From: an uncultured virus (IMG/VR IMGVR_UViG_2724679570_000003) | Lineage: Duplodnaviria; Heunggongvirae; Uroviricota; Caudoviricetes | IMG/VR virus record: IMGVR_UViG_2724679570_000003 | Direction: 5' to 3' (one strand) | Length of the DNA stretch: 64,000 nt | In this document: one piece after another, positions 1 through 64,000 of the stretch | Layout of the letters: every line of letters starts with the position of its first letter | Position numbering within the stretch: the stretch's first letter is position 1 | Position numbers and translations under genes: made by a program | The notes under the pieces: model-generated | What the model was told of the DNA's origin: nothing | The model's input: only the letters and a program-made list of their open reading frames with translations | The model's database searches: none

Positions 1-285
1 TTAATAATACATAGCCATAATAAAATATATTAATACTCCTGTTATTCCTACACTTAAAGCCCCTAATACATCATTTAGATTATCTCTTATCAAATCCTCC
101 ACTTTAGCAACCTTTAGCCATTTATTCTGTGCTTCTTTTTTAACTCTCCAAGTCTTTCCTAGTACATTTACTTTTATATAAGATTTATTACTTATAGTAC
201 TGTTATATACCTTTTTGCACCTTTCTATACCTTTGATATCCTTTTTACCATCTGAATTATGTGATAAAATTTCCAATTTATTCAC
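1..285 (-). CDS. hypothetical protein, C-terminal TM helix
   Basis: ORF with RBS; hydrophobic C-terminus. Confidence 0.6.
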   Translation of the reverse strand: MNKLEILSHNSDGKKDIKGIERCKKVYNSTISNKSYIKVNVLGKTWRVKKEAQNKWLKVAKVEDLIRDNLNDVLGALSVGITGVLIYFIMAMYY

Positions 286-465
286 TCCTTATTATCAAAT
301 TATTTTAGTTTATAAAATCATTTAAAGATTTATTTAATCTATATTTTTATCTCTTCTGCAATTTTTTCTATAATAGTCTAATAAATGTTCTGAAATATAA
401 TAATAGCACATTACTTTTACCTTCTCTTTTAGATATTTTTATTAAATTTTTTTCTTATGTAATAA

Positions 466-1275
466 TTAACATACCTTAGCTTTATTGTAGCAAGTTATTT
501 CCATTTTTGAATTATCATAATAAACTTTATCATATTCCTTTTGTAATTCTTTTGTTAATCTTATTCTATCTTTAAAATCTTTATATCTAACCTTTTTCAT
601 GATCTTAAATTCTTCTACTTTTTCGTCTGTTAAAAATTCATATTGCTTATTATTTCCATTTATTATAGATTGTAATATTTGTTCTAATAAATTCTCAAAT
701 TTTTCCGTTGTTAATCCTCCATTCTTTTGATTAATATAATTACATAATTTGCCGTTTGTTTTACCACATTTGTCTAAATCTTCTTTAAATTTTCTTCTTT
801 GTATCCTTATTTCTTGGATTTTATTAAAAATAGATATTTTTAATTCATCTCCTAATTCATTTTTAAAATGTTCTATTTTATGTAATAATATGTCTTGTTC
901 TTTATCACATATAGATATTTGTTCATTATTATACTTCCTTTTATCATTCAACATTTTAAAACTACTATAAATATTTTTTATTATATCTTCTGTATTTGTA
1001 TTTACTACTTTTTTAGCGTATTCTTTTAGCTCTGTATCCTTATTAATAATTTCCTTCTGAAACAATATTCTCAATTCTCCATTTTCAGTTTTTCCAACAA
1101 AGTTAATTGTTACAGATTCATTTTTATATTCTTCTTTAACATCTTTGTATAATTTAAGCATATCTTTATAGCTAGATGTATTAATTCCCTTATAGTTAAT
1201 GTCTTCCGTATCACCGTTTAAGTAAGTAATTTTGATACTATAACTTTCATATTTTCTTTTATATTCTTTACACAT
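466..1275 (-). CDS. hypothetical coiled-coil phage protein
   Basis: 269-aa ORF with RBS (AAGGGGA). Confidence 0.75.
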   Translation of the reverse strand: MCKEYKRKYESYSIKITYLNGDTEDINYKGINTSSYKDMLKLYKDVKEEYKNESVTINFVGKTENGELRILFQKEIINKDTELKEYAKKVVNTNTEDIIKNIYSSFKMLNDKRKYNNEQISICDKEQDILLHKIEHFKNELGDELKISIFNKIQEIRIQRRKFKEDLDKCGKTNGKLCNYINQKNGGLTTEKFENLLEQILQSIINGNNKQYEFLTDEKVEEFKIMKKVRYKDFKDRIRLTKELQKEYDKVYYDNSKMEITCYNKAKVC

Positions 1276-1333
1276 CTTTATTTATCCCCTTCTATTTTAT
1301 TTTATTAAATTATTTTATATTGCGTATTATGTA

Positions 1334-1480
1334 TTAAGCTAATTTATACAAATCTAAATACTCCTGAAAACTTTTGTTACTTGTACTGTTTTGCTTTAAA
1401 ATTCTTTTTATAACTTCTTGTCTCTTTTGTCTAAATTGATGACTCGCTTGAGTCTTTAAAATAGCACTTATTTTACGCAT
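1334..1480 (-). CDS. small basic hypothetical protein (48 aa)
   Basis: Own translation MRKISAILKTQ...YKLA; RBS AAGGGGAAGG; below ORF-track cutoff. Confidence 0.5.
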   Translation of the reverse strand: MRKISAILKTQASHQFRQKRQEVIKRILKQNSTSNKSFQEYLDLYKLA

Positions 1481-1495
1481 TATAACCTTCCCCTT

Positions 1496-1699
1496 TTATA
1501 TTATTTTAATTGTAAGTATATCTATATAAATTATGTTTAACTCTTTTTCTGAGACTTCTAAACAAGATTTACAAATATGTTTTTTATGAACCTTATTACT
1601 TAATCCTATTATCTTTCCTTGATTGTTATATACTATGTAAAAATTATTTCTTAAATGTTTTAATTTTGATATTTCTGAAGCTATATTAAACATGAACAC
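1496..1699 (-). CDS. hypothetical protein
   Basis: AAAGGAGTTGT RBS adjacent to start. Confidence 0.6.
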   Translation of the reverse strand: MFMFNIASEISKLKHLRNNFYIVYNNQGKIIGLSNKVHKKHICKSCLEVSEKELNIIYIDILTIKII

Positions 1700-1913
1700 A
1701 ACTCCTTTGTTTAATATTATTAAATTGTTTTATATTGTTTACAATTCTTATTATAACATAAAGGGAAATATATGCAATAGGTTTATAAAGATTTTTATTA
1801 AATTATTTTGAATTAAAGATATAATTATTATATAAAATTTTCTGTTATATAAATATAAAACATAGACAACGCTATCTATGTTTTAAAAAATTATTTTAAA
1901 TAAAATATGCATT

Positions 1914-2129
1914 TTAAACCCTGTTTACAAAATTTTGTGTATATACTTTATTTTTCACTAAATTTCTGATTATTTTTTTGTGGTCATTTGAAACGTCCTC
2001 GGATTTTAAATCTATAATATCTATGCCGAATTCAAAATAAGTATCCCCACTTTTAAATCTGAAAGAGTCATCACTCCATTTTGAAGCAAATTTAATTTTT
2101 CTTTCACTAGCAAACATTTTTATTACCAC
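1914..2129 (-). CDS. hypothetical protein
   Basis: ORF coupled to upstream gene; true start probably ATG near 2117. Confidence 0.6.
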   Translation of the reverse strand: MVIKMFASERKIKFASKWSDDSFRFKSGDTYFEFGIDIIDLKSEDVSNDHKKIIRNLVKNKVYTQNFVNRV

Positions 2130-2460
2130 CTTTTTGTACTATTTCTAATTTATTTATTCTACTTTCTTTAATTTCTCTTTGAATTATACCACTGTCAAAC
2201 ACCAAATTACCAATATAATTGGTATTTACACTCCAAATACATCCACTTTCTTTATGCCTATATTTTTGACCTTCTTCTATTTTTTTACCTCCTATAATAG
2301 CTGATAATACTTTTATACTAGTACAGGTTTGTATATTATCTTCAATTGTTCCAATGTTAAATTTATTATTTAAATAATATTCTTTAGCATTTTTGAAATT
2401 TCCATTAAATTTTGTTACTGTAAAATCTCCGTTTTGATAATTTATTTTTAATGTTAACAT
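2107..2460 (-). CDS. hypothetical early protein
   Basis: AAAGGGAGTTG RBS; sigmaA promoter upstream. Confidence 0.7.
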   Translation of the reverse strand: MLTLKINYQNGDFTVTKFNGNFKNAKEYYLNNKFNIGTIEDNIQTCTSIKVLSAIIGGKKIEEGQKYRHKESGCIWSVNTNYIGNLVFDSGIIQREIKESRINKLEIVQKGGNKNVC

Positions 2461-2535
2461 TTCTCAACAACTCCCTTTGTTTTATTAAATTATTTTGAAT
2501 TACTATGTAAGTTTTATTTCCTCCTGACACTTACT

Positions 2536-2564
2536 ATATTACATTATATTATATACAATGTCAA
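2536..2564 (-). promoter_or_regulatory. sigmaA-type promoter
   Basis: Minus strand TTGACA-17 bp-TAATAT. Confidence 0.65.
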
Positions 2565-2802
2565 CACATTTTATCAAATTATTTTTAATTTAAGAAAATC
2601 TTTTATTTCATCTATGAAAGCTTATTCTAAGCTATTGTAAACGACTTTGATTTTGTAGGTATCCATTACAATAATACATTTTAAATGTCTTCAAACCCTT
2701 TCTGATAAAGTAAGACAATATAAAAAAGCTGATATTACTCAGCTTTTGAAAATTATATTTTATCGAATTGAAGTTTTGTATCCTATATTGATTATTTTTA
2801 CA

Positions 2803-3114
2803 TTATAAATCACATTTGCTACATTCTTTTATATCACATATACTACATGGAATTATTTCTTTTCCACATATTGGGCATACCTGTTTTTTAAATCTGTTTA
2901 ATAAAGTTACCTCATATTCACATTCAGGGCATAATTCATAAGTGATTAAATCATTTATGATATAATCTACATCATCATATGTATAACTTTCTAAAAATTC
3001 GTCTAATGTCTTATTATAGTTATTAATCACTATAAATTCTAAAGTTTTAAAATCTACCTCATGTTTATTATTTTGACCTTCTAAAGTTATTTTGTTATTT
3101 TTCATTTTCAACAC
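2803..3114 (-). CDS. protein with C-terminal Cys-rich zinc ribbon
   Basis: CPEC...CPICG...CSIC...CSKC. Confidence 0.7.
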   Translation of the reverse strand: MLKMKNNKITLEGQNNKHEVDFKTLEFIVINNYNKTLDEFLESYTYDDVDYIINDLITYELCPECEYEVTLLNRFKKQVCPICGKEIIPCSICDIKECSKCDL

Positions 3115-3161
3115 TCCTTAATATTTATTAAATTATTTTTTATTTTTAATTTAAATATCTT

Positions 3162-3782
3162 TTAATTTAATTTGCTCCATTTTAAATTATTTTCTTTTGC
3201 ATATTTTATTAAACAATTAAACATATCTTTTTCTAAATCATATAAATCCACTTTATCATCTAATGGTTCATAATCACTATACCATTCCCCGTTACTACAA
3301 TAGTCTTCAGAACATTTATAAGAAACATAATAATCTAATGATTTTTTACCCTCGAAATTATCAATATTTAACTCTATACAAATATTCCCGAATTCTAAAT
3401 ATGCTATTACTTCCTTATCTTCAATTACATAATCATTAAAATATTTTTTTATATCTTCTATATATTTTGAATATTTATATATATTCATATCTTTAGCTTC
3501 TTCAAAGTTAATATTATATCCTACATATTCTTCTAAAGTTATTAAATCAGTATCGAATATTTTAATACCATTATCCATATCTTTTTTATGTTTTATTTGT
3601 TCAATAAATAAATTACAAACTTCTACTATAGAGGTTTTTTCTATAACATTGGATTCTAAACTTTTTAAGAATAACTTATTATCTTCAACAACTAATTGAT
3701 ACATGTAATCATATAGCCACCAATCTAATATATTTGACACTTTTTTATTTTCTATTATTTCATTACATTTTATATTTAACAT
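3162..3782 (-). CDS. acidic hypothetical protein
   Basis: 206-aa ORF with AGGGAGTTG RBS. Confidence 0.7.
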   Translation of the reverse strand: MLNIKCNEIIENKKVSNILDWWLYDYMYQLVVEDNKLFLKSLESNVIEKTSIVEVCNLFIEQIKHKKDMDNGIKIFDTDLITLEEYVGYNINFEEAKDMNIYKYSKYIEDIKKYFNDYVIEDKEVIAYLEFGNICIELNIDNFEGKKSLDYYVSYKCSEDYCSNGEWYSDYEPLDDKVDLYDLEKDMFNCLIKYAKENNLKWSKLN

Positions 3783-3840
3783 TTAAAAACAACTCCCTTT
3801 TAATATCTCGTGTATATTGACATACAATACTTGATTTTAA

Positions 3841-4029
3841 TTATTTATTTAATTGCCTACAATTGATACAACATTCGTAGCCATCAATAACCTCTCCATA
3901 TGTAAGAGAATTTTCACATTTTTTACAAGTTATATCTGATAATATAATATTATCATCTTCATATATAATGTTAACACCATTGATAATTGAAACTATTTTC
4001 GTACCTTTAGTATTTATTAATTTCTCCAT
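3841..4029 (-). CDS. small zinc-finger protein
   Basis: CKKC...CINC; RBS present. Confidence 0.65.
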   Translation of the reverse strand: MEKLINTKGTKIVSIINGVNIIYEDDNIILSDITCKKCENSLTYGEVIDGYECCINCRQLNK

Positions 4030-4263
4030 TTTTCATACAACTCCCTTTTGATTAATTTCCATTTCTTATCTTAATTATATTTTATCAAATTATTTTAAAT
4101 TAGTCAAGGATTATTTTAATTAAAATTTGACATTTATATTATCTTTATACGTTAGCTGCCATATAGCATAAAAAGAATAATGCTATAAGAAAAATTAAGT
4201 TGCCCATGCTACACCTCCAATTATAGAAAAATTTCTGTTATATAAGGGAATTAACTTTATTCT

Positions 4264-4455
4264 TTACAAGATATTTTGTAATATATGTAAAATCTCTTCT
4301 TTTGTATAGCTTTCTTTATCGCTAGAATTTATTTTCTTTTCTTCTAATTCTATGTTTTTTCTAAGATTAACCCTTCTACTATCGTATTTATTTAAATTTT
4401 CTATGGAATTTATAATCTCAAGCACTTCTGTAACATCGTATATATTATTACACAT
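4264..4455 (-). CDS. hypothetical protein
   Basis: ORF with AAGGTGG RBS. Confidence 0.55.
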   Translation of the reverse strand: MCNNIYDVTEVLEIINSIENLNKYDSRRVNLRKNIELEEKKINSSDKESYTKEEILHILQNIL

Positions 4456-4551
4456 GATTTATAACCACCTTATTAAATTATTTTTTATTATAGGAACTAT
4501 TGGATTTTTTCTGTTATATAGATATATTTTTTTGATAACTCATATCAAAAT

Positions 4552-4851
4552 TTATGGTTGCTTAGTGTTAAATTTTTCAGTAAAATCTTTTGACAATGAT
4601 AAATTTACACTATAAGGTACATTACTCCAATATATCTTATTTTTAAATTTCAAAAGAAAATTTTCAGATAAGTTTTGAAAACATTTTATATAAAACCAAT
4701 CAATATTGTTTTCAAATTCTATAATAAAGTTTTCTGTTAAATTTTTATTTTTGCTTATATTTTCCCAATCAATTTCATTTAAAGTTTCTTTATTTTTTCT
4801 TACAAAATTTTCTATATTATTCATAGTAGCTAAGTCAAAATTTTTATTCAT
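4552..4851 (-). CDS. tryptophan-repeat protein
   Basis: Repeated IDW..IS....L.E.F...F...I.W units; AGGAGG RBS. Confidence 0.65.
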   Translation of the reverse strand: MNKNFDLATMNNIENFVRKNKETLNEIDWENISKNKNLTENFIIEFENNIDWFYIKCFQNLSENFLLKFKNKIYWSNVPYSVNLSLSKDFTEKFNTKQP

Positions 4852-4889
4852 TTTTTTACCCTCCTAAAATTGTTTTAAAACCTACTTGG

Positions 4890-5150
4890 TTATGCAGTTA
4901 AGGTAATTTCGACATTTTCTTGCATGTGCATACTTGCAATATGATTAACTAACGAATCAGTAAATTCATACACAAGTCTTCTTCCTGCCTCATTGTCAGT
5001 AATATATACAGTCTTGTCCCATGCAGGCGATTTTTCAATTGATTGACCTGGCACATAATATTGTACATTGAAATATATCCTTTTCCCATCTATCCAAGGA
5101 ATAGACCTTATTTTGTACGAACCTATCCATTTATCTAATTCCATTTTCAT
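4890..5150 (-). CDS. hypothetical protein
   Basis: AAGGAGG RBS; somewhat higher GC than neighbours. Confidence 0.7.
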   Translation of the reverse strand: MKMELDKWIGSYKIRSIPWIDGKRIYFNVQYYVPGQSIEKSPAWDKTVYITDNEAGRRLVYEFTDSLVNHIASMHMQENVEITLTA

Positions 5151-5381
5151 TTTCCTCCTTAAATCTAATGTGTGGCAATAAATTCATATTATAATTATTA
5201 TTATGGAAACTACACAAAAATTTCTGTTATATATATCCCTATTTTAAATTTAATTTGATAATGTTTTAGGTATAAAACCTACCATTTATATTAATTTTTA
5301 TTAAATTATTTATACATAGAAGTTATAGGAAAATTTCTGTTATACAGGATTCAAAATAATTCCTATAGCTCCTATATATAT

Positions 5382-7217
5382 TTATATTGCCTTTTTCTTC
5401 TGTTCCTTACTTATTAAATACAATACGTATTTTTTAGCAATATCTAAATTTTCGTTAGTTTTGGTATTCCAAACCTCTGCACCTTGAGCATTATATACTC
5501 TAAAACAACCCCAATTTTTTATTATTGTATACCCTTCTAGTTGATGTGCTGTTTTCTCTTTTGTATAACTAGCGTTAGTTAAATCAAATATATTGGCGTT
5601 GGCTTCTCCGTTTATCTCTATCTTAACCCTTTTAAATTTCGGCACTTCTTCTATAGAATTTAAATTATTTTCTAACTCTATTTTTAATTTTTGCTTTTTA
5701 ATATTTATTATTTGATTTTCAAATTGTTCTATTCTATAATTAAATTTATGAATTAATCCACTCTCATACTTCATTTTATTAGTCAACTGGTCTTGTTTCT
5801 TGTTGTATCTGTGAACATCCAAACCCCCTCTACCAGAAACCATCCAAGAAACGTTATTCGCTCTATGTTCTAATACTGCTATATAAGCATTGGTATAATT
5901 CTTTTTAAAGCTTTGTAGTATTGTTTTGGCTTTATATTCAATGTAAGGGGTACATCCTTCTTTATTAACTAACTCTATTACATCATCGTTGGCACTTTGT
6001 AAAGTGCGTTGTAGTTCCTTTGTGTGATCTGTGTCGTGTCTTCTAAACATAGAATTTTCATTTTCTCTTTTGCTTAATTCTTCTGATACTGTATAAGTTT
6101 CTATATCATTAATATCAATAGTAGGATATTTAATATCTTTTATATTTTTTTCTACTTCTGAAACTGTTATAGATTTATTATTATTTTCATTACTTAAAAA
6201 TCCTATTGACTTTAAAAATTCTCTTCTTTCTTCTGTATCTTTAGCAAACCAAATTTTTTGGAATTTTGACCATCTGAAGCCAATTGACTTTATTTGTTCT
6301 CTTATTTCTTGAGATGGTTTATCTGTAAAATGTAGTTCTATGCCTTTTTTAGCTTCATTAAAAGATACAAATACATTTATATCGTTATTTTCTTGCTTTT
6401 CTTCTTGTTTGTTTTCTGTTATATCTTTTTCTTTTGAGTTTTGTTGTTGTGGTTCTTTTTCTGTTATAGTAGTGTTTTTTTCTTCGATAGGTTTAAGTCT
6501 TAAATTTTCTACTTTAATATGTCCGCAATCTTTTGCAATTCTTTCGGCGTCTTCAATATTCCATGCTAGAACACTATAGGTTATATAGCATTCTTCAAAT
6601 AAATAAGTTCTTAATTCGTTCCCTTTTATATCGTCAATTTCTACTGGTTCTAATTCATTATTTTTATAAATGTATTTAACCCCATCAATTACACTTTTAT
6701 AGTCTTTAGAAGTCTTTTCCCATTGCTTAGAAGTTATTTTAAATAAGTTTGTTTGTGTTTGTTCCTTTTCAAAGTCTATAACTTTCATACTTTTATTAAT
6801 TTCTATATCTTTTATAGTTTCTTCTATATATTCCATTAATTCTTTTGATACTCCTGCGTCTTTAGCATCATATAAAACATTTTGACCCATATTGAATTCT
6901 GCAATTGATTGTAAGTTACTTTTTAAATAGTTGTACCATAGTTCTTTATTTGTTTTAATGTCCTTTAATTCTGAAGCTAGAATTTCAACATAATTGTCAT
7001 TTTCATGAGGAAAAACCAACTCTTTCATATAATCATCGTAATAAGAAAAATTTTTATTTTTTCTTATATACCCTTCTGCTCCTCTTTTAGTTTTAAAAAA
7101 ATTTTCAATAGTACAATTGACAACTACATAAACTTTATTATGATATAGTGAATTTGTTGCCTTTCCTAATAAATTTATACTGCTATTTATTTTTTTTAAT
7201 ACTTCATTTTTATTCAT
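5382..7217 (-). CDS. large polyvalent-type early protein (possible anti-host/anti-restriction)
   Basis: 611 aa; GIEL.F..KP...IR..IK..GFRWS....IW and SWMVSGRGG segments resemble polyvalent-protein domains (recalled, not searched). Confidence 0.6.
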   Translation of the reverse strand: MNKNEVLKKINSSINLLGKATNSLYHNKVYVVVNCTIENFFKTKRGAEGYIRKNKNFSYYDDYMKELVFPHENDNYVEILASELKDIKTNKELWYNYLKSNLQSIAEFNMGQNVLYDAKDAGVSKELMEYIEETIKDIEINKSMKVIDFEKEQTQTNLFKITSKQWEKTSKDYKSVIDGVKYIYKNNELEPVEIDDIKGNELRTYLFEECYITYSVLAWNIEDAERIAKDCGHIKVENLRLKPIEEKNTTITEKEPQQQNSKEKDITENKQEEKQENNDINVFVSFNEAKKGIELHFTDKPSQEIREQIKSIGFRWSKFQKIWFAKDTEERREFLKSIGFLSNENNNKSITVSEVEKNIKDIKYPTIDINDIETYTVSEELSKRENENSMFRRHDTDHTKELQRTLQSANDDVIELVNKEGCTPYIEYKAKTILQSFKKNYTNAYIAVLEHRANNVSWMVSGRGGLDVHRYNKKQDQLTNKMKYESGLIHKFNYRIEQFENQIINIKKQKLKIELENNLNSIEEVPKFKRVKIEINGEANANIFDLTNASYTKEKTAHQLEGYTIIKNWGCFRVYNAQGAEVWNTKTNENLDIAKKYVLYLISKEQKKKAI

Positions 7218-7362
7218 ATGTAACGCAACTCCCTTTTAATTTATTTCCGAATTTTAACATAAATTATCAAAACTTTTCTGTTATATGGTTTCATTTTTGA
7301 TAACTCATATTAAAATTTAAGTTAAGGCTATAGGCTGTCATATAGCTATAGCCTAATAATAC

Positions 7363-7635
7363 TTATAACTTTATTAAAATTACTAACATATTATCTTCTA
7401 CATATTGATGTAAAACTGTATTTTCTCCATATTGTTTTTGTATGTTTTCCCATTTTATTAAATCTAATTTGTTATATTCATTTTTACAATTTATTATTTT
7501 TTCTGATACTATATTTCTTTCTTTTATACCTTTTATTTTAATAATTGCATCTACACAAGTTATATCTAATAATTCTTTTAAGTTCATAAGCAATATGACC
7601 TCCATATAATTAATATAAAATCTACATTTTAACAA
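7363..7635 (-). CDS. hypothetical protein
   Basis: ORF; probable start ATG near 7587 after GGAGG. Confidence 0.55.
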   Translation of the reverse strand: MLKCRFYINYMEVILLMNLKELLDITCVDAIIKIKGIKERNIVSEKIINCKNEYNKLDLIKWENIQKQYGENTVLHQYVEDNMLVILIKL

Positions 7636-7922
7636 ATTGTTTTTAATTGGTCTAAATCGTAACTATATGAATCTACTAGTAAAATATTATTATTTAACCA
7701 TTGTTTTATGTCATTGTTGACACTAGAAGAAATATTTTCTTCAAATTCACCATAAAACTTACTATCTATTAATTCACCTTTTTTATTTATAACCATTAAA
7801 CACCTTGTACTTGCTACAAATTTAAAATTTACACAATTAATATTTTTCATTTTTAAACAACTCCTTTTATATTTATTAAATTGTTTTGTATTTGCATGTA
7901 AGTTTTTATTTCCTCTTGACAC
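7629..7922 (-). CDS. hypothetical protein
   Basis: Probable start ATG at 7850 after AAGGAGTTG. Confidence 0.6.
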   Translation of the reverse strand: MSRGNKNLHANTKQFNKYKRSCLKMKNINCVNFKFVASTRCLMVINKKGELIDSKFYGEFEENISSSVNNDIKQWLNNNILLVDSYSYDLDQLKTIC

Positions 7923-8169
7923 TTATTATATTACACCCTTTTTTATATAAAGTCAATACTTTTTTTAAATTGTTTTATATTTAATTTGAAATATTTATTT
8001 TAAAATCCAAAACTTAATATAAGTCATTCTAACCGACTTTAATTCTATAGATATAATCCACCTTAAAATATTTTAAACAGCCTTAAAGGGCTTCTAGTGA
8101 AGTTAAAGTGTATATAAAATTTATTTTTTATTTTAATATATTTAAGAAAATAAAAAAGGCTAGTAAACT

Positions 8170-8358
8170 TTAAATACTAGCCTTTTGTGATATTTGGTAA
8201 TAAGGTTTTTTTAAGTAAGATTGATTAAATAATTTAATTTTATAACCATTTTGTTCTAAAAACTTTAATTCGATTATATTTATTCTATTTGTATCAATAC
8301 ACAAATTTTTATCACCATTATATTTTGTAGCTTTCCTTAGTATATCTTTACAATCCAT
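8170..8358 (-). CDS. hypothetical protein
   Basis: RBS AGGGGGAG; terminator hairpin at ~8155-8185. Confidence 0.6.
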   Translation of the reverse strand: MDCKDILRKATKYNGDKNLCIDTNRINIIELKFLEQNGYKIKLFNQSYLKKPYYQISQKASI

Positions 8359-8426
8359 TTCTAACTCCCCCTAAATTTAATATAAAAGTTGTAATTTATA
8401 AAAAGGACTTTGTAGTTAAGCCCTTT

Positions 8427-8960
8427 TTATAAAGATTTTAGATAGTTTAATATTCCATGTGTTCTAGACTTTCGGTTTTCGTCTATTTTACAATAGTCAC
8501 TTTCTATGTCTATATTATTATAAATATCTTCTAATTTTTTATTTATTTCTTCTGGTTTACTTAAATTAAACTTTAAATCAATAAGCCATTTTGCCTCTTT
8601 CTCTTGCTTTATTGCGAATTCATTTAAAGCAAAATCATCAATGGTATGTAATATATCAGAGATTTTTAAATCATTATTATATAATGATGGATCAAACAGT
8701 ATATTTCTGCATTGTGTCCATACTATCTGTTCGATTGGCATATCTTTCTTTATAGCATTGTAAACTTTTTCTTTTGGTAATTTATCATTTAGTTTTTGTA
8801 ATTCTAAAAAGTTTTCTTTAGTTATTCTATTTTTTACTTTTTTACAATCTTCTTTTATATACTTATGTACTACAGCAAATATGCCATCGTTTATTTTGTC
8901 ATAATCAAAATTTAATATATCCTCTTGATATTTTAAAGCATATTTAACAACTTCTAACAT
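8427..8960 (-). CDS. hypothetical protein
   Basis: AAAGGGAGTTG RBS. Confidence 0.7.
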   Translation of the reverse strand: MLEVVKYALKYQEDILNFDYDKINDGIFAVVHKYIKEDCKKVKNRITKENFLELQKLNDKLPKEKVYNAIKKDMPIEQIVWTQCRNILFDPSLYNNDLKISDILHTIDDFALNEFAIKQEKEAKWLIDLKFNLSKPEEINKKLEDIYNNIDIESDYCKIDENRKSRTHGILNYLKSL

Positions 8961-9409
8961 TTCTTATACAACTCCCTTTTATTTTTATATATTTATTATA
9001 ACTCATATATCCCTTTATTTTCTAGTTAAATGTGCAACTAGATTCTTTAGTATGTAGAAATGCTTTTGACTTGCTATGTCGTCCTTTGACTGTATCTATA
9101 GTATAACAAATTCAAAACAATTTGTAAAAGTGTGTTTAATGCTATTTGAGTTAAATATATACCACTAAATTGTTTTATATTTGTTTATTTCCTTATATCT
9201 CAATATTGCTATATGTTTTATTAAATTATATTAAATTAAAATTATTCTTTTATCTTAATACGTTTTTAAATTAATTTTAAGGCTTTTTAAAGAAATTTGA
9301 AACTTTTATATACAAATACATTAACAATAGATTTAAAATCTATTGTGGAGCTTCTCAGAAGGTTATTTATTATTAATGTAGACAAAATAAAAAACTAGCT
9401 TAAATATAG

Positions 9410-9682
9410 CTAGTTTATAGAAAATAACTTTATTACCGTGTTCTTTTTAGTAGGTTTTAAATATATGAATTTATCCCCTTGTTTTGATTTATTCATATCT
9501 ACCCAAACATTGTTTTTATTTGTGGTAGTACAAAAATAACTATATCCGTTTTCCTTGCAATTGTCCTCAGCTTCTACCATTGAAGTTGCAACTCCTATAA
9601 CACCATTACTATGTAAAAATAAAATTCCTATGGTTGTAATTATTACTGTATTTATAACACTTCTTTTTATTAATCTTAACAT
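9410..9682 (-). CDS. small membrane-anchored protein, paralog of 14096-14344
   Basis: N-terminal TM; shared AEDNC.ENG..Y.C motif. Confidence 0.7.
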   Translation of the reverse strand: MLRLIKRSVINTVIITTIGILFLHSNGVIGVATSMVEAEDNCKENGYSYFCTTTNKNNVWVDMNKSKQGDKFIYLKPTKKNTVIKLFSIN

Positions 9683-9730
9683 ATTAACACAACTCCCTTT
9701 TAATTATGATTAAATTGTTTTAAATTATAT

Positions 9731-10090
9731 CTAATAGACAAGACCTTCTGCTGGAATAGTTATATTTTCTTTTATAACTATATGACCTATTCTATTTATT
9801 TTATATAAGCCTTGCACTACTAAACATTCATCATTTTCACATACTAATGTAAATATAGTGTGTGCTATTCCTTTTTCTTTTAATGTTTTAACTTCTTTAT
9901 TTAAAAAAATATAATCATCAATTATTATTTGTTTATCTAATTTTAATCCCTTTTCATTAGCTATTTTCATAAATTCATTTAAACTTGTTACTTTCATTTT
10001 TAAACCCTCCATTAATCCCATAATTCCTCTATATAATTTGGTGCAAAATCTGTATACAATACAACATCGTATCCGTCTGTATCGATACAT
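9731..10090 (-). CDS. hypothetical protein
   Basis: True start probably ATG near 9997 after GGAGG. Confidence 0.6.
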   Translation of the reverse strand: MYRYRRIRCCIVYRFCTKLYRGIMGLMEGLKMKVTSLNEFMKIANEKGLKLDKQIIIDDYIFLNKEVKTLKEKGIAHTIFTLVCENDECLVVQGLYKINRIGHIVIKENITIPAEGLVY

Positions 10091-10287
10091 ATATCTGCGA
10101 TTTCTTCTCTTTCACAAGATGCCTCCATTATTTTATCATTTATATATTCATCTATTTTCATTCCAAATTTTTCTTGTACATCAGCATTGCTTATAACATA
10201 TTGAAAACCAGACATAGAACTGTCACTTTCCTCCTGTACTGTTTTTACAAGATATTCGGCTATTTCTTCAAATAAATTTTTACTCAT
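10012..10287 (-). CDS. acidic hypothetical protein
   Basis: AAAGGGAGTTG RBS; very D/E-rich. Confidence 0.7.
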   Translation of the reverse strand: MSKNLFEEIAEYLVKTVQEESDSSMSGFQYVISNADVQEKFGMKIDEYINDKIMEASCEREEIADICIDTDGYDVVLYTDFAPNYIEELWD

Positions 10288-10342
10288 TTCCTAACAACTC
10301 CCTTTACATATGATTAAATTATTTTTAATTAAAATTTAAGCT

Positions 10343-11278
10343 TTATATTATTTTTATATATTTAAGATTTTTTAATTCTTTATTGCTTAATGTATAAGTA
10401 TTTATATTCTTATCTACTATTATATACTCTGTTATATTTTTTTTATTTATTAATTCGCATAGTTTGTAATAATCACATCTATAATATTTACCTGCTTTTC
10501 CTTCTCCTACTGCATAACGCATTCCATTTTTAATTCCTATAAATGTTTTTTTATTTTTAAAAAGGATTTCATTTTCAGAAGAAAGAGAATATAATTTAAA
10601 TAATTTATTCTGTAATTTTATTTTTCTTAATTCTTTTTGTTTATTACATTCTTCAATTTCCTTTTTCTCTTGAAAAACCTTTTCATAAATTTCTGATAGA
10701 TTTTTAATCTTTTGTATTACTTCTTTTTCTGTTAATTCTATAATAGTTTCATTGAATTTAAAATCAAATTTATCTTTGCTTTCATTATTACTTATTCTAA
10801 TATTATCGCTAGAATAATTGTCTTTACTACAATTAAATTCTATGCAATATTTTTTAAAAGACCCATAAAGAAATTTAACCCCTCCATCAAAACTATACCT
10901 ATTATTATTATTATATTTTTCCATATATGATATTGAAGAATATAAATCTTCTAATTTAGTTTTATTTTCTTCCTCTAATTGTAAATGCTTCTTTTGTATC
11001 TCAATTTGTTTATTATGTAAATCCTTTAAATAATTAAATGTGTATTTGTTTATAAATTCTTTAGCTAATTTATTTCTATTATTACCGTGTATTTGTTCAC
11101 CTTCTGATTCATAAGGAATCATGAGGAGATAATGTAATTTATTAGATTTATCTTTTAGTAATATACTACCTTTATCAGATATTAATTCTCCCTCATCTTC
11201 ATCAAATAAAAAAGATTTTCCATTATATAAATTATCTTCAATCATTGTATTAAATATTTTTTGCTTATTCATTTTCAA
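10343..11278 (-). CDS. hypothetical protein
   Basis: 311-aa ORF with AGGAGG RBS. Confidence 0.7.
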   Translation of the reverse strand: MKMNKQKIFNTMIEDNLYNGKSFLFDEDEGELISDKGSILLKDKSNKLHYLLMIPYESEGEQIHGNNRNKLAKEFINKYTFNYLKDLHNKQIEIQKKHLQLEEENKTKLEDLYSSISYMEKYNNNNRYSFDGGVKFLYGSFKKYCIEFNCSKDNYSSDNIRISNNESKDKFDFKFNETIIELTEKEVIQKIKNLSEIYEKVFQEKKEIEECNKQKELRKIKLQNKLFKLYSLSSENEILFKNKKTFIGIKNGMRYAVGEGKAGKYYRCDYYKLCELINKKNITEYIIVDKNINTYTLSNKELKNLKYIKII

Positions 11279-11284
11279 ACCCTC

Positions 11285-11566
11285 CTATATTAAAACTTTT
11301 TCTGATATTATTGTTACATTCTTAAAAGAATCATCTTTTTTATTTTTCCATAACTCAAATTTAATTTTTCCTATCGTTATCGCATAGTAAGGTGTAGTAA
11401 AATCAAACTGTTTTTCTAATTTTGACTTTTTAAACCCTTGTATATTAAAAGTTTTCCAACTCCATAAACCTTTAAAAATGTGTAATCTTCCAATTGTTAA
11501 AACCGTACCTTGTGGCTTTAAATCCTCGCTTGACCAATCACAAACCCATTTTATTATTTTAATCAT
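11285..11566 (-). CDS. hypothetical protein
   Basis: GGAGG RBS. Confidence 0.65.
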   Translation of the reverse strand: MIKIIKWVCDWSSEDLKPQGTVLTIGRLHIFKGLWSWKTFNIQGFKKSKLEKQFDFTTPYYAITIGKIKFELWKNKKDDSFKNVTIISEKVLI

Positions 11567-11646
11567 AATTCTAAGACCTCCATTATTAATAAATTATTTT
11601 AAATTAAAATCTAAGCTTTATATTAATTTTTTATAGTATTACCTTC

Positions 11647-11844
11647 CTATAAATCATTTCCATATTTATCACATTCAGTATAATTACATTCAATATCATG
11701 TTTGACTAAAGCATCAATATAATCCTTTCTATTTTTATATCCTTGAGTTTTCCAATCAGCACAATATGAGTCATCACTATATATTTTCTTTAACTCTGTA
11801 TCAGTTTCTATTTGCTCTGTTATTTTACATTTTATATATTTCAT
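11647..11844 (-). CDS. hypothetical protein
   Basis: GAGGTG RBS. Confidence 0.6.
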   Translation of the reverse strand: MKYIKCKITEQIETDTELKKIYSDDSYCADWKTQGYKNRKDYIDALVKHDIECNYTECDKYGNDL

Positions 11845-11894
11845 ACTCTCACCTCATAAATTAATTTTACCAAACTTCCAATAAAAAGTACATT

Positions 11895-12305
11895 TTAAAT
11901 TATTATACCTTTATTCTCCAATATATTAATAGCTAATTTTATGGAGTTTCTTAATTCTCCAAATGAACACGCTTTATTTAATGCTAAAATTAACATTTTT
12001 TCAATTTTTGTATTTTTTAAATCTGTATTTATTTTTTCTATTTTATGAGCTTTCGTTTTTAACTCAGTAATTTCCTTTTCTCTTTCTATGTACTTTATAT
12101 TTTCTTCATGAACTACTATATCATTTGTTATATTATCACATTCAATTATACACAAATTATTTAATTCTTTGTCACTTTCATATTCTTCTATGTTAGAAGT
12201 TATACAACAACCATTTCCATAATAACATGTGTAGCCTTCAGTATTACAACATATGTCACAACCTAATTCTATCATTTTATTTAATAAAGTTTTAATATTT
12301 TTCAT
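11895..12305 (-). CDS. Cys-rich hypothetical protein
   Basis: AAGGAGTTG RBS. Confidence 0.65.
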   Translation of the reverse strand: MKNIKTLLNKMIELGCDICCNTEGYTCYYGNGCCITSNIEEYESDKELNNLCIIECDNITNDIVVHEENIKYIEREKEITELKTKAHKIEKINTDLKNTKIEKMLILALNKACSFGELRNSIKLAINILENKGIII

Positions 12306-12321
12306 TTCTCCACAACTCCTT

Positions 12322-12516
12322 TTATATTTCTTTTAAAATTTTATTAAATTGATTTTTAAAATCATCTTGATTTAAGTTTTCTAATCTATCATTAAGTATA
12401 TTATCTAAATTTTCTAAAATATAACAATCGTTCTTTTTTAAATATTCAATAACCATTTCTTTAATTTTACTTTGAATTTTTTTAGGTAATTGACATATAA
12501 AAATATTTGTATTCAT
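12322..12516 (-). CDS. hypothetical protein
   Basis: AAGGAGG RBS. Confidence 0.6.
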   Translation of the reverse strand: MNTNIFICQLPKKIQSKIKEMVIEYLKKNDCYILENLDNILNDRLENLNQDDFKNQFNKILKEI

Positions 12517-13119
12517 TTTGTTGAACCTCCTTTTATAGATATTTATAAGTTACCACATATTTTCTATAAGCTCCCATAACGATTTCTTGAAAATATCTTT
12601 TATTTAATTCCTTACATAATCCATTTTTAAATTTTACATGTACCATTTAAACACAACTCCTTTTTATTTATTTATCAAATTGTTTTAAATTAATTGCTTT
12701 GTGTCTTAATCCTTGTAGTTGTCAACTTGATTTTTGAATTGAGTTTTTATTGATGTGCTTTGTATTTCCTTACCACACTTATAATTATAAAGGATTTTCA
12801 GTGTAATGTCAACATATATTTTTAAATTGTTTTATATTTGTTAAGATTATTTTATGCAAAGAGGTATAAACGTAATAAAGAATACAATCAAATTTATTTG
12901 TTGTATTCTTTTACCTTTTGATTCTTTTGGGTACTCAAAAGAATATATGTATTATTTACTCTATATTATTATTTATGTAAAATAAATATTCCTCAATGTC
13001 TATTTCATCAGAATATTTTCTATCAATTTCATTTAATTTTTCTTTCTTCATATTTAATAATTTTAATTCTAAATTTAATTTTTCCATAAATTTTTTAGTA
13101 TTATTGTTTTCTTTTAATT

Positions 13120-13785
13120 CTAATTAGATAGTCGCTTTAAAAATACTTCTTTACTATTTTTACAATTTAATTCTTGCATTACTTCCTTTTCAATGTTTAT
13201 TATTTCTTCCACTTGTTTGTCGGTAGCAACCTCAAAAGAATAAAAATATTTTTCCATATCACTATTATAAATTCTTTTTATAAAAGTTATTTGTCTATGC
13301 CATTCTAATACTTTTCTACTTTTCAAGTTATTTAATGCTCTTTCAATTATCTTTTTGAATTCATTTCGTGTGTTATCATAAAAGTAACTTATGTCAAAGA
13401 TATTTAGTTCCAATATTTCACTTAACTCTTTTTTATTATTATACCCTACATTATAAGAAGGGTTAACAATACCCAATATTTCCATTAAATTTGATAATGA
13501 TAATAATTTATTCGTATCATTTTTATATAGATATTCTAATATTATATCCCCTATTTCTTCTACGTATGTATTGGAATTTAAACGCTTGTCTTGTATTGGT
13601 AATGGTTTTTTATATACTTCTTCTATAATGAATTTATGACCTTCTTTAGTGTATTTACAATAATAAGATAATTCTTTTAATTGTGCTTTTTTAGCATCAC
13701 CACCCTTAATTTTTACTTCTAATGTTTTGCATAACTCTTTATAATTTTTAATTATCATTCCTTTAGTTAAATTTTTAATATTCAT
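13120..13785 (-). CDS. putative DNA-binding phage protein, possibly truncated
   Basis: 221 aa; a residual open frame follows at ~12957-13095. Confidence 0.55.
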   Translation of the reverse strand: MNIKNLTKGMIIKNYKELCKTLEVKIKGGDAKKAQLKELSYYCKYTKEGHKFIIEEVYKKPLPIQDKRLNSNTYVEEIGDIILEYLYKNDTNKLLSLSNLMEILGIVNPSYNVGYNNKKELSEILELNIFDISYFYDNTRNEFKKIIERALNNLKSRKVLEWHRQITFIKRIYNSDMEKYFYSFEVATDKQVEEIINIEKEVMQELNCKNSKEVFLKRLSN

Positions 13786-13894
13786 ATTATTAATTTATAC
13801 CTCCTAAATTTTTCATATAAAAAATTTGACTATATGCTACCAAAAAAAGAAAAATATATATTCTTCCACCATATAGTCAAATTTTAAAATTGTT

Positions 13895-14077
13895 TTATAT
13901 TATAAAATTCCTTTCTTTCTCTATCGTTTCGTTTTTACTGTTTTTAGATATGTAAACTATTTTACCTTTTAAATTACCTTCTAAAAGTTCTAAGTCATAG
14001 CCATTTGTATTCTCTTCTATTATTTTAACTAATCCTTTATACCCTAACATATTTACATTTGCTAACATTTTATACAT
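13895..14077 (-). CDS. hypothetical protein
   Basis: AAGGGG RBS. Confidence 0.55.
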   Translation of the reverse strand: MYKMLANVNMLGYKGLVKIIEENTNGYDLELLEGNLKGKIVYISKNSKNETIEKERNFII

Positions 14078-14095
14078 AACCCCTTTTAAATTGTT

Positions 14096-14344
14096 TTAAT
14101 TTAAATCTATTAATTTAATTATTTCTTTAGTTTGCTTATCTTGAAAATATATAAACTTCTTATTTAAATATGTATCATTCATATCTATATGACTACCATT
14201 ATCACAAACGTAAAACCATCCGTTTTCTATGCAATTATCTTCAGCTTGAGCAACCGTTGTAGTTACTCCAACAGTTCCTTGATTTGCTAAAGTGCCTATT
14301 ATAATTATTCCTGTTATTATTATACGTTTTATCCATTTTAACAT
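14096..14344 (-). CDS. small membrane-anchored protein, paralog of 9410-9682
   Basis: N-terminal TM; AEDNCIENGWFYVC. Confidence 0.7.
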   Translation of the reverse strand: MLKWIKRIIITGIIIIGTLANQGTVGVTTTVAQAEDNCIENGWFYVCDNGSHIDMNDTYLNKKFIYFQDKQTKEIIKLIDLN

Positions 14345-14746
14345 TTTATAAAACCCCTATATAATTGTTCAAACAATCTTTCTATTTCTTCTACAGTTAA
14401 ATATTGTCCTGTCATTTTATATTTTGCTTCTTGTTCCTTTTTTATATTTTCATAGATTTTTTTACTTATATCCATTTGCGTGTATCCTCCTTGACATTTG
14501 TTAAATTGTTTTATATATTACGAATTAATTATTTGCTTTAAGTATAACCTAGTAGTTGTTAAATTGAAGTGTGATTTGTTATTTTGAAATGATTACCTTC
14601 TGTGTTTCTTAACCGTTAATTACATTATACACCTATTATATATCATTGTCAATGGTTTTATCAAATTGTTTTGAATTAAATAAAAAAAATATAGTAGTAT
14701 AAAACTACTATAAAAATATATATTAAATTATAAAGTTGTAACTACT

Positions 14747-14830
14747 CTATATTATTTTATCTATAGTAAATAATACAATATTAATAATAGTTAATATTAT
14801 ATTGATATAAAGTATCTTTTTATCTTTCAT
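14747..14830 (-). CDS. 27-aa hydrophobic peptide (type I toxin-like)
   Basis: MKDKKILYINIILTIINIVLFTIDKII with AAAGGAGG RBS. Confidence 0.5.
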   Translation of the reverse strand: MKDKKILYINIILTIINIVLFTIDKII

Positions 14831-14925
14831 ATAATACCCTCCTTTACTTTTATAAAGTTGTATGATATTATTGAGGTTAATAAAAGAAGTCTAGGTAAAA
14901 GGTTTGGGGAACTAGTCCCCTTACC

Positions 14926-15093
14926 TTAATGGAATAAAGAAGTAAATTTATCTAGTAAGATTATAGATTTATCTAAAATAACTATAATCTTGTCTAAATA
15001 ATGGTCTATAGTAATAACGCCATTTATAACTAATAACCATTTATTTACTTTGTCAACTTTATTCTTTTTACTAGGCTTCTTTTTTTTGCTCAT
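14926..15093 (-). CDS. 55-aa basic/hydrophobic peptide
   Basis: MSKKKKPSKK...FTSLFH; AAAGGAGG RBS; promoter TTGAGA-17-TATAAT upstream. Confidence 0.55.
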   Translation of the reverse strand: MSKKKKPSKKNKVDKVNKWLLVINGVITIDHYLDKIIVILDKSIILLDKFTSLFH

Positions 15094-16999
15094 TTTTCAA
15101 GCCCTCCTTTCTTTAACCTTCTATTACATTATACCAAATTATTTGATATTTCTCAAGTTTTTTCTACCATTTTATATAATTATTTCTAATATATTTTATG
15201 CTTTATACCCCTGTAGGTATATGAATATATCAATGTATTTTTATACGTAATTAATGTATATTAAATTATAATTATACATTTGCAAGTATGATATTGACTA
15301 TATTCATTGTGCTTGATAGTATTTATAATGTATATCTTATACAATTAGTTTATAGCCTGTTTAAAGTATACTTATGTGTACTAATATAATCATACCTATA
15401 TTTTATTTATGCACAACGTGGAGCGTTTGAGATACCCTTGATTAAATTGTTTTATATTGATAAATGATAATGGTTGTTAGTTAGTGTATAGGTATATAGT
15501 ATTGTGTATTTAGTAATGTATAATAGTATTTGATATTCTTCTTTATGTAAAACAATTTGGTACTTGATAGTAATTGTTTATTAGATATGTGTATTAATTG
15601 ATATATATCTTTAGTTAGTATATATGTCTAAGTGATATGGTGTTGCTAGTAGTTTGATGTATTAGTTAGTATGTTGTGGTATGTAAGTGTATATGGTAGA
15701 TAGTTGTTAGTAGTACATAGACATGAGTATCAGTAGTTAATAAAGATAGTGTTGATATGATTTAATAATAGTTATTAATATATAATTAATGTAAAGTTAT
15801 AAAGGTTGTTAGTAAAGTATTTGGTTGTAGTGGGTATGGTATGGGGTGTATAGGTGGGGTGTGTTGAAATGGATTTTTATTTATGATTTTTTATTTTATA
15901 AAAATGTTTTAAATTCTTGTTTATTTTTTAGTTTTTTTATTGGATTCGTATTTATTTAGTGGTAGAGTGGTTGTGTTGGATTTATATTTTGTTTTGTAAG
16001 TCTTCCTATGAAAAAACTATGTTATGCAAAACCCGACATGGACAACTATATAATAAAACATGGATGCTATTTCATGTAATATCAATATCACAATACCTGG
16101 TTTTAGAAAACAAATCAAACAGTATTTAATACTACATATAACTTCCATACTCTACTTTTATAGTATGCAATTTTTTCAGTTCAACTTGCAAGTTATTTTT
16201 TATCATTTCTATGTACTTAAAATCAATTCTAAAGACTTTTAACAGATTTTATTTTCAAAGGTGTAATCATATCTAAAACTATTTCAAATCAACCTTAGTG
16301 GCTCTCATGAAGTTATTTTTGAATCATTATATTTATTTTAGATGTATAATTTTAAAAATATTGGTTTTGAGAATTATTTGGTAATAACTGGTTTAAAAAT
16401 TTAGCTTAATGTATATTAAGCTAAGTTATTATGTCAACCATAGGTGGGGGGGTACTTTTACATTTTTATTACTAGTTGATAATCATTATCACTAGCGAAC
16501 TCTTCCACTCACACCACACAGTTGAAATTTTCAAATCTACAATTTAATTCCCTACTCTATCAAATCTCGACAAAATCCTATAATATCAAGGCTTGTCCAC
16601 ATTTCTACAAAAATAAAAAACACAAAAAACAAAATCGAACAAACCCTTTAATATCAACGTTTATGGCACTTCAAAACCCTTTTTCGATAAGGCGAATTTT
16701 TACCATAAAAATGCAAATTATGTTAATATTAATACATTTGTTCGATTTCCTATATTTTCTATATTAAATTTTCCTGAAATTCACTCTAAATCACTCAATC
16801 ATATTGAGAATACTAGCTTTCATCGAAAACCTAGTAAAATTAAATTAATTTTCTAAATTTATATTTAGTTATATGTGTTACAAAATAAACCATACAAAAT
16901 ATTTAAAGGAGTTTTACATGAAAAAGTTAAGTGTGTTATTTCTATGATAACCATTTAAATTAATAATATACAAATATTTTTATTATCTACATTTTAAAT

Positions 17000-17272
17000 T
17001 TATTCTCCAGTAACTAAATTCTTAGCAAAAATCCATAAAGCTTTCATATAGTTTACAGGATTACCATAATATTTTACTCCTTCCCAAAAGTTATCTACGA
17101 CTTTAAAACTATTTAAAAAAATAAGTATTATACAACAGCCACAGCAAACAACTGTAAAAGCTTTAATTAAATCTGCTTTATTATTGCTTCCAAAAGCTCT
17201 TATAGTCTTCTCTACAACTGTACCTACAACATAAACTTTACCCATTTCTAAAAGTAACTGAAAATTATTCAT
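17000..17272 (-). CDS. small membrane protein (SpoIIIAC/AD-like)
   Basis: Two hydrophobic segments around EK...AFG...A.LI. Confidence 0.55.
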   Translation of the reverse strand: MNNFQLLLEMGKVYVVGTVVEKTIRAFGSNNKADLIKAFTVVCCGCCIILIFLNSFKVVDNFWEGVKYYGNPVNYMKALWIFAKNLVTGE

Positions 17273-17281
17273 AATATCACC

Positions 17282-17476
17282 CTATTTCATGCAGTTGCTT
17301 ACTGTATCTAAAAGTTTAAATGCGGTAGTGGCAACTGTAACTCCCATTAGTGATATAGTTACAACACTTATACTTTGTGCAATATCTTGCTTTCCTAATG
17401 CGGAACATAATTTCTCTATAAGACAACTTCCAACTGCCATTCCACCCATCGTAATTATTATTTTTGTATTACCCAT
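17282..17476 (-). CDS. SpoIIIAC/SpoIIIAD-like membrane protein
   Basis: 64 aa, two TM helices flanking EKL...LGKQDIAQ. Confidence 0.55.
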   Translation of the reverse strand: MGNTKIIITMGGMAVGSCLIEKLCSALGKQDIAQSISVVTISLMGVTVATTAFKLLDTVSNCMK

Positions 17477-17573
17477 AACAATTCCTCCTTATGAGTATAT
17501 GTATTCCCTTTTCTATTAAAACATCATAAAACTAATATAATATCTTAATACAAGAGGGAATACATATACCCTC

Positions 17574-17861
17574 TTATTTTTTCTTCTTATAACCTTTAAA
17601 ATTTATAATATTATCACCATTAGCAACCTTCTTATGTTTAATATTTTCTTGTTTATTTTGTTTACTATAAATTTTATCTTTTAATTTTTTATTTATATCC
17701 TTTGTTTTCTTTAAAAGCAATCTAAGTATGTTACAATTTAAAATTAACATTTGTTTAGTAATCTTTCCTAGTAAATAGATCAATCTTCCTGCTTTTGTAC
17801 CTTTTAGGATTATAAAAAAAATTTGTAATCCTAAAATACTTATCAAAATATCTATCATCAC
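17574..17861 (-). CDS. membrane-anchored basic protein
   Basis: N-terminal TM, Lys-rich tail. Confidence 0.65.
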   Translation of the reverse strand: MMIDILISILGLQIFFIILKGTKAGRLIYLLGKITKQMLILNCNILRLLLKKTKDINKKLKDKIYSKQNKQENIKHKKVANGDNIINFKGYKKKK

Positions 17862-18429
17862 TTTCTCTCCTTTGTATAATAAAAAAATCTTTTGTATGGT
17901 TTCAATAAACTTTTGTGTAATTACTTAGACTCAAAATAATTAATATATACAAACACAAATCAATTATATATAAGCTATTTAATTTTCAAAGTTAATACAA
18001 TTTTAACTATCAATATCTATATTTGTCTTATTATATAAATGAGCAAAATCTCATTAGGACTTCCAACTCTTTTTATATTAAATAAGCAATATAAATACCA
18101 ACAATCAAAACCATATAAAATTGAAAATGAACACTTATATAATAATTTGTATTATATAAAAATTACATTAAGAAAAGTATTTAGCTTCTGTTTATGTACA
18201 ATATTAAAATATGGCTTAATACATTATATGAAAATTATTCCAAAAGTGTGATGGTTATTTTGCGAGGGCGGGGTGCTTTTACATTGCTCCACACCCTCTT
18301 ATATAGCTCCACTACGCTACGCTATATATTTGAAATTAAGAATGGCTTGTCTAATTGATTATAGGTGTATCAAGTGTGATTACTGTAGTCATATGGTATG
18401 GTATATGTTATGGCATATGTTGGTGTTAC

Positions 18430-19041
18430 TTACTTATCAAAGATTTTTATAAAGTTATTTAGCTTATGATTTAAATGAATGAATTTTATATTACTATCTA
18501 TATCTTTAAAATGCTCTCCACTATCTATTAAAATTACTTGTGGAAATTCTTTAAATAATCCTTGTAATTCATTTGATTTATATAAATCTTCATATTTTTT
18601 TATTGTATTATGACTAAAGTTAGTTGATGCAACTTCAACAATTTGAAAATAATGTTTTCCATTAAAATCAAAAACAAAAAACCCATCACTCTTTATTTTT
18701 CCATTTAACCAACTTTGTTCTTTTTTAAAATAATCTATATCTACATCGTGATAAAATAGCTCTGCATAATAATCTAAAAGTAAGATTTTATGCAAAGAAG
18801 GTTTTAAATTTTTATATTCTTTAGAATTAAATATATAAGCATTAGTATTATTTAAAAAAGATAATTTGGTAATTCTAATATAACCACATTCTTCTAGTCT
18901 CTTTAATCTTCTTCTTGCTATTGCTTGACCCTGACTTTTATCTTTATAGAATATCTTAGATATTTGTTTAGCTGTGCATACACCCACACCTTCAATATAT
19001 TTAGCTATTTCTTTGTCATTATCAGTTAACATCTGAATCAC
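18430..19041 (-). CDS. replication-relaxation (Replic_Relax) family protein
   Basis: N-terminal wHTH (LTDND...ARRRLKRL...GYI), conserved His, SDG...VEV PD-(D/E)XK-like motif; overlaps the ftsK stop. Confidence 0.75.
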   Translation of the reverse strand: MIQMLTDNDKEIAKYIEGVGVCTAKQISKIFYKDKSQGQAIARRRLKRLEECGYIRITKLSFLNNTNAYIFNSKEYKNLKPSLHKILLLDYYAELFYHDVDIDYFKKEQSWLNGKIKSDGFFVFDFNGKHYFQIVEVASTNFSHNTIKKYEDLYKSNELQGLFKEFPQVILIDSGEHFKDIDSNIKFIHLNHKLNNFIKIFDK

Positions 19042-20852
19042 TCCCTTGGTTTTGGTGGATTATAAGGTACATAACCTTCAATTTTAGATAAATTTTCTTT
19101 TAATAGCTCTTCTTTGGTTTTGGGATGTACTTTAGAGAAATCATTTTTAATATAAGGAGATTTAGTAGAATTGCTTTGTTTTTTAATATTGACTTTAGTA
19201 TTGTTTTCAGATGGTTTATCAATAGTTTTTAATGATTTTATTTTTTGATTTTGTTCTTGTAATTGTTTTATTCCAGCATTTATAACATCTTTTTTATTTG
19301 CACTATTTTTATCTTGGTCATTAAACTTTGTATTAGAATCATTTTTATCATTAGAATTGCTATCAGATTTTTTATTTGTTTCAGAGGGTTTTACTATACT
19401 TTTCTTAACATATTTATATATATTATCTGTTAAATCTAATGTGTATAGATAACCCTCATAAGTCTTAGAAATAACATATGCTTTTCTAGGAGGCAAACCT
19501 ACTGCTTCATATCTACCATCACCTAATACTATTGCTGAACATACAGAATCATTAAAGCCATAACACACTCTAACATTTGACATATTTTTACAAAAAGTTG
19601 GCATTAATTTTGCCTCAGGCTTTTGATGAGATATTACATAACTTATTCCATAAGCTCCACCGTATTCAGCAATTTTTTCTAGCAAATCCATAACTTCAAA
19701 TTGACAACTCTTTTTATCTTTATTTGCTTTGGAAACAACAGCCATTATTTCATCAACAATTATATAGATATAAGGTAATTTTTTATTTGGAAATTTTTTA
19801 TTATAATCTTTAAGATTTGGGTCTTTAAAACTATCTACCAAAGTTGTTAAAAATAAATTTCTTCTTTTTTTCATTTCATCGTAAATATTTTTAATAATTT
19901 CCATTATAGTATTTTCATCATCACAAAATGCAAATTTTTTTACTTGCTTACAATTTCTATATTTAGCCATATCACCTTTAGCACCTTGTAATAAATATAG
20001 ATTGATTTCATTCTCTGTACAATTGTAAATTAAATTCGTTATAGTATGGTCTAAAGTACCATTCTTACCACTTCTAGTTGATCCAGCAACTAATATATGG
20101 GGTTCTGAGTTGACATCAATTAAAATAGGTTCACTACTCTCATCTACACCAATAAACAGCTTATATGGTTCAGCAATTATTGGCTTAAAATTAATTTTAT
20201 TACAGTCTTCAGTATATATAAATTTTGCATCTATATAATTTTTATTTACATAAGAATTTAATACAACGGTACATTGTAGATTGTTTTGAAGGGTTTCTCT
20301 TACACTTGTTAAATGTTTATAATTATATCCCCAAGGAATATATAGTTTTGCTTCAGCACCAAACTTAGTAAATGTTAAATCATTTGGTGAAAAAGTTTGA
20401 TGCATTTTATTAAATAATCCTGTATATGTCATTGTTTTTTCCCAATTGTTTAGAAATTCAGTTCTCTTTTGTGCTGCTTTTATATCTTCTTTTATTTTTT
20501 TATTATATTCTTGGATTTTATTTTTAGATGTGCCTTGATTTTTAATCTTATTTTCTTTAGTTTCCTTATGATTAGTGCTATGTTTAATAGCTTTATCAGA
20601 TTTGTTATCTTCCTTTTTATAAGACAATTTCCAAAATAGATTATCTTGTGGGTTTGATTGTTCGTTCTTTTCAGAAGTTTTATTAGTATTAAAAATCTTT
20701 TCAAACGCTTTTTTATAAGTATCTTTTAATACTAATTTGCTACTTTTATTTTCACTTTTAGTTTCTTTACTTTCATCAAATTCTTTAACTAGCTCCCCTT
20801 TTGAATTGAAAATTTTATACTTTAAAATAACTTCATGTGTGCTTTCTGTCAT
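19038..20852 (-). CDS. FtsK/SpoIIIE family DNA translocase ATPase
   Basis: PHILVAGSTRSGK Walker A, IIVDE Walker B, HQKP motif. Confidence 0.85.
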   Translation of the reverse strand: MTESTHEVILKYKIFNSKGELVKEFDESKETKSENKSSKLVLKDTYKKAFEKIFNTNKTSEKNEQSNPQDNLFWKLSYKKEDNKSDKAIKHSTNHKETKENKIKNQGTSKNKIQEYNKKIKEDIKAAQKRTEFLNNWEKTMTYTGLFNKMHQTFSPNDLTFTKFGAEAKLYIPWGYNYKHLTSVRETLQNNLQCTVVLNSYVNKNYIDAKFIYTEDCNKINFKPIIAEPYKLFIGVDESSEPILIDVNSEPHILVAGSTRSGKNGTLDHTITNLIYNCTENEINLYLLQGAKGDMAKYRNCKQVKKFAFCDDENTIMEIIKNIYDEMKKRRNLFLTTLVDSFKDPNLKDYNKKFPNKKLPYIYIIVDEIMAVVSKANKDKKSCQFEVMDLLEKIAEYGGAYGISYVISHQKPEAKLMPTFCKNMSNVRVCYGFNDSVCSAIVLGDGRYEAVGLPPRKAYVISKTYEGYLYTLDLTDNIYKYVKKSIVKPSETNKKSDSNSNDKNDSNTKFNDQDKNSANKKDVINAGIKQLQEQNQKIKSLKTIDKPSENNTKVNIKKQSNSTKSPYIKNDFSKVHPKTKEELLKENLSKIEGYVPYNPPKPRE

Positions 20853-20861
20853 ATCATCACC

Positions 20862-21059
20862 CTATTTATTTATTTTAATATTACAGCTATCATTAAATCC
20901 TTTTTCAAACTTTTTAATCTTCTTCAGACTTCTTGTAACTGTCATATAATGTACTTTATGCTTACTTTTATCTCTTGATAATATCTTATAACTTACATAC
21001 GATACAAACCAAATCCCCCAACCAATAAATACGATTTTTGTTATATCTATATTTTTCAT
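20862..21059 (-). CDS. small membrane protein
   Basis: N-terminal TM; first gene of the ftsK operon. Confidence 0.6.
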   Translation of the reverse strand: MKNIDITKIVFIGWGIWFVSYVSYKILSRDKSKHKVHYMTVTRSLKKIKKFEKGFNDSCNIKINK

Positions 21060-21200
21060 GAATTTCTCACCACTCCCTTTTGAATATGTAACTACACTCT
21101 GTGTTATAACTTATACTATATACTATGACATATGCCATAAAAACGTGATGAAAATTTTGAATAATATTTTTTATTTTGGAAACAATATAAAAATTGAGAG

Positions 21201-21860
21201 GTGTTTGATATGAAGATTGGAAGGGCGTTTAGAAATACTAAGCGTATTTTTAATATAATTTTATCAATACTAAGCTTTATTATAGGATTTTTTAGCTTTA
21301 TTATATTTGCTATATATAAAGTTGTTAATTATATAAAAAGAACTATATTTTATATGAATAAAACATATAATTATTTAGATATTCAAAAGGAAATTAAAGC
21401 TATGGATGATAGGCAATTTGAGATATTTTGTGCTGAATTATTTAGACAATTAGGATATAAAGCTAAAACAACCCAAAAAACTTGTGATGGGGGTAAAGAT
21501 ATAATCTTAAAAAAGAATGGATTTACAACATATGTTGAATGTAAGAAATGGAATAGTAATTTAGTAGGAAGAGAGCCACTACAAAAATTAGTAGGCAGTT
21601 CTATTGCAGATAATGTTTTAAATATGATCTTCATAACTACAAGTGATTTCAATAAAAATGCTAAAGAATATGTTAAAAAGATGGATAGTCTAAAGCTTTG
21701 GACTACTGTAGATATTATGAAAAATATAGAGAGATTAAATGATAATCAAATATGTATGATATTTAAAAATACAGAAATGAAATATAATAGTGAAAATATA
21801 ATTAATAAATTAGAAAATATAAATGAGAATTTAACAGAGATAAATAAAAGTTTTAGGTAG
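21201..21860 (+). CDS. Mrr-like restriction endonuclease with N-terminal TM anchor
   Basis: FE...AELF..LGY...DGGKD...VECKKW...FITTS.F...A. Confidence 0.85.
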   Translation: MFDMKIGRAFRNTKRIFNIILSILSFIIGFFSFIIFAIYKVVNYIKRTIFYMNKTYNYLDIQKEIKAMDDRQFEIFCAELFRQLGYKAKTTQKTCDGGKDIILKKNGFTTYVECKKWNSNLVGREPLQKLVGSSIADNVLNMIFITTSDFNKNAKEYVKKMDSLKLWTTVDIMKNIERLNDNQICMIFKNTEMKYNSENIINKLENINENLTEINKSFR

Positions 21861-21912
21861 GATTTATATTTAACTATCCTACCTAATATATATTATTAAT
21901 TTAGTTATCTAT

Positions 21913-22980
21913 TTAATCATCCCAAAAACTATCATCAGCAAACATATCATTAAGATCGTCTGCTGACAATCTAGTTTTTTCCTTTGTTCTTATATCTTCT
22001 TTCTTATTTTCGTTATTTTCTGTTCTTATAATTAAATCCTCTTGAACAGTTCTTCTTCTTTTTCTTTTTTTAGTCTCTTTTAATGCTTCACGAACTAATT
22101 CAATAGGTTCTCTAGGTAATTCACAACCACCTAAAAGTATTTTTGTATCATTAGTTGTATTTGTATTAAACTTATGAAAATCATAATATTCAAATTCTTC
22201 TTCTATTGATTGGAAGTCAAAATCTTGTATATTTATATCACCAATAATTTTATCACATTCAAAATTATCTGGCATATAAAATACACTTTCTTTAATGGAT
22301 TTATCTATAGCACTTTCCAAATCTTTTGAATTGTTATCTAATTTCAAGAATACTTTATATCCTCTTGTACAATGTACTTTAGCTGAGTCAGTTGTATCTA
22401 TCTTACCATTTGGTATATCATAACTTTCATTTAATTCTTTCATAGCTCTTATATTAATTTCTTCTTCACTACCTTTATTGTTATCAATATATCTTATAGA
22501 ATCAATATAACCTTTTTCCTTCAGATTAATCATTTCATTCCAAAATTTTGTAGCATTCTCAAAATCAATACTTGTTTCTGTTAAAGATGGAAAAGTTGCT
22601 ATTATGTTTATAGATTTTTCTGGACAAGCTTTTTTTATTAATTTTGAATACATAATTGTTGCCATTGCACCTGTCCCACCATTTGCACCAGTTAAGAATG
22701 TAACATACTTATGAGTTGTAAATTTTTTTATCATAACCATAAATTTTGGAGCTTCTTCTTTACAAAACGCTTCCATTTTATCCATGTCTTTACCACAACC
22801 ATCAGCGTTAGGAATATAGAAACAACGTCTTTCGCTATCGAAGTGTTCTAAATTTTCCATTTCACTCATATTAGAATTTAAAAATATAGTAGTATAACGC
22901 CTATCTAAATTCATTAAAGTATTTGCAAGTCTATTCCCTGCTCCTCCACAGCCTATAATTAGATTTTTCTCCTTTTCCAT
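21913..22980 (-). CDS. tubZ: tubulin/FtsZ-family partition GTPase TubZ
   Basis: IGCGGAGNR, DGCGKD and GANGGTG tubulin motifs; downstream of a small wHTH gene. Confidence 0.9.
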   Translation of the reverse strand: MEKEKNLIIGCGGAGNRLANTLMNLDRRYTTIFLNSNMSEMENLEHFDSERRCFYIPNADGCGKDMDKMEAFCKEEAPKFMVMIKKFTTHKYVTFLTGANGGTGAMATIMYSKLIKKACPEKSINIIATFPSLTETSIDFENATKFWNEMINLKEKGYIDSIRYIDNNKGSEEEINIRAMKELNESYDIPNGKIDTTDSAKVHCTRGYKVFLKLDNNSKDLESAIDKSIKESVFYMPDNFECDKIIGDINIQDFDFQSIEEEFEYYDFHKFNTNTTNDTKILLGGCELPREPIELVREALKETKKRKRRRTVQEDLIIRTENNENKKEDIRTKEKTRLSADDLNDMFADDSFWDD

Positions 22981-22983
22981 GTA

Positions 22984-23271
22984 TTATACCTCCCCAAAAA
23001 TATTTTCTCTTAAACTATTTAATTCCTCAAAACCTTTTTCTGTAAGTAAAAAAGTATCTGCTTTTACAATTTTTAATCCTTTACTTACAAATTCTAATGA
23101 TTCAAATCTTTTTAATGTTTGTCTAACTTTTTTATCTGATAAACGAGTTTTTTCTACAATTTCTTTAATCGTAGTCCCATTGCCTTTACATAAACCTTTT
23201 TTATTGTCATTTCTATCAATTATAGCTTTTAATATCCTATAATCATTTTCTGTAAATATGACAGAATTCAT
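22984..23271 (-). CDS. tubR: centromere-binding wHTH protein TubR
   Basis: 95-aa wHTH immediately upstream of tubZ, as in phage c-st. Confidence 0.8.
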   Translation of the reverse strand: MNSVIFTENDYRILKAIIDRNDNKKGLCKGNGTTIKEIVEKTRLSDKKVRQTLKRFESLEFVSKGLKIVKADTFLLTEKGFEELNSLRENIFGEV

Positions 23272-23289
23272 ATTTATAACTCACCTCTA

Positions 23290-23872
23290 ATCAATTAAGT
23301 AATAAAATAGAACAAAGTTTTAACTAAAACTGATTAATGTAGAAAGCTTTTATACTTAAATTATAACTTATTTGGAAATAACTTAGAACTTATTTAACCT
23401 TACCAATATAATACTATATTATAGTGTTAAATGCAATAGTGTTATAAAATAGCATTTATCATTTATCTAGTATAAAAATGGTAGTAACTTAGAACTTATA
23501 TAGAATATAAATGGTATTAAAAAATACTTAAAATAGAATTAAAATATAAGAATAATTAACATTTATTATAGTTAAATTAGAAGTGAATTAGAAAAATATT
23601 GGCATAATAAATGTAATTAAATAGCATTTATATAGTATTAAATTCTAGGTGAAATAATTTATACTATTTCTTTTTCATCAAAAATAGCAAGAAATAGTAT
23701 AAATCTATAAATTTGAAGTAAAGCAAAGTAGAAGTTATTAAAAATATAAGTAAAGTAAATTAAAAGTTATTAAAAGAAAAAGCAAAGTTTAGTTAAAGTT
23801 ATGATTGTATAAATTTAAAGAAACCTATATCTTTTAATTTATATATGTTATACTTTAACTAAACTTTGCTTT
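23290..23872. repeat. putative tubC centromere region
   Basis: Non-coding; repeats TAACTTAGAACTTAT (~23379, ~23485), AATAGCATTTAT (~23448, ~23620), AAGTTATTAAAA and AAAGCAAAGT (direct and inverted). Confidence 0.55.
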
Positions 23873-23877
23873 AAGGA

Positions 23878-24612
23878 GTGATTAATATGAAAAGCTTTAA
23901 TAAAGATAAAGTAATTGACGCTGAATTCTTTGATATAGATGATGAAATAGAAAATAAAGATTCAAAAACAAAAGTTATTAGAGGTGAACCTTTGTTTCAT
24001 ACAACTTCTCAGGTTGCAGAAATGGTAGGTGTTCCAAAGTCAACAATAACATATTGGAGTAGGGTGTTTAGAGATTTATTAGACGTAGAGAACAAGCGAT
24101 ATAGAAAAATAGACATAGAAAAATTAAAATTTATAAAAAAATTAACTAAAGAAGATGGGTTGACATTGAAACAGGTTTCAGAATATTGTAGTACAAAAGG
24201 TTTTGATATAAATGAAATAGAACAGAGTGTAGTAGATTCTAGTAATCCATTAGCTATTCAAACTATAATGTCAGCTTTATCAGTAGAAATAGATAAGAAA
24301 TTAAATTCTTTTTCAGATGAATTATTAAATAAAATTGATGAAAAACAAAAGAGTGGGATTCTAATTCAACAAGAAATGAATGATAAACTTCATGAAACTA
24401 TAGCATTAACAGTAGATGAGATAGTATCTGAGAAGCTAGACAAATCTGTATCTGAATTTAAATGTTATGTAGATGAAAAAGAGAGACAAGCTACTAAAAA
24501 GGATACAGAAATGCTTGATATGCTAAAAAATAACATGGAAGAAAGAAAGAAGCAACAAGAAGAACTAGAAGCAGAAAAGAAAAAATCATTTTGGGGAAGG
24601 TTATTCGGATAA
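23878..24612 (+). CDS. tubY: TubY: MerR-like HTH, coiled coil, C-terminal amphipathic helix
   Basis: HTH TTSQVAEMVGVPKSTITYW; C-terminal KKSFWGRLFG; divergent from tubRZ. Confidence 0.8.
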   Translation: MINMKSFNKDKVIDAEFFDIDDEIENKDSKTKVIRGEPLFHTTSQVAEMVGVPKSTITYWSRVFRDLLDVENKRYRKIDIEKLKFIKKLTKEDGLTLKQVSEYCSTKGFDINEIEQSVVDSSNPLAIQTIMSALSVEIDKKLNSFSDELLNKIDEKQKSGILIQQEMNDKLHETIALTVDEIVSEKLDKSVSEFKCYVDEKERQATKKDTEMLDMLKNNMEERKKQQEELEAEKKKSFWGRLFG

Positions 24613-24781
24613 TCTTCCTTATAACTTAAATTATAAATTTAGAACTATACTAGAGGGAATATGAGAGAAAATAAAAAGAAATAGGTATAATAAGACTAGT
24701 AAAAGATAATATGCTTTAAAATAGCTTAGAATGAGTTTTAAGAATATATGTAAAATAATTTTAAAATAAAAAAAATAATAG

Positions 24782-24810
24782 TTGACTAATATAAAACAAT
24801 TTGGTAATAT
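24782..24810 (+). promoter_or_regulatory. sigmaA promoter with the repeated motif in its spacer
   Basis: TTGACT-aatataaaacaatttgg-TAATAT. Confidence 0.7.
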
Positions 24811-24914
24811 TGAAATAAAGCAAACGAAAAATAAAACAAAAGAGAAGAATTGCAAAAGTATAAGAAACATAAACTGAGGTACGAAGGTTTTGTTTCTTAT
24901 AAGTCTATCTTATT

Positions 24915-25080
24915 AACCTATTAGTATATATTGTTATATTAGTATATATTGTTTCACTCTCTTTCGCAATCCACAGGGATTAACGCAGACTCTAACTCGT
25001 TAACTCTGGTGGATTAACAAAAGGAAGTGAAAGTAGGTTCTGTTAATCTGTGTGGAACAACAAAGATTAGAGTGAAAAAG
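24915..25080. other. putative plasmid-prophage replication origin
   Basis: TATTAGTATATATTGTT x2, GGATTAAC x2, inverted TTTCACTCT/AGAGTGAAA; upstream of putative rep, near the switch in coding strand. Confidence 0.45.
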
Positions 25081-25100
25081 GAGGAAGGTATAGATAATAT

Positions 25101-25946
25101 ATGAATAAAGATTTTTTTGTACAAGTATCTAATAATATGTTAATAGAAAATAAAGATTTAAAAGAAAATTGTCTTTTATCAAATGAAGCTTTGCTTATAT
25201 ACATATTAATTATTCAAACTATGACATTAAGAAATTATTGCACTTTTTCTATTTATCATTTATTAGATTGCATGTGTATCAATCATAAGCAAACCGTTAC
25301 AATAGAAAAAATAAAAAATTGTTTATTAGAACTAAATCAAATGAATGTTTTTACTTATTATGAAGATGTTTATTTTAACAAACAAATAAAAGATATAAGT
25401 AAAATAAAGAGGGGAGATAAATATTTTGTAGAAGTTAATTATGTATTTGATGATAATTTTTTTATAGTATATGATGATGAAATAAAAAAATTATTAGATT
25501 ATTGCAAAGGTAAAAAGAACATAGATAAATTCAAATTAGCAGGCTATTTTTGTTATTTAGTTATGAGAATGAATAAGGAAAATAAGATTTGTTATCCTTC
25601 GTTTGATAAAATTGAATATGATGTCGGAATAGGGATCAAAGCAATAATGTCTTATAATAATATTTTAAAACAATTACAATTGATAGATTATATAAATGGA
25701 GGATATAGAATTGTGAGGGGTAAAGTAAAGCAGGATGTTAATTATTACTGTAGATATGAAGATAGAGATTGTTTAAAGGAATATGCAAAAAGATTTAAAG
25801 AAGATAACAACTTAAAAGGGCAAACAACTTTAGAAAAGAAAAAAAGCAATAAAAAAAGAAGTTTAAAACAGAAAATCAATTACTTAGAGAAAGTTGGTGA
25901 TGATAATGGAGTAATGCAAGTAAAAGAAATATATGATAGCTTATAG
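25101..25946 (+). CDS. putative replication initiator (wHTH)
   Basis: CYPS...I....GI...I..Y..IL....LI HTH pattern; adjacent to partition locus. Confidence 0.55.
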   Translation: MNKDFFVQVSNNMLIENKDLKENCLLSNEALLIYILIIQTMTLRNYCTFSIYHLLDCMCINHKQTVTIEKIKNCLLELNQMNVFTYYEDVYFNKQIKDISKIKRGDKYFVEVNYVFDDNFFIVYDDEIKKLLDYCKGKKNIDKFKLAGYFCYLVMRMNKENKICYPSFDKIEYDVGIGIKAIMSYNNILKQLQLIDYINGGYRIVRGKVKQDVNYYCRYEDRDCLKEYAKRFKEDNNLKGQTTLEKKKSNKKRSLKQKINYLEKVGDDNGVMQVKEIYDSL

Positions 25947-26017
25947 TAAATTTAAAACAATTTAAATATATAAAAGTATAATTTTATTATAAAATAGAAA
26001 ATTTTTCATAATAAGAC

Positions 26018-26046
26018 TTGACTAATATAAAACAATTTGATAATAT
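26018..26046 (+). promoter_or_regulatory. sigmaA promoter with the repeated motif in its spacer
   Basis: TTGACT-aatataaaacaatttga-TAATAT. Confidence 0.7.
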
Positions 26047-26217
26047 AGATACATAGCAAACAATAAATATAATTTAAACTTATTGAGAGTGATTTTAAGA
26101 GGTTCAATCTTCAAATGTATAATTACATCTTAATTAAATTTAAATGTAATAGAGCCACTCTCAAGGACATATAAGCATAATATAAAATAATTTAATAAAG
26201 AAAGGAAATGATAAAGT

Positions 26218-27447
26218 ATGCAAATGATGGAAACATTAAAATTAAAACCACATCCAAGAAATAAAGAATTTTTTGATGATATGGAAGGAGAAAGATGGAA
26301 GGATTTTGTAGAATCTATTAACAGGAGAGGGATAGTTGAAGGAATAGTTGTAACAGAAGATCCCATAACACATGAATTAATAATTGTTAGTGGTCATCAA
26401 CGCCAAAGAGCAGGAATTGAATTAGGAATAGATAAAGTGCCTTGTAGAATAGTACATTATCCTGATTACAATGAAAGATTACATATTTCAAGAGAAGATA
26501 TGATACTAGAAGATTTAATATGTACAAACATAATGCAAAGAGGCGTAGGCAATGTAAATCCTATGAAAATGGCTAAATGTATTAGAGAGCTAGAAAGAAT
26601 TTATGGAATTAAAAATGGGGGTAGTAATTTTACTGGAAATCAATTCGTAAAAAGAGAGGAGCTTGGAAATAATTTCGTAGCTCCAAATAAAACTCAAGAA
26701 GATTTAGCAAAACAAATGGGAATAGACCAAAGACAATTACAAAACTATAAAAAACTTAATGAACTTATACCAGAATTACAATCTTTAGTTGAAACAGGTG
26801 CTTTAAAATCGACAACCGCATATAAAATATGGGCTAGATTATCAAAAGAAGAACAAGAAGAGTTTTTTAATGAAATAGGAATAGATAAAGTTAAAGAAAT
26901 GACACAAAAACAAACTCAAAGCGAACTAAATAAAATAATTTGTGAAAAAGAACAATTAGAAAAATCATTTAATGAATTAAGTGAGAAATATAATAAAGAA
27001 AAAAATAAAGAACCTAAAGTCGTTGAAGTAGATAAAACTGATTACACACAAATAGAAAAATTAAAAAAGGAACTTGAATCTAGTAAAACTGAAAAAAATA
27101 GAATAGAGAATAGATTAAATTTAATGACTGAAAAAGCAGAGCTATATGAAAAAGATTCACTAGAATATGAAAAAATGAAAAATGAAATTGAGTTTTTAAC
27201 TAATAAAAAAGATGATTTAAGTAGACAAATTGAATCTATAACAAGCATATCAGGATTAGTAGTTGATATAGACCATTTAATAAAAGAAAAATTAGCACCT
27301 GTTAAATATTCAAGGGCATTATTAGAGGCTAAAGATGATGATATTGTAATAAATAATCTTAGTAACATTGTTCAAGTTGTTAGACAATGGTGTGATGAAA
27401 TGAATACATATTTACCAAATAAAAATGATTATGTGGAGGTTTTATAA
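26218..27447 (+). CDS. ParB/Srx N-terminal domain protein with HTH and coiled coil
   Basis: LKPHPRN...IVSGHQRQRA ParB motif; TQEDLAKQMG HTH. Confidence 0.85.
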   Translation: MQMMETLKLKPHPRNKEFFDDMEGERWKDFVESINRRGIVEGIVVTEDPITHELIIVSGHQRQRAGIELGIDKVPCRIVHYPDYNERLHISREDMILEDLICTNIMQRGVGNVNPMKMAKCIRELERIYGIKNGGSNFTGNQFVKREELGNNFVAPNKTQEDLAKQMGIDQRQLQNYKKLNELIPELQSLVETGALKSTTAYKIWARLSKEEQEEFFNEIGIDKVKEMTQKQTQSELNKIICEKEQLEKSFNELSEKYNKEKNKEPKVVEVDKTDYTQIEKLKKELESSKTEKNRIENRLNLMTEKAELYEKDSLEYEKMKNEIEFLTNKKDDLSRQIESITSISGLVVDIDHLIKEKLAPVKYSRALLEAKDDDIVINNLSNIVQVVRQWCDEMNTYLPNKNDYVEVL

Positions 27448-27450
27448 TAT

Positions 27451-28092
27451 ATGGAGAACAGAATAATAAATTTAGATTATGAAAGTATGTCAAATGAAGA
27501 ATTAGCACAAATTCAAGAAAAAATAAAAGAGACAAGATTAAAGAAGATTGAAAAGAAAACATCTGGATTAGAAGATCGTTTTAAAAAACTAAAAAATGCT
27601 TTTGATTTATTAAAAGATGATAATAATAAAATCAAAGAAAAAAATCAACAATTAGAAGATAATTTAAAAAGCATCCAAAAGGAAACCAATCAAATAACTA
27701 AAACTTTATTTACACATGGGAAAGAAAAAAGAGAATTAGAGAATCATTTACATGAAATCATTTACAAAGAATTAGAAAAGAATAGTACAAGAGATGAATT
27801 ATTTCATGGTGACTTAACAAGAATTTGTAAATATGAACTTTGTAAATCATTAGGAGTTAGTTCTTTTGCATGGATAGAAGTAAAGGATGTAGATATAGCG
27901 AAAAGATTAGCATATAAAATATTAAATAAAGAATTTATGCATAGATTAATGAGAAATAAGACAAAGGATTTGCAATTAAAAATGGACAAACTACAAACAA
28001 CTAATAAAAAACCAACAGAAAGAGAATATAGAAAATTTGAACTATTAGAAGAATTGTTAGAGGAAGTAGAAGGTAATGAGAATAGAATTTAA
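27451..28092 (+). CDS. coiled-coil protein coupled to the ParB-like gene
   Basis: 213 aa; GGAGG RBS. Confidence 0.7.
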   Translation: MENRIINLDYESMSNEELAQIQEKIKETRLKKIEKKTSGLEDRFKKLKNAFDLLKDDNNKIKEKNQQLEDNLKSIQKETNQITKTLFTHGKEKRELENHLHEIIYKELEKNSTRDELFHGDLTRICKYELCKSLGVSSFAWIEVKDVDIAKRLAYKILNKEFMHRLMRNKTKDLQLKMDKLQTTNKKPTEREYRKFELLEELLEEVEGNENRI

Positions 28093-28241
28093 AACAATTT
28101 AATAAAATACATATGGTAAAGTTAACTAGAGAGTTTCTAAGGTAGGTATAATTCAAAAGGTGTAATTCTATACAAACATAATAATATTGCCTTAGAATGG
28201 CTCTCAGTAGTAAATAATGATATATAAGGAGGAAAGACTTA

Positions 28242-30041
28242 ATGAAAACAAAACCTAATAAACAACAACAAACAGCTATAGATTTTAATGATGGGGCTTG
28301 TGCTGTAAATGCTAGTGCTGGTTCAGGAAAAACATTTATATTAACTGAAAGGATAAAAAGATTAGTTAAAGAGAAAAATATTTCACCAAATAGCATATTA
28401 GCTATTACTTTTACTCATAATGCAAGTGAAAACTTAAAGAAAAGATTGAAAAAACAAGGCATAGAAGGTGTGAATGTTGGTACATTTCATTCAATTTGTG
28501 CTAGGATTTTGGCACAAGAAGGATATGATCTAAGTAAAAAGCCCATGAAGTGGCAGTTAGAAATGGCATTTAAGGACGGATACAATGATAAAGTAGATGT
28601 TGATAATATATTACAATTCATATTGTATCAAAAATGCTTTAATATTACATATAACGATGAATTTGAAGTAGATGAAAAGTTTGATATGGTATATACAGAA
28701 GAAGAATATCGTGCATATTGGCAAAAATACGAAAAAACAAAAGAAAAATATGGTCAATATGACTATGGTGATTGGTTGCAGATAACTTTAGATATATTGA
28801 AAAGTAATAAAAATCATATTTATCATTGGGATTATATAGTTGTAGATGAGAAACAAGATAACTGTTCAATACAAGATATGCTTACTCATGAATGGTCTAA
28901 AGATGGTAATGTAATGGTAGTAGGTGATTATAGACAAAGTATTTACGGATTTAATGGAGCAGTTCCAGAATTATTTATGGATTTTGAAAATCAATGGGAA
29001 AATCCAACGATTATTAATTTAGATTATAACTATCGTTCATGTAAAAATATCGTTAAAAACTCTAATAACTTCATAAAACAATACTATGGTAATTATAAAT
29101 ATTATTCAGATTCAATTCCAATTAGGGAAGAAAATGGTGTAATAAAACATATAGATAATATTAGTAAAGCAGAAGAAAGTGTAAAAATAGGAGGTATGAT
29201 AGAGAATTTAATTAAACAAGGTGAAAAACCTAAAGATATAGCCGTATTGTATAGATTAAATTCACAGGCTGATTATTTAGAAGGAGTATTAAAAGAAAAA
29301 GATATACCATATTACATATTAAACAATAGTTCGTTTTTCAAAAGAAAAGAAATAGATGCTGTTTTATCATATTTGCGATTAATTCATAACCCACATGATA
29401 ATAATGCATTTGATAATATATTTAAATTTAGGAACTATCCTTTGTCTTATATAAGTAATAATGTGTATGATGAAATAAAACAGTTTGCAGGAGAAAAAAA
29501 CTTGAGTTTTTACGAAGCTTTTGAATTGTTTAAATTTAAGAAAGCATGGCAAGAGAAAAACATATTAACTTTTAGAAATAAAATAGAAAATTTACGATTA
29601 CAAGTAGATAAGGGATTAGATTTGTATAAATTAATTAAAAATATAATATTAACTTTTAGAATAGAGGAATACATAGAAGATAAATATAAGAGTCAAGAAG
29701 AAATTGATGATAGAAAACAATCATTAGAAACATTAATGTCCTTTATAAAAAATAATAACACTATAGAGAGTTTTTTAAACTTTGTATACAATACAACAGA
29801 TAAAAGAAAAAAGACTAAAGATAAGGATTGTGTACAATTAATGACTTTACATAGCTCCAAAGGATTAGAGTGGAAACATGTATTTATAATTTCTATAGAG
29901 GATGGAAAATTTCCACATACAAAATCAGATTTAATGGAGGAAGTTAGGTTATTCTATGTTGGAATCACAAGACCAACTGATAATTTATATTTAAGTGAAA
30001 TAGGAGAAGGGAATACTTTTATTGAACAATACAAACAGTAA
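28242..30041 (+). CDS. UvrD/PcrA superfamily 1 helicase
   Basis: ASAGSGKT, VVDEKQD, VGDYRQSIYGF, NYRS, TLHSSKGLEW, RLFYVGITR. Confidence 0.95.
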   Translation: MKTKPNKQQQTAIDFNDGACAVNASAGSGKTFILTERIKRLVKEKNISPNSILAITFTHNASENLKKRLKKQGIEGVNVGTFHSICARILAQEGYDLSKKPMKWQLEMAFKDGYNDKVDVDNILQFILYQKCFNITYNDEFEVDEKFDMVYTEEEYRAYWQKYEKTKEKYGQYDYGDWLQITLDILKSNKNHIYHWDYIVVDEKQDNCSIQDMLTHEWSKDGNVMVVGDYRQSIYGFNGAVPELFMDFENQWENPTIINLDYNYRSCKNIVKNSNNFIKQYYGNYKYYSDSIPIREENGVIKHIDNISKAEESVKIGGMIENLIKQGEKPKDIAVLYRLNSQADYLEGVLKEKDIPYYILNNSSFFKRKEIDAVLSYLRLIHNPHDNNAFDNIFKFRNYPLSYISNNVYDEIKQFAGEKNLSFYEAFELFKFKKAWQEKNILTFRNKIENLRLQVDKGLDLYKLIKNIILTFRIEEYIEDKYKSQEEIDDRKQSLETLMSFIKNNNTIESFLNFVYNTTDKRKKTKDKDCVQLMTLHSSKGLEWKHVFIISIEDGKFPHTKSDLMEEVRLFYVGITRPTDNLYLSEIGEGNTFIEQYKQ

Positions 30042-30100
30042 TATAAAACAATTTGACAAAATATAAATTATATGTTATAATATAAGAAAAGAGGAAAACA

Positions 30101-30259
30101 ATGTTAACAATAGGTGGTTTTAATTATATAAAACAAAATATATCTAAAAGTATCAAATTAGAAAAGGAGATTCTTAAACATTCAGGTAAATGTATTTCTT
30201 ATAAAGTAAGTTCAGAAGAAATAGAGAAATATTTAAGCAAATACAATAATATAAAATAA
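30101..30259 (+). CDS. small hypothetical protein (52 aa)
   Basis: Own translation; promoter TTGACA...TATAAT and GAGG RBS upstream. Confidence 0.45.
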   Translation: MLTIGGFNYIKQNISKSIKLEKEILKHSGKCISYKVSSEEIEKYLSKYNNIK

Positions 30260-30298
30260 TTTAATAAAATATATTGGAATTGAAAGGGGATAAATTAT

Positions 30299-30652
30299 AT
30301 GAAAAGATTACTAAAAGTTAAAGGACAAGTAATAGGGGAGTTTAAAGGAGATTCTAAACTATGTAATTACAGATTATTAGAATCTAAGAAAGAAGATTTA
30401 AAAAATCATTACATAACAGATATAATTAACAAAAATTTATTTGAAAATGTACATATAAGATTGTTAGATGGCAGAAAAGAAATATTTAATAGTAAAGGTC
30501 TATTGGAATATAAAGACGATTTAGGTGGCTCTCTGTGGCGTGTATTTGTAGGTGATAAGTGTTTAGATGATGTATTGTGGACATACTCAGATACAATAGA
30601 TGAAATTCAAATAGTTATAGATTTAATTGAAGAAGGAGGGGCAGCAAGATAA
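30299..30652 (+). CDS. hypothetical protein
   Basis: RBS; operon context. Confidence 0.65.
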   Translation: MKRLLKVKGQVIGEFKGDSKLCNYRLLESKKEDLKNHYITDIINKNLFENVHIRLLDGRKEIFNSKGLLEYKDDLGGSLWRVFVGDKCLDDVLWTYSDTIDEIQIVIDLIEEGGAAR

Positions 30653-30882
30653 TGTGTATGTGTGATGATATAAAAGAAGTTGTAGCTGAATATAAGAATA
30701 TTTATGATTACAAGGGTAATAAACAAGCTTGGGAAGAATATGAAAAAAAATTACATAAGATCGAAGAACAAAGAAAGTTATATGATAATGAATATGATTC
30801 TGAAATTGATATAGTAGATTTTGAAAGCGAAGAAGAATATTGGAATAATGAAATAAAAGAATGGGAGAATATACTAGATTAA
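30652..30882 (+). CDS. acidic hypothetical protein
   Basis: Coupled start/stop. Confidence 0.6.
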   Translation: MCMCDDIKEVVAEYKNIYDYKGNKQAWEEYEKKLHKIEEQRKLYDNEYDSEIDIVDFESEEEYWNNEIKEWENILD

Positions 30883-30926
30883 TTATTATGTACATAATTT
30901 GAATTTATTATGAAGGAGAGAAAATA

Positions 30927-31154
30927 ATGAATTGGGATAATATTAAAAATAAATTGATACATGAAAAAGAATATTTGGTGTGCTTGGACATAAAAAATGA
31001 AACTTATAGTCTTCAAAATTATTTCAAATATTCTGATGGTGATACTATTTTTGAAAAAGAGGGGTTTTATTATTTTGATGTAAATGAAGAAGTTTTTAAA
31101 TATAGTCGTAGACAACCCAAGTTTTGGATGGCTATAACAAATCCGACAATATAG
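30927..31154 (+). CDS. hypothetical protein
   Basis: AAGGAG RBS. Confidence 0.6.
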   Translation: MNWDNIKNKLIHEKEYLVCLDIKNETYSLQNYFKYSDGDTIFEKEGFYYFDVNEEVFKYSRRQPKFWMAITNPTI

Positions 31155-31193
31155 TAATTTTACTACACAATACAAATATTTGATAAAGGGGGA

Positions 31194-31496
31194 ATGATGA
31201 TGGAAAGAAATTATGTAGTTGTATGTAATAGACATAAAGGTATAAGTGGCTCATTATTATTCTGGGGGAATAAAACAGAAGATAATGCTAAAAGAAGAAG
31301 TTTTGGAGGATACAGAAGTAATTTTAATGAATGTGAGAAATACACACTACAGGAGATAAAAGAAAGTGGCTATAACTTCCCTATATACGGAAAAGATATA
31401 AACCATGATAATTACATGAAAGTTGAAGATTTCGCTATTGAAATTAAGAGATTAAAAAGGTTAGGTTATAGACCTATATTAATTTATTATGGATAG
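31194..31496 (+). CDS. hypothetical protein
   Basis: RBS; operon context. Confidence 0.6.
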   Translation: MMMERNYVVVCNRHKGISGSLLFWGNKTEDNAKRRSFGGYRSNFNECEKYTLQEIKESGYNFPIYGKDINHDNYMKVEDFAIEIKRLKRLGYRPILIYYG

Positions 31497-31613
31497 AATT
31501 ATGTTCACAATTCAAATATAATATAAAACAATTTAATAGATATATTAAAACAAGTATTTTATTTAAATTTGGGGGAGAGATAGGTTAATGTTAGATTTAA
31601 AAGGAGGGATTGA

Positions 31614-34175
31614 ATGAAAAGTCCACAGCTATTTTCATTATTAAAGTTAAAACTACAAGATTTTATAACATCAGAGAAAGAAAAAAAGACTAATAAAAAA
31701 GGTGTTACAAAAGAAAAAACAGTATATAAGTTAAATAATAATATAGTTTTGTCAAATGAACAATTTGAAGAAGCAACTATAAAGCAACAATACAACCATT
31801 TGTTTAGAATATTAAAAAATAAAAATAGAATAGAAAATAATTTTATAAAAGATGTATTATTTATAGATTGTAAAAATAATTCTAATTATCAAAAACAATT
31901 AGATGGGATTTTAAAAAAAGGTGTGTTTGTAAACAATATAAAATATAAATACTGGGGAAAATCAGCTAGTATGTCTAGAAATGGTATTTTAGGATTTGTG
32001 TCAGAAGAAATGTATGATGATATAGAAGAATATGCAATGATGGATATAAAATTTGATAAAACTATACTAAGTAAATTTGAAGCATATAAATGTTTACTAC
32101 TAAGTTCCTGTTTTTGTATAGAGGATGAATTACCTTACATGATAGTAGTTGATGATTATGAAACAGTTGTTAAAGATGTAAATATAAGATATGTAGATGA
32201 AAAGGAAGTTAATTACATTGATAATAAGACAGAAGAAGAAAAAATATTCAAGGAAAAGATAATAAAGCATGGTAAAAAAGATATTAACAATTGTATAAAT
32301 GATGGAGCAGGGTTCATATCCAAAGAATATGCTAAAAAAATAAGTGAGTATTTAGGGATAGAATATATTTTGTGTATAGCAATGTTACGAATTCCTTATG
32401 TGAAAGGTTTAGGTATAGCAATGGATTTTAAATCCTATTATAAATCTAAAGGAATAACGCATATAAAAGATATATGGGGAAAGGAACATAGAATAGAAGA
32501 TATAGATATTATATTAACTAAAAGTCAATATAAAGGATATAAGTATTTTAAACAAGATAATACATATAATGATTGGAAAAAGTATTTAAAATTATTAAAA
32601 AAATATAATTATTGTGTAGGTATAAGTAAATGGAATTATTCCCATGAAACTGAGCCAAAAATGACAAGGGCAAACTATCAAACGTTACAAACATTAGATA
32701 TTACAAAAGATGATTTAATTGAAATGTCTAAATACACTAGAAGTTGGATAGAAAAAATATTAGGTGGCGATTTATTATATGTTTATAAATATTTGGGGAT
32801 AGGAGAAAATACTGAACCATCAAACATTTATATGAAAGCTATAATGCTAAATCCTCAAATGATAAATGACATAAAAGTAAGAAGCTATTTGTATGGATTA
32901 TTAAAAAAGACAATAGATGAAATAAAAATAGGAAAAATATATATAAAAGGTGCTTTTAAATTCTTGATTCCTGATGTAATTATGATGTTAGAGTATATTG
33001 GGGGATTACCAATAAGAGGTTGCTTAAAAGAAGGAGAGATGTATGCAAAAGAACATGAAGGCGAATATGTTTTAAATAGAAATCCACATATTTGTAAAGC
33101 TGAACATATAATATTAAATGCTGTAAGTAATGATGATACTAAAAAATGGTTATTTCATTTAGAAAATGTATGTATGGTAAATGGATACGATGTAACCGCA
33201 CAATCTCTCAATGGGGCTGACTATGATGGTGATTTAGTGTTTGTGCATAACAATCCTATATTTATAAAAGGAATCAATAGAGATTCTTATATAGTGTTAG
33301 ATATAGAAGATAAAATAACAGCAAAAGAACAGCCTTATGATAAAAAACATATAATAGATTTTACTAAGAAGTCATTAAACAGTAGAATAGGTGAAATTTC
33401 TAATGGTGCATCTACATATCAAAATAAATTTGCTAAAGATGAAGAAACAAGAAAAAAATATGAAGATTATACTTGTTTATTATCAGTCATTAATGGAAAA
33501 GAAATTGATTATGTAAAAACAGGCATTCGTTGGAATGTGCCTAGAAATATTGCAAAAGGAGCAAAACCATTACCATATTTCTTAAAATATAAATATCCTA
33601 GCCAAAATAAACATAATAGATCAAAGACAAAAATGAATGAGCATTGTTGGTTTATTGAAAAGTGGGAAAGAAAACTTAAATTTAGTAAAAATTTCATCAA
33701 CACAAGTTATTGTATGATAAATAATAATATTCCTTTTGATGATGATAAATATAATAAAGTGGTAAAACTATTTGAACTATATAAGAAAGAATATAAAAGC
33801 AATAAAAATTTTGAAAATATGTGTAAGAATTATGAAAAATATCAATATGAATTGGAGGAACTAGACTTAAACAAAAAGGCAATAAAAGATTTTGAAATAG
33901 ACTGGGATAAATTTTATAAGAGATATAGAATTCAGTTTTTAGAAATTGTACCTAATCAATCAGAATTAGCAAATTATCTAGTAGAATTAGTTTATAATAA
34001 GATGAATGGTATGTATTATAATCAAATGTGGCAAATAGTTAAAGAGGGTATCTTAACCAATTTAAGAATAAATCAGATTAAGCCCATTTTAGTACCTAAA
34101 GAAACTAAAGATAATATGGGAACAGAGTATCTAGGTAGGTATTATAAATTTGTTGAATATAAGGGGTGCATATAA
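31614..34175 (+). CDS. yonO: YonO-like single-subunit double-psi-barrel RNA polymerase
   Basis: 853 aa; DGAG, NRNP and catalytic GADYDGD (DxDGD) motifs; upstream of an SPbeta-like late region. Confidence 0.88.
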   Translation: MKSPQLFSLLKLKLQDFITSEKEKKTNKKGVTKEKTVYKLNNNIVLSNEQFEEATIKQQYNHLFRILKNKNRIENNFIKDVLFIDCKNNSNYQKQLDGILKKGVFVNNIKYKYWGKSASMSRNGILGFVSEEMYDDIEEYAMMDIKFDKTILSKFEAYKCLLLSSCFCIEDELPYMIVVDDYETVVKDVNIRYVDEKEVNYIDNKTEEEKIFKEKIIKHGKKDINNCINDGAGFISKEYAKKISEYLGIEYILCIAMLRIPYVKGLGIAMDFKSYYKSKGITHIKDIWGKEHRIEDIDIILTKSQYKGYKYFKQDNTYNDWKKYLKLLKKYNYCVGISKWNYSHETEPKMTRANYQTLQTLDITKDDLIEMSKYTRSWIEKILGGDLLYVYKYLGIGENTEPSNIYMKAIMLNPQMINDIKVRSYLYGLLKKTIDEIKIGKIYIKGAFKFLIPDVIMMLEYIGGLPIRGCLKEGEMYAKEHEGEYVLNRNPHICKAEHIILNAVSNDDTKKWLFHLENVCMVNGYDVTAQSLNGADYDGDLVFVHNNPIFIKGINRDSYIVLDIEDKITAKEQPYDKKHIIDFTKKSLNSRIGEISNGASTYQNKFAKDEETRKKYEDYTCLLSVINGKEIDYVKTGIRWNVPRNIAKGAKPLPYFLKYKYPSQNKHNRSKTKMNEHCWFIEKWERKLKFSKNFINTSYCMINNNIPFDDDKYNKVVKLFELYKKEYKSNKNFENMCKNYEKYQYELEELDLNKKAIKDFEIDWDKFYKRYRIQFLEIVPNQSELANYLVELVYNKMNGMYYNQMWQIVKEGILTNLRINQIKPILVPKETKDNMGTEYLGRYYKFVEYKGCI

Positions 34176-35022
34176 CATGGGGTATTTAAATGAAGTGTTT
34201 AATACTTATTATTCTTCAACAGATAATAGCCAAAAGAATAATATTAAAGAAGGTTTTAAAAATATTATATGGAGATGTCTACCCTATACTAAATTAGATA
34301 GATTTTTTAAATTTAAAATATCCTATGATAACATTAGAGATGAAAAGATTTTAGATTTATTTAAAAAGTATAATTACATAGAATATAAAGTATTAAGATC
34401 AAGATATAATATTAATATTTTAGAGAAAGAAGACTTGATAAAAGCGAGAGTAAATAGTAATTATGGTAAATACTTTGATAAAGAGGTTTATTTAAAAAAA
34501 GACTATTATAAGGCTTTAGCAAATTATAAAAATATATATTTTAGATATTTAAATAAAGAAATTAATGATTCAATATTAAATAATCTGATAAAAGAAAACA
34601 ATACAAAAGTGGAATCTTTTAAAGAAAAGTCATTTAATCATAAATATGATATGACTTGGAAGGATTACAAGTTATTTGTTAATATGTGTTTTGATAAGAT
34701 ATTTGATAATTATAGACCAATAGAAGAAAAGGTAAAAAATAATGAATTTAAACCAAATCATATATTAGATTGGGATGAAGATAATTATATATTAGGATAT
34801 GTTAATAAAAGTCTAAATGGATATTTAAAGAATTACTTAAAAGAAAAAAAAGGAGATAGAAAAGAAAAGAGGTATAAAAAATGTGAGATTTGTGGAGTGT
34901 TAATAGAAAAGAAATCAAACAAAACTAAATATTGTCCAAGTTGTGCTAGAGAAATATTACAAGAACAAAAGAATAAATGGAAACGTGAAAAATGGAATAA
35001 AATTAATAAGGAAGAAAAATAG
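34150..35022 (+). CDS. putative transcription factor with C-terminal Zn ribbon
   Basis: CEICG...YCPSC; directly after the RNAP gene; probable start ATG 34177. Confidence 0.6.
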   Translation: MLNIRGAYNMGYLNEVFNTYYSSTDNSQKNNIKEGFKNIIWRCLPYTKLDRFFKFKISYDNIRDEKILDLFKKYNYIEYKVLRSRYNINILEKEDLIKARVNSNYGKYFDKEVYLKKDYYKALANYKNIYFRYLNKEINDSILNNLIKENNTKVESFKEKSFNHKYDMTWKDYKLFVNMCFDKIFDNYRPIEEKVKNNEFKPNHILDWDEDNYILGYVNKSLNGYLKNYLKEKKGDRKEKRYKKCEICGVLIEKKSNKTKYCPSCAREILQEQKNKWKREKWNKINKEEK

Positions 35023-35179
35023 AAAATACTTTCAAACGTAGTCATACCAATAATTAGACTGCATTATGCTGTTATTTTCCTTTTAATGAGTAGCAAGATA
35101 TAATAAAATCAAGAATTTATAAAAAAGCAGTTAAGCAAGAGAGTAGCTACAACTACCCTCTATAAATATATTTTTCCCT

Positions 35180-35490
35180 ATATGCTTTCGTTTGGCGGCT
35201 TAATCATATTTATAAAAATAATAAGGTACGCCAATACCTTATTAAAATAAATGTTGGGAATAATTTACCTTCCCATGTGTTTTTTACTAAATAATCTAAT
35301 TGCTTAATGTCTTATCTACGCCAATAGATAAGCATTATGAAACAACGGAGTAAAGCTCCAATTAATCAAGACAACTTTAAATTGACCCACTACGCCTCTT
35401 AACAATGCGAACCGAGTGCAGTATTAGTGGACGAAGTACAAGTCAACGCATTAAGCATGGTCTAGCCGAGAATACGGTCTGGTGCTAATA
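35180..35490 (+). ncRNA. candidate structured non-coding RNA / late leader
   Basis: Two hairpins with identical CGCCAA loops and a GC-rich multistem domain; no ORF. Confidence 0.4.
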
Positions 35491-35518
35491 TAAGTATTTG
35501 TAAAGGGAGAATAATTAT

Positions 35519-35713
35519 ATGAAAATAGAATTTAAAAATAGTAATAAAATATTAAATACTGATGTTGGAGTAGTTGTAACTTCAAAAGATGGTTGGTCGA
35601 GAATATGTTTAGCTAAAAATCATAACTATATTTTTATAAATGATGATGATATAATGTGTTTTTCTGTATTAGATGAATATAAAAATGGTGATATACAAGG
35701 AGCTAAAATATAA
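35519..35713 (+). CDS. hypothetical protein
   Basis: AAAGGGAG RBS. Confidence 0.6.
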   Translation: MKIEFKNSNKILNTDVGVVVTSKDGWSRICLAKNHNYIFINDDDIMCFSVLDEYKNGDIQGAKI

Positions 35714-35863
35714 AATAATTTAACGATAGGAAGTAACTTAATTAAATAGATAATTTTTTTCATTGATATGGGTAGATTTCATATTTACCCAATCCCTCCC
35801 TCCTATTTTTTAAGAGGGAATGAATAAGATATATGATCCAATAGGATTTATATAAAATATAAA

Positions 35864-36775
35864 GTGTGGCTACTGAAAGCTAGAAGGAGAATCAATATGG
35901 ATAGTTTTAATGAAAAAGTAGTGGAAAATTTAAAAAACGAGGTAGAATATTTGAATCATTCTTTAGCTAGAGCTAGAGAAAGTGGGAACTTCTCTATGTA
36001 TAAGAATTTAATTAATAGTTACAGAGAAACTGTAATGTTAATCAATGAGTTATCAGAAAATAAAAAATGCAAATCTAATATAATACAAACATCAGATAAA
36101 ATAATTATGCAAGTTGAGAATAGACAACTTACTACAGAGAATAATGAGGTTATAATAGATAAAAATGGAATTAATATAAAGAATACAAATGGTATTAATA
36201 TAAAAAATAAAATAGATTATTGGAAAACTGATGAATATAAAATAAGATGTGCAATTGAAAAAGAGATTGAAGAATGTATTAATAAAATAGAATTTGAATA
36301 TAAAGATTATATTGAACATTTTAGAGTTGCTAGAACAATTGGTGAAAGATATGATGTCACATTTTTTATTACCAATGAGGATATACTAGAGCAATTCAAA
36401 CAAGCAATTTCTAATATATTAGAAAAAATAACATTAAAACGATTTATTGGTGATATTAGAGGCTATGTTAAAGAATACAATGAAAATAAGATATTTTGCG
36501 AAGAATGTAAAAAACAATTAAATAAAGAAGATTTTTATAAAATAGATAATTCAGAATATCCTATTTGTAAAAATTGTTTAAGAAAAATGATTAGAGATGA
36601 AAATGATGAGTTTGATGTAGATAAATTTGAAACTATATTAAAAGATATGAAAGTAGAATTTATTGGTTCTATATTTTATTCAGTTATTGGAAATGTAATA
36701 CATAAAGATTATAATATTATAGGTGATTATTTAAGAAAATATTTACCTTATAAACTTACACAAAAAATTGAATAA
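35864..36775 (+). CDS. mosaic protein with C-terminal Zn finger
   Basis: Probable start ATG 35897; N-terminus resembles 36833, C-terminus resembles the N-terminus of 43670. Confidence 0.7.
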   Translation: MWLLKARRRINMDSFNEKVVENLKNEVEYLNHSLARARESGNFSMYKNLINSYRETVMLINELSENKKCKSNIIQTSDKIIMQVENRQLTTENNEVIIDKNGINIKNTNGINIKNKIDYWKTDEYKIRCAIEKEIEECINKIEFEYKDYIEHFRVARTIGERYDVTFFITNEDILEQFKQAISNILEKITLKRFIGDIRGYVKEYNENKIFCEECKKQLNKEDFYKIDNSEYPICKNCLRKMIRDENDEFDVDKFETILKDMKVEFIGSIFYSVIGNVIHKDYNIIGDYLRKYLPYKLTQKIE

Positions 36776-36832
36776 TTAATTTAAAATCGTTATTTTATGT
36801 AAAATAATTTTACATTTAAATAAAATATATGG

Positions 36833-37585
36833 GTGATGACCGACATCAAGGAGAAGAACATGAATTTTGAAAAACACTTAAATAATTTAGAAAAAGAATT
36901 GTATTTACTGAATGACAAAATTGTACAGGCTAGGGAAGATGAGAATTGGGGTACTTATAAGAACTTAATACTATCTTACAAAGAAATATTAAATTTAATA
37001 AATAATTTCAATGTTAAAACTAATGAAGAATTAGAAAATAATCAGTTTAAAGTACCAGTGAAATTTTCTATTAAAGAAATTAGATGTAATTCTAATTATA
37101 AAATAGATAATTTTAATTGTGATTGTCCTATAGTTATAGATGAAAACGTAAATGGTTTTGAATTTATAGTAGATATTATATTAAACGGAGTAATAAATAA
37201 CAGTTTTAAAATAACAAGAGAAACATTTAAAAATAGATTAATAACAAAAGCAAAAGAAATGCCTTATAAAGCTTATAAATGGGGTGGAAATACTCCAGAA
37301 TTAGGATTTGATTGCTCAGGTCTAGTACAATATGTTTATAAAAATAGTACAGGACTAAAAATAGGAAGGACTGTATATGATCAATTAAAAAAAGGTAATA
37401 TAATAGCTAAAAATAAATTACAAGCTGGTGATGTAGTGTTCTTTGGAAGAAAAGATATTCCGTATCATGTAGGAATTTATTTAGGCAATGATGAATATAT
37501 ACATTCACCAAAGTCAGGTGATGTGGTAAAAATATCTAAATTAAGTAATAGGAATGATTATATTACTGCTAGAAGGTATTTTTAG
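36833..37585 (+). CDS. NlpC/P60 family peptidoglycan endopeptidase
   Basis: YKWGG...FDCSGLVQYVY...GDVVFF...HVGIYLG...IHSP. Confidence 0.9.
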   Translation: MMTDIKEKNMNFEKHLNNLEKELYLLNDKIVQAREDENWGTYKNLILSYKEILNLINNFNVKTNEELENNQFKVPVKFSIKEIRCNSNYKIDNFNCDCPIVIDENVNGFEFIVDIILNGVINNSFKITRETFKNRLITKAKEMPYKAYKWGGNTPELGFDCSGLVQYVYKNSTGLKIGRTVYDQLKKGNIIAKNKLQAGDVVFFGRKDIPYHVGIYLGNDEYIHSPKSGDVVKISKLSNRNDYITARRYF

Positions 37586-37681
37586 ATACAATAATTTATA
37601 AAGTTAAAAACCACAAAAGTGGTTTATATAAACAAAATAATAAAATTTTTTAAAAAGAGATATTTTAAGGAGGAAACAAAT

Positions 37682-37969
37682 ATGGTAAAAAATGAATTAT
37701 TAAAAAGAATGGTTGAAGAAACTAAAGGAGAATTAAATCAAAAGCAATGTGACTTAGCATTAAAAGCATTTGAGGAAGTAGTAGGAAAAGCTTTAGAAAA
37801 CGGAGATAAAGTTGCATTAACAGGATTCATGACAATAGAAACCAAAGCAGTTGCAGAAAGAGAGTGTTTAGCTAATCCTAGACAGCCAGAATTAGGTAAA
37901 AAAGTTATTCCTGCACATAAAGGTGTAAAAGTAAAAATAGGTAAAGGGCTAAAAGATAGAGTGATTTAA
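37682..37969 (+). CDS. HU-family DNA-binding protein (YonN-like)
   Basis: MVKNELL...GDKVALTGF...R...NP....IPA...K.GK.LKD; AAGGAGG RBS before ATG 37682. Confidence 0.9.
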   Translation: MVKNELLKRMVEETKGELNQKQCDLALKAFEEVVGKALENGDKVALTGFMTIETKAVAERECLANPRQPELGKKVIPAHKGVKVKIGKGLKDRVI

Positions 37970-38069
37970 TATAAAATAATTTTAAAATTAAATGTATAAA
38001 TATACATAAATAAACTTATATGTGAGAGGATGTATATCCTTTCACCTCTGTAAGAGAGGGAGTATTAAA

Positions 38070-39293
38070 ATGGATAAAAATATTAAAGTGTTCATAGATA
38101 CAAATATTTTATTACATACTGATAACTTAGATGTATTATTAGAGGAATATGGTGAATTGTATTTATCTAGTATAGTTATTGAAGAATTAGAATCAATAAA
38201 AACAGACTCCAGAAAAGATAATGAAGTTAAGTTTAAAGGACGAATCGCATTAAGACATATAATTGAAAATGAAGATAAGTATAAAGTAATATTATGTGAA
38301 GACAAACACAGAAAGATTTGTGAGGATAAGCATTTAGAACAGAACAATGATAATTTAATTATTGCGACTGCTTATGAAGAAGGTAAAAGAAGTGACGTTA
38401 AGTTTATAAGCAATGATATTTTAGCTTACAAAATAGCTAAAGAAATATTTGGTTTAGACTCAATGAGATTAATTCAACAAGAAGATGAATATAAAGGTTT
38501 TAAGGAATTCACAGGAAGTACAGACGATATTAATGAATTATTCTATCAATATGATAGTGGAAATAATTCATTAAATTTATTAGAAAATGAATATTTGATT
38601 TTGAAAAATACAGACTTAGATAAAGTTTATGAATATAGATTTAATAATGGAGAACTTAATTTGATAAAATTACCTCCATCAAAAGTTGTTAAAGGGTGGA
38701 ATAGTAAGCAGCGATGTGCCTTAGACCTGCTGATGGATAAAAATATTCCTATTAAAATAATAGCAGGTAATTTTGGTAGTGGAAAGACTGTTCTTAGTAT
38801 TAGAACAGCAGTATATCATATTTTAGATAAAGGAAATTATTCAAAAATAATGTTAGTAAGAAACCCTCTAGGTTCAGGTGAAGAAATTGGATATCTAAAA
38901 GGTACAAAAGAAGATAAAATAAGAGAATTTTATAAACCAATAGAACAAAATTTAGATGGTGGAGAATTTCAGTTAAATGATATGGTAATGAAAGGACAAT
39001 TAGAAATGGAGATACCATATTACATGAAGGGCATGAGCTTAAAAGATACATTTGTTTTAGTTGATGAATGTGAAGATTTAAATAAGAAAATATTTAAATT
39101 AATAGGTTCAAGAGTAGGAAATAACTCATGTGTAGCTTTTGTAGGAGATTGGAAACAAGCAGAAGCAAAGTATGTACATGATAATGGATTGATTCAGTTT
39201 ATACAATATGCAAAAGGAAATCCACTAGTAGGGATAGTAGTCTTAGATGAAGATGTAAGGTCTAGTGCAAGTAAGTTATTTGCAGATTTTTAA
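38070..39293 (+). CDS. PIN-PhoH (PhoH2/YlaK-like) protein
   Basis: FIDTNILL PIN domain; GNFGSGKT Walker A; VDECED; GDWKQ. Confidence 0.9.
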   Translation: MDKNIKVFIDTNILLHTDNLDVLLEEYGELYLSSIVIEELESIKTDSRKDNEVKFKGRIALRHIIENEDKYKVILCEDKHRKICEDKHLEQNNDNLIIATAYEEGKRSDVKFISNDILAYKIAKEIFGLDSMRLIQQEDEYKGFKEFTGSTDDINELFYQYDSGNNSLNLLENEYLILKNTDLDKVYEYRFNNGELNLIKLPPSKVVKGWNSKQRCALDLLMDKNIPIKIIAGNFGSGKTVLSIRTAVYHILDKGNYSKIMLVRNPLGSGEEIGYLKGTKEDKIREFYKPIEQNLDGGEFQLNDMVMKGQLEMEIPYYMKGMSLKDTFVLVDECEDLNKKIFKLIGSRVGNNSCVAFVGDWKQAEAKYVHDNGLIQFIQYAKGNPLVGIVVLDEDVRSSASKLFADF

Positions 39294-39344
39294 TAATATA
39301 AAATAATTTAATAAAATAATATTTTTAAAGGAGAGATTTTATAA

Positions 39345-39539
39345 ATGGCAAAACAATCATTAAATACAACTTTTAAAAATGCTGAAATTACAGAGGAAGA
39401 CGGAATATTTACGGTTACTGAATATAGTAAAGATGAGACAAAAGTTTATAATTTAACAGAAGTATTAAGAAATCATTTAAATATGGAAGGCTTATCAATT
39501 AGAATAGCAAAAGATAGTGAGCTGCCTTCAGAAGAATAG
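39345..39539 (+). CDS. yonK: YonK-family protein
   Basis: 64 aa, TE..KD....Y.L..VL pattern; SPbeta-like position. Confidence 0.65.
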   Translation: MAKQSLNTTFKNAEITEEDGIFTVTEYSKDETKVYNLTEVLRNHLNMEGLSIRIAKDSELPSEE

Positions 39540-39600
39540 GTATAAAACAAAGATTTTATATAAAACAATTTAATAAAAATAGTTTTAAAAGGAGAAAAAT

Positions 39601-39846
39601 ATGTATATTCCATTTAGTGAAATGACAGAAAATCAAAGCAACATTAACAAATCAACAGAATGTATAATATCTGAAAAAGAATATGTTAGATTGAAAAATA
39701 TAATAGAAGAATTAAGTAAAATTGATTTTTTTAATAATATGGGAATAAGTAAACAACCTACAAATGTAACTATAAACATTTATAATGACAAACAAGATGA
39801 TTTTAAATTAGCTGAGACAATAGTAAAACAGTTGAAACAAATATAA
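39601..39846 (+). CDS. hypothetical protein
   Basis: AAGGAG RBS. Confidence 0.6.
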   Translation: MYIPFSEMTENQSNINKSTECIISEKEYVRLKNIIEELSKIDFFNNMGISKQPTNVTINIYNDKQDDFKLAETIVKQLKQI

Positions 39847-39871
39847 AATTTGTAATAAAGAGAAACTTCAA

Positions 39872-40177
39872 ATGAATAATAAAAATGGAACAGTCTATTT
39901 TATATTAGATACATCTGCTGCTAATTTAGTCAAGATTGGATTCACAAGGAATTTAAAAAGAAGAATAAAACAATTAGAAACATCAAATTGCAATTTAAGA
40001 TTAATACATAAAATAGAAAATTGTGACATGGAATATGAAAAGAGTTTACATATTTTCTTTCAGACAGAAAGAGTTAAAAACGAATGGTTTAATTATGGAG
40101 ATTCAATTAAAGAATGGATAAAAAGAGATAAAATTAAAAAAGAATATTTTGAAAAAGTTAAAAAGTTAAAAAGTTAA
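39872..40177 (+). CDS. GIY-YIG (T5orf172-like) nuclease
   Basis: VYFI...VKIGFT...RRIKQL...E..LH..F....EWF. Confidence 0.85.
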   Translation: MNNKNGTVYFILDTSAANLVKIGFTRNLKRRIKQLETSNCNLRLIHKIENCDMEYEKSLHIFFQTERVKNEWFNYGDSIKEWIKRDKIKKEYFEKVKKLKS

Positions 40178-40339
40178 AAATTTAAGTTAGCTATGACTTG
40201 TACAAGCATAGACCAAACTAATTAGAGGTAGATAGTTAAATCTACCTCTTTATTAAATTTAAAATAATTTGCAAATATTATAAAATTCATCTTTTATTTT
40301 ATATAAGAGGTAAATTTTTAGTGTTTATAGGAAAGATGT

Positions 40340-40414
40340 ATGGGTTTAGTGTAATGTGTAGCACGACAGTCTCCAAAACTGTTAGTGAGGGTTCAAATCC
40401 CTCAGTCCATGCCA
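40340..40414 (+). tRNA. tRNA-Trp(CCA)
   Basis: Acceptor ATGGGTT/AGTCCAT, anticodon arm ACAGT-CTCCAAA-ACTGT, T arm GAGGG-TTCAAAT-CCCTC, encoded CCA. Confidence 0.92.
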
Positions 40415-40567
40415 AATTTTTAAAGCTATTTTTGAAGAGTGAATTAAACACTCTATCGCACTCCTACAGCGATTTAGATACTAAGGAGAAGGGATAGAAC
40501 GAACTTAATTCCTTCTTCAAAGATAGCTTTTTAGTTATCTAAATTTTAAGCTGTAGGAGGCATAAGT

Positions 40568-41359
40568 ATGAAAAAATTTAGTAAAAGATTTTTAAAAGAA
40601 GTTTTAGGTTTTAATGAGGAAGAAATAAAATTAACAATGGAATGTCAAAGAAAATTTCCAGAATTATTAACAAATGAGGCGAAAGAAATTGACAGTGCTA
40701 GAGAACTATATCTTAAATTAGGTTTAAAAGAAACAAACTGGTCAAGATGGAGTAAGAAAAACATATTAAACAATGAATTTTTCAAAGAAAATATTGATTG
40801 GAAGTCACTCTTCTTTAAGACGAATGGAGACAAATCAAGGTCTGAAGGGAATTTTGCTAAAGATTTTTCTATATCTATAGAAATGGCAAAACATTTATCT
40901 ATGATGGCAAGAACAGAAAACTCATATAGGTTTAGACAATATTTTATATTAATTGAAAAATCAATTCGAGGACTTCAAGAACATAATGAAGTTAGAGAAC
41001 CAGAAAAAGAAAATTATAATTTAATGAAAGAAGCAATTGTAAAAGATTATTCTAGTAAGCATGATAATGTTACTGAATTTGATATTAATTACTTAATGAT
41101 TAGAGAGAGTAATATGATAAATCAAAATTTATTAGGATTTAAAGCAAATGAAGTAAGAAGTAAATTAGGTTATGTTGATAAAGAAACAAGAGAGCATTTA
41201 GAAATAAGTAATAATAAGATTATTAATGAGTTGGAAATTATAATAATTGGGTTAGTAACAGCAGGAGTTGAATTTGATGAAAGAAATAAAATTATTAAAA
41301 ATATATGTGATAAAAAATATAAACATGTTAAAGAAGAATTTGTAAATAAAATAATTTAA
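40568..41359 (+). CDS. AntA/AntB-family antirepressor
   Basis: SARELY..LG....WSRW...F.ENIDW...IEMAKHLSMM...RQYFI.IE. Confidence 0.8.
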   Translation: MKKFSKRFLKEVLGFNEEEIKLTMECQRKFPELLTNEAKEIDSARELYLKLGLKETNWSRWSKKNILNNEFFKENIDWKSLFFKTNGDKSRSEGNFAKDFSISIEMAKHLSMMARTENSYRFRQYFILIEKSIRGLQEHNEVREPEKENYNLMKEAIVKDYSSKHDNVTEFDINYLMIRESNMINQNLLGFKANEVRSKLGYVDKETREHLEISNNKIINELEIIIIGLVTAGVEFDERNKIIKNICDKKYKHVKEEFVNKII

Positions 41360-41402
41360 TAAAGTCAAATAATACATATTTTAAAAGGAGAATTTTTAAA
41401 TA

Positions 41403-41558
41403 ATGAACATAGAAGAAAGATATGGACAGAAAATCAAATGTAAAGAATGTGGTAGAGAAATAATATTAGATGAGTTTAGTATTGAAAAGGTGGGTACAAG
41501 TACATATGTAGTCTATTGCGAAAATGGATGTGAATTTATATTAGATGAAAAGTTTTAA
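41403..41558 (+). CDS. small zinc-finger protein (51 aa)
   Basis: Own translation: CKECG...CENGC; AAGGAG RBS. Confidence 0.55.
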   Translation: MNIEERYGQKIKCKECGREIILDEFSIEKVGTSTYVVYCENGCEFILDEKF

Positions 41559-41610
41559 TATAAGATAATTTAATGATTATATTTTAAAATAGTTTTCAAA
41601 GGAGAAAATA

Positions 41611-42885
41611 ATGGAGGAAAAATATTTAAAGAGAGAAAATGAAACAGATTATGAATATGGTTTAAGACTTATTGAAATTAAATGTGAAGAAAATCCACAG
41701 GATTTAGATTGGCAAGACTTAGTAAGTATGCTTGATTTAAATATACATAAAGATTCTTTAAGAAAAGCTTGTAACACAACTGAGTATAGTTCTTATAATG
41801 TAATGAAATACTTTAAAAATAAACAATTACATAATATAAAAGATAATGAAATATTGAAAGAGATAGAAGAAAAGAAATTAGAATTAAAGAAAGAACGAAT
41901 GAAGTTAAATACTCTGAGAACCATAACAAATAGGGACTTGCGAGAAACTGCAAGAATAGAGTTATATTTGGAGCAATTAAAAGAAGCAGTAGAAAACATT
42001 CAACCATTGTATACTCCTAGTAATAAAGAATATAATTTTAATACAATAGAAGATAAAGTAGGATTATTAGGAATAAGTGATATACACTTTGGAAAGATAG
42101 TAGAAATTAAAGATTTAAAAGGAAATATAATTAATAAATATGACGAAGATGTGTTTAAAAAAAGAATGGACAGGTTATTTTGGGAAATCAGAAATATAAT
42201 TATAAAAGAAAAATTAGAAAAAATAGTTATTTATAATTTATCAGATTGTATAGATGGAATACTTAGAATTAGCCAATTAAAAAATTTACAATATGGAATT
42301 ATTGATAGTGTAATAAAATTTAGTGAATTTATGGCAGAATGGTTAAGTAGTTTAAGCAACTATGTAGCTATAGAATATTATCAATGTTGGGGAAATCATG
42401 ATGAAATTAGATTGTTAACAGGTAAAAAAGGTGATTTCCCAGAAGAAAATGTTGGAAGATTAATAATGGAATTTTTAGAGTTAAGATTAAAGGATAATAA
42501 AAATATAGTAATTCATAATGAAAATAAACCTTATATATTTAGTAATATTTTAGGAATGAATGTATTTGGTTTTCATGGAGAATGCAAAGATTTGAATGGT
42601 GCTTTAAAAGATTTACAAATGATATATAAAGAGGATATAGATTTATTATTAGCAGGACATTTACATAATAATAATTTGAATACTGTAGGTATGGGACAAT
42701 TTGGGGATATTCAAGCTATAAGAATCGCCTCTTTATGTGGTGTAGATGATTATTCGATGAAGCTAATGAAATCTGCAAGTGCAGGAAGTAATTTATTTAT
42801 AATTGAAAAAGATAAAGGAAAAACAATTACATATGATATTAATTTAAATATTAATAATATAATTTTGAAGGAGACTTTAGTATGA
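41611..42885 (+). CDS. calcineurin-like metallophosphoesterase (YonJ-like)
   Basis: SDIHFG, D.IDG, GNHD, FHG, GHLH motifs. Confidence 0.85.
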   Translation: MEEKYLKRENETDYEYGLRLIEIKCEENPQDLDWQDLVSMLDLNIHKDSLRKACNTTEYSSYNVMKYFKNKQLHNIKDNEILKEIEEKKLELKKERMKLNTLRTITNRDLRETARIELYLEQLKEAVENIQPLYTPSNKEYNFNTIEDKVGLLGISDIHFGKIVEIKDLKGNIINKYDEDVFKKRMDRLFWEIRNIIIKEKLEKIVIYNLSDCIDGILRISQLKNLQYGIIDSVIKFSEFMAEWLSSLSNYVAIEYYQCWGNHDEIRLLTGKKGDFPEENVGRLIMEFLELRLKDNKNIVIHNENKPYIFSNILGMNVFGFHGECKDLNGALKDLQMIYKEDIDLLLAGHLHNNNLNTVGMGQFGDIQAIRIASLCGVDDYSMKLMKSASAGSNLFIIEKDKGKTITYDINLNINNIILKETLV

Positions 42886-43520
42886 GATTGAATGATTATG
42901 ATGATTTTATAGAATATATATTGGATGAATTTGAAATAGAAGATGATATAACTGTTGTTTGTGATTATAAATTAGCAGATATATTAAACTATTATTTTGG
43001 TGATGAAGAGTATTGTGAATACAAAGGAATAAATTTACAATCTGATATCAATGAATATTATGTAACAAAATTCGGTAAAGATTTCTTTTGTATAACACCA
43101 ATAAAATATGATGAAAAAATAAAAACAACTACTGGAGATTATTTCATTATAGATAATAATGTTTTAGAGGATAATCCAACTCTATTTAATTATTTAGAAG
43201 GTAATAATTTTAAAGTTGAGATTATATATTATGATGAAGATAGTTGTGAAGATGGAAAGGAAAAATGTAATTGGGATTATAACTATATTAGATGTACTTT
43301 AGAAGATGCTAAATTTAATAGTGCTTATATTGCAGACTATACTATGGAACATGATGCAGAGGAAGAAGATATATGTTATTTAGAACTAGCGGATTTAATA
43401 GAAGAATATACTGGACTAATATTAGATAATGACTGTAAAGAAGAAGTTTTGGGACATGCTTTAACTGAATTTGCAGGTAGGATTTTTGAGAACTTTTGTT
43501 TAGAAATAACAGAGGAATAG
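42882..43520 (+). CDS. highly acidic hypothetical protein
   Basis: 212 aa, D/E-rich; coupled to the upstream gene. Confidence 0.7.
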   Translation: MRLNDYDDFIEYILDEFEIEDDITVVCDYKLADILNYYFGDEEYCEYKGINLQSDINEYYVTKFGKDFFCITPIKYDEKIKTTTGDYFIIDNNVLEDNPTLFNYLEGNNFKVEIIYYDEDSCEDGKEKCNWDYNYIRCTLEDAKFNSAYIADYTMEHDAEEEDICYLELADLIEEYTGLILDNDCKEEVLGHALTEFAGRIFENFCLEITEE

Positions 43521-43669
43521 GTTAAAATAGGAGATTTATTTTAATTAATTTTGATAGAACACATCTTGATTTAGGTGTGTTCAAATGAAAATTAATTAAA
43601 TATAGAATAATTTTAAAGAAGTTGCTATTACGTAACTTCTTTTTGTATTACATGAAATAGAGAAAGGAA

Positions 43670-44704
43670 GTGAAACGAAAAATGGCTAGTAAACCTAAGA
43701 TGAAATGTTTAGGCAAATGTCAGAAAGAAAAATCAGTTGATAAATTTTATAGAAGTCAATCACCAAAACACGAAATGTTTGATGGGTATTGTCCATATTG
43801 TAAGGATTGTTTAAAGAAACTTGTTTATATAAATGGAGTTTTTGATGTAGAGAAGTTAAAATTTGTACTTAAAAATTATTTAGATAAGCCATTTTTCAAT
43901 GACATTATAGACAATATAATGACTACAAATACAAATAATCCTTTGGGCATGTATTTAAAACAATTGAATTTAAGAAAACAAGTTGGTAATGATTCTATGA
44001 CATGGAAAGATGGAGAAGCTGGCGAGATAAAAGAAGCAGAAAGCAATGATAATAAAAAAAATAATAATTATATTGAAAAAAATAATGTGTCTCCCAAAGA
44101 ATTACAACGTTTAATTGATAAATATGGATATGGTTATACCAATGAAGAATATCTTCAATTTGAAAAAAAATGGAATAAATTAATTGATAATTACGGAGAA
44201 AAAACAGCGTTACATACAGAAAATTTAATTACATATATAAGATTTAGAGTAAAAGAAGAAATGGCAACTGCCGAGGGAGATGTTAAGTCAGCAAAAGATT
44301 GGGGAGCATTAGCAACTCAAGCAGCAAAAGATGCTAAATTAAATGTTTCTCAATTAAGTAAAAGTGATATATCAGGTGGAGTAGATGTAGTGTGTCAAAT
44401 TTTTGAGGCACTTGAAACCGAAATAGGTGTAATTCCTCTATTGCCTAAACTGATAGAACAACCTTATGACGATGCAGATTTAATAATTTGGGCAAATATT
44501 AATTATAATAGAAGATTAGAAGATAAGCCAATGGTGCAATATAGAGATATTTGGGATTTTTATGATGAAATGTTAGAGGAATATTTTAAACAACAAGGGT
44601 ATGATGACAATAAGAAAAAAGAATTTAAAGAAAAAAGGAATAATGTTTTTAGGGATTTACAACAGGTCTATAAAGAACCACTATACGAAGAGGATGAAAT
44701 ATAA
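43670..44704 (+). CDS. putative terminase small subunit (YonG-like)
   Basis: N-terminal Cys cluster; overlaps the start of the terminase large subunit. Confidence 0.6.
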   Translation: MKRKMASKPKMKCLGKCQKEKSVDKFYRSQSPKHEMFDGYCPYCKDCLKKLVYINGVFDVEKLKFVLKNYLDKPFFNDIIDNIMTTNTNNPLGMYLKQLNLRKQVGNDSMTWKDGEAGEIKEAESNDNKKNNNYIEKNNVSPKELQRLIDKYGYGYTNEEYLQFEKKWNKLIDNYGEKTALHTENLITYIRFRVKEEMATAEGDVKSAKDWGALATQAAKDAKLNVSQLSKSDISGGVDVVCQIFEALETEIGVIPLLPKLIEQPYDDADLIIWANINYNRRLEDKPMVQYRDIWDFYDEMLEEYFKQQGYDDNKKKEFKEKRNNVFRDLQQVYKEPLYEEDEI

Positions 44705-46461
44705 TGGCTAGTTATGAAAATTTTACATCAGATAACAACAAGCATAAGCATGATAGAAATGATATTTATAACAGTGCCTTTGAAAGCCCATTTAAACATT
44801 CAGATAGTGGTAAAAATACAATACAACGAAATATTCCTAAACTATCAGAGTTATGTGCTTTTCTAAGATTTTACCCTGATATATTTTATGATATGATTGC
44901 ACCTGATTCAGGAGGGATTAAGCTTGACTTATATCAAAGAATAATGATGAGAGTATTAGCTAGATTTCCAGAAAATTATTTTTGTATTCCAAGAGGGGGA
45001 AGTAAAACTTTAGTACAAATAATGGTGTGCTATCATACAGCTATTTGTTTTCCTAATATTACTATAGCAATTACAGCATCAACTAAAGAAAGTGCTGTAA
45101 AAATATGGAAAGAAAAACATGAAGAAATTTTAAGATTCTATCCAGCTATAGCTGATGAAATAAAGTCAAAAAACTTTTCTAAAGATAGTGGGAGAGTTGA
45201 ATTTCAAAATGGTGCAGTTATAGATAATTTAGCAAACGCACAAAGTAGTAAAGGTTTAAGAAGAAGAAGGGGTTCATTAGAAGAATCTGCTTTAATTGAT
45301 AAAGATTTATATGAAGATGCTATAGAGCCTATATTTAACATACCAAGAACAACTATGACAGGAGAAATAGACCCTACTGAATTAAATGGTCAAATTAACC
45401 GTTTCTCTACATCAGGATATAAAAATTCAGATGAATATGAAAAAATACTTACAATGAAAAGAAATATGGTTGATTTAAAAGGGGTTTTTGTTTTTGGTTC
45501 AGATTGGAGAATACCAGTTCATTTTGGGAGACAGAAAATGTCTACAATCAATAAAGCAAGGCAAGGAAATATTATAAGATTTAGACAAAACTATTTGTGT
45601 GATTGGATAGGTGTAAGTGATGGTGGATTAATTAATATTAGTAAATTAATGAAGGCAAGAGTTCTTTCTAATGTTGAACTTGAATGTCCAAGAGATAAGA
45701 ATAAAAACCTTTTATTAGAAGAGTATGTTATATCTGTAGACGTAGCGAGAAGTAATTCAGATAATAATAATAAAACAGCAATTGCAATACTAAAAATAAA
45801 ACGTTCTAAAAGTGATGGGAATATAAGACAAGTACAAATAGTTAATATAATTGAGCCTCCAAATGGTTTGAATTACGAAGAGCAATCAGTAATAGTAAAA
45901 AGAGAATTCTTTAAATATGGTGGAGATTTAGATTTAAATAAATCAAGAGTTAAAGCTATTGTTATAGATGCTAATATTATAGGACAAGGATTAGTCGAAA
46001 AGCTATTAGAAGATGTTACAGATTTTGAAACAAATGAAGAATTACCTGCACTTGCAACAATTAACACAGATGATAAATGTAAATCAGATGCACCAAAAGT
46101 AATATATGCTTTAAAGGCACAAGGAATTAATGGCGATATAATAAGAACATTTATAGATTATGCAGAATCTAACAAGCTAAAACTTTTAAAACAGTTTGAT
46201 GATATAAAAGATGATTTACCAAAAGATTGTGATAGTAGCAAAATAGAACAAGCTTGTATAAATACACAGTTTTTTATAGATGAAGTAGCAAATTTAAAAT
46301 TAAAAAAAACACAAACAAACATATCAGTAGAACCTATGGTCAAAAGAATAGACAAAGATAGATATTCTGCCATAGCATATGGTTTATTTTACATTTCTTT
46401 ATTTTTAGACAATCAAGAAGATGAATCATATGACGATGATGACCCATTAGTATATTATTAA
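44704..46461 (+). CDS. terminase large subunit (YonF-like)
   Basis: PRGGSKT Walker A, GLRR...LEES, SVDVAR nuclease Asp, KDRYSA. Confidence 0.9.
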   Translation: MASYENFTSDNNKHKHDRNDIYNSAFESPFKHSDSGKNTIQRNIPKLSELCAFLRFYPDIFYDMIAPDSGGIKLDLYQRIMMRVLARFPENYFCIPRGGSKTLVQIMVCYHTAICFPNITIAITASTKESAVKIWKEKHEEILRFYPAIADEIKSKNFSKDSGRVEFQNGAVIDNLANAQSSKGLRRRRGSLEESALIDKDLYEDAIEPIFNIPRTTMTGEIDPTELNGQINRFSTSGYKNSDEYEKILTMKRNMVDLKGVFVFGSDWRIPVHFGRQKMSTINKARQGNIIRFRQNYLCDWIGVSDGGLINISKLMKARVLSNVELECPRDKNKNLLLEEYVISVDVARSNSDNNNKTAIAILKIKRSKSDGNIRQVQIVNIIEPPNGLNYEEQSVIVKREFFKYGGDLDLNKSRVKAIVIDANIIGQGLVEKLLEDVTDFETNEELPALATINTDDKCKSDAPKVIYALKAQGINGDIIRTFIDYAESNKLKLLKQFDDIKDDLPKDCDSSKIEQACINTQFFIDEVANLKLKKTQTNISVEPMVKRIDKDRYSAIAYGLFYISLFLDNQEDESYDDDDPLVYY

Positions 46462-46489
46462 AAATTTAATAAAGAAGGGAGGGTGTTAT

Positions 46490-48061
46490 TTGGCAAGAAC
46501 CAAAGGGAGTAAAAATAAAACATCAGTCGAATTAGAAATGCTGCAACAAAGAATATATGAATTAGAAAAAGAAACAAATTCATATAGCGAAACAATAGAT
46601 GCTTTTACAGAAGGATTTGTAATAGATTTATTCAATAAAGACGTTATTAAAACAGTAAGTATGGAAAAGCTTCAAGAATGGTTTAATAATCCTGATGAAC
46701 ATATGCAGAAGATAGTAAATCTACTTGCATATTATTACATAATAGATGGTAACATATTTCAATTATATGATCTGATTTTTTCATTGCCGACATTAGAATA
46801 TAAAATTAATGTTTTTGAAAAAGATAAACATTATAAAGAAGATATGTTAAAAATAAAATATTGTTTGGAAAGAGAACTAAAACATAAAAATTTGACTAGA
46901 GATTTAATAGTTCAATTAGCCCACGAAGGTACTTTGTTAGGGACATGGCTAAAAAATGGAAATAAAAATTATTTTTATGTATTTGATAATTTACAATACA
47001 TTTATCCTTATGGAAGAAGCAAAGGTGAGATGGTTGGAGTTATAGATTTAGAATGGTTAGATGATAAAAGTGAAGATGAAAAAGATGCTATATTTAATAA
47101 TTTAAGTCCATTAATAACAAAAAGAAAATATTTAAGATATAAAAATGAGACAAGCAATAAAAATAATAAATATATATTTTTACCACCAGATAAATCTTTA
47201 GTAGCTAGGATACATACTTTAAGTAGAAATCAAAGGTTAGGAGTTCCATTTGGAACACAGGCTATTTTTGATATTCAACACAAACAAAAATTAAAAGATT
47301 TAGAAAAAGCTATAGCAAATAAGATAATAAAAGCTATAGCGGTTTTAAAATTTAAAGGGAAAGATGACAATGATATTAAAGTAAAAAAAGGTGAGAAGCA
47401 AAAGGTATATAAAGGGGTAAGAAAAGCATTAGAGAAAAACTCCAATGACAAAGATGGTATTACTTGTATAGCTATACCAGATTTTGCATCATTTGATTTT
47501 CCTGAAATGAAAAATGGTGATAAAGCATTAGACCCTAAGAAATATGAAAGTATAGATGGAGATATAACAAATGCAACAACTGTTTCTAATGTACTAACAA
47601 ATGGTACAAAAGGAAATTATGCATCTGCTAATTTAAATTTAAATGTATTATATTCTAAAATAGCAATATTATTAGAACAAATTGAAGAAATTTATAATCA
47701 ATTAATAATTCTTTTATTGGGTGAACGAGGTAAAAATTACACATTTGAATATATAAAAGAACCTCCATTAAGTAGAGAGAAGAAATTAGATGTATTAAAG
47801 AATTTACAAACTCAAGGATATGCTACTAAATACCTATTAGATATGATAGGCGTGAATTCAGATGAATATTATTCTGAAAGTATATATGAGATTGAGGAAT
47901 TAAAACTTAGAGATAAGATTGTTCCACCTATGAGTAGTTATACCATGAGTGGAAAAGATAATAATGAAACAGGTAGACCTGAAGAAGATGATACCACTCA
48001 AGATTCTACAATTCAAGATAAAACAAATGATGGTAATTCCAACCCAAAACCTAGTAAATAA
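46490..48061 (+). CDS. portal protein (YonE-like)
   Basis: 523 aa after terminase; C-terminal SSYT.SG...GRP pattern. Confidence 0.75.
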   Translation: MARTKGSKNKTSVELEMLQQRIYELEKETNSYSETIDAFTEGFVIDLFNKDVIKTVSMEKLQEWFNNPDEHMQKIVNLLAYYYIIDGNIFQLYDLIFSLPTLEYKINVFEKDKHYKEDMLKIKYCLERELKHKNLTRDLIVQLAHEGTLLGTWLKNGNKNYFYVFDNLQYIYPYGRSKGEMVGVIDLEWLDDKSEDEKDAIFNNLSPLITKRKYLRYKNETSNKNNKYIFLPPDKSLVARIHTLSRNQRLGVPFGTQAIFDIQHKQKLKDLEKAIANKIIKAIAVLKFKGKDDNDIKVKKGEKQKVYKGVRKALEKNSNDKDGITCIAIPDFASFDFPEMKNGDKALDPKKYESIDGDITNATTVSNVLTNGTKGNYASANLNLNVLYSKIAILLEQIEEIYNQLIILLLGERGKNYTFEYIKEPPLSREKKLDVLKNLQTQGYATKYLLDMIGVNSDEYYSESIYEIEELKLRDKIVPPMSSYTMSGKDNNETGRPEEDDTTQDSTIQDKTNDGNSNPKPSK

Positions 48062-48079
48062 AAAGTAGGTGAAAAACAA

Positions 48080-48229
48080 TTGAATAAGATATTAATTGCT
48101 CAAAATTCAAATACAATAATAATCTCACAAAAAGGGAAAAGGTTAATTATTGATAAAAATAATGAATTATATAACCAATTAAAAGATTTAGAAAAAAGTG
48201 AAATTGAAGAATGGTATTTGAATAGATGA
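48080..48229 (+). CDS. small hypothetical protein (49 aa)
   Basis: Own translation from TTG; AGGTG RBS. Confidence 0.45.
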   Translation: MNKILIAQNSNTIIISQKGKRLIIDKNNELYNQLKDLEKSEIEEWYLNR

Positions 48230-48240
48230 TATTTTAGATT

Positions 48241-49707
48241 GTGTTGAAGGGAGGTGAAGTTATGGAATTAAATGATAAAAATACAAAGAAATCAGTATTA
48301 AAAGCCCAATTAAATAGTTTAGAAATAAACGAAAAAGACCCCACAATTTTAAAAGGTACTGTAATTATACATGATTTTGAAAAATCTTGGAATAATCAAA
48401 TAATTACAGAGAAAGTTTGTGCTGAAAATATGAATACATTAATAGGGAAAAGAATTGTGTGTAAATATATATCATCAGAAGATAATTATGGATTGGATGC
48501 TTTAACTGACCATGAAGAAGTAGTTAGTAAAGATAGAGTAGGCAATGAAGTAATAACGACAGATACTATTGCGATAGGATTTATTGAAAATGTATATATA
48601 GATAATTATACAGATGAGAATGGTAATACTAAAAGGGTATTATTTGGGAATGTTGTTATTTGGAATGATGATAAATATGCTAATATAGTAGGCTTATTAC
48701 AAGAATGGATTAATCGTGGTATTAAAATACATATGTCGGTAGAATATTTATATTGTAATTATAACGTAATAGATGGAATCGAATATTTACAGACACCTAT
48801 TCTTTATGTAGCACATACACTTTTAAATTCGGAACAAAGAAATGAATATGCAGAAATTTTACCAGCGTATGATTGTGCTACATTAATTAGTTTAAATGAA
48901 AGAAAAAAGTGGAATAAAACAATTAATCAATTAACTAAAAAAAACAACAATAAACAAAATAGTAAATCTGAGAATAATTCAGGTCTAAATATAAAAAATA
49001 ATCAAGTGGAAGGTGATAAAATGGCGGAAGATATTAAAAAAAATGAAATAGAGAAAACAAATGATAATAAGGAAGCTCCTGCTATAGAAGAACAAATAAA
49101 AGAAAAGCCTAATGAATCAATTGAAGTAAATGAAAAAATAAAGTCATTAGAAAAGCAATTGGATACTAAGAATGAAGAAATAATAAAAGCTAATGAAAAA
49201 ATAGTAGATTTAGAAAGACAATTAAATGAGAAAGAAGAATCTATTAAATCATTAAATGAGAAAATAAATTCAACTAATACAGAAAAAACAGAAATAGAAA
49301 CTAAGTTTAATGATGTAACAGACAAGTTAACTTCTTTAAATACAAAAGTAGAAGAAATGAAACCAATTGTAGAAAAATACAACAAAGAACAATTTGAAAA
49401 AGAATTGAATGAAATGAAATCTACTTATGAAAAGAAATTTAAGAGTGTTAATGCTATTGAGAAATTTAAATCTGATGAAGTTCAAGAATTAATTAAAAAA
49501 TCATTAAATAAAAATAATGAAGGACAAAAAGCGATAACTTCTTTAAACAAAATGGTTGTAGATGCCATTTCTTTTGATGAAAAAGAAGATATTCAAACAG
49601 AAGAAAAGTTAAGTTTAAACTCTGTTGAAAAGGGAACAGAAAATAAAAATTTAAGAGAAGATATTAGTAAAATAGAAAACTTTTATGGTATCTCTCTAAA
49701 TGAATAA
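48241..49707 (+). CDS. head maturation protease/scaffold (YonD-like)
   Basis: Globular N-domain (H, MSVE) plus long coiled coil; between portal and capsid. Confidence 0.7.
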   Translation: MLKGGEVMELNDKNTKKSVLKAQLNSLEINEKDPTILKGTVIIHDFEKSWNNQIITEKVCAENMNTLIGKRIVCKYISSEDNYGLDALTDHEEVVSKDRVGNEVITTDTIAIGFIENVYIDNYTDENGNTKRVLFGNVVIWNDDKYANIVGLLQEWINRGIKIHMSVEYLYCNYNVIDGIEYLQTPILYVAHTLLNSEQRNEYAEILPAYDCATLISLNERKKWNKTINQLTKKNNNKQNSKSENNSGLNIKNNQVEGDKMAEDIKKNEIEKTNDNKEAPAIEEQIKEKPNESIEVNEKIKSLEKQLDTKNEEIIKANEKIVDLERQLNEKEESIKSLNEKINSTNTEKTEIETKFNDVTDKLTSLNTKVEEMKPIVEKYNKEQFEKELNEMKSTYEKKFKSVNAIEKFKSDEVQELIKKSLNKNNEGQKAITSLNKMVVDAISFDEKEDIQTEEKLSLNSVEKGTENKNLREDISKIENFYGISLNE

Positions 49708-49742
49708 TAAATAATTTGATAAATTAAAAGGAGGAAATTAAT

Positions 49743-50276
49743 ATGGCAACAAGAATGTATGATGCTTTAATGGAAAGAGGAAATCATGAAATAGGGAATT
49801 TAAACTCTATATGGGCTAACCCATTTGTAAATGGGGCAATACTAGAAGAAAATGTAGACAACTTTACTTTAGTTGAGTTGACTGGTTATGATGAAGAAGG
49901 AAATGTAAAATGTAAACAATTATCAGATATTACTAAACAAGGATTTTTAGTAACTACTGTTGAGGAAGAACATTTAATGGAAGGAGAAACTTATGTAGAT
50001 TTTTACAATGCAAAAGGTGAAATAGCTAGATTACATAGACCAAAACAAGATTTAAGATTTGAAACATCAGCTTTTGAATTAAATGCAGGAGCTGCAAAAT
50101 TAGTTTATGGTCAAGTTGCTCACTTTGACCCTGCAAAGAAAAAGTATATAATATCTGATTCTGCATCTACACACGCAGATTATGATAAGGCAACTAATAA
50201 ATTTGAAGTTGTAGGCATAGATACAGATTTTGGATATGCTTTTGATAAACAAACAATAAGATTAATGGCAAAATAA
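49743..50276 (+). CDS. head decoration/structural protein (YonC-like)
   Basis: Position before the capsid gene; strong RBS. Confidence 0.6.
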   Translation: MATRMYDALMERGNHEIGNLNSIWANPFVNGAILEENVDNFTLVELTGYDEEGNVKCKQLSDITKQGFLVTTVEEEHLMEGETYVDFYNAKGEIARLHRPKQDLRFETSAFELNAGAAKLVYGQVAHFDPAKKKYIISDSASTHADYDKATNKFEVVGIDTDFGYAFDKQTIRLMAK

Positions 50277-50295
50277 TAAAAATTAGATAAGGAGA

Positions 50296-51360
50296 GTGTT
50301 ATATATGGAAATAAAAAACTTTGATAAATTACTAGAAATGGGAAAAAGAATATATAATAATAAAATGGTAGAAGAAAAAGATAGAGATGGAAAGTTAATT
50401 CTTTCTGATGAAAATATGATTAAAAAGATATGTCAAGAAAACTTTAGTTCAAATGGTGAAATAAAAACGCTAGAAGGAGTAAGAAGTTTTAATAAATTAA
50501 TAGTTGAAGTTGCAAATGAAGAAGCAGATGCAAAAATAAAACCTATATTAGATGCTATATCTGAATACGCAAAAGTAGGAAGATATGACAAAAAGATATA
50601 TACAATAGATAAAAAGGCTAGAATATCTATGGCTTTAAGTGCTACTGCTTCAGGAGTAGATTTTGTAAGAGTATCACCTTATAGAAAAACTTTGCCAGCA
50701 CAGCCAGAAGATCATCAATTCGGTGTTTATTACAATATAGAAAGAATGATAACTGATCCCGTAAATGAGTTTAGAAATGCTGTTAATTTAGTACAAGAAG
50801 AAAAAATTAAATATTTATTTAAGAAGGTAATGGAATTAACTAGAAAAGGAAAAACATTAAATAAAATACCTGCCAAACAAACTTTTGACGCTGCAAATAT
50901 GACTTTAGTGAATTTCAGAGATATAGAAAATAGACTTTTAAGATATGGTAGAGGTGTAAGACCTGTTCTTGTAGCTGATATTAATTTAATAGATAACTTA
51001 GCTATGAAACAAGGCACAGAAAATAATAACTTCTTCTTAACAAAGGAATTAAGAGAAGAATTATTAAGGGATACTAATATTTCTCAAATATCTAGGTCAA
51101 TAGCTATAGCTACAGATAATCCATTTGTAGATGACTTAAATAGTAAAGTAGATTTACCTGTAAATGAAGGAATAATGATAGCGGGCGGAAGTAAATCACC
51201 ATTCAAGATAACTGAATTCGGTGGTCTAAGAACTGCACAAGATATGCCTTCTATAGAAAATGAAAGTGTATACTTAAAAATAGACTACAGAGTAAATGTT
51301 GAATTGTTATTAGGACAAGCTATGGGTTATATTAAAGATACTGCTGTATCTACTATTTAA
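50296..51360 (+). CDS. major capsid protein (YonB-like)
   Basis: ~350 aa; gene order; followed by terminator. Confidence 0.75.
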   Translation: MLYMEIKNFDKLLEMGKRIYNNKMVEEKDRDGKLILSDENMIKKICQENFSSNGEIKTLEGVRSFNKLIVEVANEEADAKIKPILDAISEYAKVGRYDKKIYTIDKKARISMALSATASGVDFVRVSPYRKTLPAQPEDHQFGVYYNIERMITDPVNEFRNAVNLVQEEKIKYLFKKVMELTRKGKTLNKIPAKQTFDAANMTLVNFRDIENRLLRYGRGVRPVLVADINLIDNLAMKQGTENNNFFLTKELREELLRDTNISQISRSIAIATDNPFVDDLNSKVDLPVNEGIMIAGGSKSPFKITEFGGLRTAQDMPSIENESVYLKIDYRVNVELLLGQAMGYIKDTAVSTI

Positions 51361-51376
51361 TAATTATAAATTATTT

Positions 51377-51410
51377 GGAGAGATAGATGATTTTATCTCT
51401 CTTTATTTTT
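51377..51410 (+). terminator. intrinsic terminator
   Basis: GAGAGATAGA...TTTATCTCTC followed by T-tract. Confidence 0.6.
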
Positions 51411-51428
51411 AAGGAGGATTTTTAAAAT

Positions 51429-51959
51429 ATGAATAATGATAAAAAAGTTGTATTAATAAGAAAACAAAGTACACCTTTTACAGTAAATTACCCACATGAT
51501 GGGATTTTTACTACTTATACATGGGCAGGTACACAAGGACAAATTCTAAATGATAGACCAGTTCCTTTTGAAGTTTTTGAATGGTTACAAAATTCTACAA
51601 CTACTTTTAGTGAAGGTTGTTTATTAATAAAAGAAACAGAAGATGAAGATGTTACTATGATAAAAGAAAATATTATTAATATAGATAAAGTTGAAGAATC
51701 TGTAATGTCCAAATCTGAAATAATGGACATGATAAACTCTGGAAATCATTTAGCTTTAAAAAAGAAATTAAATGATTTAATAAAAGACATGTCAGATAAT
51801 ATAAAAGAAAATACAAAAAGATATATAATTGGAGTTGCATCCGAAGAAGGTGTTGATTCTAGTGCTAAAAGAAAAATATTATGTGAATGGGCAGATATAG
51901 ATTATGAAAATAATGATTTATTTTTTGATAAGAATTTAAGGGAAATATATGATAAATAA
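51429..51959 (+). CDS. virion morphogenesis protein
   Basis: Gene order after capsid. Confidence 0.55.
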   Translation: MNNDKKVVLIRKQSTPFTVNYPHDGIFTTYTWAGTQGQILNDRPVPFEVFEWLQNSTTTFSEGCLLIKETEDEDVTMIKENIINIDKVEESVMSKSEIMDMINSGNHLALKKKLNDLIKDMSDNIKENTKRYIIGVASEEGVDSSAKRKILCEWADIDYENNDLFFDKNLREIYDK

Positions 51960-51979
51960 AAGAATAGTGGTGATAAGTT

Positions 51980-52390
51980 GTGAACACCTCATATGATGAA
52001 ATTTTTGAAAGCTTTCTTTTAAACTGTGGTATAGATACAAGTGAATTACCAAAAGATCAAAATAAAATATATTCAATAATTAATAATGCAGTTAATCATT
52101 ATAATAATTTTATGGAAGAAGATTATTATATTACAACAAATAATGAAACAGAAACAATTGATAAAAGATTAGATGGTAGTTGTTTGCTAATATTAGCACA
52201 TTGTATTAAATACACACATTTAGAAAATCAATTAATTGAATTTGAAGAAATATGGTCTCCATTTCAGAAAGAAATAGGATTTAAGAATTATAAAGATCAA
52301 ATTGCTTCTAGGGAAAAAACTTTAGAAAGAACTAAAAATAAAATAATTGAGTTAATTAGTAACATTGAAGATAGAAACTTAATGGACTAG
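51980..52390 (+). CDS. putative head-tail adaptor
   Basis: 136 aa, T.Y.EIF..F N-terminus; gene order. Confidence 0.55.
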   Translation: MNTSYDEIFESFLLNCGIDTSELPKDQNKIYSIINNAVNHYNNFMEEDYYITTNNETETIDKRLDGSCLLILAHCIKYTHLENQLIEFEEIWSPFQKEIGFKNYKDQIASREKTLERTKNKIIELISNIEDRNLMD

Positions 52391-52407
52391 TAAGGGAGGG
52401 ATTTATT

Positions 52408-53631
52408 TTGAAAGATTATAGCAATTTCAATCCTAACCCTATTAATAAGCTTATATGGAGTTCACAAAAGGTATTTAATAATCAATTAAAATTTGAAGGA
52501 CAGGAAATTAAAATTGAAAATAAATTAATTAAAGCAATTATAAGAAATCATGGTAATCCTACCAATGAATTTAAGGAAGAAAGATTCTTAATTACAGGAA
52601 AAGAAATAGATATTCAAAGAGGAGATATTATTGAATATCTTAATGAAATTTATTTAGTTATTACAGATGTAGATAGAGATAATCAAATTTATAATACATG
52701 TAAGCTAAAAAAATGCAATAATGTTTTAACATTTCAATATGAAAAGGATATTCATAAGATACCATGTGTTTTATCTAATGCAACATTATATTCAGATGGT
52801 TTGGAAGAAAAACAAATGATATTAAGTAATGACCAAAGGAATGTATTGATACCATATAATAAACTTACAAATAAAATACAATTACAACAAAGATTTGTTT
52901 TTAATCATAATAGTGTTTTTTCAGTTTCTTTGATAGATGATTTTACTTTTAAACAAATAGGTAGTAATAATGGGTTATTACAACTTAATATGGTTAGAGA
53001 ACAAAAACAAACTAATCTTGATGATTTTGAAAATAATTTAGCAGATAACTCTCATCTTAAAAAAGAAGAACCTATAATATTACAAATAGATAATAAAACA
53101 ATTCAGCTAGAAATTAATAAAACTTATCAATTAAATCCTAAATTATTTCAAGGAGGTAAAGAAGTAAATTCACAAGAACAATTAAATAAAATTTCTTATA
53201 TAGTTGATGATGATTCAATTATAAAAGTAGAAAATGGATTAATAATAAGCCTACAAAAAGGTGATACAAATATACAGGTTTGCTATGGTGAATATGTTAT
53301 TAGTGTTCCAATACAAATTACAGATACAAGTGTTCATAGCGGTACTTGTAATATTGTTGGAGATACCTTTATGAAAATTGGAAAATTATCTAAGTGGATA
53401 GTGGAATTATATGATTCTCAAGGCAATAAAATTGATGGAAATGTTGAATGGGATATTGTAGGAGATAATGTAGATGAGTTAATTAAAATTAGAGAAAAGA
53501 CATCTAATAGTATAGTTTTATTAGCTCATAAAAAACAAGAAAACATAGGTAAGAAATTTATTATTAAGTGTAAAACTCTTGATGGATTAAGTTTTGACCA
53601 ACAAGAAATAATTTTAAAAAGTTTAATATAA
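52408..53631 (+). CDS. head-tail joining protein with Ig-like domains
   Basis: GD.I.Y....YLV...KCN..L; beta-rich C-terminus. Confidence 0.55.
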   Translation: MKDYSNFNPNPINKLIWSSQKVFNNQLKFEGQEIKIENKLIKAIIRNHGNPTNEFKEERFLITGKEIDIQRGDIIEYLNEIYLVITDVDRDNQIYNTCKLKKCNNVLTFQYEKDIHKIPCVLSNATLYSDGLEEKQMILSNDQRNVLIPYNKLTNKIQLQQRFVFNHNSVFSVSLIDDFTFKQIGSNNGLLQLNMVREQKQTNLDDFENNLADNSHLKKEEPIILQIDNKTIQLEINKTYQLNPKLFQGGKEVNSQEQLNKISYIVDDDSIIKVENGLIISLQKGDTNIQVCYGEYVISVPIQITDTSVHSGTCNIVGDTFMKIGKLSKWIVELYDSQGNKIDGNVEWDIVGDNVDELIKIREKTSNSIVLLAHKKQENIGKKFIIKCKTLDGLSFDQQEIILKSLI

Positions 53632-53733
53632 ATAATATTATAAAGTATGACTTTTATTTAGATTCCAATCATTGAAAATAGCTATTTTAAACCATTTTCA
53701 CTTACAAAATTAAAAAAGAAAGAAGGAATAAAC

Positions 53734-54252
53734 ATGTCAGTAGTATTAAAAGATAAAGGCGAATTAGAATTTGATAATTTTGATAAGATTACTTATACAA
53801 ATGTAGCAGTAATTAGAACAAAAAAGCTTGATGAAAATATGAAACTTAACACTTCGTTGGTAGATGGTCTTATAATTGTAATGAAAGATGGAGTACAGGT
53901 TGGTGAAATTGAAGACGGTGCTATAGATGATGCTAAAAGTATAGGTAAATTTTGTTGTGGTAGTGATGGAATGTTGAAATTAATAGTTGATAAAACATCT
54001 GTTGATTCTATAGATAAGGCAAAAACAGAATTAGCTAACCATCAAGCAATAGTACAATTAAAAGATGATTTAGAATATGAAAATGATTTATTTGATGTGA
54101 CTATGATTGATAGAGGTACTAATAAGAAATTATTTAACACTATATTACTAAATGGTGAAAAGATGTTAGGATATGTAAGAAATAATATAGAAACTATAGA
54201 TTTACAAACTACCAATCCTATAAGATTTATACTTGACCCTAAATTAAAATAA
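53734..54252 (+). CDS. putative structural protein
   Basis: Within the tail module. Confidence 0.5.
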   Translation: MSVVLKDKGELEFDNFDKITYTNVAVIRTKKLDENMKLNTSLVDGLIIVMKDGVQVGEIEDGAIDDAKSIGKFCCGSDGMLKLIVDKTSVDSIDKAKTELANHQAIVQLKDDLEYENDLFDVTMIDRGTNKKLFNTILLNGEKMLGYVRNNIETIDLQTTNPIRFILDPKLK

Positions 54253-54274
54253 TTTAATAAAGTAGCTGATAACA

Positions 54275-54814
54275 ATGAGTAAGTATACAGGAAATAATAA
54301 TCTGAATGATATTTTCTATGAAATAGTCACAATTTTGTTAGCTGATGAACCTGATGAAGCTATAGATTTAAAGAAGCTTTTATATTACCAAAATGAAAAA
54401 GATAAAGAGGGTAATTTGATTTATGTTAATCCTTATGCAAAAGATATAGTTTATGAAGATTTATGTAATCAAAACATTTATCAAACTGATTATATTTTTG
54501 ATATTCAAAAAGAAACTAGGAATATAATAAATGTTCATTTTGCAGGCTTAGGATTTGATAGTTATAACGACTATGTTGAAGTTGACTATTTTATGATAGA
54601 TATATATGTGCATAAGGATATGGAAGCTATAGAGGTAGATGGTAAAAGAATAGCTAGAAGTGTAGAAATTTTAAATAAAGTTAGAAAATTACTAGATGGT
54701 AAGAAGATGCAAAAAGGTGTAACATGTTTAAAATTGCGAGGGGTTAGTGGTGGGAAAATCCAAGATACCTACATAAAACTTACTTGTGATTTTAAAATAA
54801 AAAATATTAGGTAG
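54275..54814 (+). CDS. putative tail completion/terminator protein
   Basis: Gene order; IDIYVH motif. Confidence 0.5.
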   Translation: MSKYTGNNNLNDIFYEIVTILLADEPDEAIDLKKLLYYQNEKDKEGNLIYVNPYAKDIVYEDLCNQNIYQTDYIFDIQKETRNIINVHFAGLGFDSYNDYVEVDYFMIDIYVHKDMEAIEVDGKRIARSVEILNKVRKLLDGKKMQKGVTCLKLRGVSGGKIQDTYIKLTCDFKIKNIR

Positions 54815-54826
54815 AGTTGATTAATT

Positions 54827-55603
54827 ATGAATGAAAGAATTGATTTAACAAATATAAGAGGTAAACCTAAAGTATATAAAGGAATAGAAATTTATCCTGT
54901 ACAAATAAAAGACTGTGAAGAGTTTTATAAGAATTTATATGTATTACAATTTGATAAAAATAGCATACCAGATATACAAATTGTAAGAATGTCTTATTTA
55001 ACTTTTTTATATAGTCTTCAATTAATGCAGGATGAGAAAGGAAAATTTCTTTTTGAAACATTAATAATAGATTTAATATCTTTATTAGAATTGGTTCTGC
55101 ATAAAAAGGCAGAAGAAGACTTCTATTTAAATGTCGATGAAAAAGGTTTGCATCTAATTTTTAAAACTAAAGATGGAGAATTAGAGTTTAAAAGCAACGA
55201 CTTTGAAAAGTTAAAGAAAATAATATTTAAACAAAACGTAATACCTTACGATGATGAAATTCTAAATCCTGAATTAAAAAAAGCCATTCAAGAAGCAAGG
55301 GAATTTATGTATAACAAGACCAAAGATAAATTACCAACATTTGAAGAACAAATTTGTTGTTATCATTGTGCTTTAGGATTGACTTATAAAGATATTGATG
55401 AATTAACAATATATCAATTCACAAAAGGATTAGAGAGAAGGGAATTAATAATTTCGTATCAAGTATATGGTACTGCTATAGCTACTGGTATGGCTAGTGG
55501 AGAAATTCCAAATTGGTCATCACATATACCAGAAAGAGGATTGTATGATGATGTAACAATTGATGGAAATGAATTAGAAAAAATTGCTTCACAAGTGAAG
55601 TGA
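54827..55603 (+). CDS. tail assembly protein
   Basis: LTIYQF C-terminal motif; gene order. Confidence 0.5.
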   Translation: MNERIDLTNIRGKPKVYKGIEIYPVQIKDCEEFYKNLYVLQFDKNSIPDIQIVRMSYLTFLYSLQLMQDEKGKFLFETLIIDLISLLELVLHKKAEEDFYLNVDEKGLHLIFKTKDGELEFKSNDFEKLKKIIFKQNVIPYDDEILNPELKKAIQEAREFMYNKTKDKLPTFEEQICCYHCALGLTYKDIDELTIYQFTKGLERRELIISYQVYGTAIATGMASGEIPNWSSHIPERGLYDDVTIDGNELEKIASQVK

Positions 55604-55644
55604 TTCATACAAAATAATTTGAAAATAAAAGGAGGAAAATAAGT

Positions 55645-56646
55645 ATGGAAAATAATAAGGAATTTGCTGTATCCGTTGCTGATGCCATTATAAGAGATAT
55701 TAAAACAAAGCAAATAGTTATGATTGGTAAAGCATTAATAGATACAGGTTTAAAACAAGCTGTACAAAACAAAGAAGTTAGAGGTGGATTCGGTAATGCA
55801 TTACAATACGAATTCTCATACAATAAAGTTGTATCTTGTGAAATAAGTTCAGCTAACTTTAAAGAAGAATACATAGCTATGAACAATGGTGTTCCTATAG
55901 TTAACCAAATGGCTGAATATTGGAATTATAGTGAAGAACATAAAGTAAAATCTAAAAAAGTGACATTAGATGAAGTTCCAGTTGCAGGAACTAATGTTTA
56001 TGTTGAATTACCAAATAAAACTATAGAAACTGTAGTTCCTGTAGGTAAGACTATTACATTAACAACACCTGTTGAAGATGATACTAAGATATTATGTACT
56101 TATAGAGTTAAGAATGTAATAGATACTATAACTATTGATACAAAACATTATCCAGTAGCTTATGAATTAACTTTAATAGCTAAGGTATTTGATGCTGGTG
56201 GACAAACTAAAGAAATGCAAATAGAAATACCAGAATGGAAAGTTGAAGGTAATTTTGACCTTAATTTAAAAGCAGATGATGTTACTGTACCTAAAATATC
56301 TGGTAAAGCATTAGATCATAATGGAGACTATGCAATAGTTAAGATGAAGAGAGTTGATGGTAAAGAAATTCCAATTCAACAAATAGCTGTAACTGAACCA
56401 GAGATAGAAATAGGAAAAGGCGAACAATACATCCCTCAAGTAATAGGTATAAGAGGTGGAGTGTATGGTAATGTACAAGTGCCTTTAGATAGACTTGATA
56501 TAAAATCAAGCGATGCTGCAAAAATTAAAGTTACTTCAGATAATGTATTAGAAGGAGTAGCAGCAGGAGCATCAAAAATAACTGTTTCATTAAAAGATGA
56601 CCCTTCTAAGAAAGACATAATTGAAGCAGAATGCACAATAATATAA
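55645..56646 (+). CDS. major tail (tube) protein with C-terminal Ig-like domain
   Basis: EVRGG.GN motif; SSD......GASKITVS Big_2-like end. Confidence 0.75.
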   Translation: MENNKEFAVSVADAIIRDIKTKQIVMIGKALIDTGLKQAVQNKEVRGGFGNALQYEFSYNKVVSCEISSANFKEEYIAMNNGVPIVNQMAEYWNYSEEHKVKSKKVTLDEVPVAGTNVYVELPNKTIETVVPVGKTITLTTPVEDDTKILCTYRVKNVIDTITIDTKHYPVAYELTLIAKVFDAGGQTKEMQIEIPEWKVEGNFDLNLKADDVTVPKISGKALDHNGDYAIVKMKRVDGKEIPIQQIAVTEPEIEIGKGEQYIPQVIGIRGGVYGNVQVPLDRLDIKSSDAAKIKVTSDNVLEGVAAGASKITVSLKDDPSKKDIIEAECTII

Positions 56647-56796
56647 AATAATTTAAAAATATTTGATTAATATAAGGTGATTTGATATAATAAAATATAA
56701 GGGATGAGATATTTTTCTCTCCCTCATATTTTAGAGTGTTTTTTAAATATAAAATATTGTAAAATATGAAAAAAGGATATTAAAAGGAGTACATAC

Positions 56797-58581
56797 ATGA
56801 ATAAAATAGATTTTAAAGATTGTCCTTTAGAAAAGCAAAAAGAAATTAAATCAAAGATTGAAAAATATTTGGAAAAGTATAAAACATTGAATAATTTAAA
56901 AGGTAACGAAGATGGTAGGAAATTATATTATTTAATATATTCTAATAAAATATTTGTAGAAGATGTGTTAGAAGATATGGGATTTAATTATACTGAAATG
57001 ACAAATATTTTGCCAATAGGTTCACGATATTATTATGATAATTTTGAAAATATAAGAAAAAGATTAGAGTGGTTTGTAGATAAATATAATCACTTTCCTA
57101 CAAAAAAACAAATGGCTTCCACATTAGGAATATCACAGACACAAATAGATAAATATGGTGGAATTAATAGTTTAAAAGAAAAAATAAATTATTTTGATAA
57201 AAAAGATTTAATTGATAACAGAGGAGACTATAATAAAAGTATTATGGAATTAATGTTAGCAAACTGGTTTATTGAAATGAATTTAGGAAAAAGGTATGAA
57301 AGAGAAACAAAGCTTTTCAAAGAATATAATTATAGAGACGATTTTACATTTAAAACTGAGAAATTTGATTTATTTGTTGAGGTATGGGCTTATGGAGAAG
57401 GTAATAAAAATTTAAATAGTAAATTTTGTATGCAATATTTAAAAGCAAGAAAAATAAAAGAATCTCTTTATAAAAAATATAATATGAAACTGATTTCTGT
57501 AGAGCCTGAAGTTTATAACGGTTCTTATGAGGAAATTCAAAAAGGATTCTATAATATTTTTAAAGATTATTTTAAGTTAGATTTCAAAATAATTAAATAT
57601 GAAAAATTAATAAGTCCTGTAAAAATGACTGATGATGAGATATTAGAAGAAGTTTTAAAATATAAAGAAGGAGATAGACTTCCTGCCACACATGACATTC
57701 CATGTAGTTTATATATGGAAATTTTAAAACGATTTAAAACCTATAGAAAATTTTCTGAAAAATATAATATTAAAACAAAACAAGATATTACAGATTGGAA
57801 CATAGAAATAATCTTTAAATATTTTGATAAACTTATAGTTATGAATAAAACAATAGAAACTAAAAATTTATTAAAATTGAAAGTAGGTTTGCCTAGTGCA
57901 ATACAAAAATTTGGAAGTTTAATTCATTTGAAACTTTTATATTTCTTAGATAATAAAGATAAAAATTTTCCTAAAGGGGAAATAGAATGGTTGATTAAAA
58001 TTGCAAATGGAAAAAGTATTAATTCATGTAAAACCACTGATATAGATAAAAAACAAGCAAAAGCAATATTAGATTATAAATTCCCAAACTATAATAAAAT
58101 TATATCTTGTAAAGTTTGCAGAAAAAATTTTAATATAGAACACATATATAATATTTATTGCAATGATTGCAAAAACCAAATTTCAAATAATGTTATTTCG
58201 AGAGATGTGTTATATAGTAAAAAATATATGTTAAAAGAACAGGACTATATAGATAATTTTAAAAATATAGAAAAATATATAAGACAAGATAGTAGATATT
58301 TAACTAAGAAACAATTTAATAAAATATCAAAAATAAAAACAAAAGCTTATGTGGGATTTTATAATAAAACATGGGTAGAAATAATGACTATGTATGGATA
58401 TTATAATAAATTATATGATTATATAAAAGAAGAATTGGTTCAATATTTAAAACAAACTAATAATTATAATTTGCATAATTTTGGATTATCTCATAAATAT
58501 ATAACTTATGAATTAATTAAAGAATTTAATAAAGAAAAAATCAAAGAGGAGGCGATTAGTATTGTGAATAGAAGTGCTTAA
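56797..58581 (+). CDS. putative PD-(D/E)XK homing-type endonuclease with repeated helical domains
   Basis: SIME..LANWF...RDDF......FVEVW; FPT...GG repeats; CxxC..CxxC. Confidence 0.55.
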   Translation: MNKIDFKDCPLEKQKEIKSKIEKYLEKYKTLNNLKGNEDGRKLYYLIYSNKIFVEDVLEDMGFNYTEMTNILPIGSRYYYDNFENIRKRLEWFVDKYNHFPTKKQMASTLGISQTQIDKYGGINSLKEKINYFDKKDLIDNRGDYNKSIMELMLANWFIEMNLGKRYERETKLFKEYNYRDDFTFKTEKFDLFVEVWAYGEGNKNLNSKFCMQYLKARKIKESLYKKYNMKLISVEPEVYNGSYEEIQKGFYNIFKDYFKLDFKIIKYEKLISPVKMTDDEILEEVLKYKEGDRLPATHDIPCSLYMEILKRFKTYRKFSEKYNIKTKQDITDWNIEIIFKYFDKLIVMNKTIETKNLLKLKVGLPSAIQKFGSLIHLKLLYFLDNKDKNFPKGEIEWLIKIANGKSINSCKTTDIDKKQAKAILDYKFPNYNKIISCKVCRKNFNIEHIYNIYCNDCKNQISNNVISRDVLYSKKYMLKEQDYIDNFKNIEKYIRQDSRYLTKKQFNKISKIKTKAYVGFYNKTWVEIMTMYGYYNKLYDYIKEELVQYLKQTNNYNLHNFGLSHKYITYELIKEFNKEKIKEEAISIVNRSA

Positions 58582-58664
58582 TTATTAATAATAAAATAAT
58601 TTAATAATATGAAGGAGTATAGAGATAAATCTATACTCCTTATTTTTTAAGGAGTGATTTTTAA

Positions 58665-59312
58665 GTGATAAATTTTAATGATTTAAAACAACCAAGGATA
58701 AAGAAAACCTTAGAGTTCCAAGGTGAAAAAATAAATATATTGAATCCAACTAAAGAAATAAAAGAAGAAATAATGAAAATAGCTGGTCAATATTCTAAAA
58801 TAGAAAATAATACAGTTAAAATAGATTCAAAATATGAAGATAACCCTCAATTTGCCCAAAATTTATTTAAATCTTTAGTTGAAGGAATAGAGTTTTCTGA
58901 TAATATAGAAGAATTTAAAGAAGTAATAGATAATCCCTCCCCTATAGTAATCGAAATTCAAGAAGAAATAAATATGATAGTTAGAACCATTGGAATAGAA
59001 AGAGCAAAAGCAATTAGCAATGAAGTAAAGGCGACAAAAGATTTAATAGTTGTTAATGATATAATGGAAGAAATGGATGAATTTTCAAAGAAAAATAAGG
59101 ATTTTCAAATACCTGAAATAGTTATTGAAAACAAAAAAGATATAACACCTAAGCCAAAAGCTAAAAGAAAACCAACTAAAAAAAAGACTAAAAAAGAAGA
59201 AAAAGTAGTTGATATAAAAACAGTTAAAAAAGAGAATAAAGAAAGTAAAGCTGATAACAAAGAAATAAAAATTGAAGAAACCACAGAGGATAAGGAAAAT
59301 GGACTTCAATAG
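58665..59312 (+). CDS. putative tail assembly chaperone
   Basis: Gene order after tail tube; Lys-rich C-terminus. Confidence 0.5.
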   Translation: MINFNDLKQPRIKKTLEFQGEKINILNPTKEIKEEIMKIAGQYSKIENNTVKIDSKYEDNPQFAQNLFKSLVEGIEFSDNIEEFKEVIDNPSPIVIEIQEEINMIVRTIGIERAKAISNEVKATKDLIVVNDIMEEMDEFSKKNKDFQIPEIVIENKKDITPKPKAKRKPTKKKTKKEEKVVDIKTVKKENKESKADNKEIKIEETTEDKENGLQ

Positions 59313-59787
59313 TTTAAGAGATTTATATAAGTATGCAGAAAAAGCACATGAAGAAGTTGCTACAAATGAAACTCAAGAAGGGATTAAAGAAGTAGCAAGT
59401 GATGTTGTAGATGAAGAAGTTTATAGTAAATATGATAATAAAGATAGAAGAGGAAAGCATGGTGGTGGATTAGGAGATATTAAAAATATGGTAGTACATC
59501 CTCCTAAAAAAATAGGAAATACTATAGAAGTGAAAATTACAAATGAAACTCCTTTAGACCCACCTGATGATGGGATACCAAGGAATTATAGATTGGATGA
59601 AGCTATTGAATATGGTGGCGATTATTATGAATATCCTAAAAGTAAAAAAAATAGAGATGAAGGAACTTATACATATCTGAAACCTAGACCATTTAACAGA
59701 AAAACAGAGGAAAGATTAAATGTAACAAGAGAACATGAAAAAGCGTATAAAAACGCTATGAAAGCTAAGGGGATAGATATTAAATAA
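59272..59787 (+). CDS. HK97 gp10-like tail/neck protein
   Basis: IEYG...PRPF motif; probable start ATG 59299. Confidence 0.55.
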   Translation: MKKPQRIRKMDFNSLRDLYKYAEKAHEEVATNETQEGIKEVASDVVDEEVYSKYDNKDRRGKHGGGLGDIKNMVVHPPKKIGNTIEVKITNETPLDPPDDGIPRNYRLDEAIEYGGDYYEYPKSKKNRDEGTYTYLKPRPFNRKTEERLNVTREHEKAYKNAMKAKGIDIK

Positions 59788-59909
59788 ATTTCCCCTATTT
59801 TTCTTTAAGTATATAGATGTTTTAAAATATCAATTTTATTAAAATTTTAGAACCTTGTATGTTTAAAGAAGAATCTAATATAACATTGGTAAAATATAGA
59901 ATAAAATCC

Positions 59910-59938
59910 TTGACGTTTAATCAATTTTAAGTTACAAT
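59910..59938 (+). promoter_or_regulatory. sigmaA promoter for the pseudoknot-repeat RNA
   Basis: TTGACG-17 bp-TACAAT. Confidence 0.65.
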
Positions 59939-59952
59939 ATAGGTGTGACAAT

Positions 59953-60218
59953 ATTAAGGTTCATCAAACACGTTTCACAATGTACGACAAAGAAACATTG
60001 TTAATACAAGTACGCTTCATGATGTGCGACAAAGAAACATTATTGATGTATATGAAATAAATAATAAATAACCATAGGAACTGTGGGGTTAGCTTGGTAA
60101 ATTTACTTACAATAGTAGGTATTACCCAAGAATCACATAGCTAAAGCTACGCTACGTGAGGTTCAAACAAATACGCTTCACAATGTGCGATAAACAACAT
60201 TGTTTACTGAACCTTAAT
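59953..60218 (+). ncRNA. array of three ~42-nt pseudoknot repeats (type III antitoxin-like)
   Basis: Units at 59964-60005, 60006-60047 and 60167-~60207 with covarying stems; enclosed by ATTAAGGTTCA/TGAACCTTAAT. Confidence 0.65.
60048..60166 (+). mobile_element. non-autonomous IS200/IS605 derivative (stand-alone omegaRNA scaffold)
   Basis: Near copy of 62414-62512; starts right after TTGAT and ends GAGGTTCAA. Confidence 0.8.
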
Positions 60219-60252
60219 TTTAATAAGAAATTATTATAAGGAGGATTTTCAA

Positions 60253-60420
60253 ATGTCAACATCTTCTTTTAATAAGAAAATAATAATAGATAACAAATCA
60301 GCATCTAAATTAATATCAAAGATTAATTTAGATAGTATAAATGGAACAAATTTTAAAGAAATAGATGTGAGAAAAGAGCTAAAAGAGAGTGCAAAATCAT
60401 TAAAAGCACTATTATTTTAA
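60253..60420 (+). CDS. 55-aa protein, possible orphan antitoxin
   Basis: MSTSSFNKKIII...ALLF; GGAGG RBS. Confidence 0.55.
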   Translation: MSTSSFNKKIIIDNKSASKLISKINLDSINGTNFKEIDVRKELKESAKSLKALLF

Positions 60421-60628
60421 TAGAAAGATTATAATCAATAGTATATGAAATTATTTTCTAAGATTAGTGTGGTGTCTAATCTTATCAATACTCAGGAATA
60501 TACTGTATTAATATGAGTTAGTATGTACCTTCATTAGAGGGAATAATCTAATGCACACCGTTAATTGAATTGAACAATAAAATAATTTGTTAGAAAGATT
60601 TTTAAAATTTTCATAAATTCTATTAGGA

Positions 60629-60937
60629 GTGAAAAAGGTTATGAATATAGATAATAACACGTCTCTTAATTGTATTAAATATATTGAGGATGATGGAAGT
60701 GTAACACTTTCTTTAGAAAAATTTGATATTGTAGTAAATGCAAATAATTATAATGATGCTATTTCTGAAATAGTTAAGGAATTAAAAGATTATATTGACG
60801 ATTATATAGCTGAACCTGATTATTGGAGTACAGATAGTAGAAGAAAATCTCAAGTTCAATTTCTTTCAGAGCTGTTTAAAAATACGAAAGAAGACAAAAT
60901 AAAGGAAATCATAAAATGCCGAAGTGCAAAGAACTAA
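60629..60937 (+). CDS. HicB-like antitoxin
   Basis: beta-beta-beta-alpha pattern (DGSVTLSL..DIVVNA....AI......DY); overlaps the hicA-like frame. Confidence 0.6.
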   Translation: MKKVMNIDNNTSLNCIKYIEDDGSVTLSLEKFDIVVNANNYNDAISEIVKELKDYIDDYIAEPDYWSTDSRRKSQVQFLSELFKNTKEDKIKEIIKCRSAKN

Positions 60938-61134
60938 AAAGATTTTGTGATAGAGAAGGATGGGAGCTATATAAAGATACTAACCATTATTATTATAGAA
61001 AAAAAGATTCAAATGGGAATATAAGAAAAACTAAAGTATCACGAGGGTCTGGAGAAATCAAACATTAGTTATGGAGGCATATATTGAAAGACCAATTAGG
61101 TGTAACACAAGAATATTTTAATAGTATTATATAA
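60916..61134 (+). pseudogene. HicA-like toxin with in-frame TAG
   Basis: MPKCKELKRFCDREGW...TKVSRGSGEIKH*LWRHILKDQLG...; stop at 61066-61068. Confidence 0.7.
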
Positions 61135-61185
61135 AAACTTCTAATCAATAAAAGTTAGGAGTTTTTTATTTTGCAAAATAATATT

Positions 61186-61213
61186 TGACAAATATAAAAT
61201 AATTTGATAATAT
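61186..61213 (+). promoter_or_regulatory. phage-type sigmaA promoter driving tnpB
   Basis: TTGACA-aatataaaataatttga-TAATAT. Confidence 0.65.
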
Positions 61214-61240
61214 TGTTTTATATAAAGGTGGTGTTAATGA

Positions 61241-62395
61241 ATGACAATACAAAAAGGATTTAAATATAGAATATATCCTAATAAAACTCAAATAGAACAG
61301 ATAGAATTAAGTTTTAAAGCTAAAAGATATGTTTGGAATTATTTCTTGAATATTAATAAACATAGACTTCAACATCATAAAAATATATTAAACTATACTA
61401 AAATGTCAAGATTATTAACACTGCTTAAAAAGAAAAATATATGGCTTAAACAATGTGAAAAATCTGTATTGCAAAATACTTTAAAATTTCAATATGAAAC
61501 ATTTTTAAAATTCTTTAAAAAAGAATGTGGATTTCCTAAGTTTAAATCATATAAAAATAATTATCAATCTATTAAAATAAATTTTACAAACAATAATATA
61601 GAGATATTAGAAAAAGAAATAAGATATACATCTACAGGTAAATATAAAAAACAAAATTGTAAAATTAAATTACCTAAATTAAAACAAATTAGAATAGCTT
61701 ATTCAAGACAGTATCAAGGCAGAATAGTATCATCTACTTTATCAAGAGATACGAATGGTAAATATTATATCAGTTTATGCTGTGTAGATGTACCACAAGA
61801 AAATAAAGAGAAAACAGGTTTAGTAGTTGGAATAGATTTAGGCATTAAAGAATTTGCAACTACAAGTGATAATAAAATTATTTCTAATCCTAAATATTAT
61901 AGAAAATATGAAGATAAATTAATAAAAGCTCAAAGAAAACTTAGTAAACGTAAAAAAGGTAGTAATAATAGAAATAAACAAAGATTGAAAGTAAATAAAT
62001 ATCATAAGAAAATATGTAATTGTAGGATAGATTTTCTTCAGAAACTAACTACAGATTTTATTAATAAATATGATATTATTTGTTTAGAAGATTTAAATGT
62101 TAGTGGTATGTTACAAAATCATAAATTAGCTAAAAGCATAGCAGATGCAAGTTTCTTTGAGTTCAATAGAGAGTTAGAATATAAATCTAAATGGTATGAT
62201 AAAACAACATCTAAAATAGATAGATTTTATCCTAGTAGTCAATTATGTAGTAATTGTGACAATCAATCACAACAAACTAAAGATTTAGGAGTTAGGACTT
62301 ATATATGTCCAAAATGTGGGTTAGAAATAGATAGAGATTATAATGCTAGTATAAATATTTTAAATGAAGGTTTAAGATTATTGAAAGCAAGTTAA
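61241..62395 (+). CDS. tnpB: IS200/IS605-family RNA-guided nuclease TnpB
   Basis: FKYRIYP N-terminus; RuvC GIDLG / LEDL / DRDYNAS all intact; CxxC..CPxC Zn finger. Confidence 0.95.
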   Translation: MTIQKGFKYRIYPNKTQIEQIELSFKAKRYVWNYFLNINKHRLQHHKNILNYTKMSRLLTLLKKKNIWLKQCEKSVLQNTLKFQYETFLKFFKKECGFPKFKSYKNNYQSIKINFTNNNIEILEKEIRYTSTGKYKKQNCKIKLPKLKQIRIAYSRQYQGRIVSSTLSRDTNGKYYISLCCVDVPQENKEKTGLVVGIDLGIKEFATTSDNKIISNPKYYRKYEDKLIKAQRKLSKRKKGSNNRNKQRLKVNKYHKKICNCRIDFLQKLTTDFINKYDIICLEDLNVSGMLQNHKLAKSIADASFFEFNRELEYKSKWYDKTTSKIDRFYPSSQLCSNCDNQSQQTKDLGVRTYICPKCGLEIDRDYNASINILNEGLRLLKAS

Positions 62396-62413
62396 AAATA
62401 ATTTAAATATATA

Positions 62414-62530
62414 AATAAATAACCATAGGAACTATGGAGATAGCTTGGTAAATTTACTTACAATAATAGGTATTACCCAAGAATCCCGGGACTTTTGTCG
62501 TGGGAGGTTCAAAATATTGCCAACCTAGAA
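62414..62530 (+). ncRNA. TnpB omegaRNA scaffold, right end and guide
   Basis: Right-end hairpin CCCGGGAC-TTTT-GTCGTGGG then AGGTTCAA; guide begins at 62513. Confidence 0.75.
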
Positions 62531-62594
62531 AAAGTTTTTATATATCTTGTATATTATAAAATTATTTTATATTTGTCAATATTTTTTATACTAC

Positions 62595-62620
62595 TTACTC
62601 ACGACTGAAGTCACGAGTAT
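62595..62620 (-). mobile_element. IS200/IS605-type end hairpin remnant, inverted
   Basis: Minus strand ACTCGTGAC-TTCA-GTCGTGAGT resembles the right-end hairpin. Confidence 0.5.
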
Positions 62621-62685
62621 GCGTGGTGCTTTTATAATCAATTTGTTATAATATATACATATATTAAAATTATATATGGAATTAT

Positions 62686-63066
62686 TTGTATATTGGAGGT
62701 ATCATTGTGAAAAAGAAAAAGTTTTTTAAATTGGTCTTGCTATGTTTAAGTTTTATTTTATGTTTAGGATTGTTTGTTGGGTGTAGTGATAGTTCAGGCA
62801 GAGGTAATGAGAGTGACGAAAGGTATAAAGCATATGAAACAGCAAAATCTTATGTTGAAGATGAACTAAAATCTCCAACTACAGCTGAGTTTGCAAGTAT
62901 AAATGAAGCAAAAATAACTAAATTAGGAAAAGATGAATATCGAATCGAGTCTTATGTAAACGCACAAAATAGTTTCGGTGCAAAAATAAAAAGTACATTT
63001 AGTTGCAGAATTGTTGTTGATTATGACAAAGAAAAAGTAGATTGCTATGATTTGGTAATAAAATAA
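62686..63066 (+). CDS. lipoprotein
   Basis: Signal peptide with lipobox FVGC; LKSP.TAEF...NSFGA; probable start GTG 62707. Confidence 0.8.
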   Translation: MYIGGIIVKKKKFFKLVLLCLSFILCLGLFVGCSDSSGRGNESDERYKAYETAKSYVEDELKSPTTAEFASINEAKITKLGKDEYRIESYVNAQNSFGAKIKSTFSCRIVVDYDKEKVDCYDLVIK

Positions 63067-63084
63067 ATGTATATAATTAATTTT

Positions 63085-63118
63085 AAACCTCTAAATATAT
63101 GATAGTTAGAGGTTTTTT
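63085..63118 (+). terminator. intrinsic terminator
   Basis: AAACCTCTAA...TTAGAGGTTT with T-tract. Confidence 0.65.
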
Positions 63119-63193
63119 GTATAAAAATAATATTTGAAAAACAGGTATGCTATAATAGTTTCAGATAAAACTATATGGAGGTTTTAAAAACAT

Positions 63194-63394
63194 ATGGCAG
63201 TAAAAAATAGATTGAAAGAAATAATAGATGGAAAAGGCTTAAAGCAAACATGGTTAGCAGAGCAAGTAGGAGTAACTAGAGGGACTATATCTAATATATG
63301 TAATAATAGATATAAAACTACTATTGAGCTTGGATTTGAAATAGCTAAAGTATTAGGGGTTGAATTTACTGATATATTTTATTATGAAGACTAG
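63194..63394 (+). CDS. XRE/Cro-family HTH regulator
   Basis: NRLKE....GLKQTWLAEQVGVTRGTIS...IAKVLGV...DIF. Confidence 0.9.
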   Translation: MAVKNRLKEIIDGKGLKQTWLAEQVGVTRGTISNICNNRYKTTIELGFEIAKVLGVEFTDIFYYED

Positions 63395-63516
63395 TGTAAA
63401 AATTATTGTGCTTAATGTATTGACAAACTAAACAAATAATAGTATTATAATATTTGCAAGGTAAAAACAACCAATTAATCCAAGCCTTGCAAATATTATA
63501 ATAGGGAGTTGTCGAT

Positions 63517-63885
63517 ATGTTAAATAAAACAAATGCTATTAATAATATAGAGTGGAAACAAAAAATAATAAATAATGCTAAGAAGCATGAAAAAGAGAAT
63601 GAGGAAATGATTCAGGGGTTAGTCAAAAAACTAAAAACAATTAATCTATTCGGTACTTACATAAAACAAGATAATATTGCATTAGCTATAGAAGATTTCA
63701 TAGTAGAGGAAAATGACTATAACATTTTTATAATAGGACAAGCTTGTTTAAATACTGATGACGGAGAAGATTATATAGAAAATTGTATATTTGGAATTTC
63801 TAAATCAGGATTACTTAATTGGAATGATGATTTGGGAGATATAGAATTGGAATATGCAGATAACATAGTTTTATTAGAGTTATAA
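63517..63885 (+). CDS. hypothetical protein
   Basis: AGGGAGTTG RBS; promoter TTGACA...TATAAT upstream. Confidence 0.65.
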   Translation: MLNKTNAINNIEWKQKIINNAKKHEKENEEMIQGLVKKLKTINLFGTYIKQDNIALAIEDFIVEENDYNIFIIGQACLNTDDGEDYIENCIFGISKSGLLNWNDDLGDIELEYADNIVLLEL

Positions 63886-64000
63886 TATAATTAAGAATAG
63901 TAATTGTAAGAGGATTATATTATGGAACAAAAAAAGGGGGGGGAGAGAGGTAGTATGATAACATTAGATTCTATAAGAGAAAAAAATAAAAATGAACAAT

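Follow-up and report, generated by a model that had tools for sequence, protein, structure and literature searches.

On balance, we regard an array of three RNA pseudoknot units in the window, i.e., the whole 64,000-nucleotide stretch of DNA analyzed here, as the orphaned antitoxin half of a cptIN locus that has lost its toxin. The array is probably still transcribed and would retain a residual capacity to neutralize a cognate CptN in trans. Read in this way, the puzzle posed by the window reduces to a commonplace event, the loss of the toxin from a type III toxin-antitoxin locus. Loss of the toxin is the usual first step in the decay of toxin-antitoxin systems. The window belongs to a large, AT-rich, phage-like element, which according to PHROGs encodes portal, virion, ParB-like, tubulin-like and FtsK-like proteins; among named sequences, the region is most closely related to Clostridium botulinum plasmids of ~200 kb.

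The array is composed of a putative promoter and three units, the latter located with covariance model R1:

59910 to 59938, + strand: sigma-70-type promoter, TTGACG-17-TACAAT (10 of 12 consensus matches).
59959 to 60001, + strand: unit 1, linker plus CptI-type pseudoknot (50.6 bits, E 4e-10), with S1a 59971-59973, L1 59974-59976, S2a 59977-59983, S1b 59984-59986, L3 59987-59994 and S2b 59995-60001.
60002 to 60043, + strand: unit 2, pseudoknot (37.6 bits, E 5.8e-7), with S1a from 60013-60015 through to S2b at 60037-60043.
60162 to 60203, + strand: unit 3, pseudoknot (52.3 bits, E 1.5e-10), with S1a 60174-60176 and S2b 60197-60203.

The promoter, whose hexamers are also present in the sister locus of the closest relative (L031), appears from its sequence to drive the array. 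All three units have the layout S1a-L1-S2a-S1b-L3-S2b in common. Unit 1 carries S1 CGU/ACG, L1 UUC, S2 ACAAUGU/ACAUUGU and L3 ACAAAGAA; unit 2 shows S1 CGC/GCG and S2 AUGAUGU/ACAUUAU, with one compensatory pair and one G-U; unit 3 combines S1 CGC/GCG with S2 ACAAUGU/ACAUUGU and L3 AUAAACA. All three units keep 10/10 stem pairs, and the only G-U among them is the one in unit 2. The promoter, the three units and their parse are as the original prediction described them, in coordinates and in sequence, and the compensatory differences it reported between units are present as well (U-A vs C-G in S1; C-G to U-A plus a G-U wobble in S2). The prediction was also right in calling three units of ~42 nt, but only units 1 and 2 stand in tandem. 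From unit 1 to unit 2 the spacing is 42 nt, and from unit 2 to unit 3 it is 161 nt, with a 120-nt insert between them that displaces unit 3. The 42-nt period of this layout, two tandem units and a displaced one behind a promoter, lies within the range of the CptI family (40-48 nt).

Exact matches to the unit pattern numbered 2 in the window, compared to 0.00 expected from 100 shuffles. Model R1, trained solely on units upstream of toxin genes in bacteria, recognized exactly three sites on both strands of the 64 kb, with 37.6-52.3 bits and E values of 1.5e-10 to 5.8e-7, and the next best site in the window reached 15.2 bits (E 0.17).

Covariation was analyzed for the first 150 of 160 distinct toxin-anchored units, which had been picked via the toxin and S2 with S1 ignored; two spurious rows remain in this alignment. 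Standard pairs are formed in 99.6% of the cells. All three S1 pairs were changed on both sides (in 26, 42 and 61 sequences), as were five of the seven S2 pairs. The observed covariation score was reached by 0 of 500 shuffles, and slid controls paired in 15-60%. A set of 43 viral and window units gave the same covariation picture for both helices. Each repeat is accordingly modeled from the alignment as an H-type pseudoknot, with an extra 3-bp S1 helix that is missing from the Rfam structure.

At the DNA level every S2 forms an inverted repeat, and a promoter stands shortly upstream of the units; the ACAATGT-N11-ACATTGT palindromes could therefore also be operators for a dimeric regulator, acting as DNA and not as RNA. 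However, the G-U pairs in unit 2 and its homologues fit + strand RNA only, and compensatory changes affect S1, which forms no arm of a palindrome, as well as S2. The units furthermore hold a fixed orientation and a constant position upstream of the toxin gene, and for the protein family a solved CptN-CptI complex exists (PMC4627078). The G-U pairs together with the fixed strand therefore exclude operators for practical purposes, and we give them next to no credence.

In an Rfam search, positions 59925-60043 matched RF02920 ('Fusobacteriales-1') at 68.4 bits, with a gathering cut-off of 52.1; besides a tRNA, this was the sole family to reach its cut-off in the window. A second, sub-threshold match of 31.8 bits covers unit 3 (60124-60203). 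RF02920 requires three consecutive 7-bp hairpins after ACGYUUC; in the window two are consecutive and the third follows 161 nt on, behind the IS-derived insert. The first hairpin of the model aligns to the promoter region with non-pairs and is not really present there. Rfam types the family as 'Cis-reg', and its structure line holds three hairpins only and no pseudoknot. The RNA originates from Weinberg et al. 2017 (PMC5737381). The name 'Fusobacteriales-1' occurred in none of the main texts searched; the motif is described in the supplement of PMC5737381, whose authors may themselves have remarked on a toxin link.

Scanning viral contigs with the unit pattern gave at least 119 loci. Among the viral loci listed, 39 contain at least two adjacent units, 25 of these arrays being near-identical copies of one array type. 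In 38 of the 39, the units are followed on the same strand by an ORF related to P0001, the 174-aa ORF of L031, which starts 45-76 nt downstream; in the exception, L022, a PBECR4-type nuclease gene takes the place of the toxin. For the reverse search, the toxin profile was run against genomes, yielding 109 relatives, of which 80 were kept. At least one unit was present within 330 nt upstream of the toxin in 76 of the 78 toxin-anchored bacterial loci that had at least 100 nt of upstream DNA, and 67 of the 78 have at least two and 53 at least three units. The RF02920 cut-off was reached by 19 of 20 toxin-anchored loci tested (in L156 the match lies downstream of the toxin), with Fusobacterium loci matching at about 127 bits. 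Fusobacterium vincentii ATCC 49256 (L159) carries this toxin type behind three such units and is listed with one cptIN locus by Blower et al. 2012 (PMC3401426). With units upstream of the toxin in bacterial and viral loci alike, RF02920 therefore represents the CptI-type antitoxin array that accompanies a large subfamily of CptN-like toxins. This bears out the type III antitoxin-like character that had been proposed for the repeats: they share ancestry with arrays that immediately precede CptN-like toxin genes. A family filed as a cis-regulator of obscure role is thereby identified as the antitoxin to a CptN subfamily that is widespread and poorly annotated. In a phage collection, two Clostridioides phages matched units 1 and 2 in a distant search, and nothing matched in a near search.

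Units within toxin-linked arrays are mostly non-identical yet structurally equivalent, whereas toxI and cptI repeats are described as mostly perfect in the part of PMC12283969 consulted. Such non-identical but equivalent units bear on how type III toxins recognize their antitoxins.

The sister toxins are 174-175 aa long. P0001 matched CptN (PDB 4RMO_A) with an E value of 1.1e-7, and a 34-sequence profile of its family matched CptN over positions 1-138 (E 1.9e-9). Its match to the NCBIfam model CptIN has an E value of 2.7e-15 but, at 56.5 bits, stays below the cut-off of 90, and neither Pfam nor PADLOC gave a match. The predicted model of P0001 (pLDDT 90.5) has 4RMO_A as its top fold match (E 5.5e-10, TM 0.73/0.82), with MazF-type toxins next in rank. 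By sequence and predicted fold, the sister toxin is a homologue of CptN. Homologues of P0001 number 731, and every named one is annotated as hypothetical.

A toxin gene stands behind the array in L031, L025, L123 and in contigs of X1, X6 and X7. In L031, three perfect 42-nt repeats are followed by a hairpin with a T-run, seen by eye, and then by the toxin. The window is 92.7% identical to L031 up to 60047, and the alignment resumes at 60433. In the contigs of three runs (X1, X6 and X7), a stretch of 571 letters connects 60002 and 60229, and X2 has, immediately ahead of 60229, 30 letters that encode EQVAVTKE, the C-terminal end of P0001. The last unit of L031 ends at oriented position 3112 and its toxin ORF (L031:2430-2954:-) at 3683 including the stop codon, which likewise amounts to 571 nt. 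In the window, this position is occupied by a short replacement:

60204 to 60228, + strand: 25-nt stretch in place of the 571-letter block of hairpin, ribosome-binding site and toxin (from contig comparison).

With 571 letters in the sisters and 25 nt here, the hairpin-plus-toxin block is therefore missing from the window. The 25-nt stretch may be the remainder of the sister hairpin, because it has GAACCT in common with the 5' arm of the L031 hairpin (by eye). It also contains the 3' arm of an 11-bp perfect inverted repeat (59953-59963 / 60208-60218), whose other arm lies in the leader. This repeat is embedded in a 21-nt, 86% complementary pair and is used by the minimum-free-energy fold. The original prediction had the repeat closing the array; the repeat itself is real, but with its 3' arm in the replacement stretch it is not clearly a closing device.

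A tblastn search of the window with the sister toxin gave a best E value of 0.11 over 23 residues, with no CptN-like ORF after the array, and none of the 63 window ORFs tested matched the type III toxin models of NCBIfam. The earlier observation that no ToxN/CptN-like ORF follows the array is thus upheld; the absence applies to the 64-kb window, the element measuring ~200 kb in relatives. The nearest record, G001 (20% complete), contains neither the RNA family nor the toxin. Between 59500 and 61300, the + strand yielded no terminator-like site; the same scan called none in L031 either, though a 9-bp hairpin and, behind it, a T-run can be seen there by eye.

Downstream of the array, three further features were found:

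60253 to 60420, + strand: 55-aa ORF directly behind the array, with ribosome-binding site AAGGAGG at 60239-60245.
60629 to 60937, + strand: PHD-like type II antitoxin gene (Pfam PF12910, E 4.4e-11, 43.4 bits with a cut-off of 27).
60916 to 61134, + strand: hicA-like type II toxin gene with an in-frame stop at 61066-61068, 50 of 72 codons remaining.

The 55-aa ORF gave 7 matches, six of which are relatives at 75-89% identity, and the named sources are all contigs of ~150-210 kb from Clostridium botulinum or C. sporogenes. It belongs to no family in PHROGs, Pfam, PADLOC or NCBIfam, and no relative was found in viral contigs or plasmids. In two relatives, the protein accession numbers of its counterpart and of the toxin are adjacent; the ORF is the toxin's normal downstream neighbor in the sister elements. 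On this ground we rejected a cassette swap in which 60048-60432, including the 55-aa ORF, would have been exchanged for the toxin. The DNA of 60205-60450, compared with 401 genomes of one family, gave short AT-rich matches of at most 51 bits in 140 of the 384 genomes scored (17 were unscored), which were taken as chance.

The array could alternatively act as a 5' leader that regulates the 55-aa ORF, since the scan placed no + strand terminator-like site in the interval from unit 3 to the ORF and the ribosome-binding site is strong. In the sisters, however, the ORF stands behind the toxin and not behind the array, and a leader role would therefore be new and accidental. We consider any such other RNA function improbable, be it as a leader or in a second form to which the insert between units 2 and 3 gives rise, an orphan omega-RNA guided by the linker (ACAAAUACGCUUCAC...). 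The insert and the TnpB gene concerned are as follows:

60048 to 60167, + strand: solo IS200/IS605 right end, omega-RNA scaffold-like, in the linker of units 2 and 3 between TGAT and ACAAAUACGC.
61241 to 62395, + strand: TnpB (RNA-guided endonuclease) of IS200/IS605 (NF040570, 322.5 bits with a cut-off of 100; NF038281, 415.5 bits; Pfam OrfB_IS605).

A 72-nt core of the insert (60063-60134) is 94% identical to 62414-62485, directly after the TnpB stop codon, and the right end at 62414-62508 behind TnpB is the source type of the copy in the array, which is solo, i.e., not continuous with any tnpB 3' end. A related right-end sequence follows a TnpB gene in Fusobacterium vincentii; the three right-end copies share two stems and a third (last) hairpin with compensatory changes. 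The insert is absent from the L031 array, where the uninterrupted linker reads TTGAT-ACAAATACGC, and TTGAT is the target-adjacent motif of TnpB in ISDra2. As an omega-RNA, the transcript could direct the TnpB encoded 1 kb downstream to cut uninterrupted sister arrays: this TnpB looks intact, the solo right end keeps the conserved post-TnpB stems and the same ...GAGGUUCAA end as the full copy, and it abuts the linker, which in the sister follows TTGAT. Yet about 105 nt of scaffold are left, the part overlapping the tnpB 3' coding end being missing, an inverted flanking segment blurs the boundaries of the full IS, and TTGAT, as the ISDra2 motif, may not be that of this TnpB.

An orphaned antitoxin, our preferred explanation, would have arisen from an ancestral locus with promoter, three repeats, hairpin and CptN-like toxin, as in the sisters. 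The 571-nt hairpin-plus-toxin block would then have been deleted in this lineage, with 25 nt staying behind. Because the promoter and the three pseudoknots are intact and no terminator was called behind the array, its RNA is probably still produced, with the array now forming the 5' portion of the 55-aa ORF's transcript. With the toxin gone, this RNA would be harmless and unprocessed. Were a sister phage-plasmid or the host to provide a cognate CptN in trans, excision of the units and their binding to this toxin would be expected, and immunity would be a by-product. We found no evidence that this neutralizing capacity has been selected. The original prediction had seen a phage-born 'mimic' of an antitoxin; with 571 letters in the sisters against 25 in the window, the array instead appears to be a genuine cptIN antitoxin array left by deletion.

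It is possible, and we put it forward tentatively, that the array has been retained for a purpose and is expressed to neutralize CptN of sister phage-plasmids or of the host; by analogy with pseudo-ToxI in phage phiTE, this might protect from post-segregational killing or abortive infection. The toxin-bearing sister has an identical promoter, the three intact pseudoknots score like toxin-linked units, and every stem substitution preserves the structure. Unit 1 is plausibly cognate, because its sole differences from the sister unit are one compensatory S1 pair and one linker base. Encounters are plausible as well, because toxins 97-100% identical to P0001 are present in related Clostridium botulinum and C. 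sporogenes elements. Compared to L031, 8 of the 84 nt of units 1 and 2 are substituted, including 5 stem positions, and all 20 stem pairs are kept; the last ~105 nt before unit 1 show no substitutions. When five random stem substitutions were simulated, all pairs were kept in 197 of 200,000 trials. The pair-preserving changes are suggestive of continued selection on the fold, which would favor a retained function over a mere remnant. Against this, all five stem substitutions are transitions, and a simulation of transitions only kept all pairs in 11,678 of 200,000 trials (p about 0.06). The changes in units 1 and 2 may also be older than the toxin loss, because most toxin-linked arrays have non-identical units, too.

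The surroundings of the array resemble general decay. A 72-aa homologue in L031 covers 60916-61131 of the broken hicA-like gene in tblastn at 74% identity, the stop being seen in the translation, and the L121 counterpart carries the annotation HicA family toxin. In L121 the promoter is present and the array and the toxin are both absent, and the locus is therefore dispensable; another relative, L122, differs altogether at the locus. The broken hicA-like gene, the IS right end in the array and the state of L121 would together place the orphaned antitoxin in a context of decay, and they speak against its retention for neutralizing foreign CptN.

CptIN loci comprise a promoter, repeats of 40-48 nt in 1.9-3.4 copies, a terminator and the CptN endoribonuclease (PMC3401426). 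H-type pseudoknot repeats with an A-rich loop followed by a CptN of roughly 150-175 aa are common to these loci and to the sister elements (PMC3401426, PMC4627078); the window differs in that the toxin is absent and the hairpin region incomplete. The repeat sequence of the window is unrelated to the 45-nt CptI of Eubacterium rectale (PDB 4RMO, PMC4627078). As of 2012, cptIN loci were all chromosomal, whereas those described here reside on phage-like plasmids and viral contigs.

Phage-borne, toxin-less repeats that neutralize a toxin in trans have a precedent in pseudo-ToxI of the Pectobacterium phage phiTE (Blower et al. 2012, PMC3475682), which lends support to a retained neutralizing RNA. 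The window array, on a phage-like element, is likewise toxin-less within the 64 kb and type III antitoxin-like. Pseudo-ToxI, however, is a phage mimic of the host ToxI and has been shown to work, whereas the window array would be a true, cptIN-family homologue whose own toxin has been deleted. Toxin-less arrays and single units that occur naturally in phage-like elements are raw material for escape by antitoxin decoys. To our knowledge, this escape route so far rests on one experimental phage. Orphan type II antitoxins, or anti-addiction modules, are kept without a toxin and can protect against the toxin of an incoming or departing element. Those antitoxins are proteins, whereas the antitoxin in the window is an RNA array in need of a foreign toxin for its processing. 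If the orphan array does protect its carrier against the sister toxin, it would be an RNA anti-addiction module between competing phage-plasmids.

Solitary, high-scoring units are present in other viral records as well, and no P0001-like gene was found in these mostly incomplete records, with G010 as positive control. Units of this kind reach 55.4 bits in L001/L017, 52.3 in L023, 43.6 in L033 and 41.8 in L115, and weaker ones (L072, L063 and L015) reach 22-27 bits. They are in line with a retained neutralizing function of the window array; the records are mostly incomplete (17-74%), and the absence of the toxin from them is therefore weak evidence. The unit of L023 sits in a provirus rated 100% complete. 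Several candidate groups were dropped from the unit counts, namely those of L044, L036, L006, L020, L041, L050 and L007, which lie inside a conserved coding gene, and those of L004 and L027, which show no S1 pairing. Whether phages and phage-plasmids have repeatedly turned toxin-less CptI units against CptIN systems is doubtful. On such a view, the window array would be kept to disable the CptN of competing sisters, units upstream of tRNA genes in unrelated viral contigs would do likewise for lytic or other phages, and the omega-RNA-like insert, its would-be guide being equal to the uninterrupted array linker, would contribute an RNA-guided attack on sister arrays. Such units upstream of tRNA genes, on the same strand, were seen in four solitary-unit groups (L001/L017, L063, L072 and L015), and L063 has a second unit with different stems.

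The antitoxin array of the CptN-like toxin subfamily is Rfam family RF02920 (Fusobacteriales-1), which is filed in that database under cis-regulators. This identification is based on bacterial toxin-anchored loci (L125-L204) and on viral contigs (L003-L119), among the matches listed. The 3-bp pseudoknot helix S1 is missing from the Rfam structure, and strong covariation was found in S1. Units inside one RF02920-type array mostly differ from each other. Neither Pfam nor PADLOC holds a model for the toxin subfamily linked to RF02920, and its named homologues are all annotated as hypothetical.

Two kinds of variant locus were found in viral contigs:

L022 2143-3084, minus strand: three-unit array (RF02920, 82.4 bits)
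L003, L012, L018, L040, L056 and L065, oriented about 2330-2820: second CptN-like ORF

CptN is absent at the L022 locus. Instead, ~175 nt and a hairpin separate the array from a gene for a PBECR4-family nuclease (Pfam PF18813, E 1.8e-11); a small Omega/HicB-like gene also lies downstream. Either the cassette behind the array was exchanged, or another toxin is the array's partner here. The second CptN-like ORF of the other six loci is 29-31% identical and located just upstream of the array, pointing to a tandem pair of type III loci.

AAGGUUCA in the leader is complementary to the 5' arm (GAACCU) of the pre-toxin hairpin of sister loci. The sites are:

Window 59953-59963 and 60208-60218: the two arms of the 11-bp inverted repeat, the first in the leader
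L031 (closest sister locus), leader and hairpin: leader/hairpin complementarity

It is conceivable that toxin read-through is tuned by competition between leader and terminator.

The linker of the window's antitoxin array contains a solo IS200/IS605 right-end copy resembling an omega-RNA scaffold, and its 3' neighbour, the position of a would-be omega-RNA guide, is array linker. A TnpB that looks intact is encoded 1 kb downstream.

Window 60048-60167: solo right-end copy
Window 62414-62508: right end of the TnpB element

When window 61214-62632 was compared with L031 (oriented 4860-4910), the latter was found to lack the TnpB element. The ~38 nt that follow the element on its right side match the L031 empty-site sequence in reverse complement, and a further stretch, window 62550-62590, is similar in reverse complement to the sequence preceding the element. 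This suggests that an inversion or an inverted duplication accompanied the insertion.

A type II pair lies nearby:

Window 60629-60937: PHD-like partner gene, reading frame open
Window 60916-61134: hicA-like toxin gene, in-frame stop at 61066-61068

Because the hicA-like gene carries this stop, both toxins of the small toxin-antitoxin island are missing or broken.

Solitary CptI-like units were found upstream of tRNA genes, on the same strand, in viral contigs with no P0001-like gene (P0001 being the 174-aa toxin of L031):

L001/L017 3001-3043, minus strand
L063 2999-3029, plus strand
L072 3001-3040, minus strand
L015 3001-3040, minus strand

Their S1 is intact (CGC/GCG, GGU/ACC, GGC/GCC) and their flanks are linker-like. 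In L063 the unit is followed by another one, directly 5' of the tRNA, whose stems differ (UGG/CCA and CCUACU/AGUAGG, by eye).

The window's element itself carries a tRNA-Trp (anticodon CCA) at 40340-40414.

Follow-up and report, generated by a model that had tools for sequence, protein, structure and literature searches.

A stand-alone TnpB omegaRNA scaffold inside a putative CptI-type antitoxin array of a phage-plasmid, a candidate trans-acting guide against unbroken arrays

A repeat array that we assign to the CptI antitoxin type is split, on a phage-plasmid, by a 119-nt TnpB omegaRNA scaffold detached from the nuclease gene. The array lies in a 64,000-nucleotide stretch of DNA from an uncultured virus, the whole of which we call the window and to which all coordinates refer. 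We are highly confident that an IS200/IS605-family element with an ISDra2-like TnpB and the target TTGAT inserted into the linker of this array, and that everything up to the last tnpB codons was later lost. The analysis shows the anatomy of the locus, the empty alleles in relatives, the target motif of the family, a conserved scaffold structure and an intact nuclease.

Tubulin-like, ParB-like and portal-like proteins are among the products of the window (~24% G+C), and on these grounds we regard it as a phage-plasmid. Its nearest named relatives are Clostridium botulinum plasmids of 196-215 kb, and a megablast search of 59300-62700 against phages returned no match. An 853-aa product (31614-34172) matches PF05183, the RNA-dependent RNA polymerase domain of eukaryotic type (E 1.4e-19), and 21916-22980 encodes a tubulin/FtsZ-like protein; large phage-plasmids typically carry such proteins.

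The array follows a promoter-like site (59910-59938, + strand; TTGACG, 17 nt, TACAAT) that is identical in one relative (L017) and has two differences in another (L018). Rfam family RF02920 (Fusobacteriales-1, typed "Cis-reg") matches 59925-60043 on the + strand with 68.4 bits (gathering score 52.1). Three viral contigs share the gene neighbourhood and have an unbroken array; behind the same promoter and leader these relatives carry 2-3 perfect 42-nt repeats (..CATTGTTGAT|ACAAATACGCTTCACAATGTGCGACAAAGAAA..), a terminator and a 174-aa ORF. The sole informative match of this ORF, obtained in a search of PDB sequences, was the CptN toxin (PDB 4rmo, E 1.1e-7), and Pfam and PADLOC returned no match for it. 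According to Table 2 of PMC3401426, the cptIN family has repeats of 40-48 nt in 1.9-3.4 copies, and tandem repeats within 40-48 nt behind a promoter are likewise present in the window. Thus, the RF02920 neighbourhood, the terminator and CptN-like ORF of the relatives, and the fit of repeat length and number to cptIN argue that the window array is a CptI-type type III antitoxin array without its toxin gene and terminator. The initial annotation had spoken of an antitoxin array, and the RF02920 score and the CptN-like gene behind the arrays of relatives bear this out. The assignment would give a function, that of a CptI-type antitoxin array, to RF02920, which is listed only as cis-regulatory; a full-text literature search found no paper under the motif name Fusobacteriales-1.

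Repeats 1 and 2 of the window array occupy 59965-60005 and 60007-60047, and repeat 3, altered beyond its nucleotide 24, occupies 60168-60208 (all + strand). Homology to the relatives ends at 60047, resumes inside repeat 3 and is full again from 60433. No terminator-like site was found on the + strand between the array promoter and a 55-aa ORF (60253-60420, + strand), which takes the position of the cptN toxin gene and belongs to no known family by family and sequence searches. A tblastn search of the window for a CptN toxin gene gave two weak matches elsewhere (E 0.11 and 7.7) and none at the array locus, and 60190-60440, the segment that replaces the toxin gene, had no match in plasmids. At the position of the relatives' terminator lies the 3' arm (60201-60221, + strand) of a 21-nt inverted repeat whose partner is at 59950-59970 (86%); it is not found in L017 or L018. 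This inverted repeat encloses both the array and the insert, and its 3' arm resembles an inverted array leader. Further downstream, the non-coding segment 60433-60569 is 90-94% identical in relatives whereas the adjoining genes are only 72-77% identical; Rfam returned no match for it at E<=1, and it may be a small RNA or control region ahead of a PHD-like/HicA-like gene pair (60629-61068).

The boundaries of the insert follow from the repeat period. The repeats start at 59965, 60007 and 60168, and because their spacings are 42 and 161 nt, 119 nt are extra, corresponding to 60048-60166 on the + strand. Removing this segment restores the period, as had been described from the sequence at the outset, and there is no target duplication around it. 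The insert starts immediately 3' of TTGAT (60043-60047, + strand), the 3' end of repeat 2 that was taken by the insertion; the motif recurs at left-end junctions of the family and, in the account of PMC8612924, is the TAM of ISDra2. The insertion point proposed in the initial annotation, directly 3' of TTGAT, agrees with the empty junctions seen in relatives. Also as annotated, the left-end hairpin of the IS family (ACTCGTGACTTCAGT...) is not present in the insert, and GTATATGA (60048-60055, + strand) and the scaffold follow TTGAT directly. On direct reading, the tnpB of a Clostridium relative (L002) ends in ..AGTATTTAA and continues with AATAAAT..AACC as the insert does, and alignment with L002 suggests that the 8 nt at the 5' edge of the insert are probably the C-terminal codons and stop of the lost tnpB. 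Relative to L002, the A-rich spacer upstream of the first scaffold helix contains a 7-nt tandem duplication (AATAAAT). At the other edge the insert terminates in GAGGTTCAA, the same 3' terminus as that of the resident right end downstream of tnpB. The insert is thus a right-end remnant, without tnpB and without a left end, whose left breakpoint coincides with the left boundary of the element.

By family architecture the predicted guide is the sequence 3' of the right end, as the initial annotation had it; here this is the start of array repeat 3 (60167-60190, + strand), and 24 of its 24 positions match the repeats of relatives. The uninterrupted junction in relatives reads CATTGTTGAT|ACAAATACGCTTCAC, giving the empty site TTGAT|ACAAATACGCTTCACAATGT, and their TTGAT|ACAAATACGCTTCACAATGTGCGA agrees at every position with TTGAT and the 24 nt found 3' of the window insert. 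The search of relatives for the empty allele, suggested with the original proposal, therefore did find uninterrupted arrays with a perfect TTGAT plus 24-nt match. An exact 25-mer (TTGAT plus 20 nt) occurred in 5/185 fetched loci, from four records, with two perfect empty sites each in L016, L017 and a named plasmid (L181) and one in the contig represented by L018 and L022. Within the window, the only other near-matches of the 20-nt guide lie at 59964 (repeat 1), preceded by GTTCA, and at 60006 (repeat 2), preceded by TTAAT (60001-60005); each has 3 mismatches, so the window contains no perfect self-target. The CptI-like arrays of Clostridioides phages are without TTGAT and hence are not targets. 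An RF02920 search of the genome of L002 (G007) gave no match; since the control genomes were silent as well, this search was uninformative.

Divergence is unevenly spread over the array. Repeats 1-2 differ from L017 at 8/83 positions and the leader at 3/177, while L017 and L018 have identical repeats although their leaders diverge. The first 24 nt of the guide show 0 differences from the relatives' repeat, whereas repeats 1 and 2 have 3 each in the same 20 nt. We considered escape from self-targeting as the main cause of TTAAT and the mismatches in repeat 2, and rejected it since repeat 1, never with TTGAT, changed equally. The variants of repeat 1 (CGTTTC, GTACG) are those of the Rfam consensus, which makes a mosaic array likelier than escape mutations.

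The interrupted array itself was found in one instance only, in the window, and was absent from all related records examined; these have intact cptIN, a clean cptIN deletion or other cassettes (G001/L183, L023). In one of them (L182), which is 99.4% identical to the window as far as 59946, the whole of cptIN is cleanly deleted. Comparison with G001/L183, L182, L022 and L023 marks the locus at 59875-61135 as a swap site, for which we count at least five alleles: intact cptIN, the clean cptIN deletion, the window form, a ParE-like pair, and a 486-aa gene that has ends of its own. We read the 486-aa gene as TnpB-like by its N-terminal sequence; Pfam assigned it to no family.

We next turn to the scaffold. 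In a self-comparison of the window, 60063-60134 aligned to 62414-62485, downstream of the resident tnpB, with 94% identity over 72 nt and no gaps, and a 25-nt core (TAGCTTGGTAAATTTACTTACAATA) occurred in exactly 2 copies in the 64-kb window, at 60090 and 62441, with 0 expected (100 shuffles). The core of the insert is 98.6% identical to the right end of L002 over 74 nt, as against 94% to the resident right end, and its last hairpin differs from the resident one, so the insert was not copied from the resident right end. The initial description of 60048-60166 as a close copy of the post-tnpB scaffold therefore stands as to likeness and needs amendment as to parentage: on these comparisons the insert is the remnant of a sibling ISDra2-like IS605-family element, closer to the right end of the Clostridium relative than to the resident one. 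An exact 23-nt scaffold core had 0 matches in viral_contigs and 0 in metagenome_contigs, and L002 was the sole other carrier of the subtype found.

Secondary structure was assessed on an alignment of 15 family members, which supports three helices, each with covariation. The insert keeps 18/19 consensus pairs, the single exception being an A.C in helix P3. Helix P1 (CCATAG GAA CTGTGG; 60072-60086) keeps 6/6 pairs, helix P2 with its inner hairpin (60093-60130) keeps 5/5, and helix P3 (CACATAGC..GCTACGTG; 60134-60158), the right-end hairpin, keeps 7/8, two of them through compensatory change (all + strand). Compared with the resident P3, that of the insert has compensatory changes at two pairs, a single A.C mismatch and, on the loop side, a tandem duplication of 5 nt (GCTAC). 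Larger insertions in the P3 loop exist in scaffold copies behind full-length tnpB, for example in L036, and the change in the insert therefore need not disable it. Separately, Rfam RF02841 (Enterococcus sRNA 70) matched 60066-60225 weakly and only in part, at 25.5 bits (gathering score 115), and the 5' part of the scaffold had BLAST matches in Enterococcus phages and plasmids; the RF02841 sRNA family may itself be a TnpB omegaRNA.

The nuclease is encoded on the same replicon about 1 kb from the insert, by an ISDra2-like tnpB of 384 codons (61241-62395, + strand). We take the catalytic residues of ISDra2 TnpB to be D191, E278 and D361. In the alignment to PDB 8bf8 (E 2.5e-73) they correspond to D199, E283 and D366 of the resident protein, which thus has an intact RuvC triad and matches PF01385, PF07282 and PF12323, in keeping with the ISDra2-type TnpB that had been annotated; D191A is named in PMC8612924. 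The omegaRNA scaffold, or right end, of the resident element spans 62396-62512 and is followed by its guide (AATATTGCCAACCTAGAAAA; 62513-62532, both + strand). Its left end, 57 nt with a subterminal hairpin, lies at 62580-62636 on the - strand, is 85% identical to the left end of L002 in reversed orientation, and adjoins TTGAT (62637-62641, - strand; ATCAA on the + strand). Element-free relatives read TTGAT|AATATTGCCAACC at the resident site, but on the opposite strand. The gene is bracketed by the arms, 97% identical, of a 29-nt inverted repeat: the left arm, with a promoter-like TTGACA, 17 nt, TAATAT, is ahead of tnpB (61185-61213, + strand), and the right arm is at 62551-62579 (- strand). 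The simplest reading is that an inversion between these arms split tnpB and the right end from the left end, and the resident element can consequently no longer transpose. Despite the rearrangement tnpB is intact, and it now sits behind the promoter-like site. In the element-free relatives L022 and L182, the sequence of the 29-nt repeat arm is a native promoter sequence. A scan of 75 window ORFs (10 + 65) detected no TnpA (Y1 transposase), and since the insert also has no left end, it would be immobile now.

A complete member of the family (L155) has the order TTGAT|left-end hairpin, tnpA (Y1 type), tnpB and a right end terminating in ..GAGGTTCAA, and L002 is an intact tnpB-only element whose TnpB is 87% identical to the resident one. 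The left-end hairpin motif was present in 39 viral loci, 11 of them with tnpB downstream, and TTGAT lies just upstream of the left end in 10/11 of these tnpB-linked loci as well as flanking L002, L003, L004 and L015. These counts uphold the TTGAT-type target motif named in the initial annotation and parallel ISDra2, for which PMC8612924 describes insertion 3' of TTGAT without duplication and TTGAT as the TAM. The conserved inter-repeat linker TTGAT implies that CptI-type arrays would be built-in landing sites for ISDra2-type elements.

Other derivatives of the family have also lost their left end or their tnpB. L015 is a further derivative without a left end, flush after TTGAT and decayed. Of 84 metagenome loci with at least 290 nt upstream, 4 are without tnpB, representing two distinct sites, one conserved site on three contigs (L067, L085 and L122) and L119. 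Across the three left-endless derivatives (the insert, L015 and L119), the 5' edge is flush at the target motif, probably so in L119, and in two of the three (the insert and L119) only a few bases separate it from the tnpB stop; L015 differs. Such remnants may have originated through deletion within the element, through aberrant excision starting at its left boundary or in some more exotic way; as a long shot, the guide RNA itself could have been copied into its target, in place of any DNA deletion. At the conserved site of L067, L085 and L122, a chromosomal one, a sister-family omegaRNA scaffold stands with promoter-like sequence upstream, and its neighbours are a gene and a probable lipoprotein gene. 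The viral contig L151 contains, at 2000-2220, a PATE, a gene-less element of ~210 nt whose left end has the hairpin and whose right end is omegaRNA-like, just upstream of a 166-aa ORF that partly overlaps it. In another tnpB element of the relatives (L147, L184), ~800 nt separate the left end from tnpB. Part of this interval is richer in G+C and looks structured, and may be an RNA element within the IS, intron-like or of another kind; the interval also contains an HTH gene in the opposite orientation.

A DNA metagenome run (X1) with 9% of words shared was compared with 59800-62700 at 85% likeness. One contig joins 60047, the array TTGAT, to 61185 in the tnpB 5' region, possibly with ~56 unplaced bases between, which is the length of the family left end. 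Two further contigs connect the right end (62513) with the left end (62637), on opposite strands. The joints hint at a full-length element inside an array and at tandem or circular forms; their source is relatives, and we treat them as leads only. The proposed ancestral order would be array TTGAT, 57-nt left end, tnpB, right end and ACAAATACGC.

Together, these features suggest how the remnant could still act. The 119-nt scaffold remains flush with TTGAT on one side and with the next repeat on the other, and the antitoxin promoter (59910-59938) would drive a transcript through repeats 1-2, the scaffold and repeat 3. The intact TnpB 1 kb away, whose own scaffold is of the same subtype, would bind the stand-alone scaffold, and ACAAATACGCTTCACAATGT... 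would serve it as a second guide. The only perfect targets would be arrays without the insert (TTGAT plus repeat), carried by sibling phage-plasmids; the related host antitoxin arrays that the initial annotation also named are candidate targets. Such an empty allele would be cut and repaired from the filled one, in ordinary TnpB homing and maintenance exerted in trans, with no separate adaptation. The logic of TnpB homing is set out in PMC8612924 and PMC10055086; according to the introduction of PMC10691335 stand-alone omegaRNAs work in trans, and according to the discussion of PMC10055086 PATEs encode omegaRNAs on which TnpB acts in trans. We give about an even chance to some trans-acting, second-guide activity of this kind against unbroken arrays, through the predicted transcription, loading and cutting.

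The locus could also be approached as wreckage, and we consider it quite possible, at somewhat less than even chances, that the insertion broke the array, that loss of the toxin gene followed, and that the locus drifts together with an inert remnant whose RNA is not loaded or is unproductive. The toxin gene and terminator are gone, repeats 1-2 have diverged and repeat 3 is altered beyond nucleotide 24, all of which would be expected of a scar, and the frequent turnover of the locus (the cptIN deletion in L182, the cassettes in G001/L183 and L023) and the decay of L015, the other derivative without a left end, point the same way. The scaffold itself can be read in both directions. Its P3 carries the 5-nt duplication and the A.C mismatch in a stem that differs from the resident P3, and the AATAAAT duplication lies upstream of P1; against decay, its 72-nt core is gapless and shares 94-98.6% identity with right ends from elements that look active, 18/19 pairs are kept, and the size of the P3 loop also varies in tnpB-linked copies. 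Nor does drift sit easily with a guide whose first 24 nt are unchanged while repeats 1 and 2 have each accumulated 3 differences in the same 20 nt.

That same unchanged guide, in an array that has otherwise diverged, is also what would be expected if the guide were kept by selection because cutting or converting rival cptI arrays brings a benefit, with the toxin-less array and its strong antitoxin promoter as the expression platform; we consider this unlikely. The idea draws on the perfect TAM plus 24-nt targets in sibling replicons (1-2 each), on a resident tnpB that is intact although immobilised by inversion, and on the other TTGAT-type site of the window array, which is TTAAT with 3 mismatches and hence is no self-target. 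However, since the guide of every IS605 right end fits the empty site of its own element, selection is not required to explain the match, and the loss of the self-target is weakened as an argument by repeat 1, never with TTGAT, having changed as much as repeat 2, and by its CGTTTC and GTACG variants, those of the Rfam consensus, which point to a mosaic array. The interrupted allele, moreover, was seen once only. It is correspondingly improbable that the remains of the antitoxin array are a platform for a stand-alone TnpB guide with which the plasmid cuts or converts rival cptIN loci in the same cell; if true, this would be a device for RNA-guided exclusion and gene drive directed against a competitor's addiction or defence module. 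For the trans-acting second guide that we favour, ordinary homing logic would suffice.

Among known systems, the closest are the stand-alone omegaRNAs of OMEGA systems (Altae-Tran et al. 2021, as presented in PMC10691335), which like the window insert consist of a scaffold with a flanking guide and no effector or transposase gene, in genomes that also encode an effector called compatible, and which are reported there to be active in trans. According to that account they are evidently mobilised, whereas the window insert has no left end; unlike them, it lies in a phage-plasmid, embedded in a type III antitoxin array with which it is probably co-transcribed. The concept of a stand-alone trans-acting omegaRNA is thus already published (PMC10691335), and relative to that account the location inside a type III antitoxin array is new. 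PATEs (Meers et al. 2023, PMC10055086) are similar in having no protein gene, a right end with an omegaRNA-like scaffold and a need for TnpB in trans, but as described there they have left-end and right-end hairpins and are TnpA-mobile, whereas the insert is a right end only. We accordingly rejected the insert as a complete IS200/IS605 element or PATE, since no left end with a subterminal hairpin lies beside TTGAT. The system shares with ISDra2 TnpB and its right-end RNA (Karvelis et al. 2021, PMC8612924; PDB 8bf8/8exa/8h1j), as characterised in that work, insertion at TTGAT without duplication, a guide from the DNA 3' of the right end and the same logic of donor-joint cutting. Unlike ISDra2 as described, the window scaffold lies almost entirely 3' of the tnpB stop (~117 nt), and the resident element has no tnpA and an inverted left end. 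With cptIN (Blower et al. 2012, PMC3401426; 4rmo), going by the features given for that family, the window shares a promoter and 42-nt tandem repeats, and the relatives also share the terminator and a CptN-like toxin; the window differs in having no toxin gene or terminator, diverged repeats and an array split by 119 nt. A CRISPR or other multi-guide array was rejected, as there is a single stand-alone scaffold and only two scaffold copies occur in the window.

Phage homing endonucleases cut the allele that is without their gene, and the gene is then copied in by repair. If active, the window system would resemble the genes of these enzymes, in that it would cut the allele without it and could be copied in by repair; unlike them, it would be RNA-guided, with guide and nuclease as two loci 1 kb apart. 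The proposed mechanism would not go further than the TnpB homing and the stand-alone omegaRNAs active in trans that are already published, and the locus would be a clean natural case of a TnpB guide detached from its nuclease gene, with perfect, identifiable targets in sibling replicons.
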